Assembly: GCA_030324005.1 (NCBI GenBank)
Contig: JARDVH010000031.1
Coordinates: forward strand, 6,562,388-6,626,387
Reading direction: 5' to 3'
From: Negaprion brevirostris
Lineage: Eukaryota
DNA length: 64,000 nt
In this document: piece by piece, positions 1 through 64,000 of the stretch
How the letters are laid out: each line of letters begins with the position of its first letter
How positions within the stretch are numbered: position 1 is the stretch's first letter
Translations under genes and position numbers: made by a program
Notes under the pieces: generated by a model
Database searches by the model: none
What the model was told of the DNA's origin: nothing
The model's input: only the letters and a program-made list of their open reading frames with translations

Positions 1-560
1 TAGAGCATATGGGATCCTTGACATTCGAAACAGAGGCAGAGTGTACAAAAGCAGGGGAGTTATGCTAAATCTTTTTAAATCATTGGTTAGGACCCAGCTG
101 GAGTATTGTGACCATTTCTGATTTTTAGGAAGGACCTTGAGAAGGACATAGAGGAGATTGACTAGAATGTAACCAGGAATTAGGAACCTCAGTGACCTGG
201 AGAGACTGGGGTTGCTTTCATTAAGACAGAAAAGGTTAAGGGGAGATTTTACAGCTGGTCAAAATCATGAAAGTTTTGTTAGGGTAAAAGAGGAGAAGCT
301 GTTTGCAGACATAACCAGAGGACACACATTTCAGGTAAAAGAACACAGAAAAATATTCTGATCTGAAAATGTGGAGGTGGCAAGTTTAAATAAGTTTCAG
401 AAGTGAAAGCTGATAATAATTGAAGTGGGAATATATTCAAGGTTATGGAGAAAGCGGAGGAGTGGGACTAATTGGATAGCTTTTTGAAATGGCCAGCACA
501 GGCACAATGGGCCAAATGGCCTCTTTCCATGCTATAGTGTTCTATGGTTTATATCATTTC
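1..560 (+). mobile_element. CR1 LINE 3' fragment
   Basis: Degenerate ...LVRPQLEYC... C-terminal ORF2 sequence plus CR1-type 3' end (gggccaaatggcct...ttctatg). Confidence 0.75.
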
Positions 561-1645
561 TATGAACTCTTAATTTGTGGGCTTTTTTTTTAAACCTGAG
601 ATAGACTTCCATTTATATAGCGCCTTCCGTGACCTCAAGACGTTCCAAATATCAGGAATCTGAAGTAAAACATCCCGGGCTATTACTGGCCTACCATGTA
701 GTAGCTGAGTTGGAACATTGGGCTAGGAGGAGGCCATTCAATTAGATGATGGCTGACCTGTACCTCAATCCCATTTAACCACCTGTTGTACACAGCACTT
801 AACACCCTTACCCAAGAAAATGTATGGATCTCTGTTTTGTAACTTGCAATTGAACTCCAGAATCTTCAGCTTTTAAAAGGAGAGGATTATTTGGATGGTA
901 TGATCTGATCTGTCGTGAACCATGTTGTACATGAACGTGGACCATGTTTCCATGCTGTAAACCTTTATGACTCTATAGACAGTTACATGGGTAAGATGGA
1001 TATAGAGGGATATGGGCCAAATGCGGGCAACTGGGACTAGCTTATGGGTTAAATCAAAAGGGTAGCATGGACAAGTTGGGCTGAAGGGCCTGTTTCCATG
1101 CTGTAACCCTCTGACCCTGACTGAATTCCTTTAGTATGTGTCAGTATGAGGAGGGTGGGCACGCAGAGAATTAAAGACGGGGTGACCGTGAGGGACCTGG
1201 AGCTGGGGGGTGGCAGTAACAGAACAGGCTTATTCCTTCAAAATCTTGGAATAGAACAAGAGGATCCAATTGAGCCTGACTATGAATTCAAAGTTAAATA
1301 ATTGATCTCCACCCAGCTCTGTATGGGAAAGGCAGTATTGAAACTGTCACTGAGACAAGAGAAAGCAAGAGAGAGAGCCAACACCTTGAATTTATATAGA
1401 GTCTTTACAACGCAGAAAGAGATGACAAATGATAGACTGGGAGAGATAGTGCAAGTGTGATACAAAGACAGATAGATGCAGTGAACAGGCAGAGAGAGAG
1501 AAGGAGAATGCTGCAACAGACAGTATCAGTTGATTGGTGATTTTCGGGGATGCACTAGGCAGACTGTGCTTACTTATTGCAGAAGCTGTTTCAACTTTTC
1601 TTCTTCAAAGTTCACTATTTTCTGAGCAAAGCAGCAGTGGCTGGG

Positions 1646-1723
1646 TTTCCCGGGGTAACGCGCGTCCTTTCCCGGGGTAACGCGCGTCCTTTCCCGGGGT
1701 AACGCGCGTCCTTTCCCGGGGTA
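1646..1723. repeat. Perfect 22-bp tandem repeat, about 3.5 copies
   Basis: TTTCCCGGGGTAACGCGCGTCC three times plus TTTCCCGGGGTA, with no mismatches. Confidence 0.95.
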
Positions 1724-2971
1724 CAATAATCCAAAGTATTCAGAAAACATTTGAGTGATTGTATGGATGAATGTACCCAGCTCACTTCAGGATCCGATAT
1801 TTTACACAATCGAAGTATCAGTGCCAAACTAGCACTTGATGTTCCATGTTCTAATTCTGGGAGTGATTAATATTGAACCAGATGGTTTTTACAATGAGGG
1901 CCACAATGCAGGCCAAGTTTAAATAGAGTTGAAATGATTGTGTGATACTGAGGTCGCAGGAAGAACTAGGGCTCAAGAGAAGTGAGGGGTTAAATCCAGA
2001 GAAAGATAGAGTAGAAGATACCTCTGTGCATCTTGGGTATCAATATTAATCTCACAACAATGGGTAGGAGAGGGAAGGGGTTAAAAATTGAAAATTTAGC
2101 TTGCCACTCCGCCCAGGCTGGGAGCAAAATAAAAATGACAGTGAAGTCTTGCTGTTAAATTCGGCAGAACCTGTCTTACTGGTTTTCCCCTCAGACCCAC
2201 CCTGCCTCGCCATATCATGGCCTTGGTTTCAGAAGGCTGGAGGAGGGAACTTCAGAGAGACAAGGGATGAAAGCCAGAAGGAGGAGTAGTAATCATAATA
2301 TTGACAAAGTGGGAAGAATGAGAGGGATTGGAAGCTGGCTCAATGGAAGTGCTCCGTGAAATGTTATCATGCGACAGATTCCTGACATTTTTCTTGAATC
2401 ATGCACCAACACAGATTCAGACAGCCTGTGGAAATGTGTCATCCTCCTGATACTTGTCCTGTTGGGATTGGCTTGCAACCCCATCGTGTGCTATCATTTG
2501 ATGTAACGTTACACTCGCCTCATCCCGCTGACTGCTGAAGGGGTCAGGTGGAGGACTGTTTTGTCAGCAGAACATATTTCAGGCTGTTGATTCTACACCA
2601 TCTGCGATCTGTGACAAGGACATGGGTTTGTCAGCACTGTGTACCACTCAGCCCTGAGTCTGAATCACGTAACAGCCCAAATCAGGTGGAGGGGTCAGAG
2701 GCACATCAAACACTCCCTGGGGATGAGCTCATTACCAGAATAGGTTGGGGGGAGGGGGTTGAAGATCCACACTGACACCAGGAGAGAAATCCTATTCTTG
2801 GAGCAGAATCCAAACGCTCCAACCTGGGAAAAGAAATATTTGGAGTAAAAATACTCCATGTATGGATTAGATACAACAACAACAACTTAATTTTATCTAG
2901 CACCATTAGCATAGTAAAGTGTCTCACCTCAACAATATCAAACAAAACTTGGGACTGAACCACCTAAAGAG

Positions 2972-3293
2972 ATAGAATCATAGAATCCCTACAGAGCAGA
3001 AGGAGGCCATTTGGCCGATCAAGTCTGCATCAACCACAATCCTACCCAGGCCCTATTCCCATAACCCCACATATTTACCCTGCCAGTCCCCCTAACACTA
3101 GTGTCAATTTACCATGGCCAATCCACCTAACCCACACATCTTTGGACTGTGGGAGGAAAATCAGAGCACCCAAAGAAACCTCATGCAGACGTGAGGAGAA
3201 TGTGCAAACTCCACACAGACATTAAGCCAAGCCAGGAATCAAACCCAGGTCCCTGATGCTGAGAGGCAGCAGTGCTAACCATCGTGCCACCCC
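2972..3293 (-). mobile_element. HE1-type V-SINE
   Basis: tRNA-like head, V-domain core (gggtttcc..gggtgctc..tttcctcccacagtccaaaga) and CR1-derived gattctat tail on the minus strand. Confidence 0.85.
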
Positions 3294-3379
3294 TGAATCA
3301 TAGAATTCCTACAGTGCAGAAGGAAGCCATTTGGCCCATTGAGTCTGACACAACATCTTACCCAGGCCCTATCCCTGAT

Positions 3380-3790
3380 ATTTTGACAAGTGATCGATAG
3401 TTTGGTCAAACAATAGGTTTCAGGTTAAAGGAGGGAATTTCAGAGTTCAGGACTTTGGCGGCTTCAAACACCTGCAATAATTAAAATTGGGGATGTGCAA
3501 GAGAGAGGAATTGGAGCAGAGCAGAGATCTGGGAGGGTTGCGGGGCTGTGGGAAGTTCCAGGGAAAGGGTTGTGATGGGATTTGAAACCAAGAGTGAGAA
3601 TTTTCAAATCAATGGATCTGGTCCAATGTGAGCACAGGGATTGATGGATAAACGGGACTTGGTTCGAGTTAGGATACAAGTAGCGTCACTTTGGATGAAC
3701 TCAGATTAATGGGAGATGGACAGGGAATGTCAAAGCTGGAGCGTGAGTGGGGGATTCATCAGCAGCTGAAGCAAGGGCAAAGCCAGGCAG
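3380..3790 (-). mobile_element. L2-like LINE fragment
   Basis: Similar to 47560-47900 and 62160-62450, whose minus-strand translation gives an L2-like C-terminus (LTRTKSHSPI...FKILILVFKS...L.PYHCNLLQ). Confidence 0.55.
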
Positions 3791-4107
3791 GTTAGATACA
3801 GCATAAAGTTCCCTCCATGTTGTGAATTAGTTACAACTTCAGAATGGTGCCAGTTCTTACTGTGGGCTTTCTGATTGTGATTTCAAAATGGATGCTGAAT
3901 GAGACGTAATTTTCACCCACGGATCAAATCTCCACTCAGTACAGGAATGAAGCTGCCCGGACTGAGTATCTGGGTGTGAAGCAACAGTGTTGGACTAAAC
4001 AAGACAACAGATCCAGTCGTGGTTAGGAATGTGAGAATCTTAGCTAGTATAACTGAAGTAAGCTTGTGTCTTCAGTGTCTGTGCTAATAGGACACATTTG
4101 CTCACAG

Positions 4108-4178
4108 AATGGAGACGACTCCTCCGAGGAAGAGGAGGGAGAAGTGGACAGTGAAGTGGAGTTTCCCCGCAGACAGAG
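4108..4178 (+). CDS. MAP3K13: MAP3K13 (LZK) internal coding exon, third from last
   Basis: ctcacag acceptor and AG|gtaaga donor; 71 nt encoding NGDDSSEEEEGEVDSEVEFPRRQ(R), including the SDGLSD-region acidic motif of DLK/LZK C-termini; phase 2 end joins the next exon in frame. Confidence 0.93.
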
Positions 4179-4427
4179 GTAAGACTTCAAACGTACCCAT
4201 CCCCCACAATTTCCTCTCCTTTGGAGTGTTACACAGTGAGGCATAGCTTTGAGCACAAGAACATGTGACTGACGCTACTTGACAATTAAAAGCATGGTGT
4301 GAGATCGGGCTGAAGCCTGGTCTTGCAGTCAGTCATAAAATACAATCATGGAATCCTACAGTGAAGAAGGAGGTCCTTTGGACCAGCGATTCTGTGCCAG
4401 CTCTTTGAAAAGCTGTTGAAATATGGA

Positions 4428-4781
4428 ATAGAATCATAGAATTCCTACAGTGCAGAAGGAGACCATTCAGCCCATTGAGTCTGCATCAGCTGTCCAACAG
4501 AGCACCTTATCCAGGTCCTACTTCCTGTCCTACCCCTGTAACTCTACAGATTTACCTCACTGAACCCCCCCCCCCAACCTACACATCTTGGGACGCCAAG
4601 GGGCAATTTAGCATGGCCAGTCCACCTAACTTGCACATCTTTGGAAAGTGGAAGGAAACTGGAGCACCCAGAGGAAACCCACACAGACATGAGGAGAATG
4701 TGCAAGCTCCACATGGACAGTCATCCAAGAAAAAATTTTGGTCACTGGTGCTGTGAGGCAGCAGCGCTAACCACGACTGTG
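4428..4781 (-). mobile_element. HE1-type V-SINE
   Basis: Same head, core and tail as 2972-3293. Confidence 0.85.
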
Positions 4782-5029
4782 GCTATTCAGGCTATTCATT
4801 TATCCAGACTTCCTCAGCTCTTTCTATAGAACTGAAATCATGTCCTTTTCAAGTATATAGTCAATGCAGTCAGAATGCTCTTTCTCAAGGATCTGACCTT
4901 TTACCCAGTGAAAGAGCAACTCTTTTTCTGTGATCAGTTAGCTGAGCTCTTTGACTTCTGATTGTCACCTAGTGACTCTAGGTGGATGTCCATTGAAGAA
5001 ACAACATAAAGATAAGCATGTTTTTAAAA

Positions 5030-8000
5030 TAAACAAGAATAGGCCATTTGGCCCCTCAGGCCAGCAGTAAAATAATAGCTGATATGCTACCTCAGCTTCA
5101 CCTTCCAACACTATCTCCATCTCCCTTAGCCCCCAAAAATCTAGTAATCTCTGACTTGAATAAACTCAACAAGTGAGCATCCTCAAATCTCTTGAGTAAA
5201 GAATTCCAGGAGTTTGCAAACCTTTGTGTGAAGAAATTTCTTTTCATCTCAATCCTGAGGTTCCCAGCCCAGGGAAACATCCTCCCAGCATCTACCCTGT
5301 CAAACCCTTTCAAGAATTTTATATGTTTCAATGAGATTAGTTTTGATTTTTATAAGCTCTTGGGAATATAGATCTAGTCTACTCAAGCTTTTCTCACAGA
5401 ACAATTCTTAGACAGCATTTTCCAGTCCTATGACCACTTCCATTTAAAGAACAAAGAACAAAGAACAACCCAGCACGGGAAACAGGCCCTTCGGCCCAAC
5501 GAGCCCGCGCCGCCATCACCCNNNNNNNNNNNNNNNNNNNNNNNNNNNNNNNNNNNNNNNNNNNNNNNNNNNNNNNNNNNNNNNNNNNNNNNNNNNNNNN
5601 NNNNNNNNNNNNNNNNNNNNNNNNNNNNNNNNNNNNNNNNNNNNNNNNNNNNNNNNNNNNNNNNNNNNNNNNNNNNNNNNNNNNNNNNNNNNNNNNNNNN
5701 NNNNNNNNNNNNNNNNNNNNNNNNNNNNNNNNNNNNNNNNNNNNNNNNNNNNNNNNNNNNNNNNNNNNNNNNNNNNNNNNNNNNNNNNNNNNNNNNNNNN
5801 NNNNNNNNNNNNNNNNNNNNNNNNNNNNNNNNNNNNNNNNNNNNNNNNNNNNNNNNNNNNNNNNNNNNNNNNNNNNNNNNNNNNNNNNNNNNNNNNNNNN
5901 NNNNNNNNNNNNNNNNNNNNNNNNNNNNNNNNNNNNNNNNNNNNNNNNNNNNNNNNNNNNNNNNNNNNNNNNNNNNNNNNNNNNNNNNNNNNNNNNNNNN
6001 NNNNNNNNNNNNNNNNNNNNNNNNNNNNNNNNNNNNNNNNNNNNNNNNNNNNNNNNNNNNNNNNNNNNNNNNNNNNNNNNNNNNNNNNNNNNNNNNNNNN
6101 NNNNNNNNNNNNNNNNNNNNNNNNNNNNNNNNNNNTTTATTTATTTACTTGGTGTACCGGCATTTTAAGTTTCTATGATTCACATGCAAGTTCACCCAGG
6201 TCCCTCTAATGCAAACGTTACCCATTCTCAATATTTAGAAAATATTCTGCTATTCTTTGTTTCCTACTAATGTCAATAATCCACATTTCTCCACATTATA
6301 TTACATCTGTCACATTCGTGCTACTCACTTAGCTTGTCTTAATCTTTTTGCAGCCTGTTTGTGTCCTGCTTACTTTCCCACATAACTTTGTCTTGTCTTG
6401 GTGGCATGATACTCAGTCCCTCATCTCAGTCCTTGATCTACATTGTAGATAGTGGAGAACACTAATTCCTATGGTAGCCCACTAGGTACAGCTGCCAACC
6501 TGTCTGCTTTTAGTCCTTAACAAACCCTCAGTCTGTACTAATATATTATCCTCCCCCAATCCTCTGAGCTCTAATTTTATCTAATAACCTCATTGAAACT
6601 TACAGTATACTGAAAGGCCTGGAAAGAGTGGACATGGTGAAGCATTGTGTATTTGTTAGGACAGATACTGAGTACTTGTTCAATGTTTCTGTTGTTTCCT
6701 TATTTCTCATTATAGTTTCTGTTGCCTCTTCCTCTCGAGGACTCATTTACTTTTTCTAATCTCTTCCTTTTTACATCTCAATGGAGGCTTTTACAATTCT
6801 TTTCTTGCTTCTACCAGCTTATTTGCTTCCTTTATCAATTTTTTTGGTATTTCCTTATTGGATTTTAAAATTCTCTCAATCCTTAGGTTTATACTCTTTC
6901 TGGCAATATTATAAATGTTTTCCATGCATCAAATGTTATCTTTAAAGTATCTCTATCTCAAACTATCTTCTGTTAGCCATGGTTTTCACAGTAACTTTGT
7001 TGCAGAGTTAATGTAAGCCTACTTGTGATACTAATAAATAAACTCTAAACTGGGACCATAGAATCATGCAATATAGAAGAGGCCCTTTGGCCCATCGAGT
7101 CTGCACCAACATCTTAGAAACACCTGAACTCCCACTTAATCCCATCTATCAGCACTTGACCCACAGCTTGAATATTATGACATCCCAAGTGCTCATCCAG
7201 GTACTTTCTAAAGGATGTGAGGCAACCTGCTTCTACCAGCCTCCTAGGCAGCGCATTCCAGACCATCACCACCCTCTGGGTGAAAATGTTTTCCTTACAT
7301 CCCTCTAAACTTCCTGCCCCTCATCTTGAATCTATGTATCCTCATACATAGTTCTATACAACTCCAAGATGACTTCCCTAATCAGTGCTTTGATTGATAA
7401 AGGCAAGTGTCCCATATATATTTCTCACCATCACACCAACATGCCCTTCAGAGATCTGTGGACAAACATGCCAAGATCCCTTTGTTCCACAGAACTTCCT
7501 AGCGTCCTGCATTCATTGAAAACTTCCTTATCAAATTACATCTTCCAAAGTTTATCACCTCACACTTTTTATGTTTAAATTTTAACTGCCTATTTGACCA
7601 TTCTGTCTACATCTTTTTGTGGCCCAAGACACTCAGCCTCATGGTTAACCACCCAGCCAATCTTTGTGTCATCCGCAATCTTACTAATCCAACCCGCCAC
7701 ATCGTCAACTATTGCCATCATGTTTTATTCTTTAAGGGGGTTAGAATTTCTGTAAATTATGAATTAACTATTTAAATGTTTACTATTGCTTCTATACCAT
7801 TATATCTTTTAATCCAGTTTCCCAATCTATTTTAGCCAAATTGCCCCTCATCCCTCCATTCTTTACTTTGTTCTGATTTAGGACCCTAGTTTTGGACTTA
7901 ACTAAATTATTCTCAAAGTCCATACCAAATTCTAATGCTGTTTTTCTATCACTGTATGCTATGATCACTATTCCCTTGTTGCTCCTTTACTACAGGGTCT

Positions 8001-8800
8001 TTTTTAATTTCAGTTCTACATCTAAAATAGCCTGGACCCTAGTTAGTTTCTTGATATACTGATTTAGAAAACTACCTTGAATGCGTTTCATAAATTCACC
8101 CTCCACACAAGTACTGCAAATTTTGTATAAATCTAAATGAAGATTAAGATCTGTCATGATTGTCATATTTTCTTTGTTACATGTACCTCTAATTTCTTGA
8201 TTGATAGCAGTTGTAGGCTGCATGTAAATACTCCCACTAGTATTTCCTGTTTCTTGTTTCTTAGTTCCAAGCCAAATTGATTCTATATCTTAATATACAA
8301 AGCTCAGATCATGTCTATCTTTATCCCATCGTTTATTATCAAAGCATCTGCTCCTCCTTTTTAATTTTGCCTGTCTCTGTAGGCAAGTCAAGTTTAATTC
8401 CTTTAATTCCCAAATATGGGACTCTGCAGCAGGACTTCCTACTGGCTGTTATTCGATTAAACCCATTAATTTCACTCTGCTGTTAATCCATCTGTTTTGT
8501 CATGAATGCTTCAAACATAGTGCCTTAAAATAATTAATTTTCAACTTCTCCCAGATATCACCTTGGTCAGTAATACCCAATTGCTGGCTTTTTTTAACCC
8601 AGATTGCTGCTCTGCTATACAGCCTACATATTTCTCTAGCTGCTTTTAGATTCACCCTTCTCTGAGTCATCCCACAGCCACTTGCATGAGTTTGTCTATC
8701 AGCCTAGTCATCTGATTCACCAGAAAAATGGTCTCAGCCAGTTTACATATAGCCTATCCCAGTGAAACAGCTCCTTTTTCCCCCTGTGGTCAATGAAGCA
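5030..8800 (-). mobile_element. Cluster of degenerate CR1 LINE fragments (contains an N gap)
   Basis: ORF 5098-5331 (RNFFTQRFANSWNSL) and ORF 7990-8223 (endonuclease-like FLNQYIKKLTRVQAILD); nested CR1 3' end at 7050-7690. Confidence 0.75.
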
Positions 8801-9589
8801 AAACCCCTGCCTCCCAAACCACTTTCAGCCAAATGTTTACTGCGGGCCTCAGTTTCTCATAAACAACATAACAGGCCAGAGGACCCTGTCTCACTGCATC
8901 AGACTTGCCCTTATTGGTTTTGGAGTCTCTCCTTGTTCCCATTGAGGGCTGGTTTGACAGAGTCCTTTCCCCTCCTTCATCCTCTGACTGACAGTCTCCC
9001 TTCTCTTCGTCAGTTGTGGCTACCAATGTTTCCCACATCGTCACTGGGACTCCAGTCCAGATCTGCTTCAATGACCAGGGGCCATGAGAAAGAATTGTGT
9101 CATTGTGCTGATTATCCCCTTAAGGATTCACCTGCAGAGTAAGGGTCACAGGACGTGGGGAACCAATCAGGGAATCAGGTTTCTGTTCCAGAACCACCTT
9201 GGCAGCTAACTGCAGCCATGAGGCTGCAAGTCTCTGTTTAGTCTTTATCTATAAATAAAAATGTTTCTTTCCCTTATCTGACACCCACCTCATAGGTTTC
9301 TGCTGCCCTCCCAGATTCAAGGGTTGCAGACAAGGCCCCTGTTGAGATTGTAGCAAACCAAAGATTTTGGTCTTTTCTCCTGCCATTTGCAGGATGCCAC
9401 CTAGAGCTCACAATGCTGAACATTTTTACCTGAGGGGAAAGATCAAATCTTTACAACAGACCGCCCAGGGGTACACCCAGGTTACAGGATGACCTTCAAG
9501 TTCCATTCCTGCAGGCCAGCACAAATGTCCATTAATTCAGTGAGGCTTCTTGCAATGCCTTTCGAAAGAAATCTGTTAGCTGAGCCATG

Positions 9590-10385
9590 TCTAGGTGTGT
9601 TGTTGCTATTATACAGGGCCTTGGTGAGTGAGGCCACAATTAGAATATTGTATGCAGTTTTGGTCTCCTTTTCTGAGGAAGGATGTTTTTGCTCTTGAGG
9701 GAGTGTAGCAAAGGTTTACCAGGCTGATTCCAGGGATGGCGGGATTGATATATGAGGAGAGATTGACCAGGTTAGGATCGTTTTCGCTGGAGTTCAGATG
9801 AATGGGGATGGCGGGGGCGGGAGAACCTCATTGAGACTTACAAAATTCTAACAGGACTAGACAGGGTAGATGGTGGAGGAGTCGAGAACCAGGTCACAGT
9901 CTGAGGATTTGGATAGACCATTTAGGACAGAGGTGACAAGACACTTCTTCACCCAAAGAGTGGTGAGCCTGTGGAATTCTTTACTACAGAANNNNNNNNN
10001 NNNNNNNNNNNNNNNNNNNNNNNNNNNNNNNNNNNNNNNNNNNNNNNNNNNNNNNNNNNNNNNNNNNNNNNNNNNNNNNNNNNNNNNNNNNAACCAGGTC
10101 ACAGTCTGAGGATTTGGATAGACCATTTAGGACAGAGGTGACGAGACACTTCTTCACCCAAAGAGTGGTGAGCCTGTGGAATTCTTTACTACAGAAAGTA
10201 GTTGATGCCAAAACACTGAATGTATTCAAGAGATGGCTAGATATAGCACTTGGGGCGAATGGAATCAAAGGTTATGGGGAGAAAGCAGGATTAGGCTGTT
10301 GAGTTGGATGGTCAGCCATGATTGTAATGAATGGCGGAGCAGGCTCGTAGGGCCGAATGGCCTTCTCCTGCTCCTATCATCTATC
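9590..10385 (+). mobile_element. CR1 LINE 3' fragment
   Basis: RPFRTEVTRHFFTQRVVSLWNSLLQKVVDAKTLNVFKRWLD followed by the typical 3' UTR. Confidence 0.85.
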
Positions 10386-10729
10386 TTTCTTCAATGAATG
10401 AACAGGAGAGTGTTGAGAGGGCAAGGCCCAGCTGGAGTACAATTCCAGCAGTGTGCAAAAGAACCCCATGTGCAGGCAATTGTGATTTGAAGGGCTTTAA
10501 GCTGTAGGAGGCATCATGGCTATGGGCTGCCTGTCTGTCACACTTTCCAGCAGGACTCACTGCTTTGGTAATCAAGAGCGGGATCCCTTCCTAAGGTCAA
10601 CTCTATCCTATAAACTGCCTAGGCTCTGACAGTATCACCAGTTTTAACTCTGTAACCAAACAGATTTTGACTGAGTTAAAATTTCACCCTGAGTACCTCT
10701 ACACAAACTGCAGGCTGGGAATGCTATAA

Positions 10730-12690
10730 AAACAAGAAAAAGGGTACAAAGGAGATAATGAAGATGCAAACAGGAATAGGAGAAAACTTTCAACTCCTAT
10801 ACGAAAATGAACAGCAAATGTTTGTCTAAACATATTAACAGAAAGTGAGTAGTTAAGGGGAACACAGGCCCATTAAAAGCAGCTGCAGTTGAAATTAGTG
10901 TGGATAACAGGGTAGTGAGCAGTTGGCTTGTTAAATGAGCACATTCTGTCCATTTTCACAGTAGAGAAACAGGATGAAATAATCAGCGCTTTAAGGAACA
11001 GAAAAGTAAGTCAAATTTATTCATTATGTTGCGCACTATATTAGAGAAAATAAAGCAGCTCAAGATAGACAGATTTCCAGTATCTGATGGTTTCTCATCT
11101 TGGGTATTAAATAGATGAGGAAATTGAAATTGGTTCTAATTTCCCTGAGCACTCTATATTATGACTGTGGCTGAGGATTGTTATATCACCCCATTGTTTA
11201 AGAAGGAAGGAAGAAGAATCCAGACATATCCGTTTAAGGTCAGTTAAAGGATCATTGTCAGGGAAGGATTGGCTGAGTATTTGGAAATGTATGAGCTGAT
11301 TACAGAGTTAGTTTGGATCTGGGAAAGGCATGTCATGCATAATGAATTTAGTTGAATGTTTTGAGGATGCCACTGACATGATGGATGGGGGGGCAGGGGG
11401 GCAATGAATGTTGTCCTATACGAATTTCCAGAAGGCATTTGGCATGGTGCTTAGAAATCATAGAATCCTACTATGCAGAAGGAGGCCATTCGGCCCATTG
11501 AGTCTGCATCGACTGCAATCCCACCCAGGCCCTATCCCCATAACCCCATGCATTTACCCTAGCTAGTCGCCCTGACATACCTTTGGACTGTGGGAGGAAG
11601 CCCACTCTGACATGGGAAGACCATGCAAATGCCACACAGCCCCCCTAGCCAGGAATTGAACCTGGGTCCTTGGAGCTGAGAGGCAGCAGTACTAACCACT
11701 GTGCCACCATGTTGCTCCAGGTGACACAAGTTGGTAGGAGGCAGAGGGTAATGATAAACGTTGGATATGTAACAAGAGTTTTTCCCCATAGGTCTGTGCT
11801 GGAAGTTTGCTTTTCTCTATATCATGACTGATTTGGATGAAAAAATCTAAAGTTATTATTTCAAAGTTTTCAGATGTCACTAAGAGGCACTGGAATTCGT
11901 ATATACAGCAGAGAGAAAATGCAAAGGGACGGAGACAGATTTAATGAGTGAATAAATCTGGAACCTGGTGTTCATTATGGGAAAGTCTAACATCATCTGC
12001 AGTGAATCCAAGAAAGACGTATCTGAGTCTTTTTAATGGGTTGAAATATCATCTTAAAGGCAAGAGATCAGGGGTATGGAGGAGCAAATGGTGGCCATAT
12101 ACACAAATTATTGAAGAAAGCTAGTAGTCAGCCAAAAAACTTAATTATAAAGCTAATTGTAATTTGGGATTTATCTCAAAGGAGTAGACATATATAGGGC
12201 TGGAAACGATCCTTCAGTCCCAGAGCCTTGCTCAGATACATCGAAAGTACTGCATCCTGTTTCAGACAGTATACCTCGAGAAGGATAATATTGACCTTGC
12301 AGGGATACAGTGCAGAATGATATTTATGTTTAAGGTGGTTAAATTATGGAGATAGTTACATATTCCCTTGAGTAGAGACAGTTGTGGGTGAGGGAAGATC
12401 TAATGAAGGTATTTACAATGATTAAGGGATTCAACAAAATAGTTGCTGAAACTTACAATTAGAACTGACCTACTTAAGAGTGAAGATAGGAAGCACTTGC
12501 ACACACAAAGAATGTTGACCCCCAGCCCCCCAAAAAAAGGCCATAGGTGCTAAACATTTCCATGACTGAAATCAATGGGTTTTTGTTAGGTAGAGTATTC
12601 CAGGATCAAATATAGGAACATACTGTGAGGTGCAGATTAGCCATGAGCTCAGTGAACAGTGGAACAGGCTCAAGGGGCTCCTCTTTATAT
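10730..12690 (+). mobile_element. Old CR1 LINE ORF2 fragment interrupted by an HE1 SINE (11453-11712, minus strand)
   Basis: Degenerate RT motifs (PLFKKG, DFQKAF-like, KFSD) with an internally deleted SINE inserted. Confidence 0.65.
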
Positions 12691-12957
12691 TATTATTGGT
12701 TCAGCTCAAGACATGGTGNNNCATTTAATCAATGAATTAAAGGGTCTAAGACAATGCTACTTCTAAAGCTGGTTAAAAGAGTTTAATCCTGTTATAGGGT
12801 TAGATATTGTCCACGAATCATTACCGCAACCAGAAGTGACTTAGAAATGAAATTCACACCAACCTGTCAAAAATTCTACTATTCACTCAAGTTGTTTTCC
12901 ATAGTATAATTTGAAAAATAAAAATGGCTGTATTAACGTAGAAAAGAATTTTTTCCA

Positions 12958-13341
12958 GGGTGGCACGGTGGCTGAGTGGTTAGCACTGTCGCCTCACAGC
13001 GAGAAGGTCCTGGGTTTGAGCCCCGATTTCGGCACGGGTGCCTTTCTGTGTGGAGTTTGCATGTTCTCCCTGTGTTCGCGTGGGTTTCCTCCGGGTACTC
13101 CGGTTTCCTCCCACAGTCCAAAGACATGCACAGAGGGGATTAGGCTAATTGGTGACTCTAAATTGGCCCTAGGTGTGAATGTGAGTGTGAATGGTTGTCT
13201 GTCTCTGTGTGTTGCCCTGCGGTGGATTGGTGACCTGCCCAGGGCGTATCCCGCCTCTCACCCGATGTCAGCTGGGATTGGCGCCAGCTTCCCCCCGCGA
13301 CCCTGAACAGGATTAAGCGGAAGAAGACGAATAAAGACGAA
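12958..13341 (+). mobile_element. V-SINE with a teleost-type 3' half
   Basis: tRNA head plus V-core, then ...ggttgtctgtctctgtgtgttgccctgcg...cccgcctctcacccgatgtcagctgggat...gaccctgaacaggattaagcgg, unlike any other SINE tail in the window. Confidence 0.8.
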
Positions 13342-14016
13342 TTCGGAGATTCAGAAATTCGCTGCGTGCGTTTCCGCAAACAATTCCAAACAGGAACTAC
13401 GTCACCGGAAGTCCACCTCACAACCACCAATACCAATATTTAATTTTATTTTGTCAACATTCAGTGACAGATTGTTAGTCTTACACTAGACCATAAGCTG
13501 TTTTAACCTCCTCCCTGTATTATCTCTCGTCACTGTCAGTGATGCCACTGTGATCACATGATCTGAGCACACAGCTCTACGGGTGCCAGTGNNNNNNNNN
13601 NNNNNNNNNNNNNNNNNNNNNNNNNNNNNNNNNNNNNNNNNNNNNNNNNNNNNNNNNNNNNNNNNNNNNNNNNNNNNNNNNNNNNNNNNNNATCTCAATG
13701 TGTAGACTGCACAGTGAGAAAAGCGAACATTCCCTGCTGCCTGGTTCTTTATGATCCATTTGTGCCTCAGTGTCAGCTCCTTTTCGGGCCGTAGGAAATG
13801 ATTCATTCCTACCCTGGTGCCTGTAGAAACTGCAGCGAGATGATCTAACTCATTTTGTTTTCAGCCTCAGTTGGTTGCAGACCAAGAGAGAATTTGGTTT
13901 GTTCTGAACGGAGATCCCAGAGGGGAAGCTTTTTAACTAGCGTGGTGTACCTTGCAGGGTGCTGACAATGTGTTTTGCTGGGTTTCTCTCACTGTGTTGC
14001 TCTCTGTACTCTGCAG

Positions 14017-14320
14017 GCCCCACCGCTGTATGAGCAGCTGTCAGTCCTACTCCACCTTTAGCTCGGAGAACTTCTCTGTGTCAGACGGGGAGGAAGGCAA
14101 CACCAGTGACCACTCGCACAGTGGCACTCCGGACGGGCTGAGCAACAACAACGACGACCGGCTGGAAGACAAACTGGACGACATGCTGTCACACACTCCG
14201 GAAATTCCCATCGAGATATCCATGCAGTCGGATGGGCTGTCTGACAAAGAGTCTGCTGTCCGCAGGGTGAAAACTCAGATATCGCTCGGGAAACTGTGCG
14301 CAGAGGAGCACTGCTATGAA
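14017..14320 (+). CDS. MAP3K13: MAP3K13 penultimate coding exon
   Basis: ctgcag acceptor and GAA|gtgaga donor; 304 nt encoding (R)PHRCMSSCQSYSTFSSENFSVSDGEEGNTSDH...TPEIPIEISMQSDGLSDKESAVRRVKTQISLGKLCAEEHCYE, matching the recalled LZK C-terminus with the SDGLSD hexapeptide. Confidence 0.95.
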
Positions 14321-14794
14321 GTGAGAATCTCATCATTACTTTCCAAGCTCGTTCTCACCAGTTCTCATCTCTAGAGAGTGAGCCAAGAGAGAGAGAGAAT
14401 GAGGGAGTGTGCACACACACCTTTTTAAATGTAGCAAACAAATTCGTTAGGTTGTTAGGAAAGTACACAGAATCCTTTGGTCAAATGGAGACATTTGGTC
14501 CCAAATTAAGGAAGTTATACCAAACCTTTATGAATCATTGATTAGGTCCCTACTGAAATAATGTGCACAATTCTGGGCATCATACTTCAGGAAGAATCTC
14601 AACACCTTGGAGAGGGTGCAGAAGAGATTTCCTAGAATCATACTGCGAATGGGGAACTTCAGAGATATTAGGGAATCTGGGGTTAAAGTCCTTATAGTAG
14701 GGAAGGCGATTAAATAGAGGTTATCAAAATCACAAAGAGTAGGTTTTGATTGGGTAAATATGGGACAACCATTTCCAGTGGCAGATGTGTTGGC

Positions 14795-15182
14795 ATGTTG
14801 TGGAGATGCTGGCGTTGGATTGGGGTAAGCACTGTAAGAAGCCTCACACACCAGGTTAAAGTCCAACAGGTTTATTTGGTATCACAAACCATAAGATTTC
14901 GGAGCGCTGCGTCTTCATTAGGTGAGTGGGAGTTGTGTTCACAAATAGGGCACACAAAGACACAAACTCAGTTTACAATATAATGGTTGGAATGCGAGTC
15001 TTTACAGATAATCAAGTCTTAAAGGTACAGGCAATGTGTTTACCGTCTCCAGCCAGGAGAGTTTGTGAGATTTTGCTAGCCCAGGCATGTCGTGAGGGTT
15101 ACAAATAGGACGACATGAGCCCAGGATTCCTGTTGAGGCTGTCCTTGTGTGTGGAACTTGGCTATTAGTTTCTGCACAACGC
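14795..15182 (-). mobile_element. Penelope-like element fragment inserted in a CR1 fragment
   Basis: Minus-strand ORF VVQKLIAKFHT resembles the GIY-YIG C-terminal region; shares its terminal sequence with 31804-31965 and 56073-56520. Confidence 0.7.
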
Positions 15183-15692
15183 ATATATCTAGGGTTATGG
15201 GATAAGAGCAGGAAAGGAAGACTAATTGGTTAGCTATTTCAAAGTGCCAGCACAGGCAAGGTGCCCCTATGATCACCATTAATGTAATGTTATTCTAGAA
15301 TAGTAAAAATCAGACTTGAATTTATATCATAAAATCTCTACAGTGCAGAAGGGGCTATTGGGCCCATCAAGTCTGCGCCGGCCACAATTCCACCCAGGCC
15401 CTAACCCCATAACCCCATGCATTTATGATAGCTAGTCCTCCTGAACCTAAGAGGTAATTTAGCATGGCCAATCTACCTAACCTGCACATCTATGAACTAT
15501 ATCCCCTTTCATCACCTTGGGATGCTCAAGATGGTTTACAGCCAATAATGTGCTTTTTCAGTGTCTGTGAAGTCATAATGTAGGAAAGACATGAAGCCAA
15601 TTTATGCAGCAAGCTTTCACACACAGCAATAAGATAAACAACCAGGTGAGCTGTTTTAGTGATGTAGATTGAGGGATAAATATTAGGACTCT

Positions 15693-16035
15693 GGGCAGTA
15701 CAGTGGCACAGTGGTTAGCACTGCTTCCTTACAGCTCCAGGGATTCGAGTTCAATTCCAGCCTCGGGCCACTGTCTGTATGGAGTTTGCATGTTCTCCCC
15801 ATGTCTGCATGGGTTTCCTCCGGGTGCTCCAGTTTCCTCCCACACTCCAAAGATAAGCAGGTTAGGTGGATTGGCCATGCAAAATTGCTCCAATACCAAT
15901 AGCCATGGTAAATGTGTATGATTACAGGGGTAGGGGAGGGGAGAGTGTCTGGGAAACATGTTCTGTCAGAGTGTCAGTGAAGACTCAATGGGCCAAATGG
16001 CCTCTTCTCCACTGAGAGGATTCTATGATCTATGA
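15693..16035 (+). mobile_element. HE1-type V-SINE inserted into a DeuSINE-like element (about 15497-16210)
   Basis: Full head, core and tail; flanks join up as one Deu-like sequence (gagggataaatattaggac...aactcctctgttct). Confidence 0.8.
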
Positions 16036-17187
16036 TAACTCCTCTGTTCTCATAGAGTCATACATCGCAAAGAAGACCCATTGAGACTGCATTGACAATA
16101 ACTACCACTAAAGGCATTTTCCTGCACTTGTCCTGGGTTTTCCCCTGAGAAAGCAGATGGGGCATTGATTTAATGTCTCACCCACTGGAGGGAAGTATCA
16201 GTTTAGGATTTTGTGCTTCTACATGACTTAATGGAATGACAACAGTATAGAGGGGCTAATTGACCNNNNNNNNNNNNNNNNNNNNNNNNNNNNNNNNNNN
16301 NNNNNNNNNNNNNNNNNNNNNNNNNNNNNNNNNNNNNNNNNNNNNNNNNNNNNNNNNNNNNNNNNNNNNNNNNNNNNNNNNNNNNNNNNNNNNNNNNNNN
16401 NNNNNNNNNNNNNNNNNNNNNNNNNNNNNNNNNNNNNNNNNNNNNNNNNNNNNNNNNNNNNNNNNNNNNNNNNNNNNNNNNNNNNNNNNNNNNNNNNNNN
16501 NNNNNNNNNNNNNNNNNNNNNNNNNNNNNNNNNNNNNNNNNNNNNNNNNNNNNNNNNNNNNNNNNNNNNNNNNNNNNNNNNNNNNNNNNNNNNNNNNNNN
16601 NNNNNNNNNNNNNNNNNNNNNNNNNNNNNNNNNNNNNNNNNNNNNNNNNNNNNNNNNNNNNNNNNNNNNNNNNNAGGCTGGGTTTTTGCGACTCATGCAC
16701 AAGGACCCTGAGGTCCCTCTGCACCGTCGCCTGCTGCAGTTTTTTGCCAGAGTTGGTCATTTTCAGTACTGATCAGGAGTTTTTGATGATCTGTCTAGTA
16801 AGAGCTGGATATGAAACTCTGAAGAACAAAAGCTCAGAAGGCTCAGAAATGACTGAGGAAATAAGGCCAGCCTGGCACTCCGAGCTGCAGCTGCTGCTGT
16901 GTTTTGGAGAGTTTTCCATTGATTCTGTTTTATTTTGTGTTTACGATGCTATTGTTTCAGCCAGTGTCGGACCTTGGCCGGTTCCATTAAGGGCAAGAAT
17001 AGTTTGACTCTGGTGTTAGCCACAGTTGCTGCTGGTTCCCTGACCAGTTGGGTGAGGTGCTGGAGATCGCCTGGTGTCTGAAGAGGCGTATCCCAGCGGG
17101 ATGCAGTGTCTGGGGGGGATGGGGCAGGAAATGCGGAGATTGTGTACAGTTGTCAGCCCTGACCTTTAACGTTTGTGTTCACCCCAG

Positions 17188-17289
17188 AACCCCATGCACT
17201 TTGGAGAATCGGAATGCGACTCCTCCGAAGCCGAGTGCTCCGATGCCACAGTCCGGAGAGGGAAAGCCTGCAACTCATCCACCTGGTGA
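17188..17289 (+). CDS. MAP3K13: MAP3K13 terminal coding exon including stop
   Basis: ccccag acceptor, phase 0; NPMHFGESECDSSEAECSDATVRRGKACNSSTW* resembles the recalled human LZK end NPMQFEESDCDSSDGECSDATVRTNKHYSSATW*. Confidence 0.93.
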   Translation, partial: NPMHFGESECDSSEAECSDATVRRGKACNSSTW

Positions 17290-20200
17290 AGGAGGCGACA
17301 GGCACCCAGAGAAAAGGAACATGGAAAAGGAGAAATAAACAAAGACTATTTAGAATTCCTGTGGGAAGATACTGCAATAACACAAAGACTCAGATCCTCT
17401 TCGTTGTTCTGCAGAATTCTGTGATGAAGTAATTGTAGAGTTCACTATCATTTCAATCAAGTATGGCAGGGATCCACTTTGTTGAATAACGTGGCTAGTT
17501 TAAACATTCACATTTTATTTTTGTTTGACACTTCATACTGTATATATGTCAAGAATCTACAAGAAGCAAAAGTGCAAAGAAGATGGACAAGGCATCGCAA
17601 GTCTTAAATCGTTTTTTTGCATGGAGTGTAAGGCTCAGGGTANNNNNNNNNNTGGACCAACACTAGGCTGCATTGCTGCACCGACCCAAGACTGATAAGC
17701 GTGCTGGGTAAAGAGAGACCAAAGTGGGCCACGGTTCATGGGGGAGCACTTCTCCTCAAACTCTTCGATGAAGAGGAAGTAATGAAGTAGAGCATACCTG
17801 AATATGTCAGATGTACATAAACTAACTGGTCAGGATATCCAGCTCCACCCAATGGCAAATGGACTGCAGGATTGGAAGGAGTTTAACCACAAAATGCCCT
17901 GTGAATTCTAGGCAACACAGTTTGTTAGCAGTGCTCAGTATTACTGAGGGTGGGGGTGGAAATATGAGCAGGCAGTTTATTAGGGTAATGAGACAAGCAA
18001 GATGGGATGAAAAGGCAGTTGTTAGTCCAATGGTCTAAACAAGGGCTTCTCCATCCCAGGCATGATATCTTCAAACTGTTCCTTCACTGTCACTGGGTCA
18101 AAGTCTTGGAACTCCCATCCTGACAGCGCTGTGGATGTACCTGTACAACATGAACCACAGCAGTTCAGGAAGGTGGCTCACCACCACCTTTTCAATAAAT
18201 GCCGGCCTTGCCAGCAATGCCCGCATCCCATGAAAAAATAATTTTAAAAAATAGGAAGATAGAAGCAGTTCAGTCCCTCAAACCTGTCCTGCCACTCAGT
18301 CAGATCATGGCTGATCTTTACCTCAATCTACATGACTTTGCTCCATTATCTCTTCATATCCAATAAAAGCCTAGGAAGTGTGACCCAGTATTGACCTAGC
18401 ATTCACAAGTTTTTAAAGAGGTCCAGATCCCCACTTGCCTTTGTGTAGAATGAGTGCTTCCTGATTTCATCCCCAACTGGCTCTCATTTTAATTTTGGAA
18501 TGCTGAAGACAGGAACAGAAGAAGCTGGAAATACTCGGTGAGCTGTTGCGATCGACTGAGGGAAATGCATTGGAAAGTACTGCCCTTTTCCCCTGTAATC
18601 TGGTGAATATGACAGCCTGGCTCATAGTCTGAGGCGAGGGATCAGATCCTTTAACCAGCAGCAGAGTGGAACTGTTCCTTCCTGAAATATTTCAGCTGCT
18701 GAAGTATTTCCTGCCATGCAGCCTCATGGTGCTGTGATAACACATGAAGGGTTATCCTGTGACAAGAACTTCCCAGTCCCAAAACGTCCATTTGCCATTG
18801 ATTGGTGCTGCTTCTGTGTCTGTCCCAACCCCATAGTCCTGGATTCTTTCCTTTTCCTTTTTATTCAGAGACTTAAAATGCCTCTTCTTGCACGAGTTGG
18901 AGCAAACAGCAGTCATTTCATTCAGAATGTCACCTCATGAGCATTCGAACATCGCAGAATGATTCTGGACTTCCCGGCCACAGCTCGCCAGCAATCAGGG
19001 ACGACGATGACATTAATTGGACCTTGTTTTTTTTAAGGATGGAAGAATCACAAGACGTAGTCTTGGCTTCTCTATATTGAAGATAAAAGAATCAGTTTCA
19101 ACTGATCATTGCTCTTGCGGCGCAGATTTCAATATGAGACAAATCACTGTAACGCACGCCGCAGGATTCAGAACGAGATACCTCACTGTTCCAGTGCAGG
19201 ATACATTGTTGTGTTGTGCAAATATTGAAATCTCCAGAGATAGCTGATCCCTTTCAGGCTTTTACCCTGCTTATTATCTTCTATTTTACAGAGGTGGCTA
19301 TTCAAATACCCTAACATTTGTCTTTTTTTTAAGGTAGAGTTACTCAGCTCTACAGGATAGCAGGTCACAGGTACAATCCACTGTCTTTCTGCCTTTTTTA
19401 AATTTTTGTTTAAGTTAAACCTAAAGCTGCTATGGATGGGAAGATTAGCCAGCACTTTGTAGGAATGTGGGCACTTGGGGATGTAGGATTGGAATAAGAT
19501 AAGGCTGGGTTATGACAGTAGAAGATTCTGCCATTTATTCCTTGTGTATAAATGAAGGCTGTAGAAGCTACTGTGACTGTGGAAACAGTCANNNNNNNNN
19601 NNNNNNATAGTAAAATTGGCAGACAAAATCTCAATGGTGGATTAGCATCTATGGTAGGGCAGCTTAGTGTTGGTCCATGGTTACCATCTAACCATGACTC
19701 TCAAGTTCCATTCACTGAGTTTAGGATATCTCCACTCTTTCTCTCTAGGTGCCTTAGGGCCCCTGTGTGCTGAAACTAACTCCTCTCCATTGCAGGTTGT
19801 TGGTCTCATTCCCCCAAACTCTGTTGGCATGGTGATCTTACACAAGGATAGCAGGCCCACTATAAAATGAAACCATTCACATGTATGTCAAACAGAGAAT
19901 CTGAGAGGCTGCAATTGGATCCAGGCAACATTGTATATCATCAATGTAAAGCCCTGGGAGCCCCTTGATTAGATTGTACACTTTGCCAGGTATCTGTTAC
20001 TCTGCATCTAAACCATGTGAAAGCTGGGATTTTTCTGTCCCTACTGTGAGTGTTGAATGAGTATTTTTCAACAGTTCTTCTGAGCTGCCATTTGCTCATT
20101 ACTAGTTAACTCCAGAGCTATTAGATTCCAAAATTCAGTTCAATCTCTCAATTCCAGAGATGCCAAATAATTCCCCAATAAGACACCACAGTCCCAGTTA

Positions 20201-21806
20201 GAACTTGTTGCTTTGGGGAAGTGGTGTGAATTAGCCCAGGTAGTCAAGAGTCTTCAGGACACATGCTGACACATCAACGGACCTACTCATTCACTCTCTG
20301 CCTGTGGCATACTACTAAATTTTCATAGCAGGAGGCTACTTGGTCTTTTGAAAGCTATCTGATTTGTACTGCTTATCCTGTATTCCTGCAATAATTCTTC
20401 CCTTTCAATTATATATCCAAATCTTTGTTGAAAATGAGATTCACCTCAGTAAAATACCAAAACCAGCCATGTTGGAAAAGCCTGAATCGGATGCTGATAT
20501 TCTGGATGGTTCCATTCTTCTCATGTTTGTTTACAATCTCTAGAAGTGTAGACTCTAATCATCCTCACTGTAAATTTTAGCACAAATGTAGTTTTATGAA
20601 GGAAAGGTCATTACTGCCAAAGCAGTATCAGATCATTTTAAATTATTCCTTTGGTTCTGTAGCTGGACTACATCAGAATTCTTAAGTTATCATTGAGGTT
20701 TTGATTGTTTTTTTTTCTGTAGATCAGAATTTTGTTTACTCCCAGAAGGACCTTTTAATTTTTGTTTTGTTTCCTCAGTTCCAATTGCAATTGACCATTC
20801 CAGGAGTGGGATTGTATCAAGCCATGAAATTGAAGTGTCTGAAGGGGTGGTCAGGGGTGGGAGAGGATGAGAAAGCGAAGTAGAACTGGCAATTGGAAGG
20901 GCATGAACTACAATTCTTGGATCAGTGTTGTGGGAACAGTGCACACGTACCTCATTTTCAAGCAGCCCAGAATACAAGGCAAACTGAAAGAAGAAGTTTC
21001 TTTGACTATTTTTAAGTGTTACTTACAAGGATATGGCAATCCTTCCCTCATCTCAAGGACTCAAGCCTAGGAACTCCAGCACAATCTCTTCCTTTCTTGT
21101 TTCTCCTGAATTCCCTCTCTGCTACAATCTTCTTCTTTCCCTGAGCCCTTACCGTACGGAAATCAGGATTCATCTCTTAATTCAGTTATCACTAGTATCT
21201 CAGATTTATGGAACCAATCAGGTTAGCTGTGTTGCAGGAGATTTTGTAACATGGCCTCCTGGCTCCAACTCATTTTAGTCACCTTGACATGACTATTTTT
21301 GCAGGGGCCAGCCTTTCCACAGCTATTGAATAGTATTAGCTTCTTTTCACCATCTCCAATATTTTTTATATAACTAATGTCCAAAAAGTATTTAAAGAAA
21401 ATGGAATGAAGGTGATTTTTTTTAATAATGCTTTATGATATTTCTCCTGGGTTTATTTGCACCATTGTCAGCAAGATCAAATTTTAATGCCCCATGTGAA
21501 AGCAGAAAACCCAGCTGATGCATTAGGTTGATGACTCCTGCTTGTATGCCAGCATTTTCTGTTTCATTTCAGATTTTCAACATCTATAATATTTCACTCA
21601 TGTTTTAATTCCTAATAGGAGGACAACCCTGGTGGAATGTTTGACACTTTGCTTCCTCTGGATCATGTTTTTTTTAAACTCATCCACATATTGAGTTATT
21701 CTGTCTTCCTACTATTCAGCCACCCAGGGGGCTTGCACATAGGCTTCTATGTTCAGAAAGAAGTTGCTCCCACCCCATCAGTGCTGTTCTCTCTCACTGG
21801 CAGCAT

Positions 21807-22140
21807 ATCATAGAATCCCTACAATGCAGGAGGTCATTTGTTCCATCATATCTGAAGCAACTCTGACAGAGTATCTTATCCAGGCCCTCTTTCCTTCCCN
21901 NNNNNNNNNTAATCCCGCACACTTGACTAATCCATTTAACCTGCACATTTTGGGGCAATAAGGGGCAATTTTACTGTGGCAAATCCACCTAACCCACATA
22001 TCTTTGGACTTTGGGAAGAAACTGGAGTATATGGAGGAAACCTACACAGACACAGGGAGAATGTGCAAACTGCACACAGTCACCCAAGGCCAGAATTGAA
22101 CTCTTCCTGGCACTGAGGCAGCAGTGTCGTTGTGCTGCCT
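21807..22140 (-). mobile_element. HE1-type V-SINE
   Basis: catagaatccctaca tail, V-core and head on the minus strand. Confidence 0.8.
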
Positions 22141-22838
22141 GTATTCTCACCAAATTAGAAATTCCTTTCCCAGTTCATTGTCTTTTAAACACCTAGTTTT
22201 TTTTAAAAAAGACAAGTGATCATCTTGAGGTTTTTGCACTCTGGGCTCATGTATGAAGCATCAGCCAGACACTGGCTTAAATACAATTGGGCATTGCAGA
22301 TCTTTACAGCCCCCCCTCCCACTCCTTCTTTGCTGCNNNNNNNNNNNNNTATTGCTGGCATCAAGAACCCCCACCCTGCCTTTCTCTACCCCATTTTCCC
22401 TGTCTTTCTCTCATTCCCTTCCACCCTAATTTACACAGCCCCATCCTTTATTTCTGCCCCACTGTAATTCAAACTGCTTCACGTTGTCTCTTCCTACCTC
22501 ACCTGAGGATCAGATATGATGCACTAATACTTCAAATGGGGCATGCACTTTGGTTGGAAGTTCAGTGTGACCTCATTGTAGTTTTAGATGGTTCTCTAAT
22601 GCAAATGATATATTCCCTAATAACCCCATGAGTGGAACCTTATCAAATATCAGCTCAATAAAGTTATGAGATATTGACTTGAATCATTTACTACAAGTGC
22701 ATCATGCATTGACCAATAGATACAGCAACTTGCAAGCAGGAAGCTGAACCAGATCCTTACGTGTTTCCTCCCCCCAGCCCAACGTTGACGTTAAATTAGC
22801 CCCTGCTCCTGTAATGAAAAGGGATCCTATTTGCTTTA

Positions 22839-22844
22839 AATAAA
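22839..22844 (+). terminator. Candidate distal polyadenylation signal of MAP3K13
   Basis: AATAAA followed by GT-rich cctgtttgttgctgttgagtg; other AATAAA motifs lie closer to the stop (e.g. 17334-17339), so the real site is uncertain. Confidence 0.35.
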
Positions 22845-23180
22845 CCTGTTTGTTGCTGTTGAGTGGGATTCACTCAGCTACCAAGACAAGCTATTGCAGG
22901 GGTCATTTTTAGCCAAGTCCGCATTACTGTTCAGGCGTATGATAATATGCTGAATAGGATTTTCAAAGGTTTTGAGTGTAAGGGAAGCAGGGCCCCTGCC
23001 AATCGATGTTTAGTTTCAGAATTGCTTCTTGTGCTTTTCTGCCCTCCTTGTCAGCACTGTGACAACCAGCTGTTGGAAGCAGTAGTTCCAAACACTGATG
23101 CTACACCTCGTCCCTATCTATGGGCTGCTTCGTACTATACATTTGTCTAGCCCCCTAAAGTTTAAACCACTTTCTGCCTA

Positions 23181-23455
23181 GGGGGTGGCACAGTAGTTAG
23201 ATCTGCTGCCTCACAGCACCAGGGACCCTGGTTCAATTCCAGCCTTGGGTTGCTGTCTGTGCAGAATTTGTATGTTTTGCCCATGTCTGTGTGTGTTTCC
23301 TCCCATAGTCCAAAAGATGTGCTGGTTAGATACATTGCCCATGCTGAATTCTCCCTCAGTGCACCCAAACAGGCAGAGTGTGGCAACTAGGGGATTTTCA
23401 CAGTAACTGCATTGTGGTGTGAATGTAAGCCCACTTGTGACACTAATAAATGAAA
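23181..23455 (+). mobile_element. V-SINE, second tail type
   Basis: Same head and core, but tail ...ggggattttcacagtaact...gtaagcccacttgtgacactaataaa. Confidence 0.8.
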
Positions 23456-24399
23456 TTTTAAAATTTAAAACATTAATCTTCCAACATCACAAGTTGCTGA
23501 TCCTGTTCTTATTTAGGTTTTAATCATCTTAAGGTTGACATCACTAAAAAGTATGGGAACAGGCCATTGACTCCCTCAACTTATTCTACAATTCAATTCA
23601 AAAATCTATATCTCTGTCCTNNNNNNNNNNCCTTGACCCATTCTGCATCATTCCATGCCCAATGTATGGCTTTGTTCCATTTTCTTTGATTCCCTTATCA
23701 AACCAAAAATGTATCTGAAAAATCTATACTAAGGCAGCCAATAAATCTGAATGTGAATTGGGTTGAGGTGTCAGGGGCCTGCAGTTTGAACATTGTCTTG
23801 TACATGGTAATCATTGGTTAATGCTGTTGAATCTGTTTTTATACTTGCTTTACATTCCACCAAAGTACCACATTGACTTTCCCCTTAATGCTTTTGTTGA
23901 AACAACTACATGCCCCCCTGTTGGTGCAGTTATTCCCTTGCAATTAGGAGACAGACAGTAGTGTTGTTCTGTTTGTATTAAATTGAGAGGTCCACCTGGC
24001 ACCATGAACTCTGGACCATTTCATCTGTTCTCCATGCACCAAGGGTGAGTTGATCTGGCTCAAACTTCCCCACCTCAGTGGCTTCCTGACAATAACAAGA
24101 GCTGATTGTTTAACTGATCATGGCAACCAATGTACAGTGATGGGGATCAGAGAAAGTACGAGAGCAAAAAAATGCATGGAATTAAAAGCCAGTGTACTGT
24201 ACAAGGTTGTGTGGTCTCCAGTACTGTTCTGCATATGACACACTGAGCATACACAGGGTAACTCAATTCTGGGGGTGTCTCACACACACCTTAATGTGGG
24301 ATGGAGGGTCCAGAGGCTAACCTATTCTAGTATGCTCACATGTACATTCAGCCTAATCTTGGTGGGGGCAGGGAGTTTACACAGGATCTCTTTAATCTT

Positions 24400-25565
24400 G
24401 GAAGGGAGTGGTCATGCACAGGATCGTACTGATCTGGAAGAGTTACACAAAGGTTCACTGATTGAGGGAAGAGATGTGGATGTAGTTTATAATAGATTTT
24501 AGTAAGGTGTTTGACAAGGTCCCACATGGCAGACTGGTACAAAAACTAAAATCACATGGGATTTGGGGTGGGCTGTCTATAGTGGTGGAAGGATATAGCT
24601 AGTGGTGTTCACAGGGATCAGTGCTGATACCTGTCATTTGTACTATATATAAATGGTCTGGTAGAAAGTGTGGGGGGGGGTTCTGATTAGTAAGTTTGCA
24701 GATGAAAAAGATTGAGTTGCTGATAGCACCAAGGATTGTCAAGGATACAACAGGATATAGCCTGGAGACATGGGCACAGAAATGATAGATGGTGTTTAAT
24801 CTAGACAAATGCATGGTGATGCATCATGGATGATAAAATTTAGGTGTGAACTGTAAGTGGCAGAATCATTAGGAATATTAACATATTTCTAATGTTAATA
24901 AGGGGTTTGCAGGTCCACAGTTCCCTAAAAGTGGCAACACAGGTGGCCAAGGTGATTGAGAAAACATATGACATGCTTTCCTTCATCAACCAGGGCATTG
25001 AGTACAAGAATTGGGAAATCATGTTGTAGCTATATAAACCTTTGGTTAGGCCATATTTGGAGTATTGTGTCCAATTCTGTTCACCACACTACCAGAAGGT
25101 GCAAAGAAGGTTCACCAAGATGTTGCCTGGTCTCAAGGGTGTTGGCTATGAGAAGAGGTNNNNNNNNNNNNNNNNNNNNNNNNNNNNNNNNNNNNNNNNN
25201 NNNNNNNNNNNNNNNNNNNNNNNNNNNNNNNNNNNNNNNNNNNNNNNNNNNNNNNNNNNNNNNNNNNNNNNNNNNNNNNNNNNNNNNNNNNNNNNNNNNN
25301 NNNNNNNNNNNNNNNNNNNNNNNNNNNNNNNNNNNNNNNNNNNNNNNNNNNNNNNNNNNNNNNNNNNNNNNNNNNNNNNNNNNNNNNNNNNNNNNNNNNN
25401 NNNNNNNNNNNNNNNNNNNNNNNNNNNNNNNNNNNNNNNNNNNNNNNNNNNNNNNNNNNNNNNNNNNNNNNNNNNNNNNNNNNNNNGAGGCACAGACAGG
25501 GTGAATTGTCAGAGGCTCTTTCCAAAGGCCAAAGGGCCTTTTCCTGTGCTGTACTTTTCTTTGTT
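24400..25565 (+). mobile_element. CR1 LINE ORF2 fragment
   Basis: SKVFDKVPHGRL, SKFAD and VRPYLEYCVQF motifs. Confidence 0.85.
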
Positions 25566-26074
25566 CTAATCTGATGCACTCGCTTATCAGGTCACTAGTC
25601 TGAAAGGGTTGCACACAGAAGGGTACACACCAGAAATGTATACAGTAACCTAAAGCTGTGACATTAGCTACAATTACAATGATGTGACCCAGATTAGGGC
25701 TGGAAGGTGGATCCTTAATCTATCCCGAATCACATTAAAGATAAAGAATGCTCTGACATGTGAAATAGGATAGGACTCAGCTTCAAGAACTTGGCCACAA
25801 GAAATACAAACTGTCAATCCAGTGTGGTGGGTTCAGTGCTCCTCTGACTAGGATTGTTAGTAGTAATAACAGAGTTTACTATCAAATCTATGTTGTACCT
25901 GCCCCTGGGAGAGCTTGATGGGGCAATGTAAAGCAGCATTTCAGATTTGATTAGCGTGAAGCAGCCTTTACAACAATCAGGTGAACTTACTTTATACGTG
26001 AATGTCACATGCCATCACCATTACTAACTCAGGCTCAAAGAAGGTGGATGGACAACACAGATATACTCAAATAC

Positions 26075-26080
26075 TTTATT
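26075..26080 (-). terminator. Candidate distal polyadenylation signal of TMEM41A
   Basis: tttatt on + is AATAAA on -, followed on - by GT-rich gtatttgagtatatctgtgttgtcc; adjacent 26.1-26.7 kb is unique, UTR-like sequence. Confidence 0.4.
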
Positions 26081-26959
26081 GAGGATTTCAAATTCTGCAT
26101 CACTTGTTTAAACAAGTCATATGAAATTTAAACAAACTACAGATGAGCTTCACTTACAGTGGAGCAAATACTGATACACATGCAAATGTAAACACTCCTT
26201 TGGTAAAGTCAAAGTCTTGTCTAGATTCTGCAGCCAAGTGTAGACAAGATTCAATCATTCCCCACAACCGTCTGTTTACAGTCTCAATAGAAAATATCAT
26301 TCACAATATATGCAGCAATGCTGATTTTTGTGTTATAAAAACTTAACAACCATCATGGTTACAAATCCCAGAGGAATTCACTTAAAAAGTATATTAAAAC
26401 TCAATTACAGCGGATCACATTATCCAAACTCCCCATCCTCAGGCATAAATACTCTGATTATACTGCAGCTAGCAATCTTAAATAGTGCACGGCTCTAAAG
26501 GTGACAGCACCTTGTTTTCACTGCCTGGCTGTGACTAACTCTCCTGGTCAGGAGCCAGCTGTGCGCATACAATTCTGCTCCTAGACCTTCCACGTTAAAT
26601 ACGATGAGCGCACAGACAAAATATTTAATAAGGTTTCAGTGTAAGATTGTACAAGGAGTATCAATATGGATCACCTCAGCATTGTTTAAACTTGATCTGA
26701 ATTCACAGTGGACTTATTGGTGCAGAGTTGGAGAATGAAACTGCCCTGCCACTGGAGGGGGGTGGTTATAGGGGGAGGAATATGAAATATAGGATGAGAT
26801 GGCATAAACTTACTGAGAAAGGAATTAAGTGGATTAGTATCTTTCAAAGTACATAAACCACGACTAGGCCTATCCATCGCAGATAGTTCAGCAAGAGAAG
26901 AAATACTAGAGGCTGAATTACAGCCAGCCTAAGTTCTAGTGGACAAATAATTGAAAAAA

Positions 26960-28110
26960 CTCTGCAGAGTAGTATTAATCATCATCTAGAAAAGTACTGG
27001 TTAATCCTGGATAGTGTGCATGGCTTATTATCTCATGTCTAATTGATTGAATCTTCTGAGGAGGTAATAAAGGAGAGCAGCATGGTTGATGCAGGCCATA
27101 TAGATTTTAGCATGGCTTTTGACAAAGTCCCACATGGCAAACTGGCCAGATTAGTAAAATCCCAAAGGAAAGTGGCAAGTTGGGTCTAAAATTGGCTCAG
27201 TGGCAGGAAACAAAGGGTAATGGTCATAGGATGTTTTGATGAACAGAGGTTTCCAATGGACTTCTACAGGGCTCAGCACTTGTTGTAATGTATATAAATT
27301 AATGATTATGTAGGGAGCCTTATTAAGAGGTTTGCAAATGATATAAAAATTAAGGTTGTCAGTGAGGAAGGAAGTTGAAGATATCAATGAACTGATTTCT
27401 TATGGATGCAAATAGCAAAACGGTAAATGAACCTCAATCCAAAGTGCAGGGAACAGAGGGAGAGACAGTGCACATCTTGACAGCTCACTGAAGGCAAGAC
27501 AGGTCCACAAAGTGGTTAAAGGCATACGGATATTTCATTAAAAAAGGCATAGAATACAAGAGCAGTGGGATTATCAAACTGCATAAAAGACGAGACAGGC
27601 CACAGCTAGAACACTTTGTACAGTTCTTGTCACTAATGCAGAACTTGTTTGCAGTAGAGGGTATTGAACAGATTTAAGGGAATATTGCTAGGAATTGAGA
27701 ATTTTAATTATAAGCCCCGGCTGGAGTTGGAACAAGGAGATTTAACTGAGATGCATAATAGGGCCTAAGAATGGATGGGAAGGACCTATTTCTGTTAGCA
27801 GAGAGGTCAATAACTAGGGGGCAGATTTAAAGCAACTGATAAAAAGATTAGATGGGAATTGAGAATTTCTTTCACCCAAATGGATGTTTGGGATCTGGAA
27901 CTCACTGCCTGAAAGGATGGTANNNNNNNNNNNNNNNNNNNNNNNNNNNNNNNNNNNNNNNNNNNNNNNNNNNNNNNNNNNNNNNNNNNNNNNNNNNNNN
28001 NNNNNNNNNNNNNNNNNNNNNNAACTGATACAAAGATTAGCTGGGAATTGAGAATTTCTGTCACCCAAATGGATGTTTGGGATCTGGAACTCACTGCCTG
28101 AAAGGATGGT
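26960..28110 (+). mobile_element. CR1 LINE ORF2 fragment
   Basis: AFDKVPHGKL, NWLSGRKQRV and 3' motifs, degenerate. Confidence 0.75.
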
Positions 28111-30696
28111 ACAGAAAGAAAGGAAGAACACGCACATTTAAATAATGCATTTCACAGGATATCTCAATAAGCACTTTACAGTCAATTCAGTACTTTGGAA
28201 GTAATAGGCTGTAATGTAGGAAATTATCGTCTACAAACAAAGTACCTCCCTCTCCTTGAGGAATTGCCCCAAGAGCAGGAACAAATTTGTGGAATACTAT
28301 TAATTCTAGGTCTCTCACCATCCAGGGTTGAAAGACCAGTGATATCATTAGGACACTGCCATAGAATTTCTAATTTGATACCCAATAACCACCTAACCCA
28401 CTACTGTAGGAATTGGATCAACTCAAGCTTCCTGTTTTACACCCTGCCCAATCTTCCATCGTAGATTCTGGAAAGTAATTTTGAACAATCTAATTACTCT
28501 GGCCGGTTAAACAGAGCCATTTAGGTTAAACTTATTTTTTCCCTGCTACAACCCCATTGTGGGAGCAGCTTCACTATAAGGACTGCAGTGATTTAGGAGA
28601 AGACCAGCCACCACACTATGCAAGAGCATCTAGGGATGAACAATAGCTTTTGCCTGTCTTTCATCATACCAAAAATATAACGAGCCCCCAATATCATAAC
28701 ATGGTTAGTTTTCTTGATTAACAATGTCAGATCCAATTTTAAATCTTATAAATATTCCTTAAATTCTACCCATGGAAATCAAGAATTTTGAACTTTAAGA
28801 CTTCTGAAGAAAGATTAAGACTGGTTGTAAAGACTGATTGATTAAATAAATACATTCAACATGGGCAGGTTTAAGGAAGGCAACAGTGCTGGGAGCTCTT
28901 TGATAGGCAGTGCACATGCAGTAAAACTGCATCTGCAAGATTTTTAAACAGCAGTGAAAGTGAATGGGTATGGGTGTGTGTACTTGTCTGAGAGAGATAG
29001 CAGGCTTGTGTATACCAAGAAGGATAAAAATGGCAATGACATGGCAAGTCTGTCACCTCCAAGTCAGGAACCACTCTGTCTTGGGTATGTATTGTTGCTA
29101 ATTTGCAGCATGGCCTTTCACAGGTTCAAGTATCAAACTCAATAGGGGTGTAAAATTCAAACCAGGTGGCCTCTGTAGAAATCCAAGGGAAGCAAGTGTT
29201 TTTCAAAGTCCCTTTGTAATGCAACAGAGCTACATTTACTAAGGAGATGGAAGGGGAAGAAAGAATTATGTTTTCTTCCCCTTGCACTCATCACTATCTC
29301 CCCAATCCCAGTTGTATTAAATTGACGCTTTTCACATTTATCATCATGTGCTGGCTTCTCACCAAATTCTTCCCTGGATATGTTGACAAAACATTTTATT
29401 TTAAAATAAAATGTTCTTTTTTTAAAAAAAGTGTGTAGAATACATTAACAGCTGGTCAGATGATTAACGTCCTTATTTATTCTAAGCTACAGGGGCTCAG
29501 GTAGCACACTCACCAGTGCTGAGGTGCCTCAAAGCTAACTCCTGTTCACATATATTTCTAATCATTCCTACACCTCTGGTCAGTTTGGAACTCCCTCCCA
29601 CTCAGCCTGGTTTGTGAAACCACAATCTGCTCTTCATGCCTGCCTTTCACAATATCATGAATAGTGAGGCAGTTTTGAGACATTGGGAACCAGAGTGAGG
29701 TGTTTATTGCTAATCTGGCCACACAGTACTCTACGATACAAGCCCTACTGCCACCTCTCGAAATAAAATAGGACACTCGACCAGCAGCACTGCACGTCCA
29801 CACAAACACCTGCCTGCCTTCCAGTGCAAGTGTTCTGCTGCAACATGAGCCATGTCAAACAACAGCCTTGCTGATCTGACAACAGAAACTGAGGCCAGAG
29901 GTTGGTCTTCCGAATATTCCAAATATACAAAATCACAGCAACGGCAACTGGAATTTGGAAGGAAAACCTGGCAGCAGGGATTTATCTCAGGCTCTGGGGT
30001 ATTTGGCACCATTGCAAACTCCCAACACCAGCCAAGGCTGGAAAGCTGGACAGAAAAAGAATAGCACCTCCCATGACCTCAAGGTTTTGTAAAGTGCTCT
30101 ACAGCCAATAAAATACTTCTGATGTGAAGTCACTGTTGTAAAGAAGCAAAGGCTTATTGATTGGCCCGTTGGTTCAGGTATCCTTTAACTTCTGCAAACC
30201 AGGTGCTCTGTTCTCTCCCCTGAAAGGACAGGTCACAGATTTTATAAATTGCACCTAGACCGACCTGCATAAATTGGGTCTTGAATAAGCAACATCCACA
30301 ATTCTGACCAGCTGAGACCTTACTAGGTTTATGGTGAAAATACCTTGCTCGTCTGTGCGTTCATTGCCACATTAGAGTTCCCTCTAATTACCCGTAAAGC
30401 AAGACAACCCACTCAGATGTGACTGCCAGCTTTATAATCAAATATCTGATGTCATTTGAGGGCAGCATTAATGAGTGGGCACTTACCAGCTTACAGAGAT
30501 GCAGCTAGAGTCAGCTGGGTGGATTTAACCTGAATGGGTAGCTTGTAGGCAGTGCTTTGAAGACTGTGGCACAGTTCAGATTCTACTGAACAAGCGTCTA
30601 TGACACAAATAAAACTCCGGATTTTAGATTGTTTCTTCAGATTAAGAACATTTCATACAATAATAAAATTATAAATCACAGATGGGTTAGTATTGG

Positions 30697-30920
30697 TCAT
30701 CTTGTTTTCCGGTCATTGTCCAAGTGCCCATTTTTGACCTTCTCTCCAAACTGCAGATGTTGGTGACTGTAATGCTTGATGAGAGCTCCTGGGACAAGTG
30801 CCACCATGGCAATAGCCAGCAGTTTCATGAGGATGGACCAGGAAAACAGGTTATCCAGGGAAGAGATCTCAGACAGGATGCAGCCAGTCTGGACGCAGAT
30901 AAAATTATAGGGGAGAAGAC
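30697..30920 (-). CDS. TMEM41A: TMEM41A exon 5 (terminal coding exon)
   Basis: tttttag acceptor; (G)LLPYNFICVQTGCILSEISSLDNLFSWSILMKLLAIAMVALVPGALIKHYSHQHLQFGEKVKNGHLDNDRKTR*. Confidence 0.95.
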
Positions 30921-31803
30921 CTAAAAAAACGAAAGAAACTATTTGAACTGCTTCTAATGTTAAAACTCAATAAATATTCAAAAAAATGTTTTCTTCCTCA
31001 CTGAAAGAATGATTTACTGCTGCAGATAGCAGAACTCTCTCAACTGCCCAACAAACGTGAACAGTGAGGCTCTGACACAAAGACAAGGAACACAGATTTC
31101 AATCTGAACCTCATCCAATGCACATAAAGGTGAATGGACAGATATGGAGAGCAGGAAGCATGAATGCAGAGCCTCCTCTGACTGATTTGGCACCCACAGG
31201 ACAGGCACAGAATGGGTTAGATAAAGTGAAGTTCTCCCATCAAGCTGCCTTAACATTCTTCATGCATAGCAGCCAAGAGCAGTGCTTCAAGTACAAAATT
31301 AAATTCACAAATTGTGTTGCAGGATAAAATGTACAGACTTTTTTTTCGTAACATATATTCATGGAACTTGTGAAATGCTGGTAAGGACACTTTGGTTACC
31401 TGTTCTGTAATGTCCTGAGGTGGGGTAATAAACCTATTCCCTGAACCACCACAGTGGATAATTTCAAGATATTCCAAGGATAATGTGATATATTTCCAGA
31501 TCAAGGTGGCATGCAAATTGGAATGAACCTCAGAGCTGATAACAATCCCATAGCATTGCTACTATTGTCTTTGTTGATAAAAGTGGGAAGTGCTGAAGTA
31601 AGCTAGCTGAATTGCTGTTTGGGACTTTTTTAAATCATTTGTGGGATGCGGGCGTTACTGGCTGGCCAGCATTTATTGCCTATCCCTCGTTGCTCTCGAG
31701 AAGGTGGTGAGCTGCCTTCTTGAATCACTGCAGTGCTGTGGGTTGAGTGGGAATTCCAGGATTTTGACCCAGCGACTGCAAAGGAATGGCAATATATTTC
31801 CAA

Positions 31804-31965
31804 CGCAAGAAGTCTCACAACACCAGGTTAGAGTCCAACAGGTTTATTTGGTAGTAAACATCACTAGCTTTCAGGGTTTGCCCCTTCGTCAGGTGACTTT
31901 AACCTGGTGTTGTGAGACATCTTATTGTGTTTACCCTAATCCAACGCTGGCATCTCCATATCATG
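31804..31965. mobile_element. Short Penelope-derived insertion with internal inverted repeat and 12-bp target-site duplication
   Basis: atatatttccaa at 31792-31803 and 31966-31977; arms aagaagtctcacaacaccaggttagagtc and gactttaacctggtgttgtgagacatctt. Confidence 0.75.
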
Positions 31966-32602
31966 ATATATTTCCAAGTAAGGACGGTGAGTAGCTTGGC
32001 TACTCACAGACAAGAACATTTGGAATGTTCAAAATGCAGCTGAACTACATAATTGAAGGGATAAGATAACAGAAGGGTGGGTGTCAACAGGAGAGGTGGT
32101 AATAGAGGGAAGGGTTTAATGGGGGATTTGACATATAGCCTTTGGTGGGAGAGTAACAGCATTATAAGGATGGGATTTGATGATCTGAATGACCTTTTCT
32201 CAATGTAAAAACATAATTTTACTTACCACAGATATTGACTTACAAGTCAACAACTGAAGTCTAAAAAAACCCCCAAAGAGAAGACTGACCTACATGTTGA
32301 GTATAAGTTAACCTGGGTATGGGGTGGTTGCCATTTTGAAATGCCATTAGCATCTGGCACAAAGATTGGGCATGTCTCANNNNNNNNNNNNNNNNNNNNN
32401 NNNNNNNNNNNNNNNNNNNNNNNNNNNNNNNNNNNNNNNNNNNNNNNNNNNNNNNNNNNNNNNNNNNNNNNNNNNNNNNNNNNNNNAGGTCCTGGTATCT
32501 GCTCAGTGTTACTGTCCCTATCCATTATTTCCTCATTTTCCCTAACTAAAAACATGTCCTCCAAAATGGGATCATTTTATAGGCTGGGTCAACACTGATT
32601 TA

Positions 32603-32833
<231 letters not shown>

Positions 32834-33929
32834 TTAAGTCAATATCAATGCCTGAATCAACAGATCTCATCCTGCACATGACACCTACCCCTTGAATAGA
32901 TTCAAAATGAATACTGATAGAAAACTAACATTTGATAACAAACAAGCAGATTACACCTCTATTAATCCTACCCTGTGCAATCAATTCATTCTACCTGACT
33001 ATTGTGAGACTGTTTGCTACTTAGGAGCTTCTATGACACTAATACAGTTTGGGAGAATTAGCAGCCCTTTGACTGTTCAGGCTGCTCCATTTGTCTCTGC
33101 CTGGGTTCAGCATCGTTCATCGAGCTGGTGTCAAGCAGAGGTTAGCACTGGCTTGCCAAGAGGAGCTTTTTTTTCCCCCAGACTGTACACAGTAAAAAAA
33201 GGGGACATGCATGTAGGGACAGGAGAAACAGGGAAGGTATTAAACAAATACTTTGCATCTTTCTTTACAAAGCAAATATCTGCAATATTGCTTTGTACAG
33301 CACAAATAGTCCTCATTTATAATCAAATCACTAGTTTTTACTACCTTCTGCTGGAAGAGAGCAGCAGGAATCAAAGCAGTAATGTGATGTTGGAACAGAG
33401 TGCATAGTGGGAGCAAAACTAAAAGGTTAAAGCAGAGTTACTGAATGACCAATTTAGCACTCAAGTAGTAGAACATGTTCCCAGCTACTACTAATAAAAA
33501 GTCTGAATCTTTTTCTGTACTCTTGCAATTTGCCAATCAGCCTACGTATAACTATTGACTTTAAATAAACTAAAGAAGTGAGCGAATTAATTTTATAAAC
33601 TCCTAAACATGAGGAACTTGTATGCAACTTGCTATGTATTGCATGTACATCTGACTGTGCAAAATATACTCTCATCCAATAGGTGGTTTATAGAAGTAAG
33701 TGTCTGTGGGAAAGAAATTGACAGCAAAATATTTAAATAATGATTCACATTCTTCCTATCAGCTAATTCCTCTCGCTTTCCAAGCTGTTCATTATTAGCT
33801 ATGATGTAGTCCCATGGATGAACTTAGACAGGAGCCTTAATACAGAGACAGAGACATCACAATACTGAAAAAAATTCTCATTTCCCCTCTATCTCTAGCC
33901 AATCATTTTAAATCTTTCTGGCTATTGAC

Positions 33930-36900
33930 TCAGTTGCCAGAAGCAGCATTTTTTTCTATACCTGCTCTCTTTAAAACCCTCAAGTTTTGAATACCTCAAT
34001 AGCACCCACTTCACTTTTTTCAGCTCTAAGGAGATTAATCCTGGCTTCTGCAATCTCCCTTCAGAGCTCTCCACTAATGTTCCTCATTCCTTGTACCAGT
34101 CTCAAATCTCCTCCGCAAGCCTTCCAATGGCTTCCTGAAGTGTGGTGCCCAGAACTGGCCACAATACTCCAGCGTAGGCCTAACTTTGTAAATATTCAGC
34201 ATGGCTTGCTTGTTTCTTTTTTAATGTCCCTATTTACAAAGCCAGTTATCCCATACTTTTATCTGACTGCCTTTTAACTTGCCCTGCAACCTTCAAAGGA
34301 TTGCAAATAACTAAATTAAATTTTATTGGCCACTTGTCTGCCACCTTGCCAGTTTGCCTATGCTGTTCATCATTCACTATTTTTCCAGGTTTAGTTTTAT
34401 CAACAAATTTCAAAATATTCCCTGTACCCAAGTCCAGGTCAATAATATTTAGCAAGAAAAGCAATGATTCCAATACCAAGCACCGGGGATCTGCACGGCA
34501 GATTTCTCTCCAGTCAGAAAAACAGCCATTTACCATTACATTCAGCCTCCTATATCCTTAGTCAATTATGTATCCAAGTTACTATCATTCTTCAAATATT
34601 GTGGTTCCATTTCCAAATAAGTCTGCTGCATGGTATTTCATCAAATACCTTCGCAAAATCCCTATCTTTGTCAACAGTTATTTTAAGGAATTCAGATTAG
34701 TCAATCACATTTTGCCTTTAAAAATCTGCGCTGGCTCCTTTATTAAGTTTCTCCAAGTAGTAATCTTTCCACCACTAACATTACTGATTGACCTGTAATT
34801 ATCAAGTTGATTCCTTTCCCCCTTTTTAACAGGGGTTTAGTATTTGCAATCCTCCAATCCTCTGGCACCACTTCCATATTCAAGGAAGGCTGAAACATTG
34901 TGATTAGAGTTTGTCTCCACCCAGGCTTCCATGCACAAATCTAGGATGCATCCCATTGGAATTAGGGACTCATTAGCACTGAATGATAACCTATTTTGCA
35001 CCTTTTTATATTTTCATTCTACGCAATATCTCCGCTGTGACATTAACATCCTCTTTCTGAAGACAGATGCAAAATATTTAAGAAACACATGCACACAAGA
35101 AATTTTTCAAAACAATCATAGCTGGTCTGCACCTTCAAACCCACTTTCCCAGTTGCTCCCCAAATCCCTCTATTCCCTCAAAGGCCAAAAATCTATCCAT
35201 CTCAGCCTTACATGCATTCAATGACAGAGCATCCATAACTTTTTGGGGAAGAGAATTCCAAAGAATCACAACCCTCTTGAAGAAATTCCCCCTCATCTCA
35301 GTTCTAAATGATTGACTTTTCATGCTGAAACTACGTTACCATGTAATACATGTCCCAGCCAGGGAAACAGTCTACCCATGTCAAACATCTTCAGAATCTT
35401 GTATGTTTCAATGAGATCACCTCAATTTTCTGAACTCCAGAGAGAAGACCCAATTTACTCAACCTATCATAGGACAATCCTCTCATCCCAGGTACCAATC
35501 TAGAGAACCTTTGCTGTACCACCTCCCATGCAAGTATTAAATTCTTTATTGATGGAGATCAAAACTGCACACAGTACTCTGTGTGTTCCCACCAAAGTCT
35601 TGTTCATTTTTCTTGTAATCCAATCCCCTTGCTAAGGCCAATAGGCAATGTGGCTTCATAACTACTTGTTGTACCTGCATGGTAACTTTGTGTTCCTTGG
35701 ATGAGCACACAAGTCCCTCTGAATATCAACATTTATTAATTTCACATCTTCTAAAAAAAACCTCTCATCTGCCCACACTATACTCCTTTAGCTATTTGGT
35801 TACTCTGCAAAGATGATAAAAATATTTGTTCAATACATCTTCCATTTCCTCATTCCCCACAATAATTACTCTTTTTTCTGCCTCCAGGGGATCAACGTTT
35901 ACTTTAACTACTCTCCCTCTTTGTATACATCTGCAAAAATTCTTACAATCTAATATTCCTGGCTGGTTTAATCTCATTCAAGCTTTTCCCATTTCATTAA
36001 TTTTGTGGTGATCCTTTGCTGGTTTCTAAAACATTCCTAATCTTCAGGATTACCACCACTCCTGGTAACATTTTAAGCTTTTCCATTTAATGTATTATCC
36101 TTAACTTCTCAAGAAATCATGGAATATATTTCTTGCTGAGAATTTGTTTTTGATTAAAATGGAAAGCACCTTTGCTAATCATTTTGAATATTTTCTTTAT
36201 ATGTTTTCCACTGCTTATTTATATCCAGTTTTTAGTCTATTTACCCAATCAACCTTAGCCAGCTCTCTCCTCATACTTATGCAATTGGCTTTGTTTACAT
36301 TTAAGATTTTTCTTTGGGACTTCTCACAACTTGTGTCATTTTTTACTATCAGGGCTAACATTGCTTCTCTACTTCTGTCTGCCTTTTCCGAATGTTTTTT
36401 ACCCCGGAATATTTATTTCCCAACCTTGGGATCATGACTAATGGTGATTAGATCTAAAATGGTTATCACTACTTGTGCCACTGGTGCAGCTACCTTGGGG
36501 CGAATGCTTTTGTCATTTAGATAAGGGCCTTTTTTTAAATACCATTACTTGCATGCGCCTTGCTGGCTGATGCAATATTACTGTTGAACGCACTGTCCTT
36601 CTCTTCTTGTCTTGTACACAATTGTTACACTGTTCTATAGTCTCAACTTTTCTATTTGAACAGCGTCAATCCCCCTGACTATACTGTGCCCCATTATATT
36701 CCTTTCCCTCTCCCATTGAATTGTATCCTGCACCAAGGTTCCATGGTCAGTTTGCTCATCTACATTGCAGTCCTTGTTCTCATCCACAGCTAGCAAGTAT
36801 CTTGTACCTGCTCATCAATATCAAGGGCTGATGTTTCAATCACTTTATGTTGGATCCTTGCACTTACCTGATTCACAGCCACACACTTCAATTGCTAACC

Positions 36901-37110
36901 ATTGAACAAGTTTAAATAAGGGGCATGAATACCTCCCAAATCGAAGTATCCCTAAAACAATCCCCCTCTTAGATGTACCACAACGCCTGCACATCTGATT
37001 CAGCTGAGTAACCCTGAGCCAAAGCTGCTCAATATGCAAACACTTAACACATATATGGTGGTTCATTGCACAAACTCCCACATGTTGTAGCCACAGCACA
37101 CCAAATACCC
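33930..37110 (-). mobile_element. Nested degenerate CR1 LINEs
   Basis: ORFs VNGCFSDW...LFLLNIIDLD, FRTEMRGNFFKRVVILWNSLPQ, KVNVDPLE...VLNKYF, and ORF1-like HICVKCLHIEQLWLRV. Confidence 0.8.
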
Positions 37111-37789
37111 TCAATTAAAAAGAAACCCCAGAACTAAAGATTAGAATTGGCTTCCAAGACCTTCAACATTTCGAACGATTCTCCCATCCCACCGCGTTAA
37201 TTTTTTAATGCAGTGGGCTGGGAGAATCCCACTGGGGGCAATTCACAGGGTTTGCTCGCACATTTGCGCCCCACTAGCTTCTCCCAGCACTGGATTTGCA
37301 GCAACATCTGTTCTGTGCTGGAAATCGGCAGGGAGGTCCAAAGATCATTTAAATGGTCATTTGAGTATAATTTAAATTTGATTAGCAGGCCCAGGAATGA
37401 AGTCTCTGGGTCTGCTAGTATCTCCTTCCCCGCCAAAGTGGTTCATTCCAGTGGGATTACACTAGCTCCCCACTAACAGGAAATTAGCAGCCCGACCTCG
37501 CTCAAGTGAAGGGGGGCAATCAGGGACCCGCAGAGGGTCTGACGGCAGGGTGGTGCTCCCTGGGCATTGGCACATTGGCAGTGCCAGTCTGTACCATCTG
37601 GCACTGCCCAAGAGACAAGGTACCAATGCCCAGGGGCACTTTGGCACTGCCCATTGGGCATGGGGCAGTGTCAAGGGATGGGGTCATGGGATAGAGTGGG
37701 AGGTGATGGGATGGGGTGAGATGTGAGGGATATTGGAGATGATGGCAGCGGTGGGGAAGTGGATGATCAATTTCTGCACCTTAATTGCA

Positions 37790-38135
37790 ATGTTGAGGGA
37801 GTGTTGCATTGTTAGAGATGCTGTCTCTCGGGTGAGGCATTGAGGCTCTTTCTGCCTGCCCAGGTGGATGCAGAAGACCCCCCACCCCTTGAAGAAGTGC
37901 AAGTGATTAATCCCTGGTGCCCTGCCCAATATTTAGCCCTCAATTAACATCGTAACAACACAGTTTACCTGATTATTAGCACACGGCTATTTGTCAGAGC
38001 TTGCTGTGCACAAATTGGCCACCGACCACATTTGCTACATTGCAGCAGTGACTGCACCTCCAATAGTATCTTGTGGCTGTAAAGAGCATTGGGATGTTCA
38101 GTGATTCTGAAGGGCACTACATGAATATACTTTTT
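37790..38135 (+). mobile_element. DeuSINE (SacSINE1-like) fragment
   Basis: gcccaatatttagccctcaattaacat...gagcttgctgtgcacaaattggc...tacattgcagcagtgactgcac core; related copies near 42190-42460 and 59590-59890. Confidence 0.6.
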
Positions 38136-38690
38136 ACAATAAAATAACAAGCAGCACCAAGTTACCTCCACAGACTGTAAGTCCTGCTGTTATGATAATG
38201 TGCTCTTTTAAAACAAAATGCACAACATAGACTGATTATTTGTTCGTATGAAATTAGCATTCTTACAATTTCCACAGGGATTGTTGTTTAGAGAAACAGA
38301 TGTCACATCAGTGCAGTATGGCTTGGTCTTATGAAGTTGGCACCATAGAACATGGCTTAATCAGAGAAGGGAAAGTTTCACTTTATATGTAATCATGGGA
38401 CTGGGAGTGCTTGTTGAACTTAATGTCTGAAATAGGGAAATATTCGATTTTTCTCTGTCAGCGTTGCTTAGCTTGCCTTGATAGGAAGAATGAGGAAAAG
38501 CAATATAAAATAACGATTGCAATTCTAAAGCAGATACAGAAACAGAGAGACCTGGGTTATATGTGCACAAGTGACTGACATGGTAAAACAGATGGAGAAA
38601 GTGGTTAAAAGTGCATGCGGAATTCTGGTCTTATTAATAGAGGAATACAAAAGCAAGGAGATTATGATCAATGGCCTCAGTTGACATTTT

Positions 38691-38907
38691 GGGTGGAATT
38701 CTCCCAGCCCACCCACCACAGGAATTGTAGCGGGCCGGACACAGCCCATGCACAGATCTGTTGACCTCAGGTGGGATTTTCGAACAACCATGGCTGAAAA
38801 GCTCGCTCTAAAGCCAGAAAATTCTTCCCACCTTCAATGGGCCTTTGCATGGTCCATGTCCTGCCCATTATGATTCTCCTGGAGGGCAAGATGGGAAAAT
38901 CCCACCC
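38691..38907. mobile_element. MITE (PIF/Harbinger-like) inserted in a CR1 fragment (38440-39440)
   Basis: Terminal inverted repeats GGGTGGAATTCTCCCA and TGGGAAAATCCCACCC (14 of 16 complementary); related short copies at about 61038-61155 and 61356-61475; superfamily assignment is inference. Confidence 0.65.
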
Positions 38908-40013
38908 AATGTATCCAATTCTGGGGCATCACATCTTAGGAAGAATGTGAAATCTTTACAGAGGTTTGCAGAGAAGATGCACAAGATTCGTTCTGGGAAT
39001 GAGGGATTTCAGTTACAATGGACCAATGGATAGATCGGCGAAACTGGGTCTGTGCATTGAGACTAAAAAGTTGAGAGAAGGTTTGAATGAGGTGTTCGAA
39101 ATCGTGACCGGTCTTGACAGAATAGGTAGAAACTGCTCCAATTAAGAATCAAGTATCAGAGGGCATTAATATAAAGTGAGAGGTAAAAGAAACATGACAG
39201 ACATGAGGAAAAACTTATTTACGACAGCAAGTGGTTAGGATCCGGAGTGCCCTGCCTGAGAGTGCAGTGGAAACAGATTCAATCGTGAAATGGATAAGCT
39301 TCTAAAATGAAAAAAAATTTTAGGGCTATAAGAATGGGCCAGAGTGTGGGATGAGCTGATTAACTCTTACAGAGAGCTGTCATTGACACGTGAGGCTAAA
39401 TGGCCTCCCTACATTCTGCAATCATGCAATGATTTTATGAACTTAAAATTCACAAAAATGTATTAATGCTACATATATAAACTGAATACAGTAACTGGAA
39501 ATAATGTGATTGGGGCTGCCAGTGATCTAATCTGGAATAAATCACTTGTCTTAGTTTATTCTTCATGCTGCAATGATCCTTATTGTGTTTGAGCATCACT
39601 GCCTGACCCTTTTAGCAGAAAGTGTGCCATTATATTTACTGCTCAAGTGTTGAAATTGAGAGGCCTTGCAATGGTGAGTGATCTGCTAGTCTTGACTGAG
39701 GATCTTGGTTTGAGAAGAGACAGATCACTTCCTGCACCACTCTCAGGTCAAACACGGAGCCACTTTGACGCCATCTCTGGGCTCAGCTGTCGCAACTGAC
39801 AAGATGGAGCACAAGGGGGTGAATGGAGGGTAACCTGTGAGTAAACTCCAGGTTTCTTCAATATCTAGTGAGAGACTGTACCAGCTTGAACCTCACTCAA
39901 ACCTTTGACCAGAGTTACCAGCTTTTCTTTCCAATCCTGTTACTCTCCATTTGGTATTAGCCTAGTGGAATATGTTGACTTTATTGATCAGGTTGCTTTC
40001 ATGTTGTTTTCAG

Positions 40014-40113
40014 ACAGCTCATGTGAAACAAAGAAGTTGGTATACATTTCCACGTCACTGATTGCTAAGCGAAATTTGCAACTCCCTGCAGATAAACAGA
40101 CACCAGAAGACAT
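40014..40113 (+). CDS. LRRC46: LRRC46-like exon (equivalent to exon 2), antisense within TMEM41A intron 3
   Basis: ttttcag acceptor and AT|gtgagt donor; open 100 nt encoding SSCETKKLVYISTSLIAKRNLQLPADKQTPED, resembling recalled LRRC46 VCITEALITKRNLTFPEDGELSEK. Confidence 0.72.
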
Positions 40114-40485
40114 GTGAGTGGCCACAGCTTGGCAGTGGGAGTCCATAAGAAACATCACTGTCTGGATCATTGTACGGTAGCAGCAATGAGGCATTAGACT
40201 TTCCCAATCAGTTAATATTAACGATCTTTTTTGTTAGAGCACCATGCTCTGCAGATCAGAAGGTTCCTGCTCTATCCTGTGATTGATTATCTCATCCTAT
40301 ATATTCCCAATTCTTGACTGCTACCCTGCAAACTCTTGGTAAATACTGTGTGTGCTTATTAGTAAGGTCAGTGGTGATCCTCTATGCAGTAGAATAGTGT
40401 GCTAAATCTCACTCTAGGCTCACAGAACAGCGAGGTACTCAAGGGCAGCCAGCACCAGTGGAATCAAATCCCAGCAAGGGGAAAA

Positions 40486-40774
40486 GGGATGGCACAGTGT
40501 TTAGCACTGCTGCCTCATAGTGCTAGGGACTTGTGTTCGATTCTTAGCATGGGCCAGTCTCTGTGTGGAGTGTGTACATACTCCCCATGTCTCTGTGGGT
40601 TTCCTCCGGGTGCTCCAGTTTGCTTCCACAGTCCAAAAGACATGGGAGGAAACCTACGCAGACATGGGGAGAATGTACAGACTCCGCACGGACAGTGACC
40701 CAAGCTGGGAATTGAACCTGGGGTCCCTGGCACTGTAAGGCAGCAGTGCTAGCCACTGTGCCATCATGCTGCCC
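40486..40774. mobile_element. Two V-SINE 5' halves fused in inverted orientation
   Basis: + strand head/core at 40486-40643 directly followed by - strand head/core at 40644-40774. Confidence 0.85.
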
Positions 40775-41331
40775 ACTAATAACTGATAATGTCAGTACAA
40801 TACTGAGGGTATGCTACAGTGAGTGAGGTTGGATCCTAATAATTCACATGGCATTCAGATATGAAGGAGTTATTGGCCAGCTGTCACAATATCTGCGTTT
40901 CCCTGAGCCTAAAAAATTGATGTAAGCAAGATCTTCCCCACTCTTGCTTTTTTACACAATTTACAATACATCGGCTTGTTTCCCAGTCGAGGGCACATCT
41001 TTATGGAATCATTTGTTTGCTGTGCCTCAGTTTCAGTTCCTTCCCATCCCCTAAATTTGCTTGTTTCAATATTTCAAAATTATAGTTTGAATTGTTAAAA
41101 TAGGCATAAGGCTTCCATCTAGTGGCTGTGTTTAGTGCAACCTTCACAGATTCTTTAAAATAAAGGCAAGAAAAATGAGCTTGGGTGCACAAAGTGTTGA
41201 CTCTTTTTGCTGTGGTTTCTCCAGGTCCTGCACTATTTAACAGTCTATCTCAGTGACACCTTGTATTGAGTCTGCTTTGATAAAAATGAAATTTCCAGTG
41301 TTTGACAGATTATTCCACGTTTTCCATACAG

Positions 41332-41440
41332 AACAGAAGCTGTGGAAAAGCTGATGACTGTTCGATTGGACAGAGAGAATATTGACGCCCTTGGAAATTT
41401 TGAGTGCTTGGGAAATGTCTACAGTCTTTACCTTCAGCAG
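41332..41440 (+). CDS. LRRC46: LRRC46-like exon (equivalent to exon 3), antisense within TMEM41A intron 3
   Basis: ccatacag acceptor and CAG|gtactt donor; 109 nt encoding TEAVEKLMTVRLDRENIDALGNFECLGNVYSLYLQQ, resembling recalled LRRC46 LQTVRLDREGITTIRNLEGLQNLHSLYLQG; phase matches the upstream exon. Confidence 0.8.
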
Positions 41441-42349
41441 GTACTTTTACTTTTACCTATGTCCCACAGACATGGGCTTAGGCGAGATCAGGCTTGGAGA
41501 AGGGAGCTGCAGATTAGAACCTTCTGGCGCAGGAGTTTGGGACATGGCANNNNNNNNNNNNNNNNNNNNNNNNNNNNNNNNNNNNNNNNNNNNNNNNNNN
41601 NNNNNNNNNNNNNNNNNNNNNNNNNNNNNNNNNNNNNNNNNNNNNNNNNAGCAACCAGGATTGGCTTAGGGGATAGGCGGGGGGGGGAATCAGTTGGCTG
41701 GGGATTGCAGTGGATGGGTCAGGGCTGGGCCCGGGAATGGTTGGAGTCCAACAGGCGGGGAGGGGCGGCGCGCTGATTTCTGACTCTCCAGTGGGGATAC
41801 TCCCCAGCCTCTGATATTTAATGATATTCATGCAGGTGGCCTCTGCAATGCACAGATAGTGGGAGACTCTTCTCTGATCTCCCACTGAAAAAAACAGCAA
41901 GAGTTACTCCAGTTTTCATGTGAATTTGACATGAATTTTTTTGGGAGAATTCCACACCTAGTCTTTAACTACCGCCTGAGCAAAAAAACCCTGAAAATTA
42001 TGCTCTTCTGTTCTGGACCAAACAACATGGATTCTCCGTAATAAACTATCAAATCCCTTTATTTTTGATTAGATCACACATCACTTTAAATTCAAAGATA
42101 CACAACTCAAATTTATGCAACCTCAATTTACATAGTACTTGTCCCAGTTAGAAAACACTGGAATCAAATCTCTTTCCAGGCATTTAGTACATACTAAGGG
42201 CTGATACTCAAGTACAGCAGGTGATGCTGTCTTTTGGAGGAGGGATTGATCCGAGGCCCTATTTGTCTGTCTGTAAAATATCCCATGACACATGGAAGTT
42301 CTTCTTGCCACATTTATCTCTCAATCAGCACAATTTAAACGGTCATTTA

Positions 42350-42691
<342 letters not shown>

Positions 42692-43451
42692 CTAAGTAAA
42701 GATAAATTAGGAATGAGTTGGTTGATTAGAGCCAAGGTACTAGCTCAGACACTACATCTGCCCTGAGCATCTCTGGGCTAAGGGGTGGGGTTCTACTGCA
42801 GGGTGTTCACGGGCATTGGGATTTGGATAGGGTCACTAATGCTCTGTTTGGTCACATTAAAGTTCAATGCTTGATGTCACATAAGAAAACTGCCAACTTG
42901 GTACCCAAAGATACAATAATAATTCAGAAAATGCCAACACTCCTAGGAGGGGAATCAATAGAATTTTGTAGCTCAGAACACGGCCATTTGGTCTGTGAAC
43001 ATACTGCATGGTTAGTCTGCCCTAGGACTCTGATTATTGCTATGAAGCACTTAAATTCCATTTACAAAGAAGGGCCTTTTAACTTTTAAACAGTTTACAA
43101 TGGTGTGCCAGCTCTTCATCATACGGCAGAGGCCAATGGCACAGGTGCATTTAAGGGGGAAGTAAATGAGGGAAAAAGGAAAGCAAGGCCAGACTGAAAG
43201 GGTCGGAAGAGGCTCACATCCAGCACAAACACTGGCATCGCCAGTTGGGCCAAATGACCTGTTTCCTGTGCTATGAATACTTTGTAATTTAACTAGTGTT
43301 GTCTTTGTTTTATTTCTGGAACAGTAACAGCCTCTGCCTCTAACCATTCCTTAATGAAAATATTCCTTTTTTTGCATTGCCAAAATGCTTCATGGAAGTT
43401 ATTCTTATTTACACATTTTAAAAAAGCAACACCCAGCTGCCCAGGTCATTA

Positions 43452-43667
<216 letters not shown>

Positions 43668-44449
43668 CTACAGTTGAATCAGATTCACGTATAATAGATA
43701 TGTAAACACATCCACGCAAATCCTCATTCAACTAAGGGAACTGTACAATTTTCTACAAATTTGTTTGAACAAAGAGGAGGCATAAAAATTCATACTACAG
43801 AAAATCAAGGTTGTAAACAAGTAAATTAATTAGGGATCAATTGACAACAAACTCTGAGCATTGCTGCTTATGAAGTGAAAAGTGTCACAGTTCTGAAATC
43901 TTGGGAAAGACTGGCTTTCCTAGCCGACACCAATGTCAATAACGGCATATATTCATAGCAACAAATGTACAGCAATGGCTTTACAAGGAAGGTTTAGCCA
44001 GAGGTTTTCCCTGGGTATTTAAAAATGCTGCAGATGAGGTATCATTCCAATTTATTTGGAACTCAAACATTTTTTGACAAAGTTTCTCTCAAAAGATTTA
44101 AACTAAAACCAATATGAATCAAATATAAATAGTGTTTAAGAGAAGGAATGAAATGTTAACCTAAGCTCCCTAAACCTAACAATCCCTAAAGATTGTTAAC
44201 CTAAAGATCCCACGGCATTAGGAAGTTCTCTGTACTGGTAAAATATTCATCCCTTAACCAACATTGCCAAAACAAATCAATTGATTATTTAGGTAGTTTG
44301 AGGGCCTCGCTGTGTAAAAGCTGGTTGTTGACTTTGCTTTCTAACAATAGTGACTACACTTTAAAAATAAAAATAATTCAACGTCTGCAAAGTACTTTGG
44401 AAGGTATGGAAAGAGTGCAGAGTGCTGTATAAATGCAACTTTGCTCTGT

Positions 44450-45740
44450 GTTCATAAGTCAATGGAATAAAGTGGACAGTGGGAACATGGATATGAAGTT
44501 GTTTGTGTGACAGGAAAGAGAGTAGGTAAGTGTTTCCCAGACTGGTGGAAGGTATATAGTGTGGTTGCCAGGGATCAGTATTAGAGCCAATGCATTTCTT
44601 CAACTATATTAATGGCCTAAACTTTACTGTACATGGTGCAGTTTCAAAATTTAAGAATGATATAATATGTGTAAGTATTTTCAACTGAGAGAAAAAATAG
44701 TTTCAAGAGGACACAAATTGGTGAAATGGTGTGCGCGCGTGGGGCGGGGGCACGAAATGAAATTTAATAGTGAAGCCTGAAGTGATACATTTTGTTACAA
44801 AGAATAAGGACTGATAATATTAAATAAAGGGTACAATTCTAAACAGACTTTATAAATAGAGGCATTGAGCACAAAAGCAAGGTGATAGTTCAGCTTCAAC
44901 TGGAGCACTGCATCCAGTTCTGGGCAATATATTTTAGGGAGGATGTGGAGGCATTAGACAGGTATACAAAAGATTCACAAAAATGCTTCCATGGATGAGG
45001 GAGTTCAGTCACATAGGGGCAGCATGGTGGCTAGCACTGCTGCCCCACAGCACCAGGGACCTGGGTTCAATTCATGGCTTGGGTCACTGTCTGCGTGGAG
45101 TTTGCATGTTCTCCCTGTGTCTGTGTGGGTTTCCTCTGGGTGCTCCAGTTTGTGCTGATAGTCCAGAGATGTGGGGGTTAGGTGGATTGACCATGTTAAA
45201 TTGCCCCTTAGTGTTCCCAAACAGGCGCCAGACTGTGGTGACTAGGGGATTTTCACAGTAACTTCATCGCAGTGTTAATGTAAGCCTATTTGTGACTAAT
45301 AAATAAACTTTACTTTACTGGGGAGATCACAAATTCTGTGGTTGCTCTCTTTAAAGAGAAGGTGGGGGAGGAGATCTGATAGAGATGTTCAAAATCATGA
45401 GAGGTCTAGACTGAATAATTAGAGAGAAACTGCTCCCATTGATGGATGGGTCAAGAATCAGCAGACACCAATTTAAAGTGAATAACAAAAGAATTGGAGG
45501 CATCGAGAGAGCATTTATTTTTTATATTGGGCAAGTGATTGGGATCTGAAATTCAATGCCTAACAGTGAGACAAAAGTAGATTCAATCTTGGCTTTCAAA
45601 AGGGAATTGGATTACTTGAAGAGATAAATGTTGCACAGCCAGGAAGGAAAGGCAGGAGACGGAAATAATTGAGTTGCTCTGGCAGGAAATCAACATGGAC
45701 AGATGGTCAAAATGGCTTCCCTGTTTTGTATCCATTCTAA
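44450..45740 (+). mobile_element. CR1 fragment interrupted by a V-SINE (45016-45320, second tail type)
   Basis: CR1 motifs (LQLEHCIQFW, DLIEMFKIMRGL) flank a full SINE ending gtaagcctatttgtgactaataaataaact. Confidence 0.8.
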
Positions 45741-48700
45741 GGGGTAATCTTGAGCCAGGGTGGAGATAAGGGAATAGGACATGTTTAATGCAGCCACACA
45801 GCAGTGTGATATGGATACAAAAAGCTCATCAATTACCATTTTTCTGCAATAACAGCACTAGAAGTACTCAGCTGGTCTAGCAGCAAGGAACAGAGTTAAC
45901 ACTGAATTGAAAATAACTCTTCAGTGTTACATTGTGTAGCGCGGATCATGTGAATGCAGCCAATATTTGGAAAGAATTTATAACGTGAGCTCACTATCAG
46001 ATTCTAGCCTATTGAAAGTTCAGATTTCATTGAATCACAGGAATTGTAATATTCTTTCAACATCAGTATTAACTGCTCCCTGGAGCTGAAGTTATGCCAT
46101 TCTGATCTATTTCTCTGCTCTTACCTTACTTTAAAACTAGTCTTCAGTTCAAGATTAGGAGCTTCAATTGACCGCTGTGCTAACTTATTTCTAACACCCC
46201 ACTTTGGATTTTCAATGGTAACAGTCGCTCTTGGGAGAGGAAACTAAAGGCCAACGGTACAGTACATGGTCATTAAGAAATCCCAAAGAAAATCCACTTT
46301 CCAGTCAATTTTACTGCTTGGCTCGGGAACCTTCTTAACTTGCTTTAACAAGAGGAACAAGTGAAGGTTACTGTCTTCCTCCACCAGCAATAAGGACATC
46401 CCACCTCAACAATAAAGATCTATCTTCGGTGAAACATGAACTACTCGTAAAAGAACCCTGCAACAGGAATCCAACAAGAAACCTACAAGAAATCTCATGG
46501 ACCACTCTAGCCACCAAACAAATTGTGGCTGCGGCTATCCAAGTCAGATCACCCCCCACATACTGAACTCTTACCCTGAAAGATCCATTCCACGCTGCAT
46601 CAGATAAACCTGTTGAATAAGTTATTAACCTCGAAAACGAACTAGATCTGCTGCCCCAGCCGTACAAAATATATAACAGATTAAATAGAGAATGCCAAAG
46701 AAACCCATTTGGGAGTGGGGAGAATGTGGTACTCACTGTCACAGGGAGTGCTTGATGAAAATGGAATAGATCTACTAAAAGGGGAATCTAGGTCAGCATA
46801 CAGCAGAGAAGAGGATTAAGGGAACTAGAGTTAAACAAGAATGGGAAAAGGTTGAGTTCAGCATTGACATCAGCATGAGCTGGCTGGGCCAAGTGGCCTG
46901 TTTCTGGCTTTTGCTATTACATACAATCCCACATTACCCATTTGCCAAACAGCAGAAACAGTCTTTCAACTTTCATTTCTCCAACTGTTCCTCAACCACC
47001 CTGGCTTCGTGGACAAAACAGTTTTACAATGCCTGTAATTATCACCTCTCGTTTCTAGTATCATTGCACATATCCAAGATTTATTATTTCCACATTATCA
47101 AATATTGGACATAATATTCCACACAATTCCAGTGAGTGCATGTACAGCCAAATAAACACATTACTGATACATATTCAAATCTTTACTTTCTTTCCTTTCA
47201 TAGTCAATGTCCATATGTATAACACCTCAAATTCTACTTTTCCTTAATTTTTTTACAGATCTGTGTGTCTATATATTTATATCTCTCATCTCATCCTCTA
47301 ACTCAGGTTATAGTACTAATCCTGGAACTTATTTCCCAAAAGGCACTTCTTTTTAATGTACTGTGATCTGCATTTGCCTATCTAATCCCTAAATTAACTA
47401 CATCATTCCCCTCAATTTGCTACACCTCCTAATTTTGATTAGCCAACAAATTGATGATCCTAATCTATTTACCAACACAGCTGGAAAGAGACAAATTATC
47501 TAGAACAGGGCAAATGCTATATCTAATACAAAAGATAAAAAAACTTGCATTTATTTTGTACCTTTAACATCCCCAGGCACTTAAGAGCATTATCATCGAA
47601 CATTTCTTCAAACACTAGGCCACAGGGGCAGGTATCAGAAGCATATATAGATCAGAAGTAGATTTTAAAGGAGCACCTCAAAGAGGTAGAGGGGGAATTC
47701 CAGTACATAGGGTCAAGACTACAGAAGCATGGGTGCCAGTGAGCAATGATTAAAATCTGAAATGCGTAAAGTTCAGAATCAGTGGAGTGCAGATAAATAT
47801 CGCATGGCTTGTAAGGCTGGAGACAGTTACAAGTAGGGCTGAGAACATTGAGAGATTTGAAAACAAAGATGAGAATTTTAAAATTGATGCAGATCAGGAA
47901 TAAGCATTTTTTTTTAAAATTTGTTCATGGTGTTTCAGGCTAGTCCAGCATTTACTGCACATCCTAATTAATTGCGCTTGAGGTGGTGATGAACACCTTC
48001 TTGCACTGCCAAAGTCCACATATTATATGAACACCCACATGCTGTTAAAAAGCAAATACCAGGATTTAGGCTAGACCATTTATAAGGTGTCATTTCTTCA
48101 CTCACACAGTGATGAGCCTGTGTAATTCATTACCTCAGGAACACAACGTATTCAAGGGGCAGCTGAATATAGCACTTGAAGCAATTGAGATCAAAGTTTA
48201 TGGGGAGAAAGCAGGATTAGATTATTGAGTTGGATGATTAGCCATGATCGTGATGAATGGTGCAGCAGGCTTGAAGGGCCAAATGGCCTCCTCCTGCTCC
48301 TATGTTTACTGAGTGTATATCAGCAACCCCAAGCAATATTCAGTGAAGACTTGGTGCAGGTTAAGACAGAAGGAGCAGGCTTTTAGATGAGGACACATTT
48401 ATGTTGGGTGCATTGAAATAATAAAGTCTAGAGACAAAGTCATGGATAAAGGTTTCAGCAGGAGTCAAGCTGAGGCAGGGACAGAGTTGGGTGATGTTAT
48501 AGACACAGAAACAGCAATCTTAGTGATGGAGCTAAGTTGCTGCAAGCTAATTAGATCAACAATGAGAAACACTTAGAGAAAAAGACTCGACTACTCCACT
48601 GCACTTCTGGCCAGCCTTCCATCTTCCACCCATCATAAGAAAGAATATAAAGAGATTAGGAGAGAAGTCAAATTAAGACAGCAAAGAGGAACTATGAAAT

Positions 48701-49177
48701 TACTTTGTCAAGGAACATGAAACAAAATAGTAAACTATTTCATAAACACAAAAAAGGAGGGCTGTGATGGGAATACAGCCATTAAGGACTTGACTGGGTG
48801 ATACCACAGGAGATTGCTGCTCACCCAGTTTTGGACGTTGGATAAAACAGTGTGACAAAACAGTGTGTCTAATCAGAGACAGAAGAAGTCAACAGAGGCT
48901 GTTATGAGATAGAGCTAGATGTTGCAAATATACATGTGGAACCTTTGAGTTGTTGGATGATGTCTCCATAGATGAGAAACAGGAGGCGATTAAAGATTGA
49001 TCCTTGGAAACATCCATTTACTAAATCTTACTTTCTCCCTTCTCTCTCCTTAGCCATCTCTTTTTTTCATACTTTCAATGTTATCTTTAACACCTTGCAT
49101 ATATAGTATTGTAAGATGTCCCATAGGTCTTCACAGGAGCATTATCAAACAAAAAGCCAGATATAAAGATGTCAAGA

Positions 49178-49412
49178 TAAAGGCAAAATAGTGCAGAAGC
49201 TGGAATCTGAAACAAAAGCAGAAAATGCTGGAAAAACTCAGCAGGTCTGACAGTATCTGTGGAGAGGGAATAGAGCCAACATTTCAAATCAAGATGACCC
49301 TTCATCCGAGCTCCTGATCACTGATTCCTTTAAGCTCGTCCAAGGGCTTACCCTGATATGAAATGTTGGCTCTATTCTCTTGCCACAGATGCTGTCAGAG
49401 CTCCTGTGTTTT
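49178..49412. repeat. Palindromic interspersed repeat (probably Penelope-derived)
   Basis: Arms tctgacagtatctgtggagagggaatagagccaacatttca and tgaaatgttggctctattctcttgccacagatgctgtcaga. Confidence 0.55.
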
Positions 49413-50126
49413 TGCGTAAAATGTGACAGGTAATCAAAAGCTTGACTGAAGAATTAAGTTTTAAAGGAGAACTTTATTAAACGCTACTGCATTTGAAAAC
49501 TCCAGAATCAATGTGGGGGCCTCTCAGCCTTGATGCTTGTCTGATATTCTGCAATAGCTTGGTTTTGTCATCAGGAATTATACCTGCAGGATGCTGAAGC
49601 ATTTCACATTAGAATACAAGTCTACAGAATCTATCCTAAGAGTTTACATTGTACTAGCATAGCAATTAGCAGGGACATATAGGAAAAAACTCACCTAGCA
49701 ACTTTCACAACCTCCAGGCATCACAAAACACTTTACACACTTCTGAAATACTTGTTTGGCTGTAATGTTGAGATATTAGCAAGCATCTCAAGATTCTTTA
49801 AGAGGAGAAATGAAGACTGAGGGGTAATAGAGGAATTAGAAAACATAAATACTTAAACTCCAATAGCTGGGCAGATTAGTTCAGGGAAGAGCAAAAATTG
49901 AAGTTCTGCCACAGGCAATGGGGTGGGAAATCCACAGAAGATCAAATTAGTCCTGTCCAACTTCCCAATCACTTCTGTCCTACCTGATCACTGGTTCATT
50001 TCCCTGAAATGCATCTGAATTTAAAATCACCTATGTTTACAAAGCCCTTCCTGTACTCCCAAATTGCACATCATTACAATGCCTCACCAGAAAGAGGAAG
50101 GCAGGACTATTTTAACCTGCATTCAG

Positions 50127-50418
50127 CAGTACTGTACCCAACATTATAGCATAATAGGCCTGTGTAGCATTGGCTTCCATGATGACTGACCTGCATAGTA
50201 CTGGTCCCATGCTATATGGCGAAAGACCCAAGTATTGTACCTCAGTGCTACACAAAAATAAGGCCTGTCTCGTACCTCAGTGCTACATGACAAGACCTGT
50301 ATAGTAATGAACCCTAGTGCTATAATACAAGGTCTGTCTAGTACTAGATCCCAGTGCTATACAGTGACAAGACCTGCCCTGTACTGTACCCCAGTGCTAG
50401 ACAGTGACAGACCTGTAC
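50127..50418. repeat. Degenerate ~40-bp minisatellite
   Basis: About 7 imperfect units resembling agtactgtaccccagtgctatacagtgacagacctgt. Confidence 0.75.
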
Positions 50419-51589
50419 ATCAAAGTGCCCCTCAAGCCTGCATATCAACATTGTAATCATGTTTTGTTTTCCTGGCCATAATTTAAGTTTGGAAGGACAA
50501 AGTCTATAAAGTAATTTTCCAACTTGCACCTTTCAGTTCAAAGGGACAAAGTGTAAAGATATACACAATCATATTACTGAAGTGACAACATTGTTTATGG
50601 ACAAAGACCTGTATGAGGGAAGTACCTTGAGTTGTTTCTGATGACTTCACAGTGGAGGAGATGGAGGGCACAGAATTGCTGGAAAAGAAACTTCAGCTTC
50701 ATCAGCAATGTGAAATGAGAAGACAAGTATCTAACAAAGAGTCTTTATCAAAGACACTGAAATTCTCTCTTCTCAGATACTGATGGATCTATTTCTTCCC
50801 AGCATTTTTAAATTGTAATACAATTGTTGATTTTAAACAGTTTCAGCAGTGAGCTATAAGAAATGAGCATTTGCAGCCTTATCTCACCACTTGCTCCTAT
50901 TTTTTGAAGAGCAATATAATCCAACTGAATTGTGTTGAATGATCGGAAACATTGGAAAATGTGTACATAATGAGAAAAATCTGTTATCTTTCTAAGATGA
51001 AACTTCACAGCACATTGGAACCAGAGAACGTCAAGAGATTTTCAAGCTGGTGAGAGGTTTTGACAGAGTGGGAGACGTCTATTTCTTCTGGCAAAAGGGT
51101 CAATGCCCTGAGGTCATGGATTTAAAATCAGTATAAAACGAACCAGAAGGGGGACGAGGAAAATGTTTCTAAGGTTACAGCTGTTGAAAAAGCGCTGAAA
51201 GTAGTTTCCACAAGAAGTGAGTTGGACACGTACTTGCAGATAAGCAACTGAATAGAGTTATGGGTAAAAAGCAGGTGGGTGGTGGTGGTGGCGGAGGGGG
51301 GAGTGCTAAAGCAGGATTGTTCTTTCAAAGAGCCAGCACAGACAAGAAAGCTAAAAGGTCTCCTTTCTGTACTGTTAAGTTTACACGATGCTAAATCCCT
51401 TTCTTGTAACTTGTTAAAATCCCTGCCTTGGTGCCAGACAAACAGTGGATGGCGATCAATGTCACTCACATTTCACTGGGATAGAGAAAGATCCCGAAGT
51501 GCTACATTTCGTTATAAGAGGAAGGAGTCTCCTGGCTGATCCTTCACCCTCAAGATGGTTTATTTTAAAGCTGATGATGGGAACCTGCT

Positions 51590-52420
51590 GTGTGTAAAAC
51601 CGGCTGCCGCCTGTCCTACAGTGAGGACGTTTCACCGAGTGAAGCTGGAGCCTTCCCTCCAGCAGTCAGTGCCCTCACCACAACCTCTGCGAAACAGCGG
51701 CACCATACGAGCCCCAGCTGGAGCCTCCCGAAGCCGCGGCCTTTTACCTGGGCTCCTGCCTCTCCTCCTCGCTGCCGCCGCTCAAAGGCACCCGGCTGTG
51801 CGCTGCATGAGGCAGATTGCTGGACAGCACATATAGATAAACCGTGGCAGCGCCGAATATTACCAGCAAGCCAACCGGAGACTTGGTCGACATGAACCCG
51901 GGGAGCTCGGTGAATCCGGAGGCGGCGGACGAGCGACAGCTGCAGCGTCCTCAGCAGCTGAGGCAAGAACCGTGAATGGTGACGATCCGGGAGGCCGCCC
52001 GGCGCCCTGGACTGCGCGCGCAGCCCGCTCGTCACTTGACCCGGAGCGCGCAAGCGCCCGAGGACGTCACTGTAGCCCAGCTGTCATGGCAACCGGAACA
52101 GGCCAAGGCCATTGGGAGGGCGGAGCACGTGACCCCGTCATCCCGGTCCCCGCCGCCGCCTGGTCCCCGCCCCCCTCACCCCAGACGGCGCCCCCGCCCA
52201 CCCCAGGCCCCGCCCTCTCAGGCCCCGGCCCCCGGCCGTCCTAGCTCCCGCCCACTCTCAGACCCCGCCCCCACCATCCCAGACCCCGCCCCTGGCCGTC
52301 CCAGCTCCCGCCCGCCCTCTGGTCCCCTCCATCAGAGGCCCCGCCCCGCCATGGCAAGCCCCGCCCCATCCCGGTGCATCTTGGGGACGGATGCTGTCGA
52401 AGCAGCGGCTTAGTCAGGGT
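51590..52420. promoter_or_regulatory. CpG island / TMEM41A promoter
   Basis: The only strongly GC- and CpG-rich block in the window; overlaps exon 1; many CCCCGCCC GC boxes, CCAAT box (attgg at 52111), CACGTGAC at 52126-52133, X-box-like GCTGTCATGGCAAC at 52080-52093. Confidence 0.85.
51748..51893 (-). CDS. TMEM41A: TMEM41A exon 1 (coding part)
   Basis: ATG at 51893; MSTKSPVGLLVIFGAATVYLYVLSSNLPHAAHSRVPLSGGSEEERQEP(R) with a hydrophobic N-terminus; CAG|gtaaaa donor, phase 2 joins exon 2; all five exons total 825 nt (274 aa + stop). Confidence 0.92.
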
Positions 52421-52759
52421 GTTGTCATGGCCAACGTTGACACCTACCGTCCGTGAAATGCTAAAGTTTATTTATTAGTGTCACAAGTAGGTTTACATTA
52501 ACACTGCAAGGAAATTACTGTGAAAATTCCCTACGGGAATCAAACCCAGTCCCTGGTGCTGTGAAGTAGCAGCGCTAATCACTATGCTACCATGCTTGCC
52601 CTGTTACTACCCAGTTATGTCCATTCAACAAACAGAAGGACAAATAAACCCATTCCATCCAATCACTGCAAATCTAACAGCATCTGTGGAGAGAGAATAG
52701 AGTCAACCTTTCAAGTCTGGATCACCCAGGGTCAGAATTTTGTCAAATTCCTTTATCAA

Positions 52760-53930
52760 TCAAATTACTGTCCTATCACTCTAATCCCTGTCACCAGCAA
52801 ATTGATAGAAGGTATTGTCAGCAGTGCTCTTAATAATAAGGTACTTACTGAAGCATAATTTGCATTCTGCCAGGGCCTTTCGGCTCCAGATCTCACTCCA
52901 ATTTTAGTCTTAACGTGGACAAAAGAGATGAATTCCATTGGCAAGGTGAATATGACTGTACTCGACATCAAGGCAGCATTTGACCGAATGTGCCATCAAG
53001 TAGCCCTAGCAAAACTGGAATCAATAGGACTTAAGGGAGAAAACTCTTCAGTGTTGGAATCATACCTGGCACAAAGGAAAGCCCCGGGACATTGCTGCAC
53101 GAATTCTTCAGGGAGTGTCCTTGGTCCAGCCATCTTCATCAATGATCTTGCCTCCATCATAAGTTCAGCAATGTGGATGCTTGCTGATAATTACAGAATA
53201 TTCAGTACTCGTTGAGGTTGCTTAGATAATGAAGCAGTCTGTGCCCACATGCTGCAAGACTTGGACAATATTGATGCCTGAGCTGATAAATGACAAGTAA
53301 CATTTGTGCCATACAAATGGAAATGTCCATCTCTAGGCAGAGAGAATCCCATCATCTCCCTTTGAAATTCAATGGTATTACCAATGCTAAATTCCCCACT
53401 ATCAAAGTCGTGGATGTTAACAACGACAAGAAACATCCATAAAAACAGTGTGGCTAAAAGCAGGTTAGAGGCTGGGAATTCTACATTCTTCAAAGCCTGC
53501 CCAATATCTACAAGACACAATTCAAGAGCATTCTTTAATAATCTCCATGTGCCTGAATAAGTGCACTTCCAACAACACTCAAGAGGCTTGATACCATCCA
53601 AGACAAACCAACCCATTGGATCAACATTCCAACCAGCTTCTTAAATGTCACTCCATTTTCCACCAGTGTGTGTTGGGAGCAGTATATGACATCTATACAA
53701 TACACTGCATCAACTCACATGGGATCCTTCCTGTGACTTTCCACCTAGAAAGACAAGGATAGCAGATGCATGGTAACAACAGCTCTTTCAAGTTCCACTC
53801 CAAGTTATACACCACCCTGACCTGGAACTATATTGCTGCTCCTTCACAGTTGCTGGGTCAAAAACCTAGAACTCAGATCCTAACTGCACTGTAGGTGGCA
53901 CTTCCACAATCTGCAGCAGTTATACCAGTG
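52760..53930 (+). mobile_element. Non-LTR retrotransposon RT fragment (CR1/L2 group)
   Basis: YCPITLIPVTSKLIEG, VLDIKAAFDRMCH, GSVLGPAIFINDL and LAD motifs with frameshifts. Confidence 0.8.
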
Positions 53931-54489
53931 CCTAGGAGAGTTACTCGGTGACCACATATCTCACTAAATAATCCCAATGTCCAGCATAGTCAAACTCTGG
54001 AACTCCAGTTTCCTTCGCAGTTTGAAGATATTCAGATGAAATTCTTGGAAATGTTTGAGTTTCAAATTTAAAAATGTATTTGCAAAATACTTTTTTTGCA
54101 AAAATTACAAAAAAACAGGTTCACCAATTTTGAGATACCTGAAGTCTTGAAAACTCAGGGATTCGAACTCCCTTCAAAGAATTTTCCCTTTGATGGCGGT
54201 TAATTAAAGTTGACAGCTGGGGTGAATGTTACCATCACCAGCTGCAGCTTTGAAGTTGGGAGTGTTTGTAAAATGCAGCGTGTGGCCTGCCTCTGTCTAC
54301 CCGCTCACTCCCGACCTATCTCCCATTGTACTGGGTCAGTGGAGTTGTTCGCCCTTAAACCTATTGAAGTCCTTAAGTAGCCAATCCATTTATGCGCCTC
54401 ATCCCAAACCTGCCACTATTTTGCTTGCAGCAGAGGAAGGTTCATACCACATGGATAGCCTGGCACCTGATTTGAATTAATTTATTCTT

Positions 54490-55085
54490 ACCACATGTAT
54501 TCATATACTATAAAAAGTATAGTTTTGCAGCTAGGGTGCAGAGAAGGATCAACGTAACATGAAGTACGTCCATTCAAAGTCTGATGGCAGCACCCGTTCT
54601 TGAGTTGATTGGTATGTGTCCTCAGCCTATTGTATCTTTTTCTCAATGGAAGAAAATGAAAGAGAGTATGTCTGGAGTGCATGGGGTCCTTGATTATGCT
54701 GGCTGCTTTTTCTGAGGCAGTGGGAAGTGTGGACAGAATCAATGGATGGGAGGCTGGTTTATACAATGGACTAAGCTTCGTTCATGACCCCAGCTTCATT
54801 CACAACCTTTCGTAGTTTATGGTGGTCTTGGGCAGAGGAGGAGCCGTACCAAGCTATGATACAACCAGAAAGAATTCTTTCTATGTGCACCTGTAAAAGT
54901 TGATGAGAATCATAGCTGACATGCCAAATTTGCTTAGTCTTGTGACAAAGTAGAGGCGTTGGTATGCTTTCTTAACTATAGTGTCGGCTTGTGGGGACCA
55001 GGCAGGTTGTTGATGATCTGGACACCTAAAATCTTAAAGCTCTTGACCCTTTTTACTTCATCTGCACTGATGTAGACAGGGACCT
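54490..55085 (-). mobile_element. Rex1/Babar-like LINE 3' fragment
   Basis: KAASIIKDPMHSRHTLFHFLPLRKRYNRLRTHTNQLKN C-terminal motif. Confidence 0.7.
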
Positions 55086-55146
55086 GGAGGAGGTGCAGTT
55101 GACATTAGGAGGTCATGTGATGACATCTTCCTTAAAATGTCCAAGC

Positions 55147-55489
55147 ATAGAATCCCTACAGCGCAGAAAGAGACCGGTCAGCCCATCAAGTCTGCACCAA
55201 CGCTCCAGCAGAGCATTTTTAACCTGGCCCACCCCCCAGCCCTATATCCCTAATCCTACACATTTATCCTGCTAATCCCCCTGACCTAAACATCTTTGGA
55301 CTCTTGAGCAGCAATTTAGCATGGCCACTCCACCTAACCTGCACATCCTTGGTAGGAAGCTTGAGCACCTGGAGGAAACAGCCGTAGGGAGAACGTGCAA
55401 AATCCACACAGTCACTTAAGACCAGAATCAAACCTGGGTCCCTGATGTTGTGAGGCAGCTGTACTAACCATCTGCCACTGTGCCACCCC
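55147..55489 (-). mobile_element. HE1-type V-SINE
   Basis: Tail, core and head on the minus strand. Confidence 0.8.
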
Positions 55490-56072
55490 AAAGTCAGAGT
55501 TGGCAACCGTGCTAAGGCACCCATTTATTGAAAACAGTGAACAAGGAAAAAGTACCTGATACACATGATAAATAAAACTGGGATTCTTTACCAAACTGAT
55601 GAACAGCCAATAGATTTTAGGAGACTAATTTCAGCTCGATGAAAACCCAAACCTTCTGCTTCAGAAGGTTAGGGTGCACAGAGTTGGGGGTAGGGTGTTA
55701 CCGTGGATAGAGGATTGGTTGTCTAATAGGAAGCAGAGAGTTGGTATCAATGGGTGCTATTCTGATTGGCGGTTGGTGACTAGTGGAGTGCCGCAGGGAT
55801 TGGTGCTGGNNNNNNNNNNNNNNNNNNNNNNNNNNNNNNNNNNNNNNNNNNNNNNNNNNNNNNNNNNNNNNNNNNNNNNNNNNNNNNNNNNNNNNNNNNN
55901 NNNNNNNNNGAATCCTGCCTCAGTCAAAACTTTACCTCTCAGTAAGAGGTGAAAATATCCCTCTCTGTCACCACCACAGTCATTGGTTAAATCAGCAGCA
56001 CAGATAGTGGCTGCAAGGCAGCCTCACACAGAAACTGATCAAGAAAAAACTGACCAAGACTGTATTATAAAT

Positions 56073-56515
56073 ATGATATGGAAATGCTGGTGTTGGACTG
56101 GCATGGGCACAGTAAGAAGTCTCACAATATCAGGTTAAAGTCCTACAGGTTTAGTTGGAATCACAAACTTTTGGAGTGTTGCTCCTTCACCAGGTGAGTG
56201 GTCAGCTAGGTTTCACAAACACAGCAAATAGAGACAGAGACACAATTGCAAGATAATGGTTGGAATGCAAATCACTGAGCAGAAACTGATAGCCATATTC
56301 CACATGCATGAGGATGGCTTCAACCGAGATTTTGGGTTTATATCACATTACGTGTAACCCACACCATTTGGCCTGAACTTGCAAACTCCTACTAACCATC
56401 CTGGCTTGAGATAATTCATACCTCCTTAACCTGTCATTATCTCCCTCTCCACTCACACTGTCTGTACTTGTAAAGACTTGATTACTTGAAAAGACTCACA
56501 TTCAAACCATTACCT
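56073..56515. mobile_element. Penelope-like element with inverted terminal structure
   Basis: + strand EQKLIAIFHMHEDGFNRDFGFISHY (GIY-YIG C-terminus) preceded by an inverted copy of the terminal repeat. Confidence 0.7.
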
Positions 56516-56569
56516 TGGGACTAATAACTTAACTTTATATTTCTCTGGGAAACCTACAATACAACAAAC

Positions 56570-57530
56570 ATTTAAAAATTTCCCCTTTAATTGGCCTCAT
56601 AATTCCATTGATACTGGCTTCCAAACAAACGATGAGAGTGGAGATCCCAGTGAGAGTAGTTAATTCATCAAGTACAGTAATTTTTGACGTATTGTTGATG
56701 ATTTTATTGACAATTTTCTTTTTCATTTCAAGCTTATTTATTATCTTTTTATTAGTATCATCAGTTGGCTTACGTTAACACTGCAATGAAGTTACAATGA
56801 AAATCCTCTAGTTGCCACACTCCAGCTCCTGTTCGGGTACACTGAGGAAGAATTTAGCATGGCCACTGCACGTAACCAGCACGTCTTTCGGACTGTGGGA
56901 GGAAACCAGAGTCCCCAGAGGAAACCCACGCAGACACGGGGAGAAGGTGCAGAGTCCATACAGACAGTGACCCAAGCCAGGAATCGAACCCGGGTCCCTG
57001 GTGCTGTGAGGCAGCAGTGCTAACCACTGTGCCACCCTGGGTATATGATTGATTATGTCTACACAGACTATGCAAGAAACACCTCATTTCAATTCCATTG
57101 ATTTGCTGTAGGTCAGTGAGGCTCTTGTGATCACTTGTTTTGATTTGTTGACTTGTTTTGGCAATGTAATAAGCTGTACGGAATACACAAGTGGTAGTTT
57201 CAAATACCACTTGTTCACTTTTGGCATTCAGGTTAAGAAGAGTTTCATTCTTATCCATGGTTTGAATTTTTCCTAGTCTCATATGACGTGCAGATTTCTT
57301 GTGTTGATTTATTTTTTCAGGGGTTCCTCTCCTACAGCTCTTCTCTCTTCTTTCTGGGTGAGAATATTTCACGAGAGGCCAAGTTTTGAGCGATGTTAAC
57401 TCCTTGCTGAAGACAGTTTCAGGTTGGAGATGTCGTGATTTGCCATGCACCAATGTTTACCACCCGAAACAAAGATTCAGTAATTTTTATTTTTGAACTC
57501 CTCAAAAGCCATTTTTGATCACACAGCAGG
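56570..57530 (-). pseudogene. Fossil hAT transposase (KIAA1586-like) split by a V-SINE at about 56735-57038
   Basis: KINQHKKSARH...TTCVFRTAYYIAK...LTDLQQINGIEM..LHS / CVDIINHI [SINE] EMKKKIVNKIINNTSKITVLDELTTLTGISTLIVCL; frameshifted. Confidence 0.7.
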
Positions 57531-60123
57531 GTATGGCGGAGCCTCAGTTCCCTTACATGGCAATTCAGCAGATTCTGTCTGTGGTGGCTCACTCGCCTAA
57601 GCTGTAAGTGTCAATGTTTATTTCCCAGTGCATGATTTTATAGAAGCACGGAATCCCCACAGTGCAGAAGGAGACCATTTGGCCCATTGAGCCTGTGGCA
57701 ACAACAATCCCACCCTATCCCCAAAACGCCATGTATTTACCCTGTTAATCCCCCGACACTAAAGGGCAAATTACCATGGGCAATCAGCCTAACCTGCACA
57801 TCTACGTTATCTGCGAGTTTTTGGCGTGTATATTATTGCTTTTTGAAATGTTTGAGGTTCATTCAAACCACCCATGACAATAATCCAGTTGTGGTGTACC
57901 AATTACTAAAGACAATTTATTAAAGAGAAGACAAATATAGACGAACAGAACTATAACTATATAGGACACACAAACACGCTACACACAGTTTTATCGAGAA
58001 ATTCCCCCTCTTACAAACTATATCCCCAATAACTGAACTTGGTAAGACTTCCCCATTCCCCAAACAAAATTTACCCCAAACAAATCCATAAATTAGATTC
58101 AGATTATACATTTTCAGCTTGTTGCTGTTCTATTGGTCTATTCTTGTTCCTATTCGTCCTCATTGTTAAATCCCTTTAGTTAACCATAGATGGATCAGAT
58201 TTCCCAGGGAGATTTTAGTTGCTGTATAGAATATTGATTCATCGAAAAATAGTTTGTTAAGTATTCTTCTATGTTTACCTACCATCATTGCTTTTAATTT
58301 AATTTCTCAATCAACCTTAACCAATTTGCCCCTCACATCCATGCTCTATTTATTGTAAATACTTTGGTTTAGTTTAGTTAAAACCAGACAGTTAAAAGGT
58401 ATAAGAAGAAAGATGAGGATTACATAAGAACATAAGAAATAGGAGCAGGAGTAGGCCATGTAGCCCTTCGAGCCTGCCCCGCCATTCAATAAGATNNNNN
58501 NNNNNNNNNNNNNNNNNNNNNNNNNNNNNNNNNNNNNNNNNNNNNNNNNNNNNNNNNNNNNNNNNNNNNNNNNNNNNNNNNNNNNNNNNNNNNNNACTTA
58601 TTTAAACAGGTTTTTAACAGATAATTTCTTATCTGTCTCTCTGCTCCTTCACTCGTCTGCTCCAGCACACAATGTATTGTCTTAAGTGTTCTTGCTCCCT
58701 GTCAATGTAAAAGTGGAAGGATAATTTAAGTCTGGCTATTTTCTTTAATTTCGCCATCTCTTTTACTCTCCACAAAGACTGATGTACTGGGATATCCCAT
58801 GCAACAGGATAATGCATGTGAGTAAGCCAAGATAATAGAATCATAGAATCCCTGCAGTGCAGAAGGAGGCCATTCGGCTCATTGAATCTGCACTGACAAC
58901 AATCCCACCCAGGGCCTAACCTTGAAACCCCACGTCATCCCCCTGACACTGAGGGGTAATCCCACCCAGACTTTATTTACCCGGCTAATCTCTCTAACCT
59001 ACACATCTTGGGACACTAAGGGTTAATTTAGCATGGCCAGTCCACCTAATCATAATGAATGTAGTGGGTTAGCATAGCTGTTCTCACTCAGGGGATTTCC
59101 CATGGGATAGTGATCCAAATCTGAAATCCACTTCTCCACTCCCTACCCAAGGGCACTGAGGTCAGTCATGATGCCCACACTAATGCCTGAGTCAAGGCCG
59201 GTTAACCACACAGATTGTGAACTAAACCTGAGCCATGCCTAGTCTGTATGACTCACCTCCTCACTGCCTTAAGCAGCTGAGACAACTTATCATATTACAG
59301 CTCAAAGTGAAATTGGAAACTGATTCTAAGGTGTTACATTTTTCAGAAGCAACCCTTTCAGAACCAAGCATTGCTTTCAAATTAACATTGTGCTTATTGA
59401 AGCAGTAATCAGGATCAATGAGTAATTTTCCAATCTTCCCTGTTTTTGTCACCTCACCCTCTAGCTATTTATTGCAAACCATGCTATTCAATCATCAGGA
59501 TCTTTATAGTGGAGCACAATCATATGATTTATTTCTTTTTTTATAAGATTGTGTTCAGTTGTGATGACCCACACAACAGAACAGCCTGCCTTGACAGTCA
59601 GGCACTTTTCCCAATCTTCAGGATGTTTCAAAGCGTTTTAGGCCAATAATGTATCATCAGGAATGTGGCAGGAAACTTGAACAGAGCAAACTCCCACAAA
59701 CAACGATGTGACGAGTTTTGCGATGTTGGCTGAGGGATAAATATTGGCCAAGACACTGGGGATAATTCCACTGGGGAGTGAGATTTTTTTTACACCCTTC
59801 TGAAAGAGGAGATGAGGCCTGAAATCGACATCTCAGTCAAAAGATGGTCCCGTATAGCATTTCCTCGGTGCTATACTGAAACTCAGTTTGGGAAAATCTA
59901 AAACTAGAGGGTCACTGTTTAAAAATAAGACAGAGAGGAGGATAAAAACTTCCTTTCAAAATATCTTTGAGGCAGAAGTACATAGAGTCTTGATAAGCAG
60001 GGGGTGAAAGGTTATTGGGAATGCAGAGCTGATGTTGCAGTTAGATCAGCCATAAGGGGCTGAATGGCCTACTCCTCNNNNNNNNNNNNNNNNNNNNNNN
60101 NNNNNNNNNNNNNNNNNNNNNNT

Positions 60124-61830
60124 GTAGTAAGTGTGTATTTCCACACTGAGACCATCTTGGATACATCTGTGCTGGATCTACTCAATTTTCCGATGATCCC
60201 TTTGGTAATTTTCGCCACTACCTTGGCCTTTCCATTTGACTGTGGATAGTGTGTGGACGATGTCTTATGCTGAATCTTCCAATCATTTGTGACATGTCTG
60301 AATTCTACTGTGAAGGCCATTGTCACTCATCACACTGTCAGGAATGTCATGTTGATGAAGTGTGCCATCACCTTCTCCTCATCTCACTGGCAATTATTGA
60401 CGTCAGCTTCTCTACTCCTGGTAGTCCAAATAGTCGTTGACTGCAGGAAGATGATCAGTTCTGAAGAGAGTGAAAAGGTCAAACTCCAAGCTTCATCCAT
60501 GGTCTGTTTGGGAAGTCCTCAGGCATTTAGCTTGCTTAGCTTGATGTTCATTACACGCACTGCACTGGCTGCTGTGGGCCTTCACCTAATTGCTCGTGTT
60601 GACCAGCAGAGCACTTGACTTGCTTTCCTCAGGCTAGAATCAATTCCTTGATGGCTTGCATGGATGTGCATCAGCATCTCATTTCTCATCTCTTTTGGGT
60701 GGCACAGTGGTTAGCACTGCTGCCTCACAGCTCCAGGGACCCAGGTTCAATTCCAGCCTCAGGTCACTGTTTGGAGTTTGTACATTCTCCCCATGTCTGC
60801 GTGGGTTTCCTCCAGGTACTCCGGTTTCTTCCTGCCATCCANNNNNNNNNNNNNNNNNNNNNNNNNNNNNNNNNNNNNNNNNNNNNNNNNNNNNNNNNNN
60901 NNNNNNNNNNNNNNNNNNNNNNNNNNNNNNNNNNNNNNNNNACGGGGATAGGGCTTGAGGGTGGGGTTGTTGTCATTGCAGGCTCGATGGACTGAATGGC
61001 CTCCTTCTGCTCCTTAGGGATTCTATGATAGGGATATTGGGGCAAATTTTCTTGTTCCACCTGCCACAGGAATCGTATCAGGTGAGGAGCGAACTATAGA
61101 CCTTGGGCAGGATTTCCTGGTTTTGGGGCAAACGACGCCGGAGAATCCAGCCCAATGACTCTAGTTCCTTTGCACAAGATGCCATCTTAGGCAACCACTT
61201 CATCTCTGTCTGCCCAATACTCCCTTCCAGCAGCAGGAGCCCCCTGGATGGTTTCAGGCCATCCTTTCAACACTATTTCCTGTAGCATTTGGAGTGTTGC
61301 ACGTCATTGTGTCATTTGCTTGCTCTGAGCTGGATGCTTGTCTGTTAGATTCAACAGGGGAGAATTATCCGCCATGGGAATTGTAGCAGGTGGTGGGGGG
61401 GCTGGACCATGCAAATATCCGTTGACCTCAGGCGGGAGTTCCTGGTTTTGGGGTGTGCACGGTTGGACAATCTCAACCAATGTCTCTGCTGGATTGCTGA
61501 CTTCCAGAGCATGTTGTGGCATTGCTTCTCGCTGAATCTGGAACAGTTCATACTGTGTACTTGCTTCAGTAACTTCCTTCTGAGGGAGTTTGGCTCTGGA
61601 CATCCGGCATGTCAGTGATATACATCTTCTTTCACTTCTGATACCATATTTCGTGTGGTGGGAAAAATGGCTTCTGCACAAAGCCTTTGTTTCATTTGAG
61701 ATAGCCACAGCAGTCACATGACTAGGGCAAGCCACAGTGCACAAGAGGGAGCAGTGCGCAAAGGCATTCCTCCAAACACTGACTTGTGTCAGTTGGTCTT
61801 GGTCATAGATGTGATAGTTACAATTGTCTT
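60124..61830 (-). mobile_element. Degenerate Gypsy LTR-retrotransposon pol fragment with nested SINE (60697-61030) and MITEs
   Basis: Integrase WKIQHKTSSTHYPQSNGKAKVVAK and RPWMKLG; LQEIVLKGWPET...EYWADRDEVV..DGILCKG; MSRAKLP after the RNase H region. Confidence 0.8.
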
Positions 61831-63666
61831 CAATGCTTTAGCCCAGGTTAAAGAAAATTAGCCTGATGTCTTCTCAGGGCTGTAACATGAGCTGCACTTC
61901 ATTCATTCCTCCAACAGCCCAGTCACAAAGAGCACTGGAATTGGATTGCTGCCTTTCAGTACAACTTGACCAAGTACAAACCCAACAACTTTGAAACAAG
62001 CAGAATCTACAACAGAACAGTAACCTCGTTCCACGCTTGTGCATCTGATGCTGCATATTTGCTTCTTTAAAGTACGCTGGAAGAAGTTTGAAGCCAGTTT
62101 TTTTTGAACAAGTCCAAAACAGTGTACATTTGAGAGCTTAGAGTGTAGATATCTGAAGAATACAGCTACCAATTGCACAGTGAAGGGAATCGGGGATGTG
62201 CACAACGCCAGAATTGGAGGATTGCAGAGATCTCAGGGAATTGTGGAGTTGAAGGAGATTACAGTGGTAAGGAAGGGTGAGGTAATGGAAGGATTTGAAA
62301 ACAAGGATGAGAATTTTTAATATGCAATGTTTGGCAATGATGGGTGAATGGGACTTGGTACGAGTTAGGATACAGACAGCAGAAATTTGGCATAGCTTGA
62401 GTTTACGCAGGATGTAAGATGGAAGGCGAGCCAGAGCAACATTAGAATAGGCAGCTGTACTGGCACTGTGCCCTTTTACTCCAATAGCATCCTTCTTAGT
62501 CACCATTAACTCCAAAGTATCACCCTTTGTATATCCAGTCCTGCATTTAGTCCCAACCATCCATCATCTCCATTCATGCTGGGTCCCAATGCATCATCAT
62601 ATTCAATTTAAAATCCATGTCTCCACCTTCAAACCTTTCCACAGCCTTGGCCCACTCTACATCTTTTGTGAACTTGCTCCCATTCACCATATTCTTTGAT
62701 TCTCCTATATGGATCTTAGTGGCTACCCTTCGTCCTTCTGTTGATAGCACGGCCTTTCCAGAACATCTTCTCTGAACCCTCTGCCTCCCCATTCTTTTCT
62801 TTGTCCTTATAAACATTCACACAACCCATTTTGTGGACCACACTTTTCATCAGCTGGTCTCAACTCTCTTGCATTACGTTGTACCATCTCAATTTTATAG
62901 TTTCTTCTCTCTCCCCACTCTGTAAATTACCCATCATGATGCACTAAATGGTCTCCTTCAAGAGAAGCTACCCCACGTTAAATTTGCTCATGGCTCAGAT
63001 AGTAACCCAGAAGTTATTGTGTTTGTGGTTCTGCTTTGTTATTTAGCTCATACATTGTTAGCAGAATCTCTTCCTTAGTCTTAGCCATGTTGTTGGTAGC
63101 CACATGGAGCATGACATCTGGATCTTTCCCCTGCCAGTTCCCCTCCAGCACCAAGTAGGTGTCCTTAATCCTGGCACCAGGCTGGCAACACAGCTTTCAG
63201 GCTTCATATTTACTTTCCCTCCCAGTTCTGTAATTTCGTTCAATCTCACAACATTCCAAAATATTGGCACAAATCCTTTAATTATGACCTTTTGTGTTTT
63301 CCCAGTTATAATTGCTCCACCATTGGTGGCTGTGCCTTCAATTGCCCAGGCCTCATCCTCTTGAATTCCCTCTCTGCTTGTCTACCTCTTCACTCAGAAT
63401 TGTGAGTCTTTGTAATTCTTTCCTCTAAAGGATTTAGGGAGGAACTTTAAAAGTATGACACCTCGGTGGCTGAAGGCACTGTCTCCATTGTGGGCAAAGG
63501 AAAAGGGGAAGAAGAATCGGAAGAAGAAAGATTTCCATGGAATTAGTTGCTGGGAAGGAGAGAGTTGGGCGAATGGAAGGTGTTCCTGAACTGTAGGATG
63601 TTACAGATTGTATTATGAAACAAGGATAAGAATTTGAAGTATTAATGGACTACTAGTCAATATAGA

Positions 63667-64000
63667 TCATCATAGAATCCCTACAGTGCAGAAGGAGGCC
63701 ATTCGGCCCATCAAGTCTGCACCAACAACAATCCCATCCAGATCCTATCCCCATAACTGCGTGTATTTACCCTGGTAATCTGCATATTTACCTTGTTAAT
63801 CCCTCCCGACACTAAGGGTCAATTTAGTGTAGCCAATCCACCTAACCCGCAAATCTTTGGACTGTGGGAGGAAACTGGATCCCGTGGAGGAAACCCACAC
63901 ATATACAGAGAGAACGTGAAAACACCACACAGTCACCCGAGGCCGGAATTGAACCCGGATCCCTGGCGCTGCGAGGCTGCCATGCTAACCACTATGCCAC
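63667..64000 (-). mobile_element. HE1-type V-SINE (runs off the window end)
   Basis: catagaatccctacagtgcagaaggaggcc tail, V-core and tRNA head. Confidence 0.85.

Follow-up and report, generated by a model that had tools for sequence, protein, structure and literature searches.

Two coding exons that lie antisense within intron 3 of TMEM41A in the draft assembly of the lemon shark, Negaprion brevirostris (G000), are real exons 2 and 3 of an ordinary LRRC46 gene, most likely displaced by an assembly misjoin. We analysed a stretch of 64,000 nucleotides on scaffold C31 (hereafter the window), in which both exons and five coding exons of TMEM41A can be read (Table 1). One intact LRRC46 gene, with its full reading frame open, is spread over three scaffolds of this assembly, and the positions at which exons are missing from its main locus are occupied by gaps.

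Exons 2 and 3 of LRRC46 in the window

The initial annotation had pointed out two stop-free exons with canonical splice sites and matching phase, and had attributed them to LRRC46. Re-reading the sequence bore out both points. Each exon has AG before it and GT after it, the spliced frame runs without a stop, and the joined exons give the same peptide as had been reported; no stops or frameshifts were found in either exon. When exon 3 and its flanks were used as a query, seven proteins matched among 13 candidates (best E 9.8e-14), a match that by its E value is far beyond chance. All seven are named LRRC46-like, and they come from sharks and a sawfish. A Pfam search with the two window exons alone returned no family at E 0.1. 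Exon 3 has one match in the lemon shark assembly, and the region around exon 2 (39420-40480) is single-copy. As assembled, the two exons share with TMEM41A exon 4 a stretch that contains no N (32487-41549).

Table 1. Coordinates in the window of the TMEM41A and LRRC46 exons and of the sequences around the proposed false join. P0002 is the Mustelus asterias LRRC46-like protein and L008 an LRRC46 retrocopy.
Feature	Position	Strand	Remarks
TMEM41A coding exon 5	30697..30920	-	
TMEM41A exon 4	32623..32761	-	
Left half of abundant repeat with inverted ends, TMEM41A intron 3	37175..37678		Cut at G-rich stretch
LRRC46 piece, probably misplaced (3,871 bases)	37679..41549	+	Putative home: 4,147-N gap at G000:C154:9734706-9738852
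LRRC46 coding exon 2	40014..40113	+	100 nt, phase 1 to 2; 31/33 residues identical to P0002
LRRC46 coding exon 3	41332..41440	+	109 nt, phase 2 to 0; 34/37 residues identical to P0002
First 30 bases of LRRC46 intron 3	41441..41470	+	L008 continues from here into C154:9738913 onward
Head of young interspersed repeat in LRRC46 intron 3	41471..41549	+	40/40 scored candidates match
100-N scaffold gap	41550..41649		No missing LRRC46 exon need be here
Right half of split repeat copy, TMEM41A intron 3	41650..41955		Presumed true continuation of the intron
TMEM41A exon 3	42530..42691	-	Beyond the 100-N gap; VTT domain, E 3.5e-6, below curated cut-off
TMEM41A exon 2	43467..43620	-	GC donor after
TMEM41A coding exon 1	51748..51893	-	

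One LRRC46 gene over three scaffolds

The LRRC46-like protein of Mustelus asterias (P0002, XP_078080611.1) served as the full-length query against the lemon shark assembly; 67 of 67 candidates were scored, giving 46 matches. This search placed each of exons 2-8 once: exons 2-3 on C31, the scaffold of the window, exons 4, 5 and 8 on C154 (at 9741401, 9744484 and 9755464) and exons 6-7 on the minus strand of C164. Exon 1 can be read at C154:9734385-9734415, where 8/10 residues are identical to P0002, in a CpG-rich patch (observed/expected CpG 0.76). Read from 1 to 8, the exons agree in phase and encode 316 codons with a single terminal stop, and 291 of the 316 residues (92%) are identical to the Mustelus protein, evenly over the exons. 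A 4,147-N gap follows directly after exon 1 on C154, before exon 4, and a 2,957-N gap lies between exon 5 and exon 8. These are the positions at which exons 2-3 and exons 6-7 are missing.

Taken literally, an assembly with exons on three scaffolds could mean that exons 2-3, and separately exons 6-7, were really cut out and pasted elsewhere in this lineage, after which LRRC46 would be either dead or restored through trans-splicing. We give this next to no credence: none of the eight exons is damaged and conservation is even across them, gaps of estimated size stand in place of the missing pieces, and it would take two independent moves that both kept the frame.

The top three protein-cluster matches of P0002 are LRRC46 or LRRC46-like (scores 0.97-0.98), and the N-terminal leucine-rich repeat families LRR_4, LRR_8 and LRR_9 are above cut-off in this 92%-identical relative. 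Judged by best matches, the domains of P0002, synteny and the intact frame, the window exons belong to the LRRC46 orthologue. Apart from a young repeat in intron 3, which is present in the window sequence and apparently absent from the contigs of three sequencing runs (X2, X7 and X10), we found no biological difference between vertebrate LRRC46 and the lemon shark gene. Mouse Lrrc46 is reported to be required for sperm flagellum biogenesis (PMC9369233), and by analogy the shark gene likely serves sperm-tail building as well.

Two X-box-like motifs are found at G000:C154:9734362-9734395, just before and over the LRRC46 start codon. They look like the motifs to which RFX factors bind at cilia genes.

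The initial annotation had placed the remaining exons either in the 100-N gap or between those of TMEM41A, or else had considered the two exons a partial duplicate. The search with P0002 located exons 4 onward on C154 (4, 5 and 8) and C164 (6 and 7), and tblastn of seven LRRC46-like homologues against the whole window recovered only exons 2-3, the rest being weak chance matches. The missing exons are thus neither in the gap nor interleaved. There is also no second intact copy of exons 2-3 in the assembly, so the two exons are not a partial duplicate of an assembled gene.

The proposed first exon, at 39823-39829, was likewise not upheld, the true first exon being on C154. In the retrocopy described below, the last nine bases before exon 2 match this candidate (forward strand) at 4/9 and C154 exon 1 at 8/9, and observed/expected CpG is 0.23 at the candidate vs 0.76 at C154 exon 1. 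Between 37679 and 40013 there are six looser ATG-plus-donor patterns, and the exact 7-base form of the candidate occurs once.

Genomic neighbourhood in the lemon shark and its relatives

SP6 is located some 50 kb upstream of LRRC46 exon 1, at C154:9683729-9684886. In human, LRRC46, SP6, SCRN2, MRPL10 and OSBPL7 are given as neighbours on chromosome 17 (PMC10602697). Unlike in human, MRPL10 is not adjacent to LRRC46 in the lemon shark assembly; a Ribosomal_L10 search gave four matches among nine candidates, and the match on C154 is an MRPL10 exon at 10419674-10419814 (L045), about 0.68 Mb from LRRC46. A search for SCRN2 with PF03577 gave nothing between SP6 and LRRC46 (one match of three candidates, on C31), for which a gap or a weak profile may be responsible. 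The distant MRPL10 and missing SCRN2 could be due to a real local rearrangement or to more assembly error.

A proline-rich open frame also occurs on C154, at L033:3057-3551 (G000:C154:9793551-9793057, minus strand). Nothing in Pfam was above cut-off for it, and we presume that it resembles a WIPF-family exon.

In 5/5 sharks for which both are listed, the LRRC46-like protein and an SP6-cluster protein are on contigs of equal length, which is a proxy for the same chromosome. In three of the five (Mustelus, Heterodontus and Heptranchias) their RefSeq numbers are consecutive; the Mustelus member of the SP6 cluster is labelled Sp8-like. TMEM41A and LRRC46-like are on contigs of different length in 6/6 cartilaginous fishes with both listed (15/17 members of the main TMEM41A cluster were listed, and a seventh species, Pristiophorus, came without contig data), although other species do not prove the state in the lemon shark.

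These observations bear on the idea of an LRRC46-like gene, complete or interleaved, nested on the antisense strand of TMEM41A, the other exons of which would occupy the 100-N gap or alternate with those of TMEM41A. Such a gene would fit the intact exons, the canonical splice sites and the gap-free stretch shared with TMEM41A exon 4. True nested antisense genes exist, for example OMG, EVI2A and EVI2B in an NF1 intron, and these are alike in having coding exons on the opposite strand within the host intron, as assembled here. However, a true nested gene has all its exons in the intron, is driven by its own promoter and is placed in the same way in related species, and none of this holds for LRRC46 here: the window contains 2/8 coding exons, the CpG-rich first exon is on C154, and the two genes are on different-length contigs in all six species. 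No further LRRC46 exon occurs in the 64-kb window, exons 1 and 4-8 are present once each elsewhere and complete the frame, and the sequence after the 100-N gap is the other half of an interrupted repeat. We therefore regard a nested gene as highly improbable. The antisense position in TMEM41A intron 3, as originally annotated, stands as a description of the assembly and is most unlikely to reflect a real nested gene, since the six other exons are on C154 and C164. In the literature searched, we found no paper treating both LRRC46 and TMEM41A.

The left junction

To its left, the LRRC46 sequence abuts half of a repeat in TMEM41A intron 3. This repeat is abundant, with 4,933 first-look candidates for 37175-37677, of which 40 were scored. 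The continuations of nine other copies resemble each other, and none is like the window after 37678. Six of these nine hold both halves (the second like 41700-41955) in like orientation, with some 340-730 bases between the anchors, which argues that the window contains one repeat copy split at its G-rich middle, with the LRRC46 piece and 100 N between the halves. The two outer ends of the repeat are inverted likenesses of each other, and in four of the nine other copies Ns are found just past the same point.

We also compared the window with the contigs of four (X1, X2, X7 and X10) among 24 listed runs, three of the 24 being tentatively taken as RNA (shares 0.05-0.09). Those of X1 and X2 begin matching at exactly 37679, with 4 and 79 unmatched letters beyond, respectively. 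The four letters of X1 are weak alone, and as X1 is nearly identical to the window letter for letter and may be its source, it does not count as independent support. Among the contigs listed, none crosses 37678/37679 and two diverge there; none spans the whole stretch or bridges 35307-35394, 37377-37679, 38735-38754 or 40516-40746 either, and such holes prove nothing. The C154 contig to the left of the 4,147-N gap ends in G-rich sequence, with 59% G in its last 90 bases vs 51% after 37679. The longest word shared between this gap edge and the sequence from 37679 onward is nine bases, so their likeness is compositional only.

The false join thus most likely lies inside the contig, at 37678/37679. 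The initial annotation had argued that the gap-free stretch rules out a joining error, which does not hold if the join is at this position. It had also named a chimeric contig as the outcome that would speak against its own reading, and it is to such a contig that the evidence points, though not from long reads.

The right end: a retrocopy and a young repeat

A decayed processed retrocopy of LRRC46 is present on C132 (L008; G000:C132:110015868-110016200). It comprises the end of exon 1, exons 2-3 joined and some 130 bases of intron 3, as far as an AATAAA. The initial annotation had raised the possibility of a near-identical complete copy elsewhere, of which the window exons would be a decaying duplicate; the only other copy is this old retrocopy, which is 81-84% identical. 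L008 matches the window at 41337-41471 and then C154 at 9738913-9739016, with three bases common to both at the switch. Its structure points to a short ancestral transcript that terminated within intron 3.

The Carcharodon RefSeq model P0001 contains a peptide from the same read-through after exon 3.

Beyond the first bases of intron 3, the window contig runs into the head of a young interspersed repeat, presumably a LINE. The C154 gap is bordered on its right by 60 bases (9738853-9738912) from the tail of this family. In 4/11 other copies examined, such a head and tail stand on either side of a single gap and share one orientation. Most simply, the window contig would end in the head, and the C154 contig start in the tail, of one intron-3 insertion. 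The contigs of X10, X2 and X7 match the window to 41470 and then run off it for 300, 451 and 247 letters, respectively, and these ends probably continue as C154 sequence.

A further tail of this young repeat family is found at 5451-5521 in the window, 98% identical to C154:9738853-9738912 and beside a 614-N gap. The assembly often breaks within this family.

The geometry of the two ends, with a piece between two halves of one inverted-ended repeat, is also that of a captured fragment, and there is no N at the left join. A real capture would mean that a recent, unspliced 3.9-kb segmental copy of LRRC46, from intron 1 to intron 3, was inserted in the inverted-ended repeat of TMEM41A intron 3 and then collapsed with its parent, leaving the C154 gap. 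Pack-type transposons capture gene fragments in plants, and the lemon shark case, if true, would be one of the rare instances among animals of host exons carried within a repeat. We nevertheless consider a capture very unlikely. The right end stops in the head of a repeat that has its tail on C154, in keeping with an assembly break, and exons 6-7 are likewise displaced, in their case into a copy of another repeat family on a third scaffold. The X1 and X2 contigs diverge from the window at the join. The per-contig depth of X1 is alike on both sides (5.6-7.7 vs 5.7-6.5), a weak point, as depth is no copy number.

Probable origin of the misplacement

Under a misjoin, the displaced piece covers most of intron 1, exon 2, intron 2, exon 3, the start of intron 3 and the repeat head. 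Without the repeat head it measures 3,792 bases, and either this or its full length compares with the 4,147 bases estimated for the C154 gap. We infer that this gap is its home from the gap itself, the repeat borders and the retrocopy; counting against it, no read or contig seen links the piece to C154 or 37678 to 41650. The gap size is an estimate only, and an intron-3 repeat of several kb together with the piece would exceed 4,147 bases, which counts against this home. We have treated 37679-38735 as probably belonging with 38754-41549 in one piece; the listed contigs are interrupted at 38735-38754, and 37679-38735 may instead represent a third piece.

A plausible course of events begins with two short-read contigs whose ends were G-rich and of low complexity, one end lying midway through the TMEM41A intron 3 repeat and the other in LRRC46 intron 1. 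An assembly or gap-closing step may have fused these ends at 37678/37679 without Ns. The fused contig would then have broken in the young repeat of LRRC46 intron 3 and been scaffolded with TMEM41A. In the animal, there would be one eight-exon LRRC46 beside SP6, encoding a leucine-rich-repeat protein of 316 residues.

The contig carrying exons 6-7 (G000:C164:1465773-1474784; L038-L039) looks like a second false join, judging from its repeats. Upstream of exon 6, the C164 contig carries the repeat family that is also found directly to the left of the 2,957-N gap. Comparing the gap edges gave the same repeat family on both sides and no exact overlap. The C164 stretch for this gap is about 3.6 kb, larger than the gap estimate; the looser fit in size is a point against a misjoin.

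'Fragmented' false gene losses, as described by Kim et al. (bioRxiv 10.1101/2021.04.09.438906), are similar in that the exons of one gene are scattered over several draft scaffolds. The present case differs from that class as described there, in that the displaced piece has been joined to an unrelated contig with no Ns in between and so mimics a nested gene. With 96,185 contigs, the lemon shark assembly is a fragmented draft. There is no biological novelty in finding LRRC46, a known gene, in its expected neighbourhood, but the case calls for caution: a stretch free of Ns in this assembly can still be a false join, and a single gene shows two displacements. Nested, split or translocated genes in this assembly need to be checked for a gap at the donor locus and for repeat borders, and an annotation of it would wrongly call LRRC46 broken.

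Other features of the window

Two overlapping open frames, at 29734-30078 (minus strand, 115 codons) and 29849-30061 (plus strand, 71 codons), are situated just downstream of TMEM41A. Nothing in Pfam was above cut-off for either, and they are probably due to chance. TMEM41A intron 2 (at 43467, minus strand) has an apparent GC donor instead of GT. A long coding exon is found at 13937-14371 (plus strand), with nothing above cut-off in Pfam; it presumably resembles MAP3K13, the expected neighbour of TMEM41A.
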